Source: Mobula hypostoma | Taxonomy: Eukaryota | Direction: 5' to 3' | NCBI RefSeq assembly: GCF_963921235.1 | Contig: NC_086097.1 | Location: forward strand, 167,836,001-167,900,000 | Length of the DNA stretch: 64,000 nt | Shown here: positions 1-64,000 of the stretch, piece by piece | Layout of the letters: every line of letters begins with the position of its first letter | Numbering within the stretch: position 1 is the stretch's first letter | Made by a program: the position numbers and the translations under genes | Notes under the pieces: model-generated | Databases searched by the model: none | The model's input: the letters and a program-made list of their open reading frames with translations, nothing else | What the model was told of the DNA's origin: nothing

Positions 1-400
1 CCACACATTGCTCTAGTGTCTATGCGAGGAGTGGCGCCCCACACAGACTTCCAATCTGCTCCTTGTAAGGCATGAAAATGCCCGACGCAGGCCTCTCGTG
101 GTCTGAGTTGACTTTCCCCCTAATCCAGTCAGCATCCTGGTGAACCTCTTCTGTACCTTTTCCAGAGCCTCCATGTTCCTCCTGTAATGGGGTGACCAGA
201 ATTTCACACAGTACTCCAAAGTGATACAGCAGCAGTATGACTTCTTTACTCTTGTCCACTCTGCCCACACCTATGAGAGCAAGCATGCCATTCACTTTCA
301 TTACCAGCGCATCTACTTGTGAGGACACTTTCAGGAAACTATGGACTTGGATCCAAAATTCCCCTGTACATCAATGCTGTTGAGGGTCTTGATATCATTG
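1..400 (-). mobile_element. CR1-type LINE fragment (C-terminal part of ORF2)
   Basis: Minus-strand peptide LEYCVKFWSPHYRRNMEALEKVQKRFTRML, typical of the CR1 post-RT region; frameshifted. Confidence 0.85.
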
Positions 401-929
401 TTCATAGAAGTTTCCAACAGCAGGTTTACAGTAAATTAGTGTTTCTTTTAAGGTTACAGCAGTGTAAAAGACAAAAGTAAGTAATTTAAACCAGTTAACT
501 TATTTTAGGTTGGTTAGTTAAAAATCAAATGAGTAAAAATCACTACTGAATGAATATTTAATTCAAGCTGTGATTGAAGTGCAAAGATAAATGATGTGTA
601 CTTACTGAAATTTGTAGAAGTTGGGGATTGGTGAGATCCCCATCGAGGACATCTACAGTATCTGCATCTGAGTCTGAGCTGCAGATAGTCTAGAGCATCG
701 GGAAAGCTAGGTAATTTTATCCAGAAGACAGTTACACCACTAAGGATAAGTGTGAAGAACTGAAGGATGTAACTGCTTGTTGGGCAAGTACGAAGACTGA
801 GATGTGCAATAATCTTAGTTTCTGACCTTGCCTGACAGAGCACACTTGCTACTGTTAAAGAATAAGGGTATCAAAAACTTCAGGTGTATCCTGATAGCTG
901 ATTATTTGGGTTGAGGAATGTTAAATGGA

Positions 930-1250
930 ATCTTATTCAGAAAATTTGAGGTGTTGCATTTTGGAAAGTCAAACCAAGGTATGACTTTCACACTGAGCAG
1001 TAGGGCCCTCGGAAATGTTGTAGAACAAAACAGACGGACCTTAGAGTTCACCTCTACTTCCTCAGTAAGCTAAAGAAATTTGGCATATCCCTGTTGACCA
1101 TTGCAAGTATTTTTTGATGCACGACGGAAAGCTTCCCATTCGGATGCATCATAGTTTGGTATGGTAACTGTTCTGCTCATATCCACAAGAAACTGCAGGG
1201 AGTCATGGACACAGCTTTGCATATCAGGGAAACCAGGCTATGCTACACTT
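930..1250 (+). mobile_element. Adjacent degenerate CR1 (about 930-1050) and Rex1/Babar (about 1050-1250) fragments
   Basis: gaggtgttgcattttggaaag (EVLHFG) followed by Rex1-like LYFLSKLKKFG...GCIIVWYGNC coding remnants. Confidence 0.6.
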
Positions 1251-1882
1251 ATCCTGTATATTGAGATATGGTTAGGTAATATCTGTAAGATGACAATCCT
1301 CTAGGAAAAGGGATCATAGATGGTGAATGTTCTTCATGCAGTTTGAGCAACTTGAACTTAAATAGAGCCATCTATGCAGCATAACTTAGGGTTAACCGGT
1401 TAACCATAGGGATATTTGAGAAGATGACGACAAGAATTAAATATGGAAAGCTTGTAAACAAGTACTACAAAATATTCAAAAATTGAAAAACAAATTTCCA
1501 CAAGTACAATGATTTGTCTGTGGCTAATTGAAGAGTTTAACAATAGAATCGGGTTTAATATCACTGGCATATGCCATGAAATTTTGTTTTATGCAATAGC
1601 AAATGACCAAAAAAATGATGATGAAGAGGAATGATTATAAAGGTAAATAGTAAGGTGAGTAAATGAAATAAATTTGTGTCCCTAAGATAGAGATCAAAAA
1701 TAAAGATCATGGTTGTTTTAATGTGTTTCCCTACACTTACCATATTGTTTGTTTCCTTCATTATCCAGAAATCTGTTAATATCATTGTAGAAGGCAATCA
1801 ATAAATGATCCTCCACATCTGATTAGGGTAGGGAATTTCCAATAATTCTCCACCTTTGAAAGAAGGAACTTCTCTTAATTCT

Positions 1883-1965
1883 CAAATAAGAGGAAGTCTG
1901 CAGATGCTGGAAATCTCAAGCAACACACACAAAATGCTGAGTTCCTCCAGCATTTTGTGTGTGTT
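1883..1965. mobile_element. 83-bp Penelope-derived mini-insertion with an internal hairpin
   Basis: Flanked by a perfect 15-bp direct repeat ACTTCTCTTAATTCT (1868-1882 and 1966-1980). Contains an 18-bp inverted repeat of the Penelope 3' tail motif. Confidence 0.8.
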
Positions 1966-2109
1966 ACTTCTCTTAATTCTACTGCTATCCCTTAATTGAA
2001 AACTGTGATTTCAATTCTAGTTTTTCAGACGGGCAAAGCATCCTTCCCCTTCTACCCTGTGGAGCCCTGTAACAACAGTATTTACTGAATAGTAGCACTC
2101 AGTTTTTTA

Positions 2110-2878
2110 AAAAATGCCCTGTACATCTTCTTTGAACATGCCCTGGTCACATTAAATGCATGTTCTTTAGTATTAGACATTTAAACCCTGGGAAAAAGAT
2201 GCTGTCAATTTCCTCTATCTATACCCCTCAGTCTTATAAACTTCTATCAGATCTCCCCTCAGCCTCCGTTATACTTGGAAAAAACAACCCAGGTTTGTCC
2301 AGTCTCTGCTTATAGCACATCCTTTCTAATCCAGGTAGCATCCTTGTAAACTCTTTTACACCCTTTCTAGAGCCTCCACATCCTACCTATAATGTGATGA
2401 TCAGAACTGAATACAATACCCTAGGTGCAGTCTAACCAGAGTTCAATAAAACTGCTGTGTAAATTTCTGACTTTTGAAATCTGTGTCTAAATTAATAAAG
2501 ACAAGCGTGCCATACATCTTCTTACCCACCCCGTCGAATTGTGCAGCCACTTTCGGGGAGCAATGAACTTGGACCCCAAGGTCTCTCTGTCCATCACATT
2601 TTTAAGATTCCTGCTATTTATTGTGTACTGTCCATTTACATTTGATCTGTCAAAGTGCAATACCTCACATTTGGCTGGATTAAGCTTCATCTGCCATTCT
2701 ACCGCTCATATCCGTAACTGATCTGTATCCTACTGTATCCTTTGGCAATCTTCTACACGATCAACAATACAACCAGTTCTTGTACCGTTTACGAGCTCAA
2801 TAATCTTCTTGTCCACATTTTTATCCAAGTCACTATAAAAATCACAAACAGCCGACGATTCAGGACAGATGCTTGTGG
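2110..2878 (-). mobile_element. CR1 LINE 3' fragment
   Basis: Minus-strand MKLNPAKCEVLHF and downstream CR1 motifs; degenerate. Confidence 0.8.
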
Positions 2879-2881
2879 GTA

Positions 2882-3267
2882 TAGTATTGTGCAAAGGTCA
2901 TAGGCACATGTAAAAAAAATGTAAAGTGAAAATGCTTTCAAAAATAATGAAGTGAAAAGTTTCTAAATATAAAAATAATTCCAATAAAGTGAAGTAAAAA
3001 GAACTAAATCAAATCTGTATTTGGTGTGACCATCCTTTGCCTTTAAAATTGCATCAGTACTCTTGGGTATACTGCCATGCAGGTTTATAAGAGAAGAGGC
3101 TGGTAGATTGTTCCATGCATCTTGGAGAACTTGCCATAGTCCTGAAGACTATGGCAGCCTCGCTTGCTGCTGTGTCTCTCGGTACACACAGACAGTCTCG
3201 ATGATGAGATCTGCCTCTGTGGAAGCATATAAAAATATAGGATGCCTAAGACTTTTGCACAGTACTG
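2882..3267. mobile_element. Non-autonomous Tc1-like element (MITE), copy 1
   Basis: TIRs (C/T)AGTATTGTGCAAAGGTCATAGGCA ... TGCCTAAGACTTTTGCACAGTACTG; TA on the left; same family as 6519-6941. Confidence 0.85.
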
Positions 3268-3349
3268 CAGGTGAGCAGAAGAGAAGGGTGAGAAGGATTT
3301 CAAAATGTGGAGTGGGAAAAGAGGAGGAGGAAAGAGAAGAAATAACTGG

Positions 3350-3635
3350 CTGTTTTTCTCACCTCCCTATCATCACTCTCTGGTGCCCCTCCTCCTTCCC
3401 TTTCTCCCATGGTCTACTGCCCTCTCCTATCAGATTTGTTCTTCAGCCCTTTATTTCTTCCACCTATCACCTCCCAGCTTCTTACTTCATCCCCTCCCCA
3501 ACCTTCTTATTTTGGCTTGTTCCCCCTTCCTTTCCAGGCCTGATGATGGGACTTGGCCCAAACCGATGACTGTTTATTCCCCTCCAAAGATTCTGCCTGA
3601 TTTTACAGAATTCCTTCAGTGTTTTCTGCGTGTTA
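3350..3635 (+). mobile_element. Penelope-derived SINE-like 3' fragment with a degenerate hammerhead motif
   Basis: Pyrimidine-rich body, then CCTGATGATGGGACTTGGCCCAAACCGATGACTG and a tail homologous to 18540-18643. Confidence 0.7.
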
Positions 3636-5019
3636 GACCATAAAACCTGAAGACATAAGAGCAGAAATAGGTCACTTGGCCCACCGGGTCTGCTCCGCCA
3701 TTCCATCATGACTGATTTAACCCCATTTTCCTTCCCTCTCCCTATAACTTTTGACACCCCGATTAATCAAGAATCTCCACCTGAAAAATACCCACAGCTG
3801 GATGGTTGAAGGATGATGTTGACCCGTGACCCAAAAGCCTGCTCATGTGCTGTATCAATCTATGGAAAGTGTACTGTAAGTGACAGGACTCTTGAGAAGC
3901 TGTGACATGCAGAGGGATTTTGGGGTACAATTCCACTGCTCTCTCAAAGAGGTAACACGGGTGGCTAGGGTGATAAAGAAGGCATGATCAGGGCAGGTGT
4001 GTAAAAGTTGGAAAGTCATGTTGCAGTTGTGTAGAACTTTGGTTGAGCCCCAATTGAAGTACTACATGCAGTTGTGGTCACGACATTACAAAAAAGATGT
4101 AGACGCTTTGGAAATGGTGCAGAGGAACCGAAATGTTGCCTGGATTGAGTGTGTTACCTGTAAAAGAGCAGACTGGACAGACTGTTAAGAGGTTTTCTGT
4201 GGAGTTGTACCATCTAAGCCATGTTCTACTTTTCTATTCCTCCTCCAATAATGGAGAACCTGGTATTTTCACACGTACTATAACCTGTCAGCCCACCCAC
4301 TTAACCAGCCTATATCCCTTCACAGATTGTGCCATTCTCACTGCTTGTCTTCCCACTTGACTTTGCAGTGTCGGCAAATTTGGCCACCGTACTGTATATT
4401 TAGTTACTTTCTCTAAGTCACTGTTATTAATTGTAAGTGATTGAGGCCACAACACCAATTCCTGTGGCTCCCCATCTTGCCAACCTGGAGAAGAACTATG
4501 TATAAAAATTCCCAGTATTAGATGGTCAGTCCTTCAGCAATGCTGACATATAGCTCCAGATACCATCGGCATCTCCCTTGTGAGGTAACCCTATTAAATG
4601 CCTCCTGGAAATCTAAATACATTGCATCTACTGATTCTCCAATATCTACCCTGCTCATGACATCCTCAGAGCACTCTGATTATTGAAGCAAACATTGTTT
4701 CTCTTCTGTTAAACCATGCCTTTCTGTTTTATGATTTTCTAAATATCCTCCTAACACGTATTCAGTGACCATTTCTCCATTTGAAGTTCACAGCAGGGTA
4801 AATCCCTGGGTTCAGGTGGCTCTGGTGTTGTGATTGTTAGCTAGCTGCTGGAAGTTTTTATACAATGGAGCTAGGAGATATTCACTAGGGCTGGCACTTC
4901 CAGTAAAGACAACAACAGTATTAGCATGTCGGGTTAAAACCCTTACATTTCTAGTTAGTGATCAAACTAGATTCACTTGCATAGAAGACATGAAAGGGCA
5001 GGTGTCCTTTTATTCATTT

Positions 5020-6110
5020 CTCAAGATAGGTCCATCTTCATGCCTAGAGAAGGTGGTGGTGAACTGCCTGCCCAACTCTCTGCAGGCCATCCCATGGAGG
5101 TACACCCTCAAGGCTATCAGGCAGAGAGTTCTAGGATTTGCACCAGAAATGGTGAGATACTGTAATTCCATGAGGGGAAATTCCATCCATTCCCATGCAC
5201 CTGAAGACTCTGTTCTGCTTAGTGGTCATGGGTGCAGGGTTGTGAGGTGCTTTCAGAGTAGCCTGGGTGAGTAACTGCATGCATATTTCTGAATGGTACA
5301 CACAGTGCACCAAAGGTGGAGGGAATGAATGTTCGGAGCACTAAGTGGGTTACAAGTCAACAGAAACAAGTGATACTGGAATCTGGAGCGACAAATGATC
5401 TGCTGGAGGAACTCAGCAGACCAAGCAGCATCTGTTGAGGGATAAAGGATCGTCAATGCATCCTGTTGGAAGCCTGCATCAGGGCAGAGAGCTGCTTTGT
5501 CTTGGATGCTGCTGAGCTTCCTGAGTGCAGATGGAGCTGCACTCATCCAGCAGAGGGAGAACATTCCATCACACTTGATCTGTGCTCCTTAGACTGAAGG
5601 AAAGCTTTGACATGATTCACTTGCCACACGGTAGACAGCGTAGGGCCAATTCTTGCAGTCACACCACACAAGTAGTCCAGCTAAGTTTCTAATCCACTGA
5701 TGACTATCCCAAATATTAATGGTGGGAGTACAGGAGACAGCATATGCTAGAATCTGGATCAACAACCATTTTTCTGGGGGAACTCAGTGGGTTGAGCAGT
5801 ATCTATAGGAAGAAAGAAATTGTTGACCTCTCAATATGTTTGGCAACATTTCCATCATTGTGCTGATCATTAAGAGTAGACTGATTGGGTTGTCGATGGT
5901 TAGATTTGAGTTGCCCTGCCTGAGGATAAGTCGGCGCACTTTTCCACATTGTCGGGTAGTTACCAGTGTTGTAGTCAGCACCAAACAGCTTAGCTGGACC
6001 TGCAGTCATGTCTTTAAAGTTACATCTAAGATATTGGCTGGTCCTTTGGTCCTTTGCTGGAGAACCAGGAGAGTGATTGATAAAAGTACTGTTGGAGCCA
6101 TGTGAGAGCT
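5020..6110 (-). mobile_element. Old CR1/L2-clade LINE remnant interrupted by Penelope-derived SINE fragments
   Basis: Minus-strand SAAPSALRKLSSIQDKAA...NIHSLH...VCTI, a LINE RT C-terminal motif; SINE inserts near 5365-5485 and 5730-5835. Confidence 0.6.
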
Positions 6111-6518
6111 ATTGGTAAAGGTGTGGATGAGGGAGAAATAAATCAACTGTTGGATGAACTTAGTGGGTCAGTCAGCATCCATTAGCAGGGATCCCCACTA
6201 CCTGGATCATGCTTTCTTCTCACCGCTGCCAACAGGAGGAAGGTACCAAAGCCTCAGGAACACACACCACCGGGTTCAGGATCAGTTATTACCCCACATG
6301 CATTAGGCTCTTCAACTAGCTCCCACAATCTATGGGCTCTTCATCGCATGTTCTCAATATGCATGGCTTATTTATTTATTTATTTTCTTTCCCTTTTGTT
6401 TGCTGTTGTATAGTTTGATATCTTTTGCACACTGGTTGTTGTGGTTTTTCATAGTTATTGCACTTATTAAGTGTGCCTACAAGAAATTGAATCTCAGTGT
6501 TGTGTATGCTGACATATA

Positions 6519-6941
6519 CAGTATTGTGCAAAAATCTTAGATGCAATCTTACAAAAAAAATCCTGTAAAGCAAAGATACTTTCAAAAATAATGAAATGAA
6601 AAGATTTTTAAATATGAGAAAATTTACTATAAAGAGCAGTAAACAGTAAAAAAAAATAAATCCAGTCAATATTTGGTGTGACCACCCTTTGCTTTTAAAA
6701 CTGCATCAATTCTTTTATAAAACTGTTGCGCAGTTTTATAAGAAAACGGGCTGGTAGGTTGTTCTAAACACCTTGAAGAATTTGCCACACTTCCAACTTT
6801 GACTCTCTCGCTTACTTCTGACTGTCCAGGTAATCTCAGGTAGCCTCGATGATGTTAATATCAGAGCTCCGTGGAGCCAATACCATCTGAAAACATGTAT
6901 TTTAAAAAATGTAGGGTGCCTAAGATTTTTACACAGTACTG
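6519..6941. mobile_element. Non-autonomous Tc1-like element (MITE), copy 2, inserted in a Rex1-type 3' tail
   Basis: TA|CAGTATTGTGCAAAAATCTTAG ... CCTAAGATTTTTACACAGTACTG|TA. Flanks rejoin as gacatata-tgtactttgataataaa, the tail of the element at about 6190-6985. Confidence 0.9.
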
Positions 6942-6995
6942 TATGTACTTTGATAATAAATTTGCTTTGAACCTTGATCTTTGAACTTGGTTCAT

Positions 6996-7157
6996 CCTCC
7001 GCATATTTCACACTGCCACCCAGCTTTGTGTCATCTGCAAATTTGCTAATGTTACTTTTAATCCCTTCATCTAAATCGTTAACGTATATTGTAAATAGCT
7101 GCGGTCCCAGCACCGAGCCTTGCGGTACCTCACTAGTCACCGCCTGCCATTCTGAAA
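6996..7157 (-). mobile_element. Short, well-preserved CR1 RT core fragment
   Basis: [47 protein letters not shown], containing the PQG and FADD RT motifs. Confidence 0.92.
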
Positions 7158-8326
7158 GGCTGGAGGGAATGAATGTTCTGAGCACTAAGTGGGTTACAAG
7201 TCAACAGAAACAAGTGATACTGGAATCTGGAGCGAGAAACAATCTGCTGGAGGAACTCAGTTCATCCTAGGATGAACACTTTGTGATCAAGGATGGAGTC
7301 ACACTGGCCTGCTTGCCCACAATCGATGACCTCTCCACCGCCCCTCACTCTCTCCACACAGACAACCCACATGTGATCAAAATCAATCCCGTCCGTTATT
7401 AAACAGCTTCCCAGTACTCTCCAGGAAATGTGCGCTCAAGCAAGATGTGACTGCGCAGTGCGAGTCCCTGCTTTAAGAAACCCTGGAAGGAAGCAGTCAA
7501 TTAGTGTGAAGCAGAATAAGCATTTATCTGCAGTCTTGGCAGTTTTCTGTTATTAACTTGTTGTTTTGGTCTACAGTGTTTTTCTTTTTCTGGCTGGTTA
7601 ATTTGGGTTTTTGAGGGCATCTGCCAGAATTGTTAGCTGAATAAGCCCCAGGTATCCTGAACCATAATGTTACCACATCCCCAAGGACTGAATCTGCTCT
7701 AATGAATCGGATTCTAATTGCTCAAGGAGGGAATTTCCAGTTTTTGATAAAATCTGTAATGGGTAGGACACGGATACCTCTCCCTAGTGTCAACTCGTAG
7801 AGTCTAGTTAGAACTCCCTACTACTCCTGGCATTAATGTTGGGTGAGAAAATACTTCCTCTTAGGTGTTGGTGTTCTGGTAACTGTATGATGGGGGTAAA
7901 CAAGAAACAAAGAAACATAAGATTCCACTTAGTATTTTATTCCACTCAAATGTAGGCGCAAATAGCTGTGGATTTGCAAAATGAATTTAAAGAGAAGCTC
8001 TGTGTTTTCACCTCATGGAGTCTGGCTGCAGACTGCTCCTGCTGATCACAGCGGAATACAAGACCAGCTTGTTTATTTGTATAAGTTATGAACGTATTAT
8101 TTATGACACCAATTTGTTTTGCAAGTACCTTTTCTAGTGTGCTTCTCAGAAGGAAATGTTATCATAAAACTGCTTCACAGTAACTAAATATATTTGAATA
8201 ATTCCTGGCTGTGAGTAGCTCAACTGTAATTCGAGTCTGCAGTGCTGTCGATGCAAACTTTAAATTTAAAAAAAACCTCTTGCAGTGGTTTGTTGCTTTG
8301 TGAACTAGAGTGTATTATGCCATGTG

Positions 8327-9239
8327 CAGTCGGCCCTCCTAATCCACGAGTTCCGCATGCGCGAATTCAACCAACCGCGAATCAAGAAAACCCAGAAGTG
8401 CTCTTCCAGCACTTGTTGTTCGAGCATGTACAGACTTTTTTTCTTGTCATTATTCCCTAAACAACGCAGTATAATAACTATTTTACATAGCATTTACATT
8501 GTATTAGGTATTATAAGTAATCTGGAGATGATTTAAAGTATACGGGAGGATGTGCGTAGCTTATCGTGGATCGGGATTGGAAAAAAAACGGAAGTTCTCT
8601 TACTAAGTCGGAACAGGTACATCCGGTATTATTTAGCGTCAGTTAGTCGAAGGTTTGTCTTAGTATATAGTATATATTTTACCTTTCTATGCATATAAAA
8701 TACTTAAGAAACGTATGTTTCAGCGCCGGGCTCAGGAACGCAAGTTCCCGAGTTCGATCCAGTGACAGACCGCTCCCGAGCACGCTCTCCATCCGTGCCA
8801 GGTTGATGTGAAGGATCAAAACCCAAAATCCCAAAACCCAATAATTAAACCACCGCGTTGCTTAGTAATAATTGTAGCTTTAATCAGGCAGGGCCTTTCT
8901 CATTTTATCCTTTAAAATTGTTCCGATCATTAGACTGTAGCCTAATGCTTTTCCAATGACCTATGGCATTTCACCTCTTTCTGATCGCTTTGTTATTTCC
9001 ACTTAATTTTAAATCGTGGTTGTGATTATTTTCGTAAACAGAAACACTGCGGATTCAGAGCTCCGCCGCCGGGTCCAAATGCCCACTGCACTGAGACAGG
9101 TTAAGTAAGGTCCAGGGTTCCGCTGGGTCCCAAGGTCCACCGCATTGAGACAGGTTGAATAAGGGACTTGAGCATCTGCATTTTTTGGTATCCACGAGGG
9201 GTCCCGGAACCAATCCCTCGCGGATGAGGAGGGCCAACG
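8327..9239 (-). mobile_element. Tigger/pogo-family non-autonomous element with MER2-like ends
   Basis: TIRs CAGTCGGCCCTCCT...AGGAGGGCCAACG|TA. Both terminal regions resemble the MER2 consensus as I recall it. Internal minus-strand remnant of a Tigger N-terminal HTH (VEITKRSERGE..IGKALG) at about 8895-9005. Confidence 0.85.
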
Positions 9240-9379
9240 TACAGTGTACACTGAACATTGTAAGGACCCATCAGGAAACCACAGCTGGTATTTGATGCGA
9301 AGATGCCATTAAGTGGTTCAGCACAGCCAAGAAGGGCCAAAAGGCCTGTTTCTGTGCTGTAGTTTCTATGGTTTCCATG

Positions 9380-9715
9380 GTAAACTGGAAAGAGTGCAGA
9401 GGTTTACGAGGGTGTTGCCAGGACTTGAAGGACTAGGTTGAAAGGAGAGGTTGGGCAGGCTAGGATTTTATTCCTAAGAGTGGACAGACTGAGGGGTGAT
9501 CTTACAGAGCTGTACAAAATCATAAGGGGCATAGATAAAGTGAATGCACACAGTCTTTTCCCAGGATGGGGAATTCAAGAAGGTGAGTTAGGAAAGATGT
9601 AATAGGAAGGACAATGTTTTTTTTACCGAGGTTACTGTGTTTATGGAATGAGCTGCCAGAGGAAGTGGTTGAGGCATGTTTCCATGTTAACAACATTTAT
9701 AATACATTTGGACAG
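9380..9715 (+). mobile_element. CR1 LINE 3' fragment
   Basis: ctggaaagagtgcagagg...ctgaggggtgatctt...tggaatgagctgccagaggaagtggt. Confidence 0.8.
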
Positions 9716-9717
9716 CT

Positions 9718-11220
9718 AATTAAAAGAGAGCACTTTTTGTACAAATGATGTAGTTTAAAGTGCTTTATAATAAGATAAATTTCAAACATAAAAATAAAAG
9801 ATACAGTGAAGTTAGTTAAAAACAAGGTTTAGTAAATAGGTTTTGAGCTGGCATTTAAGTGTCAACTGTTTCCTTTTAAGTTTTAAGCACTGAGTTCCAG
9901 AGGTTAGGTGCATAGTTCAGAATAGCTGAGCTGCCAATTTTCTTTTGAGGGAGATTGTTTAAACTTAAAGAGACTTGTGGAGGAATACCTTAGAGCTTGG
10001 GCCGGATTTAAAAAAATGAGAGCAATTTTGTGATGAAATCTAGTCCCAGACTATTCAGAGCTTTAAAAACAACTAAGAAAACTTTAAAATCAATTCTAAA
10101 AAATATAGGAAGCTAATGTAGAATAGTTAGGACAGGAGTGATATGTTCCCTCATCCTAGTTTTAGTTAAAAGTCTAGCAGTGGCGTTTGGAATGAGTTGA
10201 AGTTTTTTAACAGATCACCATGGAAGGCCAGTAAAAAGTGTATTGTAGTTATCCAGTCTATTCGATATGAAGGCAGGAATTAGTTTTACAGCATCGCTAT
10301 ATGACAGAAACGGACGCATCTTTGCAATATTTGTTAAGTGTAGAAATGCTGCTCTGGTCACTTACTTTATTTGAAATTTAAAATTCAAATCTGAATCTAA
10401 GATAACATCCAGGTTTGTTATTTCTGATTTTACAAGGGGAGCCAAGTTCCCAAGTTTATCAAGAAGTTTATCTCTGTTGACTTTGGAAGCAACCAAAAGT
10501 ATTTCAGTTTATCTTCATTTACTTTTAGGAAATTATTGCTCATCCATTTGTTTATTGCAGCCGCACCAGAAGATAGAGAAGATAGGGTATTATCATTGTC
10601 AGGCTCAACAGAGATGTACAATTGTGTGTCATCTACATAAGTGTGGAAATCAAGTTTATGCTCTCTAATGCTGTATCCGAAGGGGAGCATGCATAAGGAG
10701 AACAGTGGGGGACCAAGACAGCTTCCCCGAACAACACCAAAAGGTACATTGTATCTCCTAGAAAAATGGCCACCAAAACAGACAAAAAATTGAATAGAGT
10801 TGACTTTATTTCTTACATCCTTCACATACATGAGGAGTAAAAATCCTGATGTTACGTCTCTGTCTAAATGTGCAATGTACAATCATGGTAACTTATAATA
10901 ATTTATAATAAGTAGAAGAGTCAGTGTAACATAGAAATACATTCAAATCAGTGAGAGTGTATCTTCTGTCTGAGATGTATGAGCGAAACCATTTAAGGAT
11001 GCTACTTGAGAGGCCAATTCAGTTCTCAGTGTGATTTAGGAGAATGTTGTGGTCAATTGTGTCAAAGGCAGCACTTAGTAGTTCTAGGAGAATTAGAACT
11101 GAGACCCTGTTGGCCTAAGGTTGCTAACAATTTTGGTAAGGGCTGTCTCCATGCTGTGGTTTGCTCTTAAACCCTGGCTGGAACTTTTCTACAAAATTGT
11201 GCTCATTCAGAATGTTGTTG
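9718..11220 (-). mobile_element. L2-clade LINE fragment (RT and 3' end) with a nested short LINE tail at about 10790-10960
   Basis: [21 protein letters not shown]...[13 protein letters not shown]; upstream LILL-LSAAFDTIDH motif; downstream SRLDNYNTL...IQT-TARLLTKTRMREHITPVL; AAAGCACTTT-type L2 3' end. Confidence 0.85.
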
Positions 11221-12120
11221 TGGTACATGTATAGAAAAGATTTAGAGTGATATGGGCAAATGGGACTAGCTCAGATGAACACCTTGAATTGAGTTGACTT
11301 TATTTCTTTCATCCTTCATATACATGAGGAGTAAAGATCTTTATGTTATGTCTCTGTCTAAATTTGCAATGTGCAATCATAGTAGTTTATAATAATTTAT
11401 AATAAATAGAACAGTCAAATCAGCATGAGTTCATCGGCCTGGTGGAAGAAGCTGTCCTGGAGGAAGAAGCTGTCCTGGAGCCTGTTGGTCCTGGCTTTTA
11501 TGCAGGAGTACCCTTTCCTGGATGGTAGCAGCTGATCAGCATGGATGAGTTTTGGGTTGTGTGATTATTTGTAGGTGTCGTATGCAGTCAGGAGAAGGAA
11601 CAGCAATCCTTCAGGACAACAAGTCTGTCATCCTTACCTATTTTGATCTATCTGTGATTCTACATCTGTCCCCAACTCCCGAATGCTCCTGACTGGCCTT
11701 GCAAACTACTCCAGCTTCTCAATGGAAGTTAGTGGAGGGAAATAAATTTTGGCCTTGCAACCAGTACTCAGATGTCCAACAATGAGTAAATCAAAAGTTG
11801 CATATGGCACTTTGAGCCTGCTCTGCCATTTAATAGCTAATCTAACATGACTGGTGTGATCTATGACCTTAATACCATTTTCCATCCAGTCACAAAGCCC
11901 ATTGTTCGCCCAAAATCTATTGCCTTTGAAGATACTACGTGTGTTGGTGTCCACAGCTGACTGCAACTGAGAATCCTCATGACTCATGATCCTCTCAAAG
12001 AAACTCTCTCCCATCTCAATCTTAAATGGACATCCCTATATACTGATGGGTAGCTCTCTATCCCGAGGCTGTGCACTCCCCCCCCCCCTCAGTTTTAGCC
12101 TCCCCTCAGTGCCTACGTTC

Positions 12121-12888
12121 GACCGTAAGACAAAGGAGCAGAAATAGACCATTTGCCCCTCGATTCTACTCTGCCTTTCCTTCATGGCTGATTTATTATC
12201 CCTTTTAACCCCATTCTCCTGCCTTCTCCCCACAACCATTGACACCCTTATTAATCCAGAACCTATCAACTTCCTGCTTTAAATATACTCAATCACTTGG
12301 CCTCCACAGCTCTCCATGACATTGATTTGCCAACCTCTGGCTAAATAAATTCCTCTCCACGTCTATTATGAATGGACTTCTCTCAATTCTGAGGTTGTTC
12401 CCTCTGGCCCTATACTCACTCACTGTAAGAAACATCATCTCCAAATCCACTCTCCCTAGGCCTCTCAATACGATGTATTTCAATGAGAACCCCTCTCATT
12501 CTTCTAAACTCCAGCAAGTACAGGCTCAGAGTCATCATATGTTAACCCCTTCATTCCCAGAATCATTCTTGTCAACCTCAGACCCCCTCCAATACCAGCA
12601 TATCTTTTCTTAGATAAGGTGTGCAAAACTGCTCACAAAACTCCCAAGTATGGTCTGACCAATGCCTGAAAAAGCCTCAGCATTACATCCTTACTTTTAT
12701 ATTCTAGTCCTCTCAAAATGAAAGTAACATTGCATTTGTCTTCTTACTACTGACACTACTTGCAGGTTAACCTGTAGGGAATCCTGCATGAAGATTCCCA
12801 AGTGGCTTTGCATATCAGATTTCTGAATTTGTTCCCTGTTTAGAAAATAGTCTGCACTTTCATTCCTTCCACCAAAGTACATGATCAT
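12121..12888 (-). mobile_element. CR1 LINE 3' fragment including the 3' UTR
   Basis: Minus-strand CR1 C-terminal motifs; tail ...ttctgctcctttgtcttacggtc. Confidence 0.8.
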
Positions 12889-13600
12889 ATGTGGCAGATG
12901 GAGTACAGTGTTGGGAAATGTGTGATAATGCATTTTGGTAAAAGTGCAAACTATTATTTGAACAATAGTGCAGACTATTATTTAAGTGGGGAGAAGGTTC
13001 CAACATCAGAGGTGCAGAAGGAATTAGGAGTCCTCATGCAAGACCCCTCAGATGGTTAATTTACAGGTTGAGTCTGTGGTAAAGAAGGCAAATGCAATGT
13101 TGGCATTTATTTCAAGGGGAATAGAATATAAAAGCAAGGAGCTAATGATAAGGCTTTATAAGACACTAATCAGGCCACACTTGGAGTATTGTCAACAGTT
13201 TTGGGGCCCGTATCTCAGAAAGGATGTGTTGTCATTGGAGAAAGTTCAGAGGAGGCTCATGAGGATGATTCCGGGAATGAAGGGCTTAACATATGAGGAG
13301 TGTTTGGCAGCTTTGAACCTGTACTCACTGGAATGTCGAAGAATGTGGGGGATCTCATTAAAACCTACTGAATGTTGAAAGGACTAGGTAGGGTGGATGT
13401 GGAGAGATTATTTTGTCTGGTGGGGGTATCCAGAACTGGACGGCACAGCCTCAAAATTGAGGGGCAACCCTTTAGAACAGAGGTAAGGAGGAATTTTTTT
13501 AGCCAGAGAGTAGTTAATCTGTAGCATGCTCTGCCACAGAATATGGTGGAGGCTAAGTCCATGGGTATATTTAAGGCGGATGTTGATTGTTTCCTGATCT
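12889..13600 (+). mobile_element. CR1 LINE 3' fragment
   Basis: ORF 13052-13378: VKKANAMLAFISRGIEYKS...RPHLEYCQQFWGPYLRKDVLSLEKVQRRLMRMIPG. Confidence 0.9.
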
Positions 13601-13814
13601 GTCATTCCTGGAATCATCAGCGAATCAGGATCAGGTTTATTATCACAGGCAACACACACAGCAGACCAGGCAGCATCTATGGAAAAGAGTAAGCATTGAC
13701 ATTTCGGGTCAAGACCCTTCACCAGGATTGGAAAACACGATGATAAATTAGAGCAAGAAGGTGGGGGAAGGAAGAAATACAAGGTGGTAGGTGACAGGTG
13801 GAACCAGTCATCCA

Positions 13815-14510
13815 AACATGAACCAATCCTCATAGAGGTATCAGAAGTAGAGAGAGCGAGCAATTTCAAGTTCCTGGGTGTCAAGATCTCTGAGGATCTA
13901 ACCTGGTCCCAACATATTGACGCAACTTTTAAGAAAGCAAGACAGTAGCTATATTTCATTAGGAGTTTGTGGGGAGTTGGTTTGTCACCAGAAATGCTCA
14001 GAAACTTCTGTAGATGTACCATGCAGAATACTGTGACAGGTTGCATCACTGTCTGGTATGGTGGGGTGGGGGGACAGGTTACTGCACACAACTGAAAGAA
14101 GCGACAGAAACTTGTAAAATTAGTCAGCTCCGTCTCGGGTATGAGCCTCTGTAGTATCCAAAACATTTTCATGGAGTGGTGCCTCAGGAAGGCGGCTTCC
14201 ATTATTAAGAACTTCTGTCACCCAGGCATGAAAGCCCGGAAGGACATACTCAGCGATTCAGGAACAGCTTCTTCCCCTCTACCATCTGATTCCTAAATAG
14301 ACGCTAAACCCATGAACACTACCTCACATTTTTTAAAATATTTATATTATTTCTGTTTTGCACTATTTTAATCCATTTAATATCCATATGTACTTACTGT
14401 AATTGATCTACTTATTTACTTTTTTTCTTTTTCTGCATTGCCATGTACTGCTGCTAAGTTAATAAATTTCACGACACATGCCGGTGATGAATAGCCTGAT
14501 TCTGATTCTG
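13815..14510 (+). mobile_element. Rex1/Babar LINE 3' fragment
   Basis: IEVSEVERASNFKFLGVKISEDLTWSQHI...GCITVWYG; tail (TTCTGA)n; same family as 59408-60465. Confidence 0.85.
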
Positions 14511-16074
14511 GTATTTATACGGCAGTAACGTGCAACTTGACTTATGTGGGGATTTGGTGAGATTGCATCTGGAATACTGTGCACATTATTTGTCTCTTTA
14601 ATTAAGGAAGGATGATAAAAGTTCAGTGAGTGTTTAATAGACTAAAACCTGCAACAGTCAGATGGTTTAATGAGGAAAGGTTCAATTGGCTTGTCTGCTG
14701 GAGTTTAGAAAAGTGAGCAGGGATTGTGGAAAATAAAATGTTGAAGGATCTTTGTGGGATGGAAGACGAGAATAAGTTGCTGCAGTTTCCTCCCACATTC
14801 CAAAGACATCTGGGTTAGTAGGTTAATTGGTCATATGGGTGTAATTGGGCGGCGCAGGCTCACTGGGCCGGAAGGGCCTGTTTCTGTGCTGAATCTCTAA
14901 ATAAACTAAAAATAAAAGAAAAACCTTGCCCCACACATCTCTTTCAACTTTAAAACATAATGATGCATGTCCTCTAGTGCCAGACATTTCAACCCTGGGA
15001 AAAAAAAAGATACCGGAAGTCTAGTCTATCTCTGCCTCTCATAAGCTCTCTATGCCTGTCCCTGTCAGGTCTGTATGTAATGGGTCACCTCAAAAGTAAA
15101 GCCAGGAAGCAAAACCACATTGTTCTGAGGAGCAGCCATCCTTGCACATAGTTTAATAGGCCAACTCGAGACTCAGACTCCCCACTCAGTAAGCCCTAGT
15201 TTACCCCCTTTCCTTCGCCCTACCCATGTATTCACGCATCTATCATCCTGAGTTCTTGATCCAACCCACCCCAGTTATCCTGAATTAATCAGAGTGGGAC
15301 AGGGCCTTGAAAAAGTTACACTGGGCCAGTCAGTGGTGACTATTCCATCATTTATCTTGTCTCAAAATATAGTTTGGTAACAGGCCTGTGCCATCCAATT
15401 AGACCTATGTAACTAATCAACCTAATACCCCGTATGTCTTTGGAAACCGGAGTACCTAGAGGAAACCCACACAGTCAGGGGGAGAACGTACAGACTCCTG
15501 ACAGCCAGCGGCAGAATGGAACCCAGGTTGCTGGCACTGTAATAGATTTATGCTCACCACTACACTACCGTGCCACTTGTACCTCGGCTCTACCAAGTTA
15601 TGCCTGCATCCTTCTTCCACTGCCACTGGAGTCACAGCCTGGTACTGAACAGTGTGGAGAACCCTCCACAGTTTTAGTCCCATTACCGAATAACAGATTT
15701 AGTAACCTTGGAGATCATCCATAGGAGATTTAGCAGGCTAATTCCTGGGCAGAGAGAATGGTCCTAATAAGAGAAGCTAGGCAGTTTCGGTCTGTATCGC
15801 TTGGAGTTCAGGTGAATGAGAACTGACTTTGTTCAAATAGAATAAGACCCAAAGGAGGCCTGTCAGGGTAAATGTTGAGATGTTTTCACTAGTGGGTGAG
15901 TCACCAAAAAAAGAGACATAGTTTCCAGATAAGGGGCTAGTCATTTAAAACATAGCTACTTAGAAATCTTTTCTGTTTGCAATTGTCAGTGCAAGAGAAG
16001 TGGAGGCCAGATCATTGGACATGCTTAAGATGGAGACAGTGGGCTTCACATTAGGTAGCAGATAGCATGACACT

Positions 16075-16355
16075 GTTACGAGAGAGCATATTTTTAAGGT
16101 GCTTGGAAGTAGGTACAGAGGAGATGTATGGGGTAAGGTTTTTACGCTGAGAGTGGTGAGTGTGTGGAATGGGCTGCCGGTGGTGGTGGAGGTGGATATG
16201 ATAGGGCCTTTGAAGAGACTCTCGGATGGATACATGGAGCTTAGAAAAATAGAGGGCTCTGGGTAAGCCTAGGTAGTTCTAAGGTAAGGACATGTTCGGC
16301 ACAGCTTTGTGGGCTGAAGGGCCCGTATTGTGCTGTAGGTTTTCTGTGTTCCTAT
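16075..16355 (+). mobile_element. CR1 LINE extreme 3' end
   Basis: ...ggcacagctttgtgggctgaagggcccgtattgtgctgtaggttttctgtgttcctat, a CR1 3' UTR and tail. Confidence 0.75.
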
Positions 16356-16362
16356 CTCAAAG

Positions 16363-16612
16363 CATTCCGGAGTTTGGAGTTGATTCCAGCGCCGTTCTGT
16401 AAGGAGTCTCTGTAGGTCCTCACCGTGAAATGCGTGCGTTTTCTCTGGGTCCCCCAGTTTCCTCCCACAGTCCAAAGACGTGCCTTAATTGGTCATTGTA
16501 AATTTGTATGGTGATTAGGTGAGGGTTAATCTGGTTTGTCGGGGGTTGCTGGGGCGGCCTGGCTGGAAGGGCCAGAAGGGTCTGCTCCGGGCTTTATCAC
16601 TAAATGAATAAA
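16363..16612 (+). mobile_element. tRNA-derived SINE (HE1/V-SINE-like). Related copies lie near 14780-14910, 15375-15570(-), 19045-19185, 25850-26000, 26100-26335, 26440-26670, 27190-27370(-), 30470-30760, 31985-32155, 34190-34500 and 60860-61045(-)
   Basis: Degenerate B-box (ggagttgattcc), conserved core gtttcctcccacagtccaaagacgt...ttaattggtcattgtaaatt, CR1-like tail gggcc-gaaggg and A-rich end. Confidence 0.7.
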
Positions 16613-17664
16613 TATTTGAAAAATCATGAAATGCAGGGCTATGGCAAACTGGTTTTTGCTTATTGTTGTCACATGTACTGAGATCCTTTTGTTTTGCATG
16701 CCATCCGGATAGATTATTCCATATATTGATGTAGTAGGAAGAAAACAGAATGCAGAATGTAGTGTGGTTACCATTGCAAGTGGCACCAAAGAGCAGATGA
16801 GGCCAGTATAGATCAGCCGTGGCAACACTGAATGGCTGAGCAGGCTTGAAGGGCCTGGTGGCTTACTCCTGCTCCTGTTTTCTAGTGCACTTGTGTTGAA
16901 CGCTCTTTGGGGGGTTATGTTGTCTGCAGATCTGCTGTTGGTTGACCTCTCTACTGCAAAGGGCCTATTGATATATGAACTCTTTATAAGCAACTTACTG
17001 CTAATGAAGGATCTTCAGGAGGGTGATATACACTTTGATAGTTTTGATTAATTATAAGAAACAATTATACCGCTTCTTTAGTACTGGCACTTGAATGCAA
17101 AGCGCTCAGTGTTAAAACTTGTACAGCCCTGTGCTCGTAAACCACATCTTTGACCCTAATATCCAGGTGTGGAAGGGGCCCTCTTGGGTCTTTGCAACCG
17201 TATGTTTGAACTCGGTGTGTTTTTCTGTTTTGATTTTGTTTGAGCTAAGTTTGAGCTGCAGGAGAGTCAGAACAAACAAATGTCATTGTCAGCAAACATA
17301 GAGACTGCTTGCTCTGTTCCCGGGTGTGCTTTCCCAAGTGAATCTTCTCCACTTCTCACTCCCGGAAGATTTTCTTCTGTTTGTGTGTGCCAGAATGTCC
17401 AAAAAAAACACAAGTCACCACTTATAAATAGAGCTCCTCTTGATATGGAGGAGTGGATTGTGGGCAGATACTGTTCATATCTAAACAACTTTTGAAACCA
17501 AATCTTAGAGAACAGGTCAAGACAATGTACTCATCTCAAGACTTGAAGTGGGCCCAGTGATGAATTGTATAATAATTAGTTTGGATCCTTTCCTTAAGCT
17601 TTTATAAGAATTGTGTTAATCTTGAGCTAGAGTACAATTCTGAACACGTGACACTTATAAGTGA

Positions 17665-18262
17665 CCACCCCACCAGCCTCTGGGTCCAACATATTATTCT
17701 CCGTAACTTCCACCACCTCCAACGGGATCCCAACACTAAACACATCTTTCCCTCTTACCCCCGCCCCGCTTTCTGCAGGGATCACTCCCTACGCGACTCC
17801 CTTGTCCATTCGTCCCTCCCATCCCTCCCCACTGATCTCCCTCCTGGCACTTGTCCTTGTAAGCGGAACAAGCACTACACATGCCCTTACACTTCCTCCC
17901 TTACCACCATTCAGGGCCCCAAACAGTCCTTCCAGGTGAGGCGACACTTCACCTGTGAGTCGGCTGGGGTGATATACTGTGTCCGGTGCTCCCGATGTGG
18001 CCTTCTATATATTGGCGAGACCCGACGCAGACTGGGAGATTGTTTTGCTGAACACCTACGCTCTGTCCGCCAGAGAAAGCAGGATCTCCCAGAGGCCACA
18101 CATTTTAATTCCATGTCCCATTCCCATTCTGATATGTCTATCCACGGCCTCCTCTACTGTAAAGATGAAGCCACACTCAGGTTGGAGGAACAACACCTTA
18201 TATTCCGTCTGGGTAGCTTCCAACCTGATGGCATGAACATTGACTTCTCTAACTTCCACTAA
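17665..18262 (+). pseudogene. Penelope-like element ORF C-terminus, GIY-YIG endonuclease domain
   Basis: Uninterrupted frame with a Cys-rich linker (CPC..C) and FTCESAGVIYCVRCSRCGLLYIGETRRRLGDCFAEHLRSV...HFN...EQHLIFRLGSFQPDGMN. RT domain absent. Confidence 0.9.
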
Positions 18263-18542
18263 TGCCCCACCTCCCCCTCGTACCCCATCCGTTATTTATA
18301 TACCTACATTCTTTTTCTCTCTCTGTCCCTCTGACTATACCCCTTGCCCATCCTCTGGGTGTTTCCCCCCTCCCCCTTGTCTTTCTCCCCGGACCTCCTG
18401 TCACATGATCCTCTCATATCCCTTTTGCCAATCACCTGTCCAGCTCTTGGCTCCATCTCTCCCCCTCCTGTCTTCTCCTATCATTTCGGATCTCCTCCCT
18501 CCCCCTCCCACTTTCAAATGTCTTAATAGCTCTTCTTTCAGT

Positions 18543-18580
18543 TAGTCCTGACGAAAGGTCTCGGCCCGAAACATCGACTG
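18543..18580 (+). ncRNA. Minimal type I hammerhead ribozyme-like motif in the Penelope 3' UTR
   Basis: TAGTC-CTGACGA-A-AGGT-CTCG-GCCC-GAAAC-ATC-GACTG: core boxes and helix I present; helix II and helix III each have a mismatch. Confidence 0.65.
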
Positions 18581-20589
18581 TTCCTCTTCCTAGAGATGCT
18601 GCCTGGCCTGCTGCGTTCACCAGCAACTTTGATGTGTGTTGCTTGACACTTATCTTGAACCTTTTATTGAGTACTGAGTGGCGAATTGCTGGATTTCTCA
18701 CCCCCAAAGGTTGTAGAGACTAAGTAATTGGAAAAAGTTAAGTAAGAGCAGAAATGTTTTAAAAATTAAGGAATTGAGGACTATGAGTAACTAGGATAGA
18801 GCAAGGGTGAGGCCTGGTGTTTGTAGGAAAGATTCATTAGGATGTTTCTGGGACAAGGTTGAGCGCGGGGGGCCGGGGGGTGGTCGGGGGTTCACCTGTA
18901 AGGGGAGGCTGGATAGACTGATGTATTGTTCTCTGGAGTGCAGGAGTCTGAAGGTTGGCCTTACAGTGGTATATAATATCACAAGGGCTGTAGATGAAGA
19001 TTATGGTCGCTGTTTATTCCACAGGGTAGGGCAGGGTGGTACGGTAGTGTAGCAGATAGTGGAATCGCTTTACCGTACCGGCAATCACCGATCAGGGTGA
19101 GGAGTCTGTAATCAAGGTGTCTGTAAGGAGTTTGTACGTTCTTCCCGTAACCACCCTCCAAATGTTCCAGTCTCCTCCCACATTCTCTAGCAGACCATGC
19201 TGGACTATTGCGTACAATTCTGGTCAGCACACCACTGGAAAATGCAATGGCAGCAGAGAGGTTATGGTTATGAGGACAAACTGGTTGGGTGGGAATATTT
19301 CTTTCAAAACAGAAGAGAGGGGGGTGAAATTATGGAAGGTAACTTAGGATGAATTGAAAAAGGGTCATAAGTTTGAATTGGTTTGATTGGAGGATTTGAG
19401 AAGGTATAGGAAAAGTGTGGGGGTGGGTGAAAAATAATAACTGAAGTGGTGTAGGTCAGAAGCTCGTTACCTAGAATGTGGGTGGAAACACAAGCACTCA
19501 CCATAGCCTGAAATTACCTGGGTGAACACTTGAAGAACCATAACCTGCAAGGCTATGGACTAAGAACTGGGGGTTGGGTCTAGCTCAAAGTGTGCTTTTG
19601 GCCAGCATGAGGGTGAGGACAGAACGGCCTCCTTGGGTGTTATGAACTTCTACCTTTTCTGTACATTGGTATTTTATTCCACTGTAGTCCAAGGATCCAT
19701 CATTCTCAGAGTGAATGGTGTTCGGTGCAGACTTTGTGGACTTTGTGTATCATTGGGAAGAATGATAGTGGTGAGGCCATAGATTATTTTGCGTGGGATA
19801 TTATTAAACCATGGAGCAAGCCCAAAAGGCCATAAGAACTACTGCTGCTTTGAACAGACAATGCACTCAACCCAAGTATGTGCATTTTTTGTTCTAAATC
19901 ATTTAATTAAATTAATTTTCCCAGCACTTTAATAAAACCAACAGTAGGAAAGACATCTGCTCCCTCATACCCTGTCTGTATGGCTAAGTCTTGGAAACAT
20001 CTCTCCCATAATTTATTAACCTCTCTTTCTCCCCTCTGCTTTTTAAAGCCTAACTTTTTGACCAATCATCTCACCCAGCATTTCCAAAAGAACACAGTAG
20101 AGTCCAAGTAATTAACTACTTGGAAGGTTGCGTTGGATAGTTTTTTTGTATTACTGGGGAAACCAAGAGTTAGTGCTAAATGACAGCAGATTGAATTCTC
20201 ATCTTGGACCAGATTAACAGGTCTTAAACACGTCTTTTTCTCAGTTTAGGCATTCTTGGGTTGGGACAGGTCAGGAGAGGCAATGTTGGCTTGGTTCCCA
20301 CTCCCAGATAGTGACTCAGGGATTGTAATTGGAGACTGTATTAGACTCAGCTAATGTCTCCCAGATTTATAAGATTGTCAATTCTCATAGAAAGCAAGAA
20401 TCCCTGAAAGCCATTGCACAAACAGGAGAAGAAGAGACTAATTTGATAATTAGCTTAGCTGAAACTTCACTAACTGTGTGTTGTACTAAAGGTGTTGCAC
20501 TTTGGGAGACCAACTGTAAAGGGAAAGTACAATTAATGGCAAGACGCTTAACAGCATTGATGTATGGAGCAATATTGTGGTCTAAGTCC

Positions 20590-21070
20590 ATAGCCTACTG
20601 GAAGAGAGCACACAAGGTAATAGGGTGGTAAAAAATGCCACAAAGCATGCTTGCTTTTAATGATTCAGATATGGAGATAGAGTAAAGAGTCAGGAAATTA
20701 GATTTCAACTTTGTAAAAACTCTGGTTAGACCACATCAGGAGCATTGCATTCAGTTCTAGTTGACCCATAATAGAAAGGATGTAGAGGCAATGGAAGGAT
20801 TCAGAAGAAATTTACCAGGATAGTGCTGGATTAGAGATTATGTTCTATAAAGGGGGATATAAGGAGATAGGAGATAGATAAACTGGAATCTTTTCCCCCT
20901 AGAGCAGCAGAGGATGAGGGGAGACCTGATAGGGTCAAAGTGTCAAATACTAAAAGGTTTGCATTTAAGGTGAGCAGGAGTTGTTCAGCGGAGAAGTGTG
21001 AGGCAAGTTTTTCACAGCGATGGGTGCCTGGAATATGCTGCCATGGGTGGTAGTAGAGGCAAATATGATA
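20590..21070 (+). mobile_element. Degenerate CR1 3' fragment
   Basis: aaaactctggttagaccacatcaggagcattgcattcagttc...gagcagcagaggatgaggggagacctgata. Confidence 0.75.
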
Positions 21071-21396
21071 GAGATTCATATTCAGCTTTATTATTCACGT
21101 GTACATTGAACCGTACGGTGAAGTACGTCGTTTGTGTTAACAACCAACACACACAAGAATGTGCTGGGGGCAGCCAACTAGTTCACCACACATTCTTGCT
21201 CCACTTCAGGACTTGCGTGGACTTTGGACCCCAGTTACTTGAAGACCACCCATACTTGGGACTTGCTGCTCGTACGGTCCTCTGACTCAGGACCAGCACT
21301 CACCAATCTTGGGAACAATGGTGTCCTCAGCACCTGCTGGTCAAACCCCAGGATCACTCACATTTGTCCATGGAGTGGTTTGACTTGAACTCGAAT

Positions 21397-22246
21397 TCAA
21401 AGGTTCATTTGTTATCTAAGTATCTATGCAGTATACAACACTGAGATTTGTCTTCTCCAGATGGTCGTGAAATTAAGGAAGAGCATGAAAGTCAATCTAG
21501 AGAGAAACATTAAACTCACCCCCTCCCACATGCAAAAAAGAAAGGCATCCCAGTCATCAACCCCCAAATCCCCCACCCCACCTAAAATGGAACAAGAACA
21601 TTGACCCCCAAACAACCTCCACCCTGCACAAAAAAACTTAACGCAACAGGAACATCAACCCCTCACCCCCTCCCTTCGCACAATACGGAAAAGGAACAGG
21701 TGAAATAAAACAGAATATAAAACTGTGAGTCTGAAAAAGTCCACAGTCCATAAACGCAATAGTCCAATCCATAAATGCAGACCCATGATACCATCCTCTA
21801 ACGTCACCGACATTCATGAGAGGGACGCCACACGAGACAGAGGCCTGCCTGCCAGCCACAGCTATCCTCACAGTTAATAGCGTGACTGCCTGCCTTGCCT
21901 GTGAGTGGCCTGAACTCCCACTTGCCTTCTGCATTTGCTTTGGTGTCTCAATCTTCCTCAGCACTTTAATTGGCTAAATAGAGTCGAACATCAGCTCACG
22001 TCCTGTCTCTAAGTTTCTTTCACATCGAGGCTATCTGAGTACAACGCTCACTTCCCAGAGTCTTCTCAGAGACAGCAAAGTGCTGGATCACTCACTCAAT
22101 CTCCAAACTGTAAATCGCAGTCTCTAACAATTCCAGAAACACATTTAAGGTGAACAACAGATGTAAGAAAAGTAAAGTAGACATCTTTGTGGGCTATCTA
22201 GAAGATGTTGACCAAGGGAGTGTTGTACACTGGCGCCAACCTTCCC
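21397..22246 (-). mobile_element. Probable non-autonomous retroelement (LINE-type 5' UTR joined to a Rex1-type 3' tail)
   Basis: Minus strand starts near AAG(G/A)TGGCGCCAGT and ends in the aaatctcagtgttgtatactgcata...aataaatgaacctttgaa-type tail seen on other Rex1-like ends here; no ORF. Confidence 0.45.
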
Positions 22247-25200
22247 AGACTCTTCATTTACGACCTTGACCTCTAACTATCCCCCCATCCCTGTCAATAA
22301 TTCCGAACCTGACCCCTAACTCGGCACTCTATCACTAGAATCATCCCTCCAAAACTTAAAAATCAACCAAGTCTGAGCCACGACATTGACGAACATTGCA
22401 GCTTAATCCCATCTTGACTAGAAGCACTAAGCAACATCTAAGAGGTTCTTATTCACCCGAATATGCAGAGAATGGAGGGATAGGAACTTGTGTACTGACA
22501 GAGGGCATTTGAAATCATTAGTTTAATTAGTTCAGCACAACATTGTGTGCTTGTGCAGTAGTGTTCTATGTTCTAGTGAATAATTACAGTGTTCCTTCTT
22601 GAATTTGGTGGACATTAAATATGTTTTTTTTACTGGTCTTGAAGATGTTCATTGTGGGGCAGCAGATAAAATGCCCTTAATTCACAAGTGCATTGTCCAA
22701 TATTAACTTGAAGAACTTAAATAGGAGCAAGAGAAGGCTATATTACCCCTTGACCATGACTTACCATTCAGTTAGGTTATGACTGTGCTGACCTTGGCCT
22801 GATCTTCATAACTCTTGGCCCAACTCCTAGTCCAAAAATCTATCCAACACAATCTTGAAAGTAGTTAATTACTGTGGCTCCACAGTGCTCTGTTGGAAGC
22901 ATTTGTGTGATGATTGGCCAAAAAATAATTAGTTTTTAAGGATCAGTGAGGAGAAAGAGAGGGAAGAGTGTTGGCACGATGACAAAGACTTGCCTGGGGT
23001 TCAAACTGTGAGCTTGTTGATGTCTACTGAGAAGCTAAGGAGTAGGACCTCAATTCAGGTTGTGATTTGTAAAAAGCTTATTAATTTCTTACAGACAGGT
23101 ACTTTCCTGCTGGTGTTGTGGGTACACGCAATTCCAAGTCTATTGGTGAGATAAGTAGACCAGGTGGCGCAGGGTTTGTTCGCCAGGCCTCACTGAATAG
23201 CTGAAGTAACAAAAGGCTGGGTGCTTTCAGAGCCAGAGAGGGGCAGAGCAAGAAGTAGGTGGATCAGAAAGCAATGGGGGGGAGAAAAAGAATCAGAGGA
23301 GAAATTGTATCCAGGAGCTGTCCTGATATCTGATAGATGAAAAGAATCATGAAAGATTTTTTTAAGGACTAGATTAAGGAAAAGAATGAAGTAAAACTTC
23401 AAACCAGGACAGCTCCGAGGTAGAAAAATGCTGGAAACACTTATCAAGTCAGGTAGCATCTGTGGAAGGAAATATCAAGTTAATGATTTATCTGTGTTCT
23501 GACAAAGGGTCTTTGACCTGAAAAATGAACTTCATTTCTTACTCCACAGAAGTCTGACCAACTGAGTGTTTCCAGCATTGTCTGCTTTTATTTCATCAGG
23601 TCATAGAGCTACTCAGCATAAATACAGGCCCAACCAGTCAATACCGACCACAGTGCCCACCAGCGAGTCCCAATTTTCTATGTTCAGCCCTTATCTCTCC
23701 AAGCCCTATCCCTCTGTATACCCATCCAGATGCTTCTCAAATGATACTATCGATACCATTGTAGCTACCTTAAATACTTCCTCTGGCAACTCATTCCTCT
23801 CACTACCCTCCACGTAAAAATAAAAAGCCCTCTGGTCCCTCTAAATCTTACCCTTCTCATCCTAAACCTATTCCCCCTAGTTGTAGACTCCCCTTCTCTG
23901 AAATAAAGAACTGTTGCCATCAACGTTATCTATAAATGCTTGTACTGTAATCGGTTTTAAAGTTAGTAGTTCAACGTAATTATGAGATGCGGAACAAGCA
24001 AGATCTGGAACATAAAATAACGCACAATATTCTCAGCAAATCAAGCAGTATCAATGGAGAAGGAAAGATTGAAGTTAGCTGTTACAGGTGGACAATGTCA
24101 CGTCAGCACTGTTTTGATATAAATGAATAAGGATAGGATGGATATCTCTAATAATTGAATTCAGTGCTGCCTGCCCTACTGAGTGTTTCTAGCATTGTCT
24201 GTTCTTGTTTTGGTTTTCTGGCATTGTCAGATTCCTGCTTCATTTAAGAGATAGAGCAAGGTGGTGGCTGCTGGAGAGATAAAGGTCAGCAGAGTGTTTC
24301 TGATGGGACGCAAAACCGGGCAAAGATCTCAGGTTGCAGTGAGAGAGCAGAGTTGCAGTCAACACTGAACACTTCTGGGTTGTCTGTCATGAATGGATCT
24401 GAAAGATGAGGGATGGAATTCCAGTTGGAATCTGCGTGGAGTCATTCTCAGCCAGAGATGGAGGAAGGAGGGAAAACAACTGAAGGCCATGGCCTTCATT
24501 CTGCACTTGTGCATGTTCGCATGAAGTGACATTTAGGCATGGCACAGACACTCAACAGGGTGACAGCATTCACAGTAAGAGTTCTCACTTGGCTAAAGTT
24601 CATCAGCAACTGCAGTTTGCCTCCCTGTGAATTATGCTTGGAGAACTGAAAGACAGAGCAAGTTTATTCAAGTTGAACTTCAACTTCAAGCACAGACTGG
24701 GCAAAAGAAAAAACAAATGCACTGAATGCACAAGTCCATTGCCAATGAAAATTCTTTTGGAAGAGGTAGTGAAGTTTGTCGTCAGCTTAACTCGTAGCTA
24801 CATGTCTCTGAAATGAAAAGGTCATAGCAGTAAGTCCACAGGAAGATGATTAATCCTTTATACTCTGGCAACTCCTAGGAGTCAACATGAGCACAAGCAG
24901 CCTCTGTTGTGTCCACTAAGTGCCTGGTTACAGAAACATTTGTGTTCTTAGACCACATATATGGTACCTCGAGATCCTGTGGTTTAGTGCATCACTGTAA
25001 TTTGAAGCAATGTTTCATATTAAAAATATCAGTAGTGTTAAGGCATTAAGCTGGGATGATGGATTTCTTTGTTATAAGATTGGAGGTTCAACAATTGGAA
25101 AGATTGTTTAGTTGGTTAATAGAGTCAGAGTTTATTAGATTGCTGACAAAAGAGACTGCAGATGCTGAAATCTGGAAAAACAATGCTACTCCCATAGATG

Positions 25201-26699
25201 TTGCTCAGCCTCCTGAGTTCCTGCAGCAGATTATTGTTCCATTTACTGAACTCTGCTTCTGAGCTCATGAGACATGCATTACCTACAGCAGGCACTTCTC
25301 ATCACTGCAGGGTAACGTCGACTTTTTCTCCACAAAATACTCCCGATTCACTGGATGAATAAGCAAAGTGATGTCAGTGTCTCCTACCAGGCATCCTTCC
25401 CTATATTAAAGCTCTCATTGTGCACCATGGGCTCCGATAGACAGACCACATTACTGGTATAATGTTGGTATTGGTTTATAATTGCTACATGTACCAAGAA
25501 AAGCCTGCCTTGCATACCATTCATATAGATAATGTCGCTACACAATGCACTGAGCTACAACAAGGAAAAACAATAACAATGCAGAATGAAGTGTAACAGC
25601 TACAGGGAACAATGCAGATAAACAATAAAATGCATGATCATAACAAGGTAAAGTCAAGAGGCTCATACCAGAAGTCTGTTCAGGAGTCTTACCAGAGTGG
25701 GTTAGAATCTGTTCTTAAGCCTAGTGTACAGGCTTATGTTCACCACCAAATATCTGACACTCAAACGAGGTACTCTGCTATGAGCTCCATCACATTAAGA
25801 GATTGTCAGGATGGACAGAGAAAGGATGCAAGGATGTTCTCAAAAGGTGTGGCTCAGCATTCAGAGCCACTGCCTCATAGCACCACAAAATGGATTCAGT
25901 CCTGACCTAGCTGATGTCTGTGTAGAGTTGCAGATTCTCCCTGTGACTGTGTAGGCTTCTCCTAGGTACTCTGGTTTCCAGCCACATCCAAAAATGTCGA
26001 CTGTACTTTTTTCCATAGATGCTGCCTGGCCTGCAGAGTTCTTCCAGTATTTTGTGTGGGTTACCCTTAGCCCAATTTGTCCATTCTCACCTAAGCTTGG
26101 GACATCGGAGTTCGGAGTTAAATTCTAACGTCATCTGCAGGGAGTCTTTACATCCTCCCCCTGGAAAGCGTGGGTTTTCACTGGGCCCTCCAGTTTCCTC
26201 CTACAGTTCAAAGACGTACTGGTTAGAAGGTTAATTGGTCATTGTAAATTGTCCTGTCACAAACCGGGTTACTTTGTGGTGCGTCTCGAGTGGCTGACAG
26301 GGCCTTTGCCATGCTGTGCTTCCAAATATATAAATAAAACTAAGCTAGTCCCAGCTACCTATGCTTGACCCATATCCATGTAAACCTTTTCTTGTCCATG
26401 TTCGTAAAGAAATCTGGTATATCCTCATCAATGCTTGCCATTGGAGCATGAAGATAAATTCCACTGTCCTCTGCAATGAAGTTTGTATGTTTTTGCCGTA
26501 CGAGCATGGGTTTCCTCCGAGTGTTTTAGTTTCCTCCCACAGTGCAAAGACGTACTGGTTAGTCATTGTAAATTGTCCTGTGATTAGGCTTGGGTTAAGT
26601 AAGTGGGTCACTGGGTAGCACGGCTCAAAGGGTGGGAAGGGCTGTTCCGTGCAGTATCTCTAAATAAATAGAGAGATTATATTTATTTATTTATTTTTT

Positions 26700-27140
26700 G
26701 ATTGATTGATTGAAGCACCATAGAAAACAACCTGTCTTGATGCATAACAGCTTTGTATGGTAACTGCTCTGTATATGACCAGAGGAAACTGCAGAGAGTT
26801 GTGGCCACAGCTCAGGACATCATAGAAACCAGCCTCCCCTCCATGGACTCTGTCTGTATGACCTGCTGCCTCAGTAAAGCAACCAGCATAATCAAAGACC
26901 CCCCCCCCATCCACCCAGACATTCTCTCTTCTGCTTTCTCCCATTAGATAGAAGATACAGAAGCTTGAAAGCACCTATCACTTGGCTGAAGGACAGCTTC
27001 TACCCTGCTGTAGTAAAATTATTAAGTGGTTCCCTATTACAATAAAATGGACTCTGAACCCCACAATCTGCCTTGTTATGATCTTGCACTTTATTGTTTA
27101 CCTGAACTACACGTGACAATAATATACCAATGCCAATACC
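26700..27140 (+). mobile_element. Rex1/Babar LINE 3' fragment
   Basis: YGNCSVYDQRKLQRVVATAQDIIETSLPSMDSVCMTCCLSKATSIIKDP. Confidence 0.85.
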
Positions 27141-28149
27141 TGTCCAAATTGCTTTTCTTCCCATATTCCAATTAACTCCTCTTAGATTCTACCACCGGAG
27201 ACAATTATCCTACCAACATACATATTGGGATATGAGAGGAAACCAGAGCATCCCGAGAAAGTCTGCAAAGGAAGAACATGCGGACTCCACACAGACAGCA
27301 CAGGAGGTCTGGATTGAACCTGGATTACTGAAGCTACGAGATGCTGCTCTACTCATTGTGCCACTCTGTAGCACACAAAAATAAGCTGGAGAACATCTGG
27401 GATGGCTTCGAGAACCCCTAGTCTATGAATTGGGAGCACGTGGAAATCCAGCGTAGATAGTGGAAAGAGCACTCCACCTCACCTCCCTGTAGAAAAAAAA
27501 AATCTGTGAGTCCCAAAGTGGCTGCATTAGCCAACATAGAACCTGGACAACTGGACTAGAAGCAAGTCATCCTCGGTTCTGAGGGACCACCTCAGAAGAA
27601 GGCAACATCACAGAACAGTAACCAGTCAGAGGTGCCCACTCCCTGGAGTCTGACGCGCAGTGGACAGAGTAAGCAGCACAAACAAGTAGTATACTGGGAA
27701 AAGTCCTGTTGCTAATTTAATCCTTTGGGAGCTGAGGTGACAATTTTTAAAGACTTTTAATGACTCATCGACCATTGCCCAGGTGTAGATGCAATGTTTA
27801 CTGAAAATACCTCCTTCAGTTAAGTTGATCTCCTGGCAATTTGTTATAATGAACTCCAGTAAGAAAGGGAAACAAAGTTTTATGTTGCACTATTCGGGAT
27901 AAATGATCTTCCAAGGCACCTAACAGCCGACCAGATACTACATGCGTGGTCATGTTTGTAATCCAGGAAAGAAGACAGCTAACATTCAGATAGCAAGCTT
28001 CCCCAGATATGTCAATGACTAGAGAACCTTTCTGAATAATGCCATCAAAAGAGGAGCACAGAACATGAAGCAGGTCCTTCAGCCCATATCTGTCTGAACG
28101 CTTCCTATCCTAACAGATTCCAGCCAAGACATCAAGGCTGCTTCTCCTG

Positions 28150-28570
28150 TTTTACTTACTTACTGCTTGTTATGCCACTGGCATTTAGGGCAGCAGTGGA
28201 GGTTGTCCATCTCTGGCAGTGTTCAGAGTTTCCCGTTGTGTTAAAAAAGCCTCAGTTTTCACTACTGTCAGTCATGCAAGTCCTGGACGGAAGTCTCAGG
28301 AATACCGTCGCAATCAGATGTAGGAGCATCCTTTATTGCTGTTTTGGTAACAGTTTTCTTTTACCGGTCAGGGTTATTAGCCCTTAGCTGAACCCCCGAA
28401 CCTGGAGGACTGGTGAACCATGCTTAGTCTGTCCGCTACCCTTTGACCTGTTTTCTATGGGTAACCCTACCAAGAGTCAGAGCATAAAGACCTGACTAGA
28501 GTCAATATTGTTCTCCAAATCATTGAGGCATGCAAGCCTCCAAACAAGGTTGTGGTCCATTTGGAAGTTC
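28150..28570. mobile_element. RTE-related remnant
   Basis: Minus-strand ...gctgccctaaatgcc...(GTAA)n tail next to a plus-strand aacccccgaacctggaggac segment that I recall from RTE 5' UTRs. Confidence 0.4.
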
Positions 28571-31332
28571 TCTGGGTTTGGGATCCTCTAAATCTATCTG
28601 AGGGCTCAGGCAGTGTCTTAGTTTAACTTGGTCTGGCCATGTTTGGCACTGGAGTGTTAGATGAGATTTCTGACTTAGAGACTCTGTTGTGAACTTTTGC
28701 TGTTCCTAAACTCTTGGGTGTTTAGTCTTTGTTTTAAGTGGTCAAGGCTTGCAACATCATTGAAAATGTGGATATGAGTAGCTTTCACAATGATATAACA
28801 ATAGTTTTATTTTCTGTATTTAAGAATATTTTAACCAAATATTTTCTATTCCACTCAAAAATTGGGAGTCTCTGTCTCCGTTGCCTTCTCCGGTCCCTCT
28901 GCACTCTTTCATTTCTGTCTTTTCAACAATCCCCAAATCTAATCATTCTTCCATTGAAGACCTTGCCTTCAGTTACTGAGCTCATAAGTGTTGGCAACCC
29001 TTCCCTGGATCTCCGACTCTTCCTAAACCCACAGCTTTGGCCAGTCTCTTCAACGACCTCCCTGCAAGACTCTGTGCTGTGTGTTGCTTAGGTGCTGTCA
29101 TGTGAAGCCCTTGAGTTATCTCACTCCATTAGAGGTGCTGTGTAAATGCAGACTGATGTTGTGGTTGCCAGTCCCATAATGCCCTTGTCCATTCTCTCTC
29201 GGACTTGGGGTCCGAGGCCATAGATCCCTCAAAGTTGCTGTGCAAGTTGATGGGGTAGTTAAAACGGCACCTGCTGAGTTTGCCTATATTAGTCAGGGAC
29301 TGAGTTCAAGAGCCAAGAGGTAATGTTGCAGCTCTAGAAAACTCTGGTCAGACCACACGGAATAATAGTATCTGCCTCAAACTTTATACATCGTTTCGGC
29401 ACTCTTGCCACCAAATTTCCCTCAGGGTTAATAAAGTATATCTATCTATCTTATCTATTTAATAACATGTTTAACTGGCGGCAAATCATAAACACAACTG
29501 ATTCTGTAGATGCTGGAATTGCTGAGTCCTGATGAAGAGTCTCAACCCGAAACATTGACTGTCCATTCCCCTCCATTGATACTGACTGACTTGCTGAGTT
29601 CCTCCAGCGCGTTGTACGGTATGTGTTGCTTAACTGGTTGCTCTCATTTGCCATATATTTCAGTATAGGTATTGGTTTATTTGTGTCATTTGTGCTGAGG
29701 TACATTGCAAAGCTTTTGTTGCATAGTATCTGCAGAGATCATGCCATATACAAGTAGATCAAGGTAGTGAAGAGGAAAGCAGTTACAAAGTGCACTGCGG
29801 GTAAACAAATGAGGTGCAAAGGTTGCAACAAGCTCTATTGGAAGATCAAGACTTCAAGAATTCATCATTAGCACACAAGTTGTTCAAACTTCTGATAATA
29901 GCAGGGTAGAAGATGTCACTGAATCTGGTGGCATGTGCTGTCTGGATTTTGTGTCTCCTGCCTGATGAGAAAGAGAAGGAAAGAGAATGACGAGTGGGAG
30001 GGGTCCTTGATTTAGACTGCGCGCTCCAGATACTTTAACTTTTGCTCCCACCAATGGGCCAACCCATGGGTAACTGAGCCACACCTGGAATTTTACAGTC
30101 ATACAGTGGGGAAGTAGGCCTTTTGGCCTATCATGTCTACATTGACTATCAAATATTCATCTGTACCAGCCCCATATTCCAGCACTTGGTCCGTAGCTTT
30201 CTGAGCTTTGGTGTCCAGATGCTTAAGCATTAAAAGAAGATCTGCCTCCACTCATTAACCACAGCCCTTCTGCAACCACAGACATTCTGCAACCACAGAC
30301 ATTCTTCTTGTACTTGCCAGATACACTGGGCTCTGGGGTGTGACATCGATTGGACTTGGGTTGGGAAGTTGAAATCCAGCTGACACTTCTTCCCTAATCT
30401 CATGCCAAAATAGTTCCTTGGTCTTTCATCTGAATTCTTCTCCCAGCCTTTTTCCTAATTTAAGTGCAGCAGCACAGTGGCCTCTGGTATTAGAGCTGTT
30501 GTCTCAGAGCTTAGTGACCCAAGTTCAATCCTGGTCTCCGGCACTGCCCATGTGGAGTTTGCTCATTCTCTCTGTGAGAGCATCCCAAAGATGTGCAGTT
30601 TGGTAGGTTACCCGTGCAAGTGAATGGTAGCACCAACTGCTAAATTGATGAGAAGTAAGGAGAATTTAAAAATGGGATTAGCATGAGTGTGAATGGTTGC
30701 TTGATGGTTTGTAGTTGATGAGCTGAAGAATCTGTTTTCATGCGATATGATTCCATGACAAGGTATTTGTGTCGACAAGAATGGAAGAATATCAGTCAGT
30801 AAGCTTGTTCTTTTTACTATGTCACTAACCACACATCTGTTTAATATTACCCAACTGTTCAATCTTGATGCTGAATTTTTCATTTCGGGAAAAATTGCTA
30901 TAGCATTATCGATCATCAGCTTGTCAAGAAAGCTTCTTAAACCAAAGGGCAGGAGATTGTCAAGCTTTACTAATAGGGAATGGCTATGCATTTTAACCAT
31001 AATTTTGATCATTGGGATGTTCTGTAACACTAGTACAGTGAAAGGCAACTTTATTTTATGGGGTGGTAAAATATTCTGTCAAAGCACAGACATCCTTCTG
31101 GATATCTACGGTCTGTCCTTTGTATTTGTCTAAACAAAAAGGTAGAGAAGAAGTGTGGACTGTGTTACTTTTTTATTAAAGCATTTTCTCTCTTTTGTTC
31201 TTTGTTTGAAGGATCTTCAGGCCCAGTGTGGAAAATTGTATTCCTTTGATTTTCAAATGATTTATAAAAGATAAAATTATCATTAGTCAAACACACAAAT
31301 TCAGAGCTTTGTAACCATTAATGAGAAACTTC

Positions 31333-31890
31333 CAAAGTTCAAAGTAAATTTATTATCATATATCACCTATATAACCAGATACAACCCCGAGATTTGTTTT
31401 CATGCAGGCTTACACAGTAAATCCAAGAAACACAATAGAATCAATGAAAAATCAGGCAAACAACCAATGTGCAAAAAAACAATAAACTATGCAAATAAGG
31501 AAAAGGATGGATAAATAAATAAACAGTAAATTTCGGGAACATGAGATGAAGAGTCCTTTAAAGTGAGTCCATAGGTTATGGGAACAGTACGGTGATAGGG
31601 CAAGTGAAATTAAAGACCCTGATGGTTTTGGGGGTGGGGGGGCGATGGTTATAGCTGTTTCTGAATCTGGTGGTGTGGGTCCTGAGACTCCTGGTACCAC
31701 TGGTACCACCTTCCTGATGGCAGCAGCGAAAAAAGAGCATGATCTGGGTGATTGTGGGGTGGGGGGGGGGGTCTTTGATAATGGATACTGCTTTCCTGTG
31801 AAAACATTCCATTTAGATGTGCTCAATGGTGTGGAAAGCTTTATCCATGCCGGACTGGGCTCTATGCACTACCTTTTGTAGGTGTTTCCA
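31333..31890 (-). mobile_element. Rex1/Babar LINE 3' fragment
   Basis: ECFHRKAVSIIKDP...SLRTHTTRFRNSY; tail tgataataaatttactttgaactttg. Confidence 0.8.
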
Positions 31891-33352
31891 TACCAAGCCC
31901 TTCCATCTTTGGGTAAAGCAGTTGCACACTCATCCAGCACGTCCAGCCACAGGACATGTGCAGAGACCTCACTTCGGGGGGGCTTGGTAACATCATGTTT
32001 AGCGTCACACTATTAGCGCCAGCGATCTGGGTTCAATTCCGCTGCTGTCTCCAATCAGTTTGTACAGTCTGTCTGTGACGGTGAGGGTTTCATCCCACAT
32101 GGGTGTAATTGGGTGGGTGCAGGTTTGTAGTTACCATGCTGTATCTATAAACAAACAAATAATGTTTTATTCATCAAAATAATCAAAGATCAACATCAGC
32201 TAAATAGAATCAGGTCAAATTTATAAAGCTGTGAATAATAGATTGCCATCTAAAGTATTCAGTAGGAGATTTTCTTTCTCCCAGATCACGGCAGTAGTGT
32301 GGAACATGAGAGAGCGGAGCAGGGATTGACAGCTTGGCTATTGGAATGTGCTCTAAGGTCTTGGATAGCCTGACCATTAGTTTCAGTTCCTCACTTATAC
32401 CTGTTCACCTTGATCAGTGTTGATTTCCCACGATTAGCCTTCAACATATTCAGAGATTCAGCATTCACTGCTTTCTGTGATAATAACAAACATTCACAAC
32501 TCTCTGAGAGAAGAAAATTATAAATGGGGGACCCGTTTATCCCGGGTCTGTGTCCCTTTAGTCAATAATTCCTCTACCAGAAGAAGCATCTTCTCAGTTT
32601 TTCCCCTATCGGATACTCTCAGGATCAGATGTATTAGGAGCAAGGAATGTCATTGCACCTTGGTGCAGTGCCTCAATGTACTTATGTTTTGAAATGATCT
32701 GTATGGATCAGTTCGTGTGACAATAATAAATAAATTCCAAATGTTTGACAGTAATGTAATTTGAATCTCCATCTGATTGAAATTCCAGAGAGCAAAGGAG
32801 AACAGATAAGAGACGGGAGTTAGGGGCAACCATCAGAGCGGGTTCCAGGTGCCATATAGTAGTCTCCTGCTCTCCTCTCTGTTGCTGCACACTCTTACCT
32901 AAAGGCTTGCTCCTTACTCATGAGATAACTCTTGAATCCCAAGTTCTAATCAATGGAAACTGGGGTGGAGAAGGCAGATGTGGACCATAAATACTTGGAA
33001 AACTCATTTGGATCAAATTTGCATCATCAAGCAGAACAAGCGACAGCCTGAAAGCACATACCACCAGGCTCAAGGACAGTTATTCTATTGTTCTCCAGCT
33101 TTTGAATGGACCTTCTGTATGATATGAGCTCTTAACCTCGCGATCTATCTTGTTATGATCTTTCACTTTGTTGTTTACCTGCACTGCATTTTTACTGTAG
33201 CTTTTACACTTCGTCTGCATTGTAACTGTTTTACATTGTTCTACCTCAATGCACTGTGTAATGATTTGATCTATATAAACAGTATGCAGTGCAAACTCTT
33301 CACTGTATCTGGATACATGTAACGATAATAAACTAATACCAGTGTCATTATG

Positions 33353-33446
33353 CAACACACATCAAAGTTGCTGGTGAACGCAGCAGGCCAGGCAGCATCT
33401 CTAGGTACAGTCGACGTTTCAGGCCGAGACCCTTCGTCAGGACCAA
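33353..33446 (-). mobile_element. About 94-bp Penelope 3'-end insertion consisting of hammerhead plus tail
   Basis: Direct repeat TGTCATTATG at 33343-33352 and 33447-33456. Sequence nearly identical to 18546-18642. Confidence 0.88.
33408..33445 (-). ncRNA. Minimal type I hammerhead ribozyme motif with intact core
   Basis: Minus strand reads TGGTC-CTGACGA-A-GGGT-CTCG-GCCT-GAAAC-GTC-GACTG: CUGANGA and GAAA boxes, GUC cleavage triplet, helix I GUC/GAC, loopless palindromic helix III (ACGU). Confidence 0.78.
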
Positions 33447-33534
33447 TGTCATTATGTTTCAGATGAAAAGATGCTTGTTTCACATTGTGCTTTTGGAACT
33501 TCGTATTTAACATAAACTTTTTTCCTATTTGCAG

Positions 33535-33632
33535 GAATTTTTTGATCATGCAAAAGCACTTTGGGATGACGAGGGTGTGAAGGCATGCTTTGAAAGATCA
33601 AATGAGTACCAGCTCATCGACTGTGCACAATA
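33535..33632 (+). CDS. GNAL: Internal coding exon (98 bp) of a Gs-family G-protein alpha subunit, most likely G(olf) alpha
   Basis: Pyrimidine tract and acceptor tttttcctatttgcag|GAA, donor CAATA|gtaagt. Translates as [32 protein letters not shown](Y). Length and phase match the 98-bp exon shared by GNAS and GNAL. FFD and [10 protein letters not shown] match GNAL (GNAS has FYE and WEDEGVRACY). Isolation by long introns also fits GNAL. Not present in the ORF track. Confidence 0.9.
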
Positions 33633-35134
33633 GTAAGTATCACTCACCACTAAACTATGGGATTGTTGCAGCATTTCTAGCTCATTCAACTTCTTCCAAA
33701 AAGAGAAGTTACTTTGTCCTGAAATGGAAAATGAGACTAAACTGAATGGGATTTTACAATGTCCTCTGCTCAGTGAGAAGACACTAATATTTCTGAAGCG
33801 TCAACCAGAGTTGATCTGTAAACTGGTTGAATCGAGGTAGTGCTGTGAGGCAACAAAATGGCGAAGAACCAGAAACATTTTGGTTAGATTTAGCTTGGAA
33901 GTCAGAGTTCTGTTGCTTCTGCATTTGATTGTTCAGTTCTTGGCTCAGTGGGATATCTGGAGTGGCCCAGCTCTCCAGTGGAGACAAGAGGACCATCAGG
34001 ATGGTTCTGACTTAAGCGGGTTAAACTTATCAGAGTTGATGTTGAGTTAAATTTCTTCAGAGATTTCTTTGCTGTCCCTCGTAATCCACAGAGTCAACAG
34101 CTCTCCAAGTGACTGTAATTCATTGCCTGCTCTGAAATCTTATGCAATATCTTTAATCTGGTCTTTCGCACAAACTGGGGAGCACAACAGCATTGTTAGT
34201 CATGCTGTTGCCTCAGCACCAGGGAGCTGGATTCAAACCTGAATTATCTGTACGTAATTTGTACATTCTCTCTGTAACAGCATGGGTTGCCTCCATGTGC
34301 TCTGATTTCTTACATGTTGGTAGGTTATTTGGCCACTGTATGTTGTTCCTAGTGTGTAGGTAAGTGTAGAATCTGGAGGAATTGTGAAAATGTGAGGAGT
34401 AAAAAAGGATTACTGTAGGATTGGTGCCAATGATTGGTTGTTAGAGTGCAGCTGATGGGGTTGAATGACTTGGTTCCTTGCTTCTTCTCTGTATGACTAA
34501 ATCTAACCATCTCTTATGCTTTGAGCCAAGTTTTATGGTGAGCATCTGCAGAGAAAAATTGTTTATTTTGTCTCTCGCTCTCTTGGATGAAATTCTCAAG
34601 TGGTAAAATCCAAAGTGAGTTTGATAACTAATTCCATGGCTAACTGACATTCTTAGGGAATGTCTCACTGACTTTAAAACAAATATATGCATCGCAATGC
34701 AGATGTCATGGATCAGCTGGTTTTAATTACACCTTCAGAAACGTACTTTGACTTCATTGGTAAGACTGGATTTTTAAATTCTCTGCTGCTTTGGTGAGGG
34801 TGGGGTTGCTTTGCATTGGGTTCTAGCAGAGGATGTGCAGTGTGACATATGTTGTGGTGTCCCAGTGTATACAGAGATCGTCCTGTGTAAACTGAGTGAG
34901 AATGACATATTGTTCTCCAGTGTGTAGGTGCTTCATTGTATGGTGCTAGTTGCAGGGTTGATTAGGCACGTTGCCACAGGAGGCCTTGGTCAGCTTTACT
35001 TTTGAGTAGGTATCTCTGGGTTTCTTATGAGTTAAGTAGTTTAAAATATTTTCTAAACAATTGGTATTATTTTGTTAATTTAATAACCAACAACTTGTTT
35101 ATATGGTTGTTTATACTTGTCTACATTGTCCCCT

Positions 35135-36517
35135 GGGTTTTTCATCTCTCTGGAACAATCCATTGTCCCCTTGGTTTTCAAGGCGGCATCCATTATTCCA
35201 GTGCCAAAGAAGGTGACAGTTACCTGCCCAAGTGACTATTGGCTGGTAGCATCAGCATCAGCCATTATGAAATGCTTTGAGTTGCTGCTCATGGAGCACA
35301 TTAAAGCCTTTCTCCCAGCTACACTGGACCCTTTCCAGTTCGCTAATCGTTCAAATTGATCCACAGATGATGCAATAGCCTCTGTCCTCTCCCACCTGGA
35401 AAATGGGGTCCATATGCCATACTGCTATTTACAGACTTCAGTTCGGCATTCAACACTATGATACCTCAGAAACTGATGGAGAAACTGTCCTCGCTGGGTC
35501 TCAACACCTCCCTCTGCAATTGGATACTGGACTTCTTACTGGTAAGGCTACGTTCAGTCTTTGTGGGCTGCAACATCTCTAGTCCCGTCACACTGAACCC
35601 TGGAGACCCTCAAGGCTGTGTGCTCAGCCCACTGCTGACGCATGATTGCGTCGCAGGATCCAACTCAAACCGTGTCATCAAGTTAGCGGATAACACAGCA
35701 GTGGTTGGCCTTATCAAGACCAATGACAAGATGGAGTATAGAGAGGAAGTGGAGCGGCTGGTGGGCTGGTGTGAGAAGAATAATAAATCTGAACATGGAG
35801 AAGACAAAGGAGATCATTGTGGACTTCAGGAAGTGGAGACAAACCATCCCTCTCTCCAAATACATATAGAGAGAATTAAATGCACCAACCCTGGGGCTTT
35901 AGATCTCGGATGACCTCACCTGGTCCCCTAATATCACCTCCCTGAACGAGAAGTCACAGCAGCACATCCACTTTCTAAGGAGACAGAGACAAGCAAGGCT
36001 CCAACTGCACCACCCCCTCACATCTTAACTGTATTTTATAGGAGCACCATTGAGAGCATCCTGACAAGTTGCATCTCCATCTGGTTCAGAAGTCCCTACA
36101 AAGGACTGTGAGAACAGCTGAGAGTATCATAGGGATCTCCCTACCATCCATTGCGGACATTTAGCAGGAGTGCTGCGTGAACAGAGCCTTTGGTATTATT
36201 AAGGATCCCACCCATCCATCCAGCATCCTCTTTGACTTTCTACCATCAGGTGGGAGATTATGATGAATGAAAACAAGAACGAGAAACAGTTTCTTCCCAC
36301 AGGCCATTAGGCTTCTGTACTCCCTTCCGCATATTATTCAGTTAATCTGTTCCGTACCTTACAATATTTAATATTCATGCACTTTAGTTTATTATTTATG
36401 TGTGACTCATCTGTAGATTTTATCCTTACCTTCATAAGTTATCGTATGTTACGTGCTTTTCACCCTGGTTTGAAGAAACATTGTCACGTTTCTACATACA
36501 TTATATAGTTTTATATG
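35135..36517 (+). mobile_element. Rex1/Babar LINE, 5'-truncated, RT region with frameshifts; its tail resumes at 38123-38165 after the Tc1 insertion
   Basis: FKAASIIPVPKK...IMKCFE...[23 protein letters not shown]...[10 protein letters not shown]...KLADNT; (CTTGA)n-type tail at about 38145-38165. Confidence 0.88.
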
Positions 36518-36519
36518 TA

Positions 36520-38122
36520 CAATGGCATGCAAAAGTTTGGGCACCCCTGGTCAAAGTTTCTGTTGCTGTGAATAGCTAAGCGAGTAAAAGAAGAACTGAT
36601 TTCCAAAAGGCATAAGGTTAAAGATGATACACTTCTTTAATATTTTAAGCAAGAAAACTTTTTTAGTTCCATCTTTTACAGTTTCAAAATAACAAAAAAG
36701 GAAAAGGGCCTGAAGCAAAAGTTTGGGCACCCTGCATGGCAGTACTTAGTAACACCCCCTTTGGCAAGTATCACAGCTTATAAACGCTTTCTGTAGCCAG
36801 CTAAGAGGCTTTCAATTCTTGTTTGGGGGATTTTCACCCATTCTTCCTTGCAAAAGACTTCTAGTTCTGTGAGATTCTTGAGCCGTCTTGCATACACTGC
36901 TCTTTTGAGGTCTATCCACAGATTCTCGATGATGTTTAGGTCAGGGGACTGTGAGGGCCATGGCAAAACCTTCAGCTTGCACCTCTTGAAGTAGTCCATT
37001 GTGGATGTTGAGGTGTGTTTAGGATCATTATCCTGTTGTAGAAGCCATCCTCTTTTCATCTTCGGCTTTTTTACAGACGGTGTGATGTTTGCTCCCAGAA
37101 TTTGCTGGTATTTAATTGAACTCATTCTTCCCTCTACCAGTGAAATGTTCACCGTGCCACTGGCTGCAACACAAGCCCAAAGCATGATCGATCCACCCCC
37201 GTGTGCTTAACAGTTGGAGAGGGGTTCTTTTCATGAAATTCTGCACCCTTTTTTCTCCAAACATACCTTTGCTCATTGCAGTCAAAAAGTTCTATTTTAA
37301 CTTCATCAGTCCACAGGGTTTGTTTAGATGTTCCTTTGAACCTTTTGAATAGAACTTTTTGGCCACAATGAGCAAAGGTACGTTTGGAGAAAAAAGGGTG
37401 CGGAATTTCATGAAAAGAACCCCTCTCCAACTGTTAAGCACGGGGGTGGATCAATCATGCTTTGGGCCTGTGTTGCAGCCAGTGGCATGGGGAAAATTTA
37501 CTGGTAGAGTGAAAAATGAATTCAATTAAATACCAGCAAATTCTGGGAGCAAACATCACACCGTCTGTAAAAAAGCTGAAGATGAAAAGAGGATGGCTTC
37601 TGCAACAGGATAATGACCCTAAACACACTTCAAAATCCACAATGGGCTACCTCAAGAGGCACAAGCTGAAGGTTTTGCCATGGCCCTCACAGTCCCCTGA
37701 CCTGAACATCATCGAGAATCTGTGGATAGACCTCAAAAGAGCAGTGCATGCAAGATGGCCCAAGAATCTCGCAGAACTAGAAACCTTTTGCAAGGAAGAC
37801 TAGGTGAAAATTCCCCCAAACAAGAATTGAAGGACTCTCAGCTGGCTACAGAAAGTGTCTACAAGCTGTGATACTTGCCAAAGGGGGTGTTACTAAGTAC
37901 TGACCATGCAGGGTGCCCAAACTTTTGCTTTGGGCCCTTTTCCTTTTTTGTTATTTTGAAACTGTAAAAGATGGAAATAAAAAAGTTTTCTTGCTTAAAA
38001 TATTAAAGAAATGTGTCATCTTTAACTTTATGCCTTTTGGAAATCAGTTCGTCTTTTACTCACTTAGCTATTCACAGTAACAGAAATTTTGACCGGGGTG
38101 CCCAAACTTTTGCATGCCATTG
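36520..38122. mobile_element. Palindromic (foldback) non-autonomous Tc1/DD34E element of IR/DR type
   Basis: TA|CAATGGCATGCAAAAGTTTGGGCACCC ... GGGTGCCCAAACTTTTGCATGCCATTG|TA; inner direct repeats CAAAAGTTTGGGCACCC. Both arms encode the same transposase C-terminal half pointing outward (QQD-34 aa-E spacing counted in the left arm). Confidence 0.95.
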
Positions 38123-38305
38123 TATATAGTTAAACATCAACAAACTTCACTTGACTCAACTTGACGTTACAAAGTGCTGGCCACACTCAGCTGGTCTGTG
38201 AAGGGAGAAGCCACAATTCCTTTTCATTTTGGTAGTGCCGTTATAAGGAGGATGTGGAGGCTTTGGAGGCATTGAGTTACTTTTCTTTTTTGGCACAACC
38301 TTGTG

Positions 38306-39580
38306 CAGACATCCCACCTCTCCCGGAAGTTCCGGGAGATTCCCACATATCGACAGTGGCTCCCTGACATCCGCAAATTATATACAATCTCCCGAAAATC
38401 GATTTTTTTGAAAGCGAGCGGGAGAGAGAGGGAGGGAGGGAGAGAGGGGAAGGGGGAGAGGGTGGGAGGGAGGGGGGGAGAGAGAGAGAGAGTGACAGAG
38501 AGACAGAGAACATCCTGATAGGTCTACTTAGCACAAAGAGAGATCAATCAGTTTTCTCTGTGGGCAGGCTTTAAAGTCGATTTAAAGGGGATTAGAGCGG
38601 GGTTTAAATTGGAGCGAAATTCCAAAATCGTCTGCAAAGACACCTTTAAAAATGCGCTCGCAGCAAGCAAATTCTTTGGGTTTTTTTTCCTGAAACACTT
38701 CCACTTACAGGTACATCGAAGCCCGCGACGGGCTGGGTTTAAGCGCAGCCGTTTTCAGAAGAAGAACTGATTTTAATAAATACCCGGCCACCACCGAGGT
38801 CTCGTCATTAGGACAGCGAACTGTTTACCTGTGCTGCGCACTTTGTATGCATTTTGAATTACACTTTATTAAAGAATGTGGTAATATATTGTTTTATGTG
38901 GTGTGCGTGATATATGTATTGTGGCTACACAGTGGTCCAGACAGAGGTTGTTTTGTTTGTGGACAATCAGCCAGGTGACAATAAACTTGAAGATACAGAA
39001 CTTCTAAATCACTCATTTAAAATCCTCCATTTCGATGTAAAAAAGTGAGTTCTGATCCCGACTATTGCAGGCAATATGTGTGTGTGACTACATATATGCG
39101 ATCGGACGTTGTCTGACTGGACGTTAAGCGGCGCACACCAGTAATAAGGATACACCTTATGCTTTTATTTCTTTTAGAGTCCGCAACATATTAGGGAGGC
39201 TAAGTGCAGGGAAGGCTGCTCAAGTATTTCACAGTTCTTTTCAGCAGAAAACCAAGGTCTGACAGAGAAGGTCACTAGAGCTGAGGTGTTCTTTACATCT
39301 TTCATCGTTGAGCATAACCTGCCATTCCAGGTGTAAGCACACAGGCAAGCTATTCAGGAAAATGTTTCCTGATTCAGAAATAGCGAAAAACTATGCCTGC
39401 TCATCAACCAAGGCAGCAGCTATTGTGAACATGGCGCATTAAGACAGAATTCAGAGGTCAGCTGTCTCTGTGAATCTGATGTCTTGCAAAATTAACAAAT
39501 TCATTGACACAGACTGCTATGAGGTTGAGATTTCTGGTTGAGACCTCCCTGAAATGAGTTTTTGCAGGGTGGGATGTCTG
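38306..39580 (+). mobile_element. Internally deleted hAT-superfamily-like DNA transposon with a 6-bp TSD
   Basis: 13-bp TIR CAGACATCCCACC / GGTGGGATGTCTG; TSD CTTGTG (38300-38305 and 39581-39586). Transposase remnant KVTRAEVFFTSFIVEHNLPF..HTGKLFRKMFPDSEIAKNYACSSTKAAAIVN at about 39265-39432. Confidence 0.85.
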
Positions 39581-39779
39581 CTTGTGGGCCGAATGGCCTT
39601 TTGGGGTGCTGCACTGTTCGATGCTCTGTGTCCTATGAGAAACAACATTGGTGACTCAGGGTTTCACGAGGATTGGGAAGGATCAGAAGGGAACAGATTT
39701 TAAATGAAACAGGTCAAGGCAGGAGAAATAATTGGCAACTGAGATAGTATCTTAAGGGAAAAGTCACCAGAAATGGAAC

Positions 39780-40232
39780 AAACTCAAGCATTGTGTGAAT
39801 TTCTGGTCGCCCTTCTGAAGGAAGGATATCATTAAACTGGAGAGATTCAAAAAAGATGTATGAGGATATTACTGGGACTGCAATGCTTGAATACTAAGGA
39901 GAGGTTGGATAAGCTGGGATATTTTCCCCCTGGATCATAGGAGGTTGAAGGGTGATCTTGCAGGATTATATAAAGTAATGAGGAGTATAGATAAGGACAA
40001 TAGCCAAAGTCTTTTGCTTGGGGCGAGGAAGCCCAAAACGGAAGAGCATAGGTTTAAAGTGAGATGGGAGAGATTTAAAAAGGACATGAGCAATTTCTTC
40101 AGACAGAAGGTGATGAGCATGCAGAACGAGCTGCCGGAGGAAGTGGTGGAGGCAAGTACAATTATGGCATTTAAAAGCCATTTGCACAGGACATGGATAG
40201 GAAAGCTTCAGAGGGACATGGGCCAAATGCAC
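39780..40232 (+). mobile_element. CR1 LINE 3' fragment
   Basis: KGDLAGLYKVMRSIDK...RFKVRWERFK...NELPEEVVEASTIMAFK. Confidence 0.82.
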
Positions 40233-42824
40233 CTTACATCAACCAACTGTAACTCACAGGTTAGACTGTTTCTGTCAATGGATCACTTCACCTCCAATTA
40301 CCTCAGTAGCACTGATTAGCTTGAACATCATTCAGCTAATCTCACTGAAAGATGGTGAGAATTGAAGGTTCCCAAAATGCAAATGGACCTTTTGTGTGTT
40401 TTAGCTGCTGCCCACATATTTTGGGTTGAGATCCATTTCCTGATCAGTCCAGATGAAGGGTCTCAACTCAAAACGTTGACTGTTGATTTCCCTCTGTAGA
40501 TACTGTCTGATCTGCTGAACTCCTCCAGCAGGTTGATTTTTCTTTTCAAGCATGTTGTTAATCCCTTCTGTACCCTATCCCAAAGTTAGATGACTAGAAT
40601 TGCTCCAATTAATAAAACAATTGATTTGTAGGCTAATTGGTTACTACTAGTGTTGGTAATTCATGAGAAGAACCTAAGGGGAATTGATGAGTATGATTGT
40701 GTGTGCGGGTGTGTGAGAGAGAGACAGAATAATTTGCAAACTGGAATGGAACTGCTGGGGGAACAGGATGGGCTGGATGGCTTCTTTGCCATAATAATAA
40801 TAATAATGTAGTTCTGGTTTTATCAGTCTTTTATAAAAGGTTAATCTGACTTCCCTGCCTTTATTTATTTTAGGATTCAGTATACTTTACAACTCTGATT
40901 TTGCAACAACTTTACACTTTAAAGGATTGATACACTGAGGCAGAATGGTGATTAAATATACTCAGGAAGGAGTGGGATATGAGGAGAGAGCAGAGCAGAG
41001 GCTAAATTTGGATGATCAGCTGTAAGCACAGTGAATGGTGGAACAGGAATGAAGATCCAAAGGCCTGTTCCAATTCCTTTTTCTCTACATTTGTAAGCCA
41101 CTGTGCTTTCTGAACTAAAGCGAATATCCTATTCATCCTAACATTTGACTCTTTAATTCCATATGCCTCAACTTGGTTAACCAGCCTTTTGTGTAGATCC
41201 TTGTCAGATGCCTCTGAAAGACCATGTTGGCAACATCCCTTCAATGGCCTTCTCTGATACCTCATCAAAAGGTTCAATTGTGTTACTCACACATGAGTTC
41301 CCATTAACAAAGCTATTCTGACTCTCCACTATTACTTCAAAACTTCTCTAAGTGCATATTATTTTTCTACTGATTATTGTTTCTAAAATCTACTCCTCCA
41401 CTGAGGTTAAACTGACTGGCCTGGTTAAATAAAGGTGTTACATTTGCCACTTTCCATTCATCTGGCACTTTTCTCTTATCCATAGGAAGCAGTGAAAGAT
41501 ATTGGCAAGCCATTATTGTAATATCCAGCCAATGCATTCTATCTGGACCTGGTGACTTATTTACTTGAAGTGTAATTGTTAATTGGTTTACTATTGTATC
41601 ATGTACTGAAATACAGTGTAAAGTTTTGTTTGCATGCCTTCCAGACAGATCATTCCATACATAAATACACTGAGGTAGTACCAAGGGAAAAATCAATAAC
41701 AGAATGCAGAATATAGTGTTACAGTTACAGAGAGAGTGCAGGCAGACAAATATAATGCAAGCATCAGTATGAGGTAGATGGGGAGATCAGGAGTTCGTCT
41801 TTATCGTACAAGTGATCCATTCAAGAGTGTTATAACAGCAGAATCTGTCCTTGATCTCTGCATAAGCCTGCTGGTACGTGACCTCAAGTTTTTGTATCTT
41901 CTGTCTGATTGAAGGCAAGAATGGAATGACTCAGGTGGAAGGGATCTTTGATTATGTTAGCAACAGGGAGTGTAGACAGAGAAGAGGTTGTTTTTCACAA
42001 CTGTACACAGCCTATAAATGCATTTTTAATATTTTACACCCACTTCTGAATCTTCTATGATGCTGGCACTGTCCGCTTGGTGAAGAGCAATGCCAGATGC
42101 CCAGTCAGTGTTACGCTATGCTTTCTGTCACTAAGCTTGGATCACTTGGATAACTAGCCCTCTTACCGATCCACATGCTTCAGGATGTTTTTGTGTTCCT
42201 TCATTAAATAGCATCTCCTAATGGCATGGAAACAGGCTCTTCGGCCCATCTCAACCAAGATGCCCATCTGCCTGCGTTTGGCCCTTATCCCTCTAATCCT
42301 GATGGGTTGTACTTGCACATCCCAGTTCTGGTGTATGGAGGGGAGGTGTAGCAGTGACCAGCGGCCCACAACAATCTCACCATTTGACCTAACACAGTGC
42401 ACAGCTCCTGAGACAGAATCCTGGGGTAACTTGACCTGTATGCTTCCCACCTCCACAACAACTGATACATCTGTCACACCATCTTTAGGGGATTTTGACT
42501 TCATCTCTGAACTATAGTCTGCTTAAGTTGATGCACCATACAGCTCTGCTGATGAACAGGTAGCATTAGTTGGCCATGTATTGAAGATGTTGTGGTTTCA
42601 GTATCTGTTTGGTCACCTACTGCAAGATTCAGCAGCCATGGAAGGTAACTCCTATACATAAAAATATAAGTCATCTTTAATTTAAACATTAAAGTCATCT
42701 TTAAATTAGACATTAAATAAAGCTTGATGCAGGTAAACTAAAAATGAACCTAAGTGTCTTGGTGAGGACAGCCCCTTTGGGAAGCAACAACAAGGAGAAG
42801 TTTGATTAAAATAGTGTCAAAGGA

Positions 42825-43340
42825 TCATAGAATAATACAGCACAGGAGCAGGCCCTTCAGCCCAACACATCTATGCGAACTAAAGTACCCATTTAAGCTA
42901 GTTTCATTGTCCCACGTTTTGTCATATCCCTCTTAATACTTCCTATCCATGTATCTGTCCAAAGATCTTTTAAATATCATTATTGTACTTACCTCAGCCA
43001 CTTCCTCTGCTAAATAATTCAATTTAAGCGCCACTTTCTGCATGAAGAAGTTGTCCCTCAAGTCCCTTTTGAATCTTTGTCCTATCACCAAAACCCTGTG
43101 GGTTAAAAACCCTATGCACTCATCCTATCTCATGAATTAATACAACTCTATTAAGGCCACTCTTCAGTTTCCTATTTCAAGGAATAAAGTCTGAGTCTGC
43201 CCATCCCCTCTCATTAACTTAGGCCCTCGAATCCTGGCAGCATTCTCCTGAGTCTTTGTGCTCTGTGCAGACCTATTGACATCTTTCCTACAAGAGGGTA
43301 TACAAAACTGTACAATATCCTCCAAGTGCAGCCTCGCCAG
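42825..43340 (-). mobile_element. Degenerate CR1 3' end
   Basis: Minus-strand CR1 C-terminal nucleotide motifs ending in gggctgaagggcctgctcctgtgctgtattattctatg. Confidence 0.7.
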
Positions 43341-44970
43341 TCAAATTGAAAATTCTTGCCAAATACAATAATTGACAAAATGAAGCCATCATCAGAATTG
43401 GGCGTCAGATTTTTAACTTTGCTGATGAAGGATCTGCATTGATTTTTTTAACACCTAGATATTTATTGGCAACATTGCAACAGTTTGAACATTGACATTA
43501 GGCTACATGTAGTATATCAGAGAAAATAACAGATTGGGGGATCTTTAACTGCAGCAACTTCTTCCAATAAAAGCAGGGTAATTTCTCCGGAAAATTGAAG
43601 TGAGTGAAAGACAGTTATTTGTAATGGATCTATTTATATAATTTACAGTGACTTATAATAATGTGGTCACCAGCTGATCAAGAGTGGAATTACCTAATTA
43701 ATTATTGTTTCCACTGTGGCTGCTAAAGTATTGTCACTGTACTTTGTGTTTAAAGCACGATGTAATTGTGGAGAAAAGGAAATTATGTCTTTGGGTTTGT
43801 TAACTGTTGATTTTATAGTTGGGAGTTTTTCCTTCAAGCTCAGTGGTTCCCAAAGTAGGCGATATTGCTTACACCACCCCCCTCAAGGAAAGGTGTGAGT
43901 TTCTAAGGGGCGATTAAGATAACGGGGATGGAGGGGTGTTGCTTGGAAGCAAGCAGGGGTGTGGCTGAGGGCTCACAGGCTTAATTTAAGAAATTAATAA
44001 CTTATTATAATCATTTGATCTTCAGTGCCTCATGATTGATTACAATGATCACGTAATCACTTCATCTCTTGCTAACCCTTCATTCTCTGAGACTATGCTA
44101 AAAGTGCGTAATAGTTGTTGAAAAACAATGTGACACTTGTATATTTGGCCTATCATGAGAAATCTGGACTGAAGAAATAGTGTCATTTCCAGGCCCCACC
44201 CTTGCATATTGCTATTCACTACAGTATTAGCTGGTACAATTCACATACTCATGCAGTCACACAATTCTTGTGAATTAGGATACGTCATTCATTGGGATCA
44301 CGTTTAGAATCTGCCCTTTTGAATGGTCTTGGCTGCTTTTTCTCTAGCCCGCAAACATAGCACTGACCCAGGCAGAGCGTCAGGGCTATGAGGATGTCAT
44401 AACTTTCCCCTTTATTGTTCACAGCACTTGAGGTTGGACTCAAACAATAGGCCATGGTCGTTAATCCATAATGAAAATGGCAGAAGCAGACCAAACAGAA
44501 AAGTGTAGACAGTATAGTGAGGAGTATCTGAAATATGGATTTATACCAGCACCAAACAACCAACAGTAGCCAATGTGTCTGTTGTGTGAAAAGTTTTTTT
44601 TTAAATGAGGCAATAAAACTGTCTAGGATCCTTGAACATTTGAAGAGAATACACTCTAATAAAGCAAACAAGAACTTGGCTTATTTTCAGTCACTTCATG
44701 AAAACGTTCAGAAATGGGAAACACTTCAAAACATGTTTGCCAGCACCTCACAACAAAACGGTGAGGGTTTGTGTGCTTCATAACATTTCACTGCTCATTA
44801 GTAAGCCCCATACAATTGGGAAAGAACTGGTTCTGCCAGCAGTAAGGGAGGTTCTGAGTACAGTTTTGGATAAGTCACTGAACCAAATCATTCAAGTGGT
44901 TCTGTTCAGTGACAACTCTGTTCAAAGACGAATAGATGAAATGGCTGACAATGGGAAGATATTGTTGATC

Positions 44971-46073
44971 AAAGATAGATACTTTTTTGATCCCAAAAGA
45001 AATTACAGTGCCACAGTAGCATTACAGAGCACAGATGTACAGATATTAGAAGAAGAGTAAGAAAGAATAAAGAGATAAGTTACCACAAACAGTCTAACAG
45101 GAGGGGGTCATCACTTCCCCAGCTATAGGTTGACTCATTATAAAGCCAAATGGCCGAGGATTAGAATGACCTCATATAGCGCTCTGTGGAGCAGTGCAGT
45201 TGTCTAAGTCTATTACTAAAAGTGCTCCTCTGTTCAGCCAAGGTGTTGCATGCAGAGGGTGAGAAACATTGTCCAGAATTGATAGGGTTATCCATAGGGT
45301 CCGTTGTTCTACTACTACCTCCAGTGTGTCCAGTTTGACTCCTATAACAGAGCCAGCCTTTCTAATCGGTTTATTGAGCCTGTTGGCATCATCCATGTTG
45401 ATACTATTGCCCTAGCACACCACTGCATAGAAGATTGTACTGGTGACTACAGGCTGGTAGAACACGTGGCAGAGAGGCCTGCATAATCAAAAGGACCTCA
45501 GTCTCCTCAGGAAGCAGAGGTGGCTCTGGCCCTTCTTGTACACAGCCTCTGTGTTGATGCTGCACTCAAATCTGTCACCCAGGTGCATCCCCAGGTACTT
45601 GTAGGTCCTCACCATGTCCACACTTCATCCATGTCCTCACCATCAATAGGAACAGGGAGCACTGCAGGCTTAGTCTTCCTAAAGTCTATCACCATCTCCT
45701 TTGGCTTACTGATATTGAGCTGCAGATGATTCAGCTTGCACCATTTGACAAAATCGTCCACCAGGGCCCCATATTCATCCTCCTGTCCTCCCTTTATACA
45801 GCCAACTATTGCTGAGTTATCAGAGAATTTCTGCAGATGACATGACTCAGTGTTGTATCTAAAGTCCGAGGTATACGGGGTAAACAAGAAATGGACCAAT
45901 AGAGTCTCCTGTGGGACCCCAATGCTGCTTTTAGCCATGTCTGATGCACAGCTCTGAAGCCACACAAACTATGGTCTGCTATTCAGGTAGTACATTATCC
46001 AGGATACAATGGAAGTGCCAACCTGCATTGAATAGAACTTTTCCCTCAGCAATGAGGGCTGTATAGTATTGAA
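44971..46073 (-). mobile_element. Rex1/Babar LINE 3' fragment nested in the hAT transposase
   Basis: FNTIQP, GVPQETLL..FLFT.YTSDF...QKFSDNSAIVGCI...WCKLNHLQLNISKPKEMVIDFRK. Confidence 0.88.
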
Positions 46074-47094
46074 GGACAACAGAATTTGCTCTGCTGTTGG
46101 ATGAGTCAACTTTGCCAGGCACAGTTGTTTGCTTCATAAAAGATGAAATCATGGTTCAGGAGTTGTTCTTTTCCAGGGGGCTAGAAACAGGTATGAAATA
46201 GAGTCATATTTTGGGTTGTTGATGAATTTTTCAAAGAGAAAGACATTCCTTCACTAACATTCTTGTTTGTGCAACAGATGGGGCACAATCAATGGCAGGA
46301 CACCACCGTGGGGTTATTACTTTCTGAAAAAAATCTGTACCATTCACTGTGTAATTCACAGACAACATCCTGTCTCCAAAAGAAAACAGTGATTGGCTAC
46401 ACAAATGATTAAATACTGTTATCACAGCAGTAAATAAAATCAAGTCCCAGGCACTCAATTCTTGACTACTTCAAGAAATTTGTACTGAGAATGAAGAACC
46501 GTTTGAACCCTTGCTGTTGCGCACAGAAGTCAGGTGTCTCTCAAAAGAAAACTACCTGAGATGCTATAATATGCTTTTTGAGACTATGATAAAAAATACC
46601 TTGAAGACTCAGTAATCAACTGTAGATTATTAGGCATGGCATTGCTTATTAGAACTATTGGCAAAGTTTAATGAAATCAATTTTTAATTACAAGGAAATA
46701 ATGTGAATCAAACATTTTGAAAAGCTCAAACAGATAAATAGAGGGATAGCTCAAGTGAAGCGGCCAGTGACTGAGTGGGCCAATGAAGGAGTGGAGCTTT
46801 GAGGCTTTGACTCGAGAGATTCTGGCAGTTTTGGCAGTTGGTCTGTGCAATCAAGTCAATCAAGATTTCAATAGATCAGCAGAAAGCTGTTGATTAGACA
46901 ATCAAGATTTGAATAGCTCAGCCTCAGCAGAAAGCAACTGATTGGGCAGTCGAGGTCAGGTGACCAAGCATTTTGAAAAGCTCAAACAGATAAATAGAGG
47001 GATAGCTCGAGCGAAGCGGCCAGTGAAGGAGTGGAGCTTTGAGGCTTCGACGAGAAGAGGTGGAGGACAAGCTAGCTTGCAGTTAGTTTTTACA

Positions 47095-48033
47095 ATGTCT
47101 CCTGAGACGCTGATGTGCCTCTCATGTGAGATGTGGCAGTCTTGGGGGAACTCCCCTCTCCTGCAGAGTCACATCTGCCAGAAGTGCATACGGCTGGGTG
47201 ATCTGGAAGACCGTGTAAGGAATCTGGAGCAGCAGCTGGATGACCTTCGACTCATAAGGGAGAATGAGGCAGTCATAGATGAGAGCTACAGGGAGGTAGT
47301 CACAACTAGGCTGTGGGAAGCAGGTCATTGGGTGACAGTCAGGGGGGGGGAAGCGAAGGTGAGCAGACAGGTAGTGCAGAGCACCCCTGTAGCCATTCCC
47401 CTGAATAATAAGTTTACTGTCCTGGATACTGTTGGCGGGGACAACCGACCAGGTGTGAGCCACGGTGGCAGGGCCTCCGGCACTGAGTCTGAACCTGTGG
47501 TGCAGAAGGGTGGGACGGAGAAGAGGACAGCTGTCGTCATTGGAGACTCTATAGTCAGGGGAGCAGACAGGAGATTTTGTGGATGTGAGCAGGACACCCG
47601 CATGATTTGTTGCCTCCTGGGTGCCAGGGTCCGGGATGTCTCTGACCGGGTGCACGACATCTTGGTATGAGAGGGAAAGCAACCAGAAGTTGTGATACAT
47701 GTTGGGACCAACGACCTAGGCAGGAAGAGGGATGAGGTCCTGAAGTGTGAGTTTTGGGAACTAGGCAGAAGGCTGAAGAACAGGACCTCAAGGGTGGCGT
47801 TCTCAGGGTTGCTGCCAGTGCTATGTGACAGTGATGGTAAGAATTGGAGGAGATGGCAGTTGAATGCGTGGCTGAGGAGTTGGTGCAGGGGCAGGGTTTT
47901 AGATTTTTGCATCATTGGGATCTCTTCTGGGGAAGGTGGGACCTGTACAGATTGGATGGGTTGCACCTGAACTCGAGGTGGAGCAATATCCTTGCTGGTA
48001 GGTTTGCTAGCATGGTTCGGGAGGGTTTAAACT
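47095..48033 (+). pseudogene. CR1 ORF1: zinc finger, coiled coil and SGNH/GDSL esterase-like domain
   Basis: MSPETLMCLSC...CQKC, LEDRVRNLEQQLDDL, VVIGDSIVRG, IHVGTND, DGLHLN. In-frame TGA at 47668-47670 and a frameshift near 47890. Confidence 0.9.
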
Positions 48034-48169
48034 AATTTGCAAGAGGGATGGGACCCGGAGCGATAGAGCAGTGAAAGAAGTGCATGGAGTAAAGCCAGAT
48101 CTAACATACAGAGAGGCTTTGAGGAAAGAGAAGCAGAATAAACGGTGTAAAGACAGTAAGGTAGAAGGG

Positions 48170-50964
48170 CTGAAATGTGTGTACCTCAATGCAAGAAGCA
48201 TCAGGAAGAAAGGTGATGAACTGAGAGCTTGGATACATACATGGAATTATGATGTAGTGGCCATGACAGAGACTTGGCTGGCACCAGGGCAGGAATGGAT
48301 TCTCAATATTCCTGGATTTCAGTGCTTTAAAAAGGATAGAGAGGGGGGAAAAAAGGGGAAGAGGGGTGGCATTACTGGTCAGGGATACTATTACAGCTAC
48401 AGAAAGGGTGGGTAATGTAGCAGGATCCTCTTTTGAGTCAATATGGGTGGAAGTCAGGAACAGGAAGGGACCAGTTACTCTATTGGGGGTGTTCTATAAG
48501 CCCCCTGGTAGCAACAGAGATGCAGAGGAGCAGATTGGGAGGCAGATTTTGGAAAGGTGCAAAAATAACAGGGTTGTTATCATGGGTGACTTTAACTTCC
48601 CTAATATTGATTGGCACCTGATTAGTTCCAAGGGTTTAGATGGGGCAGAGTTTGTTAAGTGTGTCCAGGATGGATTCCTGTCACAGTATGTGGACAGGCT
48701 GACCAGGGGGAATGCCATACTAGATCTAGTACTAGGTAATGAACTGGGTCAGGTCACAGATCTCTCAGTGGGTGAGCATCTGGGGGACAGTGACCACCGC
48801 TCCCTGGCCTTTAGCATTATCATGGAAAAGGATAGAATCAGAGAGGACAGGAAAATTTTTAATTGGGGAAAGGCAAATTATGAGGCTATAAGACTAGAAC
48901 TTGCGGGTGTGAATTGGGATGATGTTTTTGCAGGGAAATGTACTATGGACATGTGGTCGATGTTTAGAGATCTCTTGCGGGATGTTAGGGATTAATTTGT
49001 CTCCGTGAGGAAGATAAAGAATGGTAGGGTGAAGGAACCATGGGTGACAAGTGAGGTGGAAAATCTAGTCAGGTGGAAGAAGGCAGCATACATGAGGTTT
49101 AGGAAGCAAGGATCAGATGGGTCTATTGAGGAATATAGGGAAGCAAGAAAGGAGCTTAAGAAGGGGCTGAGAAGAGCAAGAAGGGGGCATGAGAAGGCCT
49201 TGGTGAGTAGGGTAAAGGAAAACCCCAAGGCATTCTTCAATTATGTGAAGAAAAAAAGGATGACAGGAGTGAAGGTAGGACGGATTAGAGATAAAGGTGG
49301 GAAGATGTGCCTGGAGGCTGTGGGAGTGAGCGAGGTCCTCAATGAATACTTCTCTTCGGTATTCACCAATGAGAGGGAACTTGATGATGGTGAGGACAAT
49401 ATGAGTGAGGTTGATGTTCTGGAGCATGTTGATATTAAGGGAAAGGAGGTGTTGGAGTTGTTAAAATACATTAGGACAGATAAGTCCCCAGGGCTTGATG
49501 GAATATTCCCCAGGCTGCTCCACGAGGCGAGAGAAGAGATTGCTGAGCCTCTGGCTAGGATCTTAATGTCCTTGTTGTCCACAGGAATGGTACTGGAGGA
49601 TTGGAGGGAGGTGAATGTTGTCCCCTTGTTCAAAAAAGGTAGTAGGGCTAGTCCAGGTAATTATAGACCAGTGAACCTTACGTCTGTGGTGGGAAAGCTG
49701 TTGGAAAAGATTCTTAGCGATAGGATCTATAGGCATTTAGAGAATCATGGTCTGATCAGGGACAGTCAGCATGGCTTTGTGAAGGGCAGATCATGTCTAA
49801 CAAGCCTGATAGAGTTCTTTGAGGAGATGACCAGGCATATAGATGAGGGTAGTGCAGTGGGTGTGATCTATATAGATTTTAGTAAGGCATTCAACAAGGT
49901 TCCACACGGTAGGCTTATTCAGAAAGTTAGAAGGCATGGGATCCAGGGAAGTTTGGCCAGGTGGATTCAGAATTGGCTTGCCTACAGAAGGCAGAGGGTG
50001 GTGGTGGAGGGAGTACATTCAGATCGGAGGATTGTGACTAGTGGTGTCCCACAAGGATCTGTTCTGGGACCTCTACTTTTCGTGATTTTTATTAACGACC
50101 TGGATGTGGGGGGTAGAAGGGTGGGTTGGCAAGTTTGCAGAGAACACAAACGTTGGTGGTGTTGTAGATAGTGTAGAGGATTGTCAAAGATTGCAGAGAG
50201 ACATTGATAGGATGCAGAAGTGGGCTGAGAAGTGGCGGATGGAGTTCAACCCGGAGAAGTGTGAGGTGGTACACTTTGGAAGGGCAAATTCCAAGGGAGA
50301 GTACAAAGTAAATGGCAGGATATTTGGTAGTGCGGAGGAGCAGAGGGATCTCGGGGTACATGTCCACAGATCCCTGAAAATTGCCTCACAGGTGGATAGG
50401 GTAGTTAAGAATGCTTATGGGGTGTTAGCTTTCATAAGTCGAGGGATAGAGTTTAAGAGTCGCGATGTAATGATGCAGCTCTATAAAACTCTGTTTAGGC
50501 CACACTTGGAGTACTGTGTCCAGTTCTGGTCACCTCACTATTGGAAGGATGTGGAAGCATTGGAAAGGGTACAGAGGAGAGTTACCAGGATGCTGCCTGG
50601 TTTAGAAAGTATGTATTATGATCAGAGATTAAAGGAGCTAGGGCTTTACTCTTTGGAGAGAAGGAGGGTGAGAGGAGACATGATAGAGATATACAAGATA
50701 ATAAGAGGAATAGATAGAGTGGATAGCCAGCGCCTCTTTCCCAGGGCACCACTGCTCAATACAAGAGGACATGGCTTTAAGGTAAGGGGTGGGAAGTTCA
50801 AGGGGGATATTAGAGGAAGGTTTTTTACTCAGAGAGTGGTTGGTGCGTGGAATACACTGCCTGAGTCAGTGGTGGAGGCAGATACACTAGTGAAGTTTAA
50901 GAGACTACTAGACAGGTATATGGAGGAATTTAAGGTGGGGGCTTATATGGGAGGCAGAGTTTGA
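48170..50964 (+). pseudogene. CR1 ORF2: APE endonuclease and reverse transcriptase
   Basis: YLNARSI, TETWL, MGDFNFP, DSDH (endonuclease); [38 protein letters not shown] (decayed FADDT). Frameshifts near 48360 and 50110; stop at 48993-48995. Confidence 0.95.
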
Positions 50965-51186
50965 GGGTTGACACAACATTGTGGGCCAAAGGGCCACAAT
51001 TTATTACTGTGCTGTACTATTCTATGTTCTATGTTTGTTCTTATTGAAGTCAAATTAGTTGTCTCCACGTTTCTGTCCAAGTTAGCCCTATTTATGGGCA
51101 ACATTGGCCGTCGTGACCTTTTCTAATTTCTGAGCCTCTCTGAGTTAGAAGAGAAAGAAAGAATACCCAATGATGATCTTCAAGTA

Positions 51187-52708
51187 CAGATGGCCCCCGT
51201 TTTCCGAGCGTTCGCTTTACGACACCTCGCTGTTACAAAAGACCTCCATTAGTTACCTGTTTTCGCTAACAGAAGGTGTTTTCACTGTTATGAAAAAAAG
51301 CAGTGCGCGCCCCGAGCAGCCAAACTCCTCCCCGGAACTGCATTCTGGCCAGCATTGTTTAAACACATGCTTTATCTCGATTTATTTTGTGTATCCGTTA
51401 GCAAGCTGAGTTCTAAGGTATCGGAAAAGCCTAAAAGAGCTTGTAAGGGTGTTACACTTAGCGTAAATCTAGACATAATTAAGCGTTTCGATTGTGGTGA
51501 ACGAAGTAAGGATATTGTCCGCGCGTTAAACTTGCCTGCGTCCACCATTCGCACTATTTATACGCAGAGAGAAAGAATTTTGAAAGCTGCCGAAGTTACT
51601 GTTGGTTCTGCTCGTAGCAAAGTGGTCTCTCTTAGTCAGCATCCAATAATGGATAAAATGGGAAGTCTATTGCTTGAGTGGATTGATGGGTGTACAAAGC
51701 GTGGTGTTCCGTTAAGTTTTCTTATACTTCAGGAGAAATCGGTTGGTCTTTTTAATAAGCTGAAACAGAAAGCACTGGACGATGGTGATGAAAGTGTTGC
51801 GAAAGTGGAATTTAAAGGTAGTCATGGGTGGTTTGATCGGTTTTTGAGGTGAGGGCCGCTTCATAGTTTAAGCAGTGGTCCCCAACCTCTGGGCCGCCAA
51901 CCAATACATTGCCACAAAGAGTGCAGCGGTAGTCGGAACGCACCCAGCACATCTTTAATTTAAAAAACCGAAATAAACAAGCTAATTAATTAGGTAATCA
52001 CAAAATAATCTGCAGATGCTGTGATCAAAGCAACACTTTCAGTATGCTGGATGAACTCAGCAGGTCAGGCAGAATCAGTTAGAAACGATGAGTCGACGTT
52101 TCGGGCCGGAACCCTTTGTCAGGACTGAAGAATGAAAGATGGGGAAGGACTTGAAGAATGCTTGTAGCTTCAGTTGAAAGACCAGTAATTAGTTAATTAA
52201 TTAGTCAATTTAAAAAATAATTAATTAGGTGCCGCCCGGCACATAAATGTCGGCCCAGATCAGAGGTGATTGCTGATTGCGTCAGGTGGTTATTCGTATA
52301 AGCAAATGTTTACTACCCTGTACATACATTATTTCTACTTGATATAGGCTGTGTATTTTTATGTGTTATTTGGGATGATTTGGCAGATTCACAGCTTAAA
52401 GGTTACTGGAGAGAGTGTTTCTGCCGAGAGCGCTTCCGCGAGATTTTCGCTGCGCTAGACAGTGCTGCAGAAAAGTATTTCTACTTTAGATAGGCTGTGT
52501 ATTTATCATATCGTTCCTGCTATATGTTACTGTTATTTTAGGTTTTATGTGTTATTTGGCATGATTTTGTAGGTTATTTTTTGGGTCTGGGAACGCTCAA
52601 AAAATTTTCCCATATTAATAAATGGTAATTGTTTATTCACTTTACGACATTCCGGCTTACGAACCATTTCATAGTAACGCTCTACCTTCAGATAGCAGGG
52701 GAAACCTG
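51187..52708 (+). mobile_element. Internally deleted Tigger/pogo element nested in the hAT
   Basis: TA on both sides (51185-51186, 52709-52710); imperfect TIRs CAGATGGCCCCCG / GCAGGGGAAACCTG. ORF 51355-51852 encodes CENP-B-type HTH domains ending EFKGSHGWFDRF; no DDE domain seen. Confidence 0.88.
51873..52285 (+). mobile_element. hAT-like left-end fragment inside the Tigger element, itself carrying a minus-strand Penelope-derived insert (about 51995-52190)
   Basis: Starts CAGTGGTCCCCAACC (compare 62799). Insert lies between repeated taattaattag motifs and holds a hammerhead motif at 52090-52127. Confidence 0.65.
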
Positions 52709-55700
52709 TACTGTATACTGTGCCCACCTGTGTGAGTTGCGTAAAGACATGTCAGAGAGATTTCAGTATCTTCTCTTGATCCAAATTCCAGATTGGGTAA
52801 TAAATCCATTTGTGAACACTTGTAATGAGGAACTAACAGGAAGGGTGGAGGAAGAACTGATCTCGCTGCAAAGTAAAAAGGCATATCAAGACGTTTAGTT
52901 GCAGGAAGAAATCTCTGATTGCTATCCTGCACTTTGGGAAAAGGTCAAGGTGCTCTGGATTGCCTTTCCATCATCATATTTAGTGGAGGGTGGATTCAGT
53001 GCTGTTGCTCAACTTCTTTCAAAGCAAGGAAACAGACTGCGGGTTCTCGAACATGGGGATCTGAGACATTTAGCCTGATGTTGAGAAGCTGCTGACACTA
53101 CACCAAACACATCCACTGAAAGGTGAAAAAGCAATGAAGTCGTAAATCAGTGGACTGTGCTCTATGCTCTAAAACTGTTGATGAAATTTTTTTATTGTAA
53201 TTATATAAAGAAATGATTTTATTTGTAACTTCAAATATGTTTGAATATTTTCTGCAATTATATGTCACTGCTTTGAATTTGCAGTTCCTATTTTCTTTCA
53301 CTGTGCATCATAAAACAAAATCCCTTATAGTTTTTAATGCAATAGCCAGAAAGGAAGGAGGGAACACTGGGGATGCGGTCCAGGAGCCAAGAGACCAGTA
53401 ACCCAAAGAAATTTAGGAACTACTGTTCTTAGTACTTTTATGAAGTGGATTGGCAAGTGAGGTCCAAAAATAAAATGGCTTGTAATTCTTCCTTTGAATT
53501 TGAACTTGAGTTTTGACTCCTGGAATTAAATGATTTTGTTGGGTTAACCTGAGAGGTTTGTGAACTCTGTGTACTGAGAGGAAATGTTAATTACATCAGA
53601 GGTGTACAGCCTGGAAACTGGCCCTTTGACCCACTGTGTGTATGCCAATCCTCATAGTTATCTATACCAAACCCTTCGACTTGCATTAATTCCATATCCC
53701 TCTGTACCCTGCTCATTCCAGTAGCTACCCAGATACATCTCACACGAGATTCTGCAGATGCTAGAAATCCAAAGCAACACACAGAAATGCTGGAGGAACT
53801 CACTAGATTAGGCAACATCTATGGGAATGAATAAATAGTCAATGTTTTGAGCCAAGACCCTTCTTCAGATACATCTTAAATGTTGATACTGTTCCTTTCT
53901 CCACCACCTCCTATAGCAGCTCGAACCAAATACCAAATATGTTTCTGTGAATTAAAAAAAAAATACCCCCAAGATCCTGCTGCCTCTTGGTGGAAGAATT
54001 CAAATAAAGTACTCTTCTCTTAGCAATTGGCTTACATTTTTTGCCAAAGATCACAGGACAACGCTTCCACTTTCCCAGTAAAATCAGCTGCTTCTTGATT
54101 TCCCAGTCGATGTAAATCTGCATTTATTGTTACTTTGGGATCTGACCCTGGATTTAGCCAGTATAGACTGCCAACTGTCTGGTAGATTTTGAGAACCCTT
54201 TGTGAAGTATGCTTGCTATTTTCTTCCACTACCCAGTGATAGGGAACCCACAGCAGTGTTTGTAGTAGATCATCAAACTGCACAGTGGAAATATCTTCAG
54301 AGGTACTACATGAGTCATCTGTTGGATTCATGGAAAGGAAGTTCTATACTGTGCAGCAACTGCCATAACACTGAGGAGCTTGACAGGGAAGGGAGATAAT
54401 TGCACCTTCAAAAAAACTACCCAGTTTTACAAAGATTTTATTTTTCTTTCTTCAATAACAGCAGTTCTTCATGGGAGGAACACTGAGGAAGGATTTTAGG
54501 CACAGTGTCAGATTTTGCATGACTGTCATCCTGGGATTTTTCAGTTGTGCTGTTTAAATGTTACCAGCTGTATTTTTAAAATACTTTGAAGGAAATATTC
54601 TATTTAAACAACTTAACTGGAAAATCTTTCCATCATTCAAGTTTTTATTGGTAGACCTATTATGTGGTTGCAGGTGTTAGGATACACCTGCTTATCACAG
54701 ACTATCAGACAGGAACAATACCGCAAAATTGGAGGCCTTTTGGCTGAGTCCACTTGTTCAAGGTCACTTTACATAACTTCATCATATTAATAAGCTTCTC
54801 CTCACATTGGGAAAAAGTTACCTAAGATTTTCACAATTAGAAGTGTTGTTTGAACATACAACATTACAACAGAAGAACACATCCTTTGGCTGATACTGTC
54901 TGTGTCAACCATGATGTCAAATTAAACTTCACCCTGCACATGATCCATGTCCTTCCATATCTCTACAAATATTGTCATTGTCTGTCAGTTATATTTCAAG
55001 TGAAGTGTTGTATGAATCAGAAGCCAACGCCACAAGAAGTTCTTTGGGCTGTGCTCCACATGACCATTCTCTTCTCTTTTGAAAAGTGGTAGCTGAAAAC
55101 AGACCATACACGCTAAAGCAGTTTGGTCATGTTTAGCTACAGCTCAGATAGTACAGAGTGGCAGGTCAAAGTAGGGCCAGCAATAGAGTCTGCAGGACAA
55201 CTACTTCATGGCTGCATTGCAAATAGGGACCTTGGACAATAATGCAAGGTTAGCTCACCGAGATGTTTCAGTGGAATTCTATGTTGGCCTATGGTGCAGT
55301 GTGAGCACTACACAATGAAAGGTGAAAACACACAAAATGCTGTTGGCAGTATTGATGCTCCAGTCACTGTGAAAGGTCTTGAGTTGAAATGTCAAATGAT
55401 TATTCCCCTCCATTGATATGTGCTGGCCCAGATAAGGCAAGACCTTAAGACATAGGAGCAGAATTAGACTATTCTGCCCATCGCGGCTGCTCCGCTATTC
55501 ACTCATGGCTGATTTATCTTCTTCTCAAACCTTTTCTCTTGCCTTCTCCCCATAACCTTTGACATTCTTCCTAACCAAGAACCTATCAAGCCCTATTTTA
55601 AATGAATTCCACAGATTCACCACCCTGTGGCTCCTTATTTATTTTCCAAATGGGGTATCCTATTCTGAGGCTGTGCCCTCTGGTCCTACACACTCCCACT

Positions 55701-58385
55701 ATTAGAAGCATCCTTTCCACATCCGATCTACCTCAGCCTTTCAATATGTAGTAGGTGATTCCAGCATCTGCAGTGTCTTGTGTCTCCACAGGGAAAGGTG
55801 AGCTACGTAAATGGGGGATTGCCTTCATGCTGTACAATTGGGTTTCCTTCTTTGTAGGTGGTGGTCATTCCTGTTCGTTGTATATGGCTGTTGACAAACA
55901 AGAGCAAAAGTAGAAACTATTTAAGGACCATGAACATTTTTAGAATATTTATAGATTCTCAGCTTATGCTGGAAGTTGCTTGGATTTTGTTGCATGTTGC
56001 TTTTTATTTTTGTGTTGTGCTTCAGTTCTATTTGACATTACGTTGTCAGAGTATTGGCAATAGATTTTAATGTTTTAATAAAACTTAGGACACTTAAAGA
56101 TGTCACATGCTCTATAACTACAGGAGGTACTGCCTCCAGACAGCAACATACATTGACAAAGATCACCACCATATAGGCCAAGCATTTCCTCAAGACTGCC
56201 ATCAGAAAAAAAGTACAAAAGGGACTGATTTCTCACAACACCAGGTTCAAGAACAGCTACTTCCCTTCAACTATTTGGCTGTTAAACCAACATGCACAAC
56301 CCTAGTTCTGTATTGTAACACAATTACCACTTTCCTCTGCAGAGGACTCTTTCTTGTTCTAATTGTATTCTTTCTTGTCTTGTGAATGTTGTTTCTCTAT
56401 TGCTACCTGTCTGTGGTGCTGCTGTGAGTAAGTTTCACATTGCACCTGTGTTTACATGTATGTGTAGTTATGGCAATGACAATAAACTCGATCTCAAACT
56501 CAAGTACAATCTAGGAAGAATACTTTCCCCTTCCATTTCCAGGATTTCCTCTGTAGTTTACAGAATGTATCAGCCAGAAGAATGATCCCAACAAGCCCTT
56601 AATGAGTCTTGCACTCAATTATGTTAAGGCTGTTTGCACTCAATTTTAATGGCTAGCCAGGATTTACAGTGTATAGAGTAGCCACCGAACGTAATAGAGG
56701 TCCTGTCCCCTGAACTATTGCATTACTGGTGCCAACACCACTGTTATTGCAGCAAATGTGTCCCAAAGCACAGTGTAGGAGTTTTATCAAACAGAATTTG
56801 TCTCCTAACCATAGAAGGAGATGCAAAGATCAGACACCAAAGGCTTGGTCAAAAAGAGAGATGTCAAATAGGCTGGTGGGAGGTGTTGAAGAGCTGTGTG
56901 TTAAGGCAGCTCGAGTGCAAAGCTTGCCAGTAGTAAAGTGGAGAAAACTGAAGGTCAGGACTAACGTGTCATTACATAACATGCTTAATGTGTTCCTTTC
57001 AGGTCATTTCTTTGGACTGATAAGGAGCAATGCTTTTATATAAAACAACAGTTTATCCACAAATGTTTGGTGCTGCCAGAACTAAATCTATGTGAACAGA
57101 GCAGTGATCTGTGCTGTGGAATATCTTTCATGATATGATTCCTTAACATAAGCAAATAGATGCTAACAAAACTTACTTCCTTTTGAGGTTTAAATACCTT
57201 GATATTGCCATCTTTCCCACACATTTTTGTTTTCATCTCAACCAGCATTCAGAGAGATTAAAAGTAGTGTTTTCCATGACACGTCCTGTCAGGATGTGCT
57301 AATATTTCAGTCAACCAAATATATCTATTGTTCACTAAATTTAACAATTTGATTTAATTATACAGAATAGATTATGTGAAAAATAAGAAACATGGAAACT
57401 CTCTTTATACTGGCTTTCTCTCTCTCTCTCTCTCTCTATCTTTCAGTTCAAATGAAGGGTCTCGATCCAAAACATGGACTGTCCATTTCCCTTCACTGAT
57501 AATTCTCAATCCACTGAGTTCCTCCAGCCTGTTGGGGTTGCTATAGAAATGGGCCATTCAGCCCACTTTACCAATGCTGACTCTTGTGCTGTTGCTTCTT
57601 CAGATGTGGAAACAGGGGAGAAGGCTAGAGCAGAGCATGCACTGGTTTGGCTCAGTGACCTGACACAGTATCCTACGTCTATATCCTGTGTCACCCTGTG
57701 TAAGCAATAATTTCCGGGCAAGGGCAAATTATAATGGGCCTGAAAGCAAAATACTTCAAATGAATTTAATCTAAAATAAAACCCCCACCTGCCATAAATC
57801 TTCAACAGGTGGGTCAGATTAATTTCCCCAGAAAGCTGTGTTGGCTTGAGGATTCCCAGCTTTATCTGTTTTCTTTTTCAGTTTTTGTTTCTGAATAATT
57901 GATAATGTCTTTATTATTGTCACGTACTGAGAGAGAGTATTCTGCTTGCCAGACAGATCTTTCCATACATCTGTACATTGAGGTAGTACAAAAGGAAAAG
58001 CAACAATAGAGTTACTGTGCCAGAGAAAGTGCATTGCTGGTAGACAGTGGTCAAGGACCAAGGCAAAATAGGTTGAGAGATCAAAGATTTTTTTTTATCA
58101 GAAAAGAGCTCCATTGTGAAGAGATTGGTATAGAATCTATCCTTGAGCCTGGTGGTGCATGCTTTCAGACCTTAGTATCATCTGCCCAATGGCAAGCATA
58201 AGAAGAGAAAATGAATAACATGAGAGGATTCTGTAATTATGTTGCCTGTTTTTCTGAGGCAGCAAGAAATATAGATGGTTCATTAAAGGGAGACTTGTTT
58301 TCATGGTGGACGGAGCTGTGTCCACAAATCTCTGCAATTTTTAGAGTCTTGGGCAGAAAGGTTGCCATAATCAAGCTTGGATGCA

Positions 58386-59087
58386 CTGTAAAAACTGCAC
58401 ACGGATTACATCTGTAAAAACTGCACACAATTACATCTATAAAAACTGCACACAATTACATCTGTAAAAACTGCACATGGATTACATCTGTAAAAACTGC
58501 ACACGGATTACATCTATAAAAACTGCACACGGATTACATCTGTAAAAACTGCACACAATTACATCTATAAAAACTGCACACAATTACATCTGTAAAAACT
58601 GCACACGGATTACATCTGTAAAAACTGCACACAATTACATCTGTAAAAACTGCACACGGATTACATCTATAAAAACTGCACACGGATTACATCTATAAAA
58701 ACTGTACACGATTACATCTGTAAAAACTGCACACGGATTACATCTGTAAAAACTGCACACGGATTACATCTATAAAAACTGTACACGATTACATCTGTAA
58801 AAACTGCACACAGATTACATCTGTAAAAACTGTACACGGATTACATCTGTAAAAACTGCACACAGATTACATCTATAAAAACTGCACACAATTACATCTA
58901 TAAAAACTGCACACAGATTACATCTGTAAAAACTGCACACAATTACATCTATAAAAACTGCACACAATTACATCTATAAAAACTGCACACGGATTACATC
59001 TGTAAAAACTGCACACAATTACATCTATAAAAACTGCACATGGATTACATCTGTAAAAACTGCACACAGGTTACATCTATAAAAACT
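58386..59087. repeat. 26-bp minisatellite, about 27 copies
   Basis: Unit AAAAACTGCACAC(G/A)(G/A)TTACATCT(G/A)T-like, head to tail, with 25-bp variants and no spacers. Confidence 0.97.
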
Positions 59088-59194
59088 AGTGAGGACCTTT
59101 GTTGCGTCTATAAAGACCGGTGAGGACCTTTGATGTATCTATAAAGATTTGCGAGGACCTTTGCTGCTTCTATAAAGACTAGTGAGGACCTTTG
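59076..59194. repeat. 31-bp tandem repeat, about 4 copies
   Basis: GAGGACCTTT recurs at 59091, 59122, 59153 and 59184. Confidence 0.93.
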
Positions 59195-59407
59195 GAACAT
59201 GCCAAATTTTCTTGGCCTTCTTGGACAGCAGCATTCAGTAAATGTGAGTCCCATGATGAGCGGGTCAGTCTAGCACATCTGTTGGGTTATCAGTTCACTT
59301 CTATCCATTTAAATGTGGCAGTGCTCTCAGAGTGTTGCCATGTATCACAGGGGCAGTGGCTGGCTTTATATGGGCTTTAATAAGTTTGCCTAATGTTTTG
59401 CAAAAAT

Positions 59408-60465
59408 TAGAATCAGAATTAGCACCGGCATGTGTTGTGGAATTTGTTAACTTAGCAGCAGCAGTTCAATGCAATACATAATATAGAAGAAAAAACATAA
59501 TAACATAATAATAAATAAATTACAGTATAAGTATATTGAATAGATTAAAAATCATGCAAAAAACAAAAATAATATATATTTAAAAAGTAAGGTAGTGTTC
59601 AAGGGTTCAATGTCCATTTAGGAATTAGATGGCAGAGGGGAAGAAGCTGTTCCTGAATCGCTGAGTGTGTGCCTTCAGGCTTCTGTACCTCCTATCTGAT
59701 GGTAACAGTGAGAAAAGGGCATGCGCTGGGTGCTGGCGGTCCTTAATAATGGACACTGCCTTTCTGAGACACCGCTCCTTGAAGTTGTCCTGGGTACTTT
59801 GTAGGCTTGTACCCAAGATGGAGCTGACTAAATTTACAACCCTCTGCAGCTTCTTTCGGTCCTGTGCAGTAGCCCTCCATACCAGACAGTGATGCAGCCT
59901 GTTAGAATGCTCCCCACAGTACAACTATAGAAGTTTTTGAGTGTATTTGTTGACATACCAAATCTCTTCAAACTCCCAATGAAGTGTAGTCGCTGTCTTA
60001 CCTCCTTTATAACTACATCAATATGTTGGGGCCAGGTTAGGTCCTCAGAGATCGTGACACCCAGGAACTTGAAACTGTTCACTCTCTCCACTTCTGATCC
60101 CTCTATGAGGATTGGTCTGTGTTCCTTCGTCTTACCCTTCCTGAAGTCCACAATCAGCTCTTTCGTCTTACTGACGTTGAGTTCAAGGTTGTTGCTGTGA
60201 CACCACTCCATTAGTTGGTATACCTCGCTCCTGTACGCCCTCTTGTCATCACCTGAGATTCTACCAACAATGGTTGTATCATCAGCAAATTTATAGATGG
60301 CATTTGAGCTATACCTAGCCACACAGTCATGGGTATATAGAGAGTAGAGCAGTGGGCTAACCACACACCCCTGAGGTGCACCAGTGTTGATCGTCAGCCA
60401 GGAGGAGATGTTATCACCAATCTGCACAGATTATGATCTTCCGGTTGGGAAGTCGAGGATTCAAT
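59408..60465 (-). mobile_element. Rex1/Babar LINE 3' portion, well preserved
   Basis: ORF 59834-60427: GAPQGCVVSPLLYSLYTHDC...YKFADDTT...LNVSKTKELIVDFRK; 3' UTR with (TTCTGA)-type tail. Confidence 0.93.
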
Positions 60466-61544
60466 TATAACTTTAAAGTTCAAAGTAAATTTATTATCAA
60501 AGAGCATAACTGTAGTCATAAGGTACCTTGATTCATTTTCTTGCAGGCATATACAGGAAAAAAATAAAATAGAATTTTATGATAAGTTTCCCAGTAAGCA
60601 AACCAAGTGTGAAAAATGAACAACATGTGTCTTACCACCTTTCTTCCATTTCTGGTACTCCTTTGAAAACAGCCATGTTGTTCACAAGTGGCAGCAGATG
60701 CTAGAATCTGAAGGAAGCTGCCGGAGGAGCAAAATGGGTCCAACAGCATCTGTGGAAGCAAAGAGATAGTTAGTATTTTGTGTTCTGATGCATGGTCTAA
60801 GCCTAGAACATCAATAGACCCTCTTCCTCCACAGATGCTGCTTGACCTGCTGAAATTTATTTAGAGATTTAGCATGGGAATAGACCCTTCCGGCTCAAAT
60901 ATTGCCAATTACACCGTGTCCCTCTTTAGAATGTGGTAGGAAAACGGACCCAGAGGAAACCAATGCAGCAGTAACTCCTTACAGACTGCGGCAGAATTGA
61001 ACTCGTCTTAGTGGTGCTGTATAGTAGTATGTAAGTCATTACGTTATAGCTTGCTTTTATCCACTACGCATACAGCAGAGTAATGGGCACGGTTTAACAG
61101 TATTGGCTGAGGACTGGTGATCCAGGACTCTGGCCGATTGTTTACCCATGATTTCGCAAACTAACTGTGCATCATGAAATCTAGTTTCCACTTAAACAAG
61201 AGTGAATTTTTTCTCCTGTGGCAGAGCTGGCTTTTCTCCCCTCCTCAAATGACTTCCAAGAGCAGCCCCTTTGTTGTTTGATTAATTGCTAGAACAGTTT
61301 CCAAAAGGAGGACAGGAGGGGAAGACAGCCTTATTCAGCAAGGGAAGCTGGTGTAGTTGCTGCCAAAGTGAGTTTGAATCCAGGACTCTGACTTCTTTTC
61401 ACAATTAGCAGCTCGGGCTTCACAGCGTCCGAGTGGAAAGGCACACTCTCTGTGGGAAACACTGCTCTGTAATGGTTCTGCATGTGTTCCCTCTCCTCGA
61501 GCACAGAGTCTCTATGAGCACTCCCTCATAATCTGTGTCTGTGT

Positions 61545-62335
61545 CCTCGCCCTCCTACTGTGCTCTCTATGCGCTCTCTCTCTGCACTTTCCCTCCCTTT
61601 CTACGCACCCCTTCTCTGTGTCCGCAACACCTCCCTCAATCTGCACCCCTTCCCTCTCTCCGCACGCCCTCCCTCTCTGCATGCCCTCCCTCTCTCCGCA
61701 CGCCCCCCCTCTCTCCGCACGCCCCCACTCTCTCTGCACACCCTCCTCTCCCCACTCCCACTCTCTATCTCTCTCTCCACTCCTTCCTCTTCACTCCTCA
61801 CTCTCTCTACACTCCGTCACTCTGTATCCCTTCCCTCTCTTCACACTCCTACCTCTTTCTGCACTCCTACGCCCCTCCCTCTCTGCACTCTGCTTTGCAC
61901 TATTCTCTTTGTGCTCACTCTCAGTCTCAGCTTTCTCACTCTACCTTTTCTCTCTTGTTTTTTTTGTCTGTACCTCTCTCTACCACTGCACTCACGCTGC
62001 AGGTCCTCATCTGCCTCCTTATGTCGTTTGTGCTCTCTTTTATCACTCACTCTCTCTTTCTTTCTTTGTCTCTCTGCATACTCTTTATCCCTTTCTCTCG
62101 CCCCCCCAATCTGTGCACTTCTGCTTGCTCACTCTCCCTTTTTATCTCTAGCCTTCTCCTTCCCTCTCTCTTTGTTCTCTCTCTGTCTGTCTCTCTGTCT
62201 CTCTCTCTCTCTCTCTCCTCTCTCCCTCTCCTCTCCCTCTCCTCTCCTCTCCCTCTCCTCTCTCTCTCCTCTCTCTCTCCTCTCTCCTCTCTCTCTCTCT
62301 CTCACTCCTCTCTCTTTCTCCTCCCCCCCCTTCTC
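61545..62335. repeat. CT-rich low-complexity tract and (CT)n microsatellite
   Basis: Strong polypyrimidine bias; short CCCTCTCTCCGCACGCC repeats; nearly pure C/T from about 62150 to 62335. Confidence 0.9.
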
Positions 62336-62798
62336 CTGACATGGCTACTCTCTGTCTTGCATCCCCAGTCTGAAATGGCCACTGTATCTTTGCCCCACAT
62401 GCCAAAACCAGTTTCGGTAGGTGCTGTGGTGCTTTACCTGGGGCCGTACACATACTTGCCTGCATGGCTAATCCTCTCTGACAGGACAGCCACGATGCCC
62501 TGTGTTTATTTGGAATCTTGCTGCAGCTTTGGGCTTTCCCTTTCGAGCCTGCGACTGACCCAGATTGCTGGTTCAGTGACGTGTGGTGCTTCCCTCCCAA
62601 GTGTGGAACTGAACGTCAGCTTTCTCCTTGCTGACGTGTGTGCCATTGTCAACAAAGGCCAGAGAAAAGCAAATCTTCCACTGCTCTGCACAACTAGTGA
62701 CTGTGAGTAGCAAGAGAAACTCGCACGCTGGTCCGGTGTCTGGTCAGGAGCTACTACTCCACTTCATAAGCAAGCCACATATTTTCAGTGTGATATCC

Positions 62799-63574
62799 TA
62801 GCGGTCCCCAACCACCGGGCTGCGGACCGGTACCAGGCTGCAAAGCATGTGCTACCGGGCCACGAGGAAATGATACGAGTCAACTGCACCTTTCCTCATT
62901 CCCTGTCACACACTGTTGAACTTGAACATAGGGTTGCCAACTGTCCCGTATTTGCCGGGACATCCCATATATTGGGACCACCCTTGTCCCGTATTTTCCC
63001 CGCTAAGGTAGAGCGTTCCTATGAAACCGTAAGCGGAAATGGCGTAAAACGAAGAAGGAATTACCATTAATTTATATGGGAAAATTTTTTGAGCATTCCC
63101 AGACCCGAAAAATAACCTACCAAATCATACCAAATAACACAAAACCTAAAATAACACTAACATATAGTAAAAGCAGGAATGATATGATAAATACACAGCC
63201 TATATAAAATAGAAATAATGTATTACAGTGTAGTTTCACATAACAGAATCAGGAAGATTAAACCAAAACCGATTTGTAGAAAAAAATCGGCACGTACACA
63301 CATGCGCATGTCATGTATGCTCACGTCATGCACGCGCACAGAGCTTCGTGGTCATGGTAGTCTTTCTCAGGGTAAACACAAGTGTCCCATATTTGACTGC
63401 TACTTTTGTCCCTTATTTGGGTGTGAGAAAGTTGGCAACCCTAACTGTAAAAGACATTCTGAGGTGAGTTTAACCCAACTTGAACACCCCCCCCCCCACC
63501 GCCCGTCGGCCGGTCCACAAGAATATTGTCAATATTAAACCAGTCCGCGGTGCAAAAGTGGTTGGGGATCCCTG
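62799..63574. mobile_element. Composite non-autonomous hAT element (MITE)
   Basis: TIRs (T)AGCGGTCCCCAACC / GGTTGGGGATCCCTG; perfect 8-bp TSD TGATATCC (62791-62798 and 63575-63582). Inner TIR pair TAGGGTTGCCAACT / AGTTGGCAACCCTA (62929-63443). Confidence 0.92.
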
Positions 63575-63774
63575 TGATATCCCACTGGCTAATGTGCGTT
63601 GTCTGTCCCTTTACATTCCCCAAAGCTGGTTAACAAACTATGTCTCTTTTTTTTTGAATTCCTGAAAGATTACATGGGAGTATTGAATGGAGAAAACTTT
63701 TCTCCACAGACAGGCTATTCAGATCTGGAGGGCTTGGGTTTAGGTGAGCGATGAGATGTTTAGAGGGGATCTGA

Positions 63775-63992
63775 GGAAGAACAGGGAGATAATGCTGCAA
63801 CTGTACAGGGTACTGGTGAGCCTGCACCTGGAGTACTGTGTGCATTTCTGGTCTCCTTACTTGAGAAAGGATATACTGGCTTTAGAGGTGGTGCAGACGA
63901 GGTTCACCAGGTTGATTCCAGAGATGAGGGGATTAGACTATGAGGAGAGATTGAATCACAGGGTCTGTTCTCACTGGAATTCAGAAGAATGG
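63775..63992 (+). mobile_element. CR1 LINE 3' fragment
   Basis: MLQLYRVLVSLHLEYCVHFWSPYLRKDILALEVVQTRFTRLIPEMRGLDYEERL. Confidence 0.88.
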
Positions 63993-64000
63993 CAGCATAT

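What the first reader, a model, noticed from the sequence alone, without database searches (positions are those of the whole stretch)
36520..38122. Tc1 element made of two right halves: a 1.6-kb palindrome in the GNAL intron
Seen: arm 36520-37296 is the reverse complement of arm 37348-38122 with scattered substitutions, around a spacer of about 50 bp. Each arm is the 3' half of a DD34E transposase plus the IR/DR end. The N-terminal DNA-binding region is missing. It is flanked by TA/TA and its length (1603 bp) is about that of an autonomous Tc1. Inference: it transposed as a unit in trans. It would form a hairpin of about 775 bp in the host pre-mRNA 2.9 kb downstream of the exon, a possible ADAR or endo-siRNA substrate that could silence its own family.
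Basis: partly seen in the sequence, partly recalled or inferred. Interest (0 to 1): 0.7.

Follow-up and report, generated by a model that had tools for sequence, protein, structure and literature searches.

The report
Mobile Tc1 palindrome of two tails
This is a dead jumping gene made of two mirror-image tail halves, sitting in what is likely an intron of a G-protein gene; its central seam also occurs in other copies in three organisms' sequence data, so it is likely one of roughly a thousand copies moved by a relative's enzyme, and any silencing role is untested.

Summary
The palindrome is real: arms of 777 and 775 bp, 726 of 779 columns identical, TA on both sides, two right-hand IR/DR ends. 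One correction: the 51-bp spacer is the left half's own transposase running on, with the first catalytic D, so there is a single fold-back seam at 37347/37348. No genome was held. Assembled contigs from three coded organisms cross that seam with letters the window lacks, and one is a separate copy with a deleted right arm. A rough simulation fits most copies being palindromes, of the order of a thousand. So this is an old, high-copy, non-autonomous Tc1 family, not a local accident or an assembly error. The kind is known from insect mariners (Rpmar49 and Rpmar17, 3'-3'), and this scan has noted similar elements in two other genomes. Less usual: a near full-length palindrome in the IR/DR class, apparently outnumbering its parent, with derived letters shared by both arms that hint at arm-to-arm copying. 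Hairpin RNA, editing and silencing are untested.

The parts
33535..33632 (+). Host exon, G(olf)-alpha (GNAL)-like, AG...GT bounded
   Evidence: sequence; best hit G(olf) alpha 8el8_A residues 132-163, E 1.5e-16
35130..36517 (+). Decayed 3' part and tail of a LINE into which the element inserted (start approximate)
   Evidence: RVT_1 E 1.1e-6 on 35371-35910 (just under the curated cut-off); one search shows the tail is itself multi-copy; continuation of the tail after 38124 is my reading, not tested
36518..36519 (.). Left TA (target-site duplication)
36520..37296 (-). Left arm: a 3' half of the Tc1 element
   Evidence: alignment
36520..36739 (-). Right-type IR/DR end; 18-nt direct repeat at 36529-36546 and 36715-36732
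   Evidence: blastn self-hits
36742..37347 (-). Broken transposase, about codons 132-340 of P0004, with D153, D244, E279; stop at codon 328, frameshift near 37201
37297..37347 (-). 51-bp loop: transposase codons about 132-156 with a 22-nt deletion near 37318-37320 and a 1-nt loss
   Evidence: against P0004; loose ends at 37320/37325 carry the missing letters
37347..37348 (.). Fold-back seam where the strand switches; shared with other copies
   Evidence: tables 3 and 5
37348..38122 (+). Right arm: second 3' half, transposase codons 157-340 (no first D; stops at 211 and 308, frameshifts)
37904..38122 (+). Right-type IR/DR end; direct repeat at 37911-37928 and 38096-38113
38123..38124 (.). Right TA (target-site duplication)

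Best explanation
This is a decayed 1.6-kb palindrome of two 3' halves of a DD34E IR/DR Tc1 transposon whose central seam is shared by other copies, and it is likely one copy of a high-copy non-autonomous family that the parent's transposase moved in trans. Origin (inferred, about 0.55): during repair of an excision gap, copying ran in from the right end to about codon 132, switched strand at codon 157 and copied back out, giving two identical right ends at almost native spacing; a deletion between two inverted neighbours is the alternative (about 0.35). Spread (inferred): two intact IR/DR ends 1.6 kb apart are a good substrate, whereas shortened IR/DR elements move poorly. A later 22-nt deletion in the loop likely defines the majority sub-form. 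This copy landed at a TA in a LINE tail, then each arm decayed by about 3%. If the intron is transcribed it would fold into a 775-bp hairpin; the most likely fate in a vertebrate is ADAR editing with no specific function (from general knowledge, untested).
For: Shown: structure, TA/TA, IR/DR ends; parent-type intact transposase P0004, matched by at least one arm at 174 of 181 codons. Seam in other copies: in X1, X5 and X9 (organisms A, B, C) contigs with G at 37365, where the window has A, reach 31 letters either side and so cross the seam; an opposite-strand joint 37130->37364 (X9, depth 58, shorter side 40) must run left across the seam because only 32 letters lie to its right, so it is a second palindrome with a deleted right arm. 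146, 164 and 223 contigs leave the element end at 36518 into unrelated flanks (agreement 0.35-0.37). Loose ends at the 22-nt deletion are balanced (41 and 38 in X1, 32 and 30 in X5), about 3-5% of estimated contigs per position, with none printed at the seam. The simulation gives 17-29% and from_end at most 23 for ordinary elements only, and 2-5% with none at the seam for 75% palindromes with the deletion plus 25% without. At 16 of 30 printed left-arm sites the window's letter is private and the right arm has the majority letter, so the arms decayed independently. 10 of 22 printed in-element joints end within 37276-37290 or its mirror, 7-21 bp from the loop; 0 of 20,000 uniform trials reached this. 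Precedent: PMC4678618 section 13; size constraint: PMC5224488 passages.
Against: No genome was held, so no second full copy with its own TA flanks was seen. Depth bins alone do not separate the models: ordinary elements with a 28-bp island gave 0.72/0.51/0.33/0.17 against the observed 0.79/0.44/0.32/0.11, and the tool states that summed depth is no copy number. The simulation uses raw unitigs, blastn and stand-in letters, not the tool's mapper. hides 1,596 loose-end rows, 110 joint rows and 76 variant rows. No run holds half the words of the locus, so this insertion itself and its empty site were not seen in reads. The mechanism of origin was not tested.
Confidence: 0.85

Rival explanations
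1. Local rearrangement: an ordinary Tc1 inserted here and its 5' half was later replaced by an inverted copy of its 3' half, or two neighbours were fused by a deletion at this site.
For: TA/TA is not diagnostic, since every Tc1 end abuts a TA. Both arms share a letter at 37094 that under 0.2% of the family depth has. The empty site was not seen.
Against: The same seam is in other contigs of three organisms, with other letters and with a different internal deletion; a one-off event here cannot give that.
Confidence: 0.05
2. The seam is shared but by a small subfamily only; most family members are ordinary or internally deleted elements.
For: Depth bins can be mimicked by ordinary elements; tables are truncated; the 37262-37298 bin (0.65-0.79) is above the all-palindrome simulation (about 0.5).
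Against: With 10% palindromes the simulation gives 11-23% loose ends at the deletion site, against about 3-5% observed. An intact frame needs one more base near 37339, and table 4 lists no such insertion.
Confidence: 0.2
3. The family, or this copy, acts or acted as a Mu-killer-like silencer: read-through transcription makes long dsRNA whose small RNAs target the 3' half of the parent's mRNA and ended the family's activity.
For: The central 846 nt fold at -702.6 kcal/mol (z -53, 0 of 20 shuffles); the arms cover codons 157-340 of the parent; any copy in a transcription unit gives a hairpin in either orientation; Mu killer is a precedent (PMC3440606 abstract).
Against: No small-RNA or editing data were obtained. 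The element appears to have multiplied greatly, which a strong silencer would hinder. This copy shows only neutral decay. Endo-siRNA from long hairpins is limited in vertebrates (recalled).
Confidence: 0.15
4. Assembly artefact (fold-back chimera).
Against: The arms differ at 47 sites and 6 gap columns with separate private changes; the seam is in independent short-read assemblies of three organisms.
Confidence: 0.01

Closest known systems
Rpmar49 and Rpmar17 of Rhodnius prolixus (PMC4678618; section 13 read in full; passages)
   Same: 5' part replaced by an inverted 3' part, giving very long inverted repeats with transposase homology; Rpmar49 spread in trans from one progenitor (13 copies); Rpmar17 copies show further deletions centred on the breakpoint, as the joints here do.
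   Different: Those are simple-IR DD34D mariners mostly of 900-970 bp, with a 221-bp repeat in Rpmar49. This is a DD34E IR/DR Tc1, 97% palindromic at 1.6 kb, in a vertebrate, apparently with far more copies.
Rearranged mariner MITEs Dromar7, 11, 28, 36 of Drosophila (PMC4161770; passages)
   Same: One half replaced by the inverted other half, long TIRs, amplified in trans; the authors call the origin elusive.
   Different: There always 5'-5' and under 1 kb; here 3'-3' and of full length.
Sleeping Beauty / Tdr1 IR/DR group (PMC5224488; section 21 and passages; structure 5cr4)
   Same: IR/DR ends of about 220 bp with outer and inner direct repeats; DD34E; P0004 matches SB100X at E 3e-80.
   Different: A separate family from SB; SB's enhancer sits in the left IR, which this element lacks; no MITE-like derivatives were found for Tdr1.
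Mu killer of maize (PMC3440606; abstract only)
   Same: Inverted duplication of part of a transposase gene with two copies of one end, read through from a flanking gene.
   Different: Mu killer is one locus with demonstrated silencing; this is a mobile multi-copy family with no silencing shown.
C. elegans Tc6 (recalled; one search found no description of its structure)
   Same: Recalled as a 1.6-kb palindromic Tc1-superfamily element with arms of about 765 bp; Tc6 is named among edited transposons in PMC4317174 (passages).
   Different: Not recalled as being made of recognisable transposase halves; not compared here.

Membership tests
Tc1 (DD34E) | DDE catalytic domain with 34 residues between second D and E | tested here: met
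   D153, D244, E279 in P0004, all present in the left half
Tc1 (DD34E) | TA target duplication | tested here: inconclusive
   TA on both sides; empty site not seen
IR/DR subgroup | Long IR (about 200-250 bp) with outer and inner direct repeats | tested here: met
   18-nt repeat 186 bp apart in each end; definition in PMC5224488
Autonomous Tc1 | Intact ORF with paired-like DNA-binding domain, left and right ends | tested here: not met
   residues 1-131 absent, stops and frameshifts, two right ends
Long-TIR rearranged non-autonomous Tc1/mariner (Rpmar49 type) | One half replaced by the inverted other half | tested here: met
Long-TIR rearranged non-autonomous Tc1/mariner (Rpmar49 type) | Several copies share one breakpoint | tested here: met
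   seam-crossing contigs with other letters in three organisms, and one with a different deletion
Long-TIR rearranged non-autonomous Tc1/mariner (Rpmar49 type) | Whole copies seen at independent sites with own flanks | tested here: inconclusive
   146-223 contigs show family ends on unrelated flanks, but short contigs cannot tie a flank to the seam; no genome held
MITE in the strict sense | Short (under about 1 kb) and without coding remnants | tested here: not met
   1603 bp, mostly transposase remnant
Mu-killer-type silencer | Inverted duplication of transposase sequence inside a host transcription unit | tested here: inconclusive
   duplication shown; host exon 2.9 kb upstream, next exon not found, transcription of this copy not shown
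Mu-killer-type silencer | Small RNAs from the hairpin and silencing of the autonomous element | not testable with these tools
   only assembled contigs were offered

The most novel reading that the evidence does not exclude
A full-length right-right palindrome became the dominant form of an IR/DR Tc1 family in several related cartilaginous fishes, and its two arms evolve in concert: new mutations are copied from one arm to the other in active copies. Both arms here share two derived letters (37223, about 30% in organisms A and B but 0.4% in C, where the seam is also common; 37094, under 0.2% everywhere) and agree at all six non-CpG variable sites printed. Such a family would be a natural test of IR/DR end and spacing rules, and a genome-wide source of transposase dsRNA that may have ended its own parent.
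Probability: 0.3. Interest if true: 0.68.

Novelty: new member of a known kind. Interest (0 to 1): 0.45.

Why it matters
It shows how an IR/DR transposon, a class reported not to spawn short parasites, can still be parasitised: by a derivative that keeps native length and doubles one end. If it does outnumber the parent, it bears on which end the transposase prefers, a question studied in Mos1, Mboumar-9 and Sleeping Beauty (PMC4505599 section 25), and P0004 offers an intact enzyme to test it with. Around a thousand 775-bp hairpins would be a large set of potential dsRNA and editing substrates and of unstable palindromes in these genomes. The GNAL copy itself looks like an ordinary dead member.

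Tried and rejected
Whole-genome counting: no genome held. Exact-pattern scans: seam pattern in metagenome contigs, 0 hits; arm pattern in metagenome, viral and prokaryote genome contigs, 0 hits each; uninformative for a fish repeat. Searches for predicted peptides that cross the seam: 2 hits and 5 hits, none crossing it. No RNA holder listed; this says nothing about expression. Run X15 is only guessed to be RNA: it has 32 A>G or T>C places of 90, against 65 of 257 in the other three runs (Fisher p 0.076; the same sites recur across runs, so the test is loose); with no matched DNA run this is not counted as evidence of editing. My first argument from depth bins alone was weakened by simulation and is not relied on. 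No second copy of the LINE tail in the window to rebuild the empty site. No further G-alpha exon by motif scans. The end motif as a text search found 0 papers. Paper searches listed no description of this family; Repbase and Dfam could not be searched, so it may already be a library entry. PMC3828361 (passages) and PMC3573991 (passages; 0 occurrences of 'gene conversion') added little. (bacterial promoter scan on 2 bases) was irrelevant. No supplements were read.

Full report
Observation. The sequence at 36520-38122 is as described. The arms (777 and 775 nt) align over 779 columns with 726 identities, 47 substitutions (39 transitions) and 6 gap columns, evenly spread; the spacer is 51 bp; TA stands on both sides. 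Each end has an 18-nt direct repeat near the tip and again about 186 bp inside, just past the transposase stop, so both are right-hand IR/DR ends. The central 846 nt fold at -702.6 kcal/mol, with 0 of 20 shuffles as low, which follows from the palindrome and adds no functional evidence.

Host context. The exon 33535-33632 is best matched by G(olf) alpha (30 of 32 residues, 60.7 bits; G(s) alpha 57.4) and ends 2,888 bp upstream. The next exon was not found by short-motif scans, so the intron is inferred. The element sits in the tail of a decayed LINE (RVT_1, E 1.1e-6, just under the curated cut-off). An earlier scan note calls this genome a devil ray; I did not test that. Skates and rays are reported to be rich in Tc1/mariner DNA (PMC12361510, passages).

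Parent. A protein search with the left half (1,040 hits, 120 listed) found an intact 340-aa transposase from an unnamed assembly, P0004, 91% identical to the decayed half. At least one arm matches it at 174 of 181 codons compared, so it is the parent type or very near it. Its triad is D153-D244-E279, DD34E, with a Sleeping Beauty-type HTH and a match to SB100X at E 3e-80. Against P0004 the left half runs from about codon 132 to 340 and the right half from 157 to 340. The spacer is therefore the left half's own continuation, with D153, a 22-nt deletion and a 1-nt loss. There is one strand-switch seam, at 37347/37348. Both halves have stops and frameshifts.

Family or local accident. No genome was held and pattern scans of microbial and viral collections were blank. 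The run search listed 24 runs, 20 holding part of the stretch, none half of it, all as assembled contigs. I laid 4 of the 24 (X1 organism A, X5 B, X9 C, X15 A, guessed RNA) on 36300-37395: left flank, left arm, spacer and 48 bases of the right arm. Three results bear on the seam. First, in X1, X5 and X9, contigs with G at 37365 (window A) reach 31 letters to either side, so they cross the seam; ordinary elements alone gave at most 23 in simulation. Second, an opposite-strand joint 37130->37364 in X9 (depth 58) has 40 letters on its shorter side while only 32 lie to the right on the stretch, so it runs left across the seam: another palindromic copy with most of its right arm deleted. A similar joint in X5 (36718->37357, side 38) is ambiguous. 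Third, loose ends carrying the missing 22 nt are few and balanced (41 before 37320 and 38 behind 37325 in X1; 32 and 30 in X5; 65 behind in X9), and none is printed at the seam (24 rows printed, 1,596 hidden). In addition 146, 164 and 223 contigs leave the outer end into unrelated flanks.

How many. Summed depth over the loop and seam bins is 0.36-0.44 and 0.27-0.32 of arm depth in X1, X5 and X9, but the tool warns that this is no copy number, and my simulation showed that these bins alone can be mimicked by ordinary elements. The loose-end pattern separates the models better. Ordinary elements only: 17-29% of contigs per position loose at the deletion site, and at least as many loose ends at the seam as before 37320 whenever the latter are frequent. 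Ten per cent palindromes: 11-23%. Seventy-five per cent palindromes with the deletion plus 25% without: 2-5%, balanced, none at the seam. Observed: about 3-5%, under an assumed mean contig length of 40-55. The simulation overcounts each arm 14-18 times; with an assumed single-copy depth of 10-30, X1's arm depth of about 700,000 gives roughly 1,300-5,000 arms. I read this as of the order of a thousand palindromes, probably the majority form, with wide error: raw unitigs, blastn and stand-in letters are not the real pipeline.

History written in the arms. Of 40 variant rows printed (76 hidden), 30 lie in the left arm. At 16 the window's letter is private and the right arm has the majority letter; at 4, all CpG, the arms differ at a polymorphic site; at 1 both differ from the majority and from each other; at 9 they agree. 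So the arms were near identical at insertion and have since decayed separately, about 3% each. The 9 shared rows include 2 CpG sites and 6 non-CpG events (36655-36656 counted once). Two of these are derived against P0004: 37223, at about 30% in A and B but 0.4% in C, where the seam is as common, and 37094, under 0.2% in all four runs. If the seam is older than these changes, they had to be copied from one arm to the other. One site (37094) could be a parallel change; the other could reflect subfamily structure that short contigs cannot phase. This is a lead from one copy. Also, 10 of the 22 distinct in-element joints printed (27 rows merged to 23, one in the flank dropped; 151 rows hidden) end 7-21 bp from the loop, which 0 of 20,000 uniform trials matched: arms tend to be lost up to the tip, as expected of an unstable palindrome and as described for Rpmar17. 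The window's own mismatches at 37280-37282 may sharpen this cluster by a few bases.

Mechanism. Shown: structure, parent type, shared seam, decay. Inferred: origin by a strand switch during gap repair (about 0.55) or by deletion between two inverted neighbours, as proposed for Rpmar49 (about 0.35); these data cannot separate them. Inferred: spread in trans, helped by native spacing of two IR/DR ends, since a Sleeping Beauty donor reduced to its ends moved at about 10% (PMC5224488, passages) and two identical preferred ends raise transposition in Mos1 26-fold (PMC4505599, section 25). That the right end suffices is notable because SB's enhancer lies in the left IR; whether this family has such an enhancer is unknown. 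Untested: RNA hairpin, editing, silencing. Palindromic DNA transposons are common editing sites in C. elegans (PMC4317174, passages), so editing is plausible, but nothing here shows it.

Comparison and verdict. It belongs with the long-TIR rearranged non-autonomous Tc1/mariner elements (PMC4678618, section 13; PMC4161770, passages). It resembles Mu killer in build only (PMC3440606, abstract). This scan has noted right-right and left-left Tc1 palindromes in two other genomes, unchecked by me, so the kind recurs. My ten paper searches listed no account of this family, but repeat libraries were not searchable. New member of a known kind; interest 0.45, for its scale, its IR/DR class and the testable hint of concerted arms.

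Noticed in passing
P0004, P0007, P0009: The parent-type transposase is 84% identical to one from the swamp eel Monopterus albus, and the next cluster has carp and frog members. If the host is a ray, the parent family likely crossed between lineages; no DNA-level test was made.
   Followed up: partly
window about 2884-3267 and 6519-6941: Two short, internally deleted elements of a different Tc1-like family with similar ends; the second appears to sit at a TA in a LINE tail, as the palindrome does. Read by eye.
   Followed up: no
window 58386-59194: Minisatellite of a 26-bp unit, 27 copies, 91% matches, followed directly by about 4 copies of a 31-bp unit.
   Followed up: no
window 52465-52661 and 63028-63228: Two inverted copies of an unidentified repeat about 10 kb apart, 86-87% alike.
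   Followed up: no
window 36520-36524 and 38118-38122: Both tips begin CAA, where I recall CAG for most Tc1 ends; whether this is the family letter or a shared derived change was not among the rows printed.
   Followed up: no
window 33535-33632: Only one G-alpha exon was found in 64 kb by my motif scans, which suggests very long flanking introns.
   Followed up: partly
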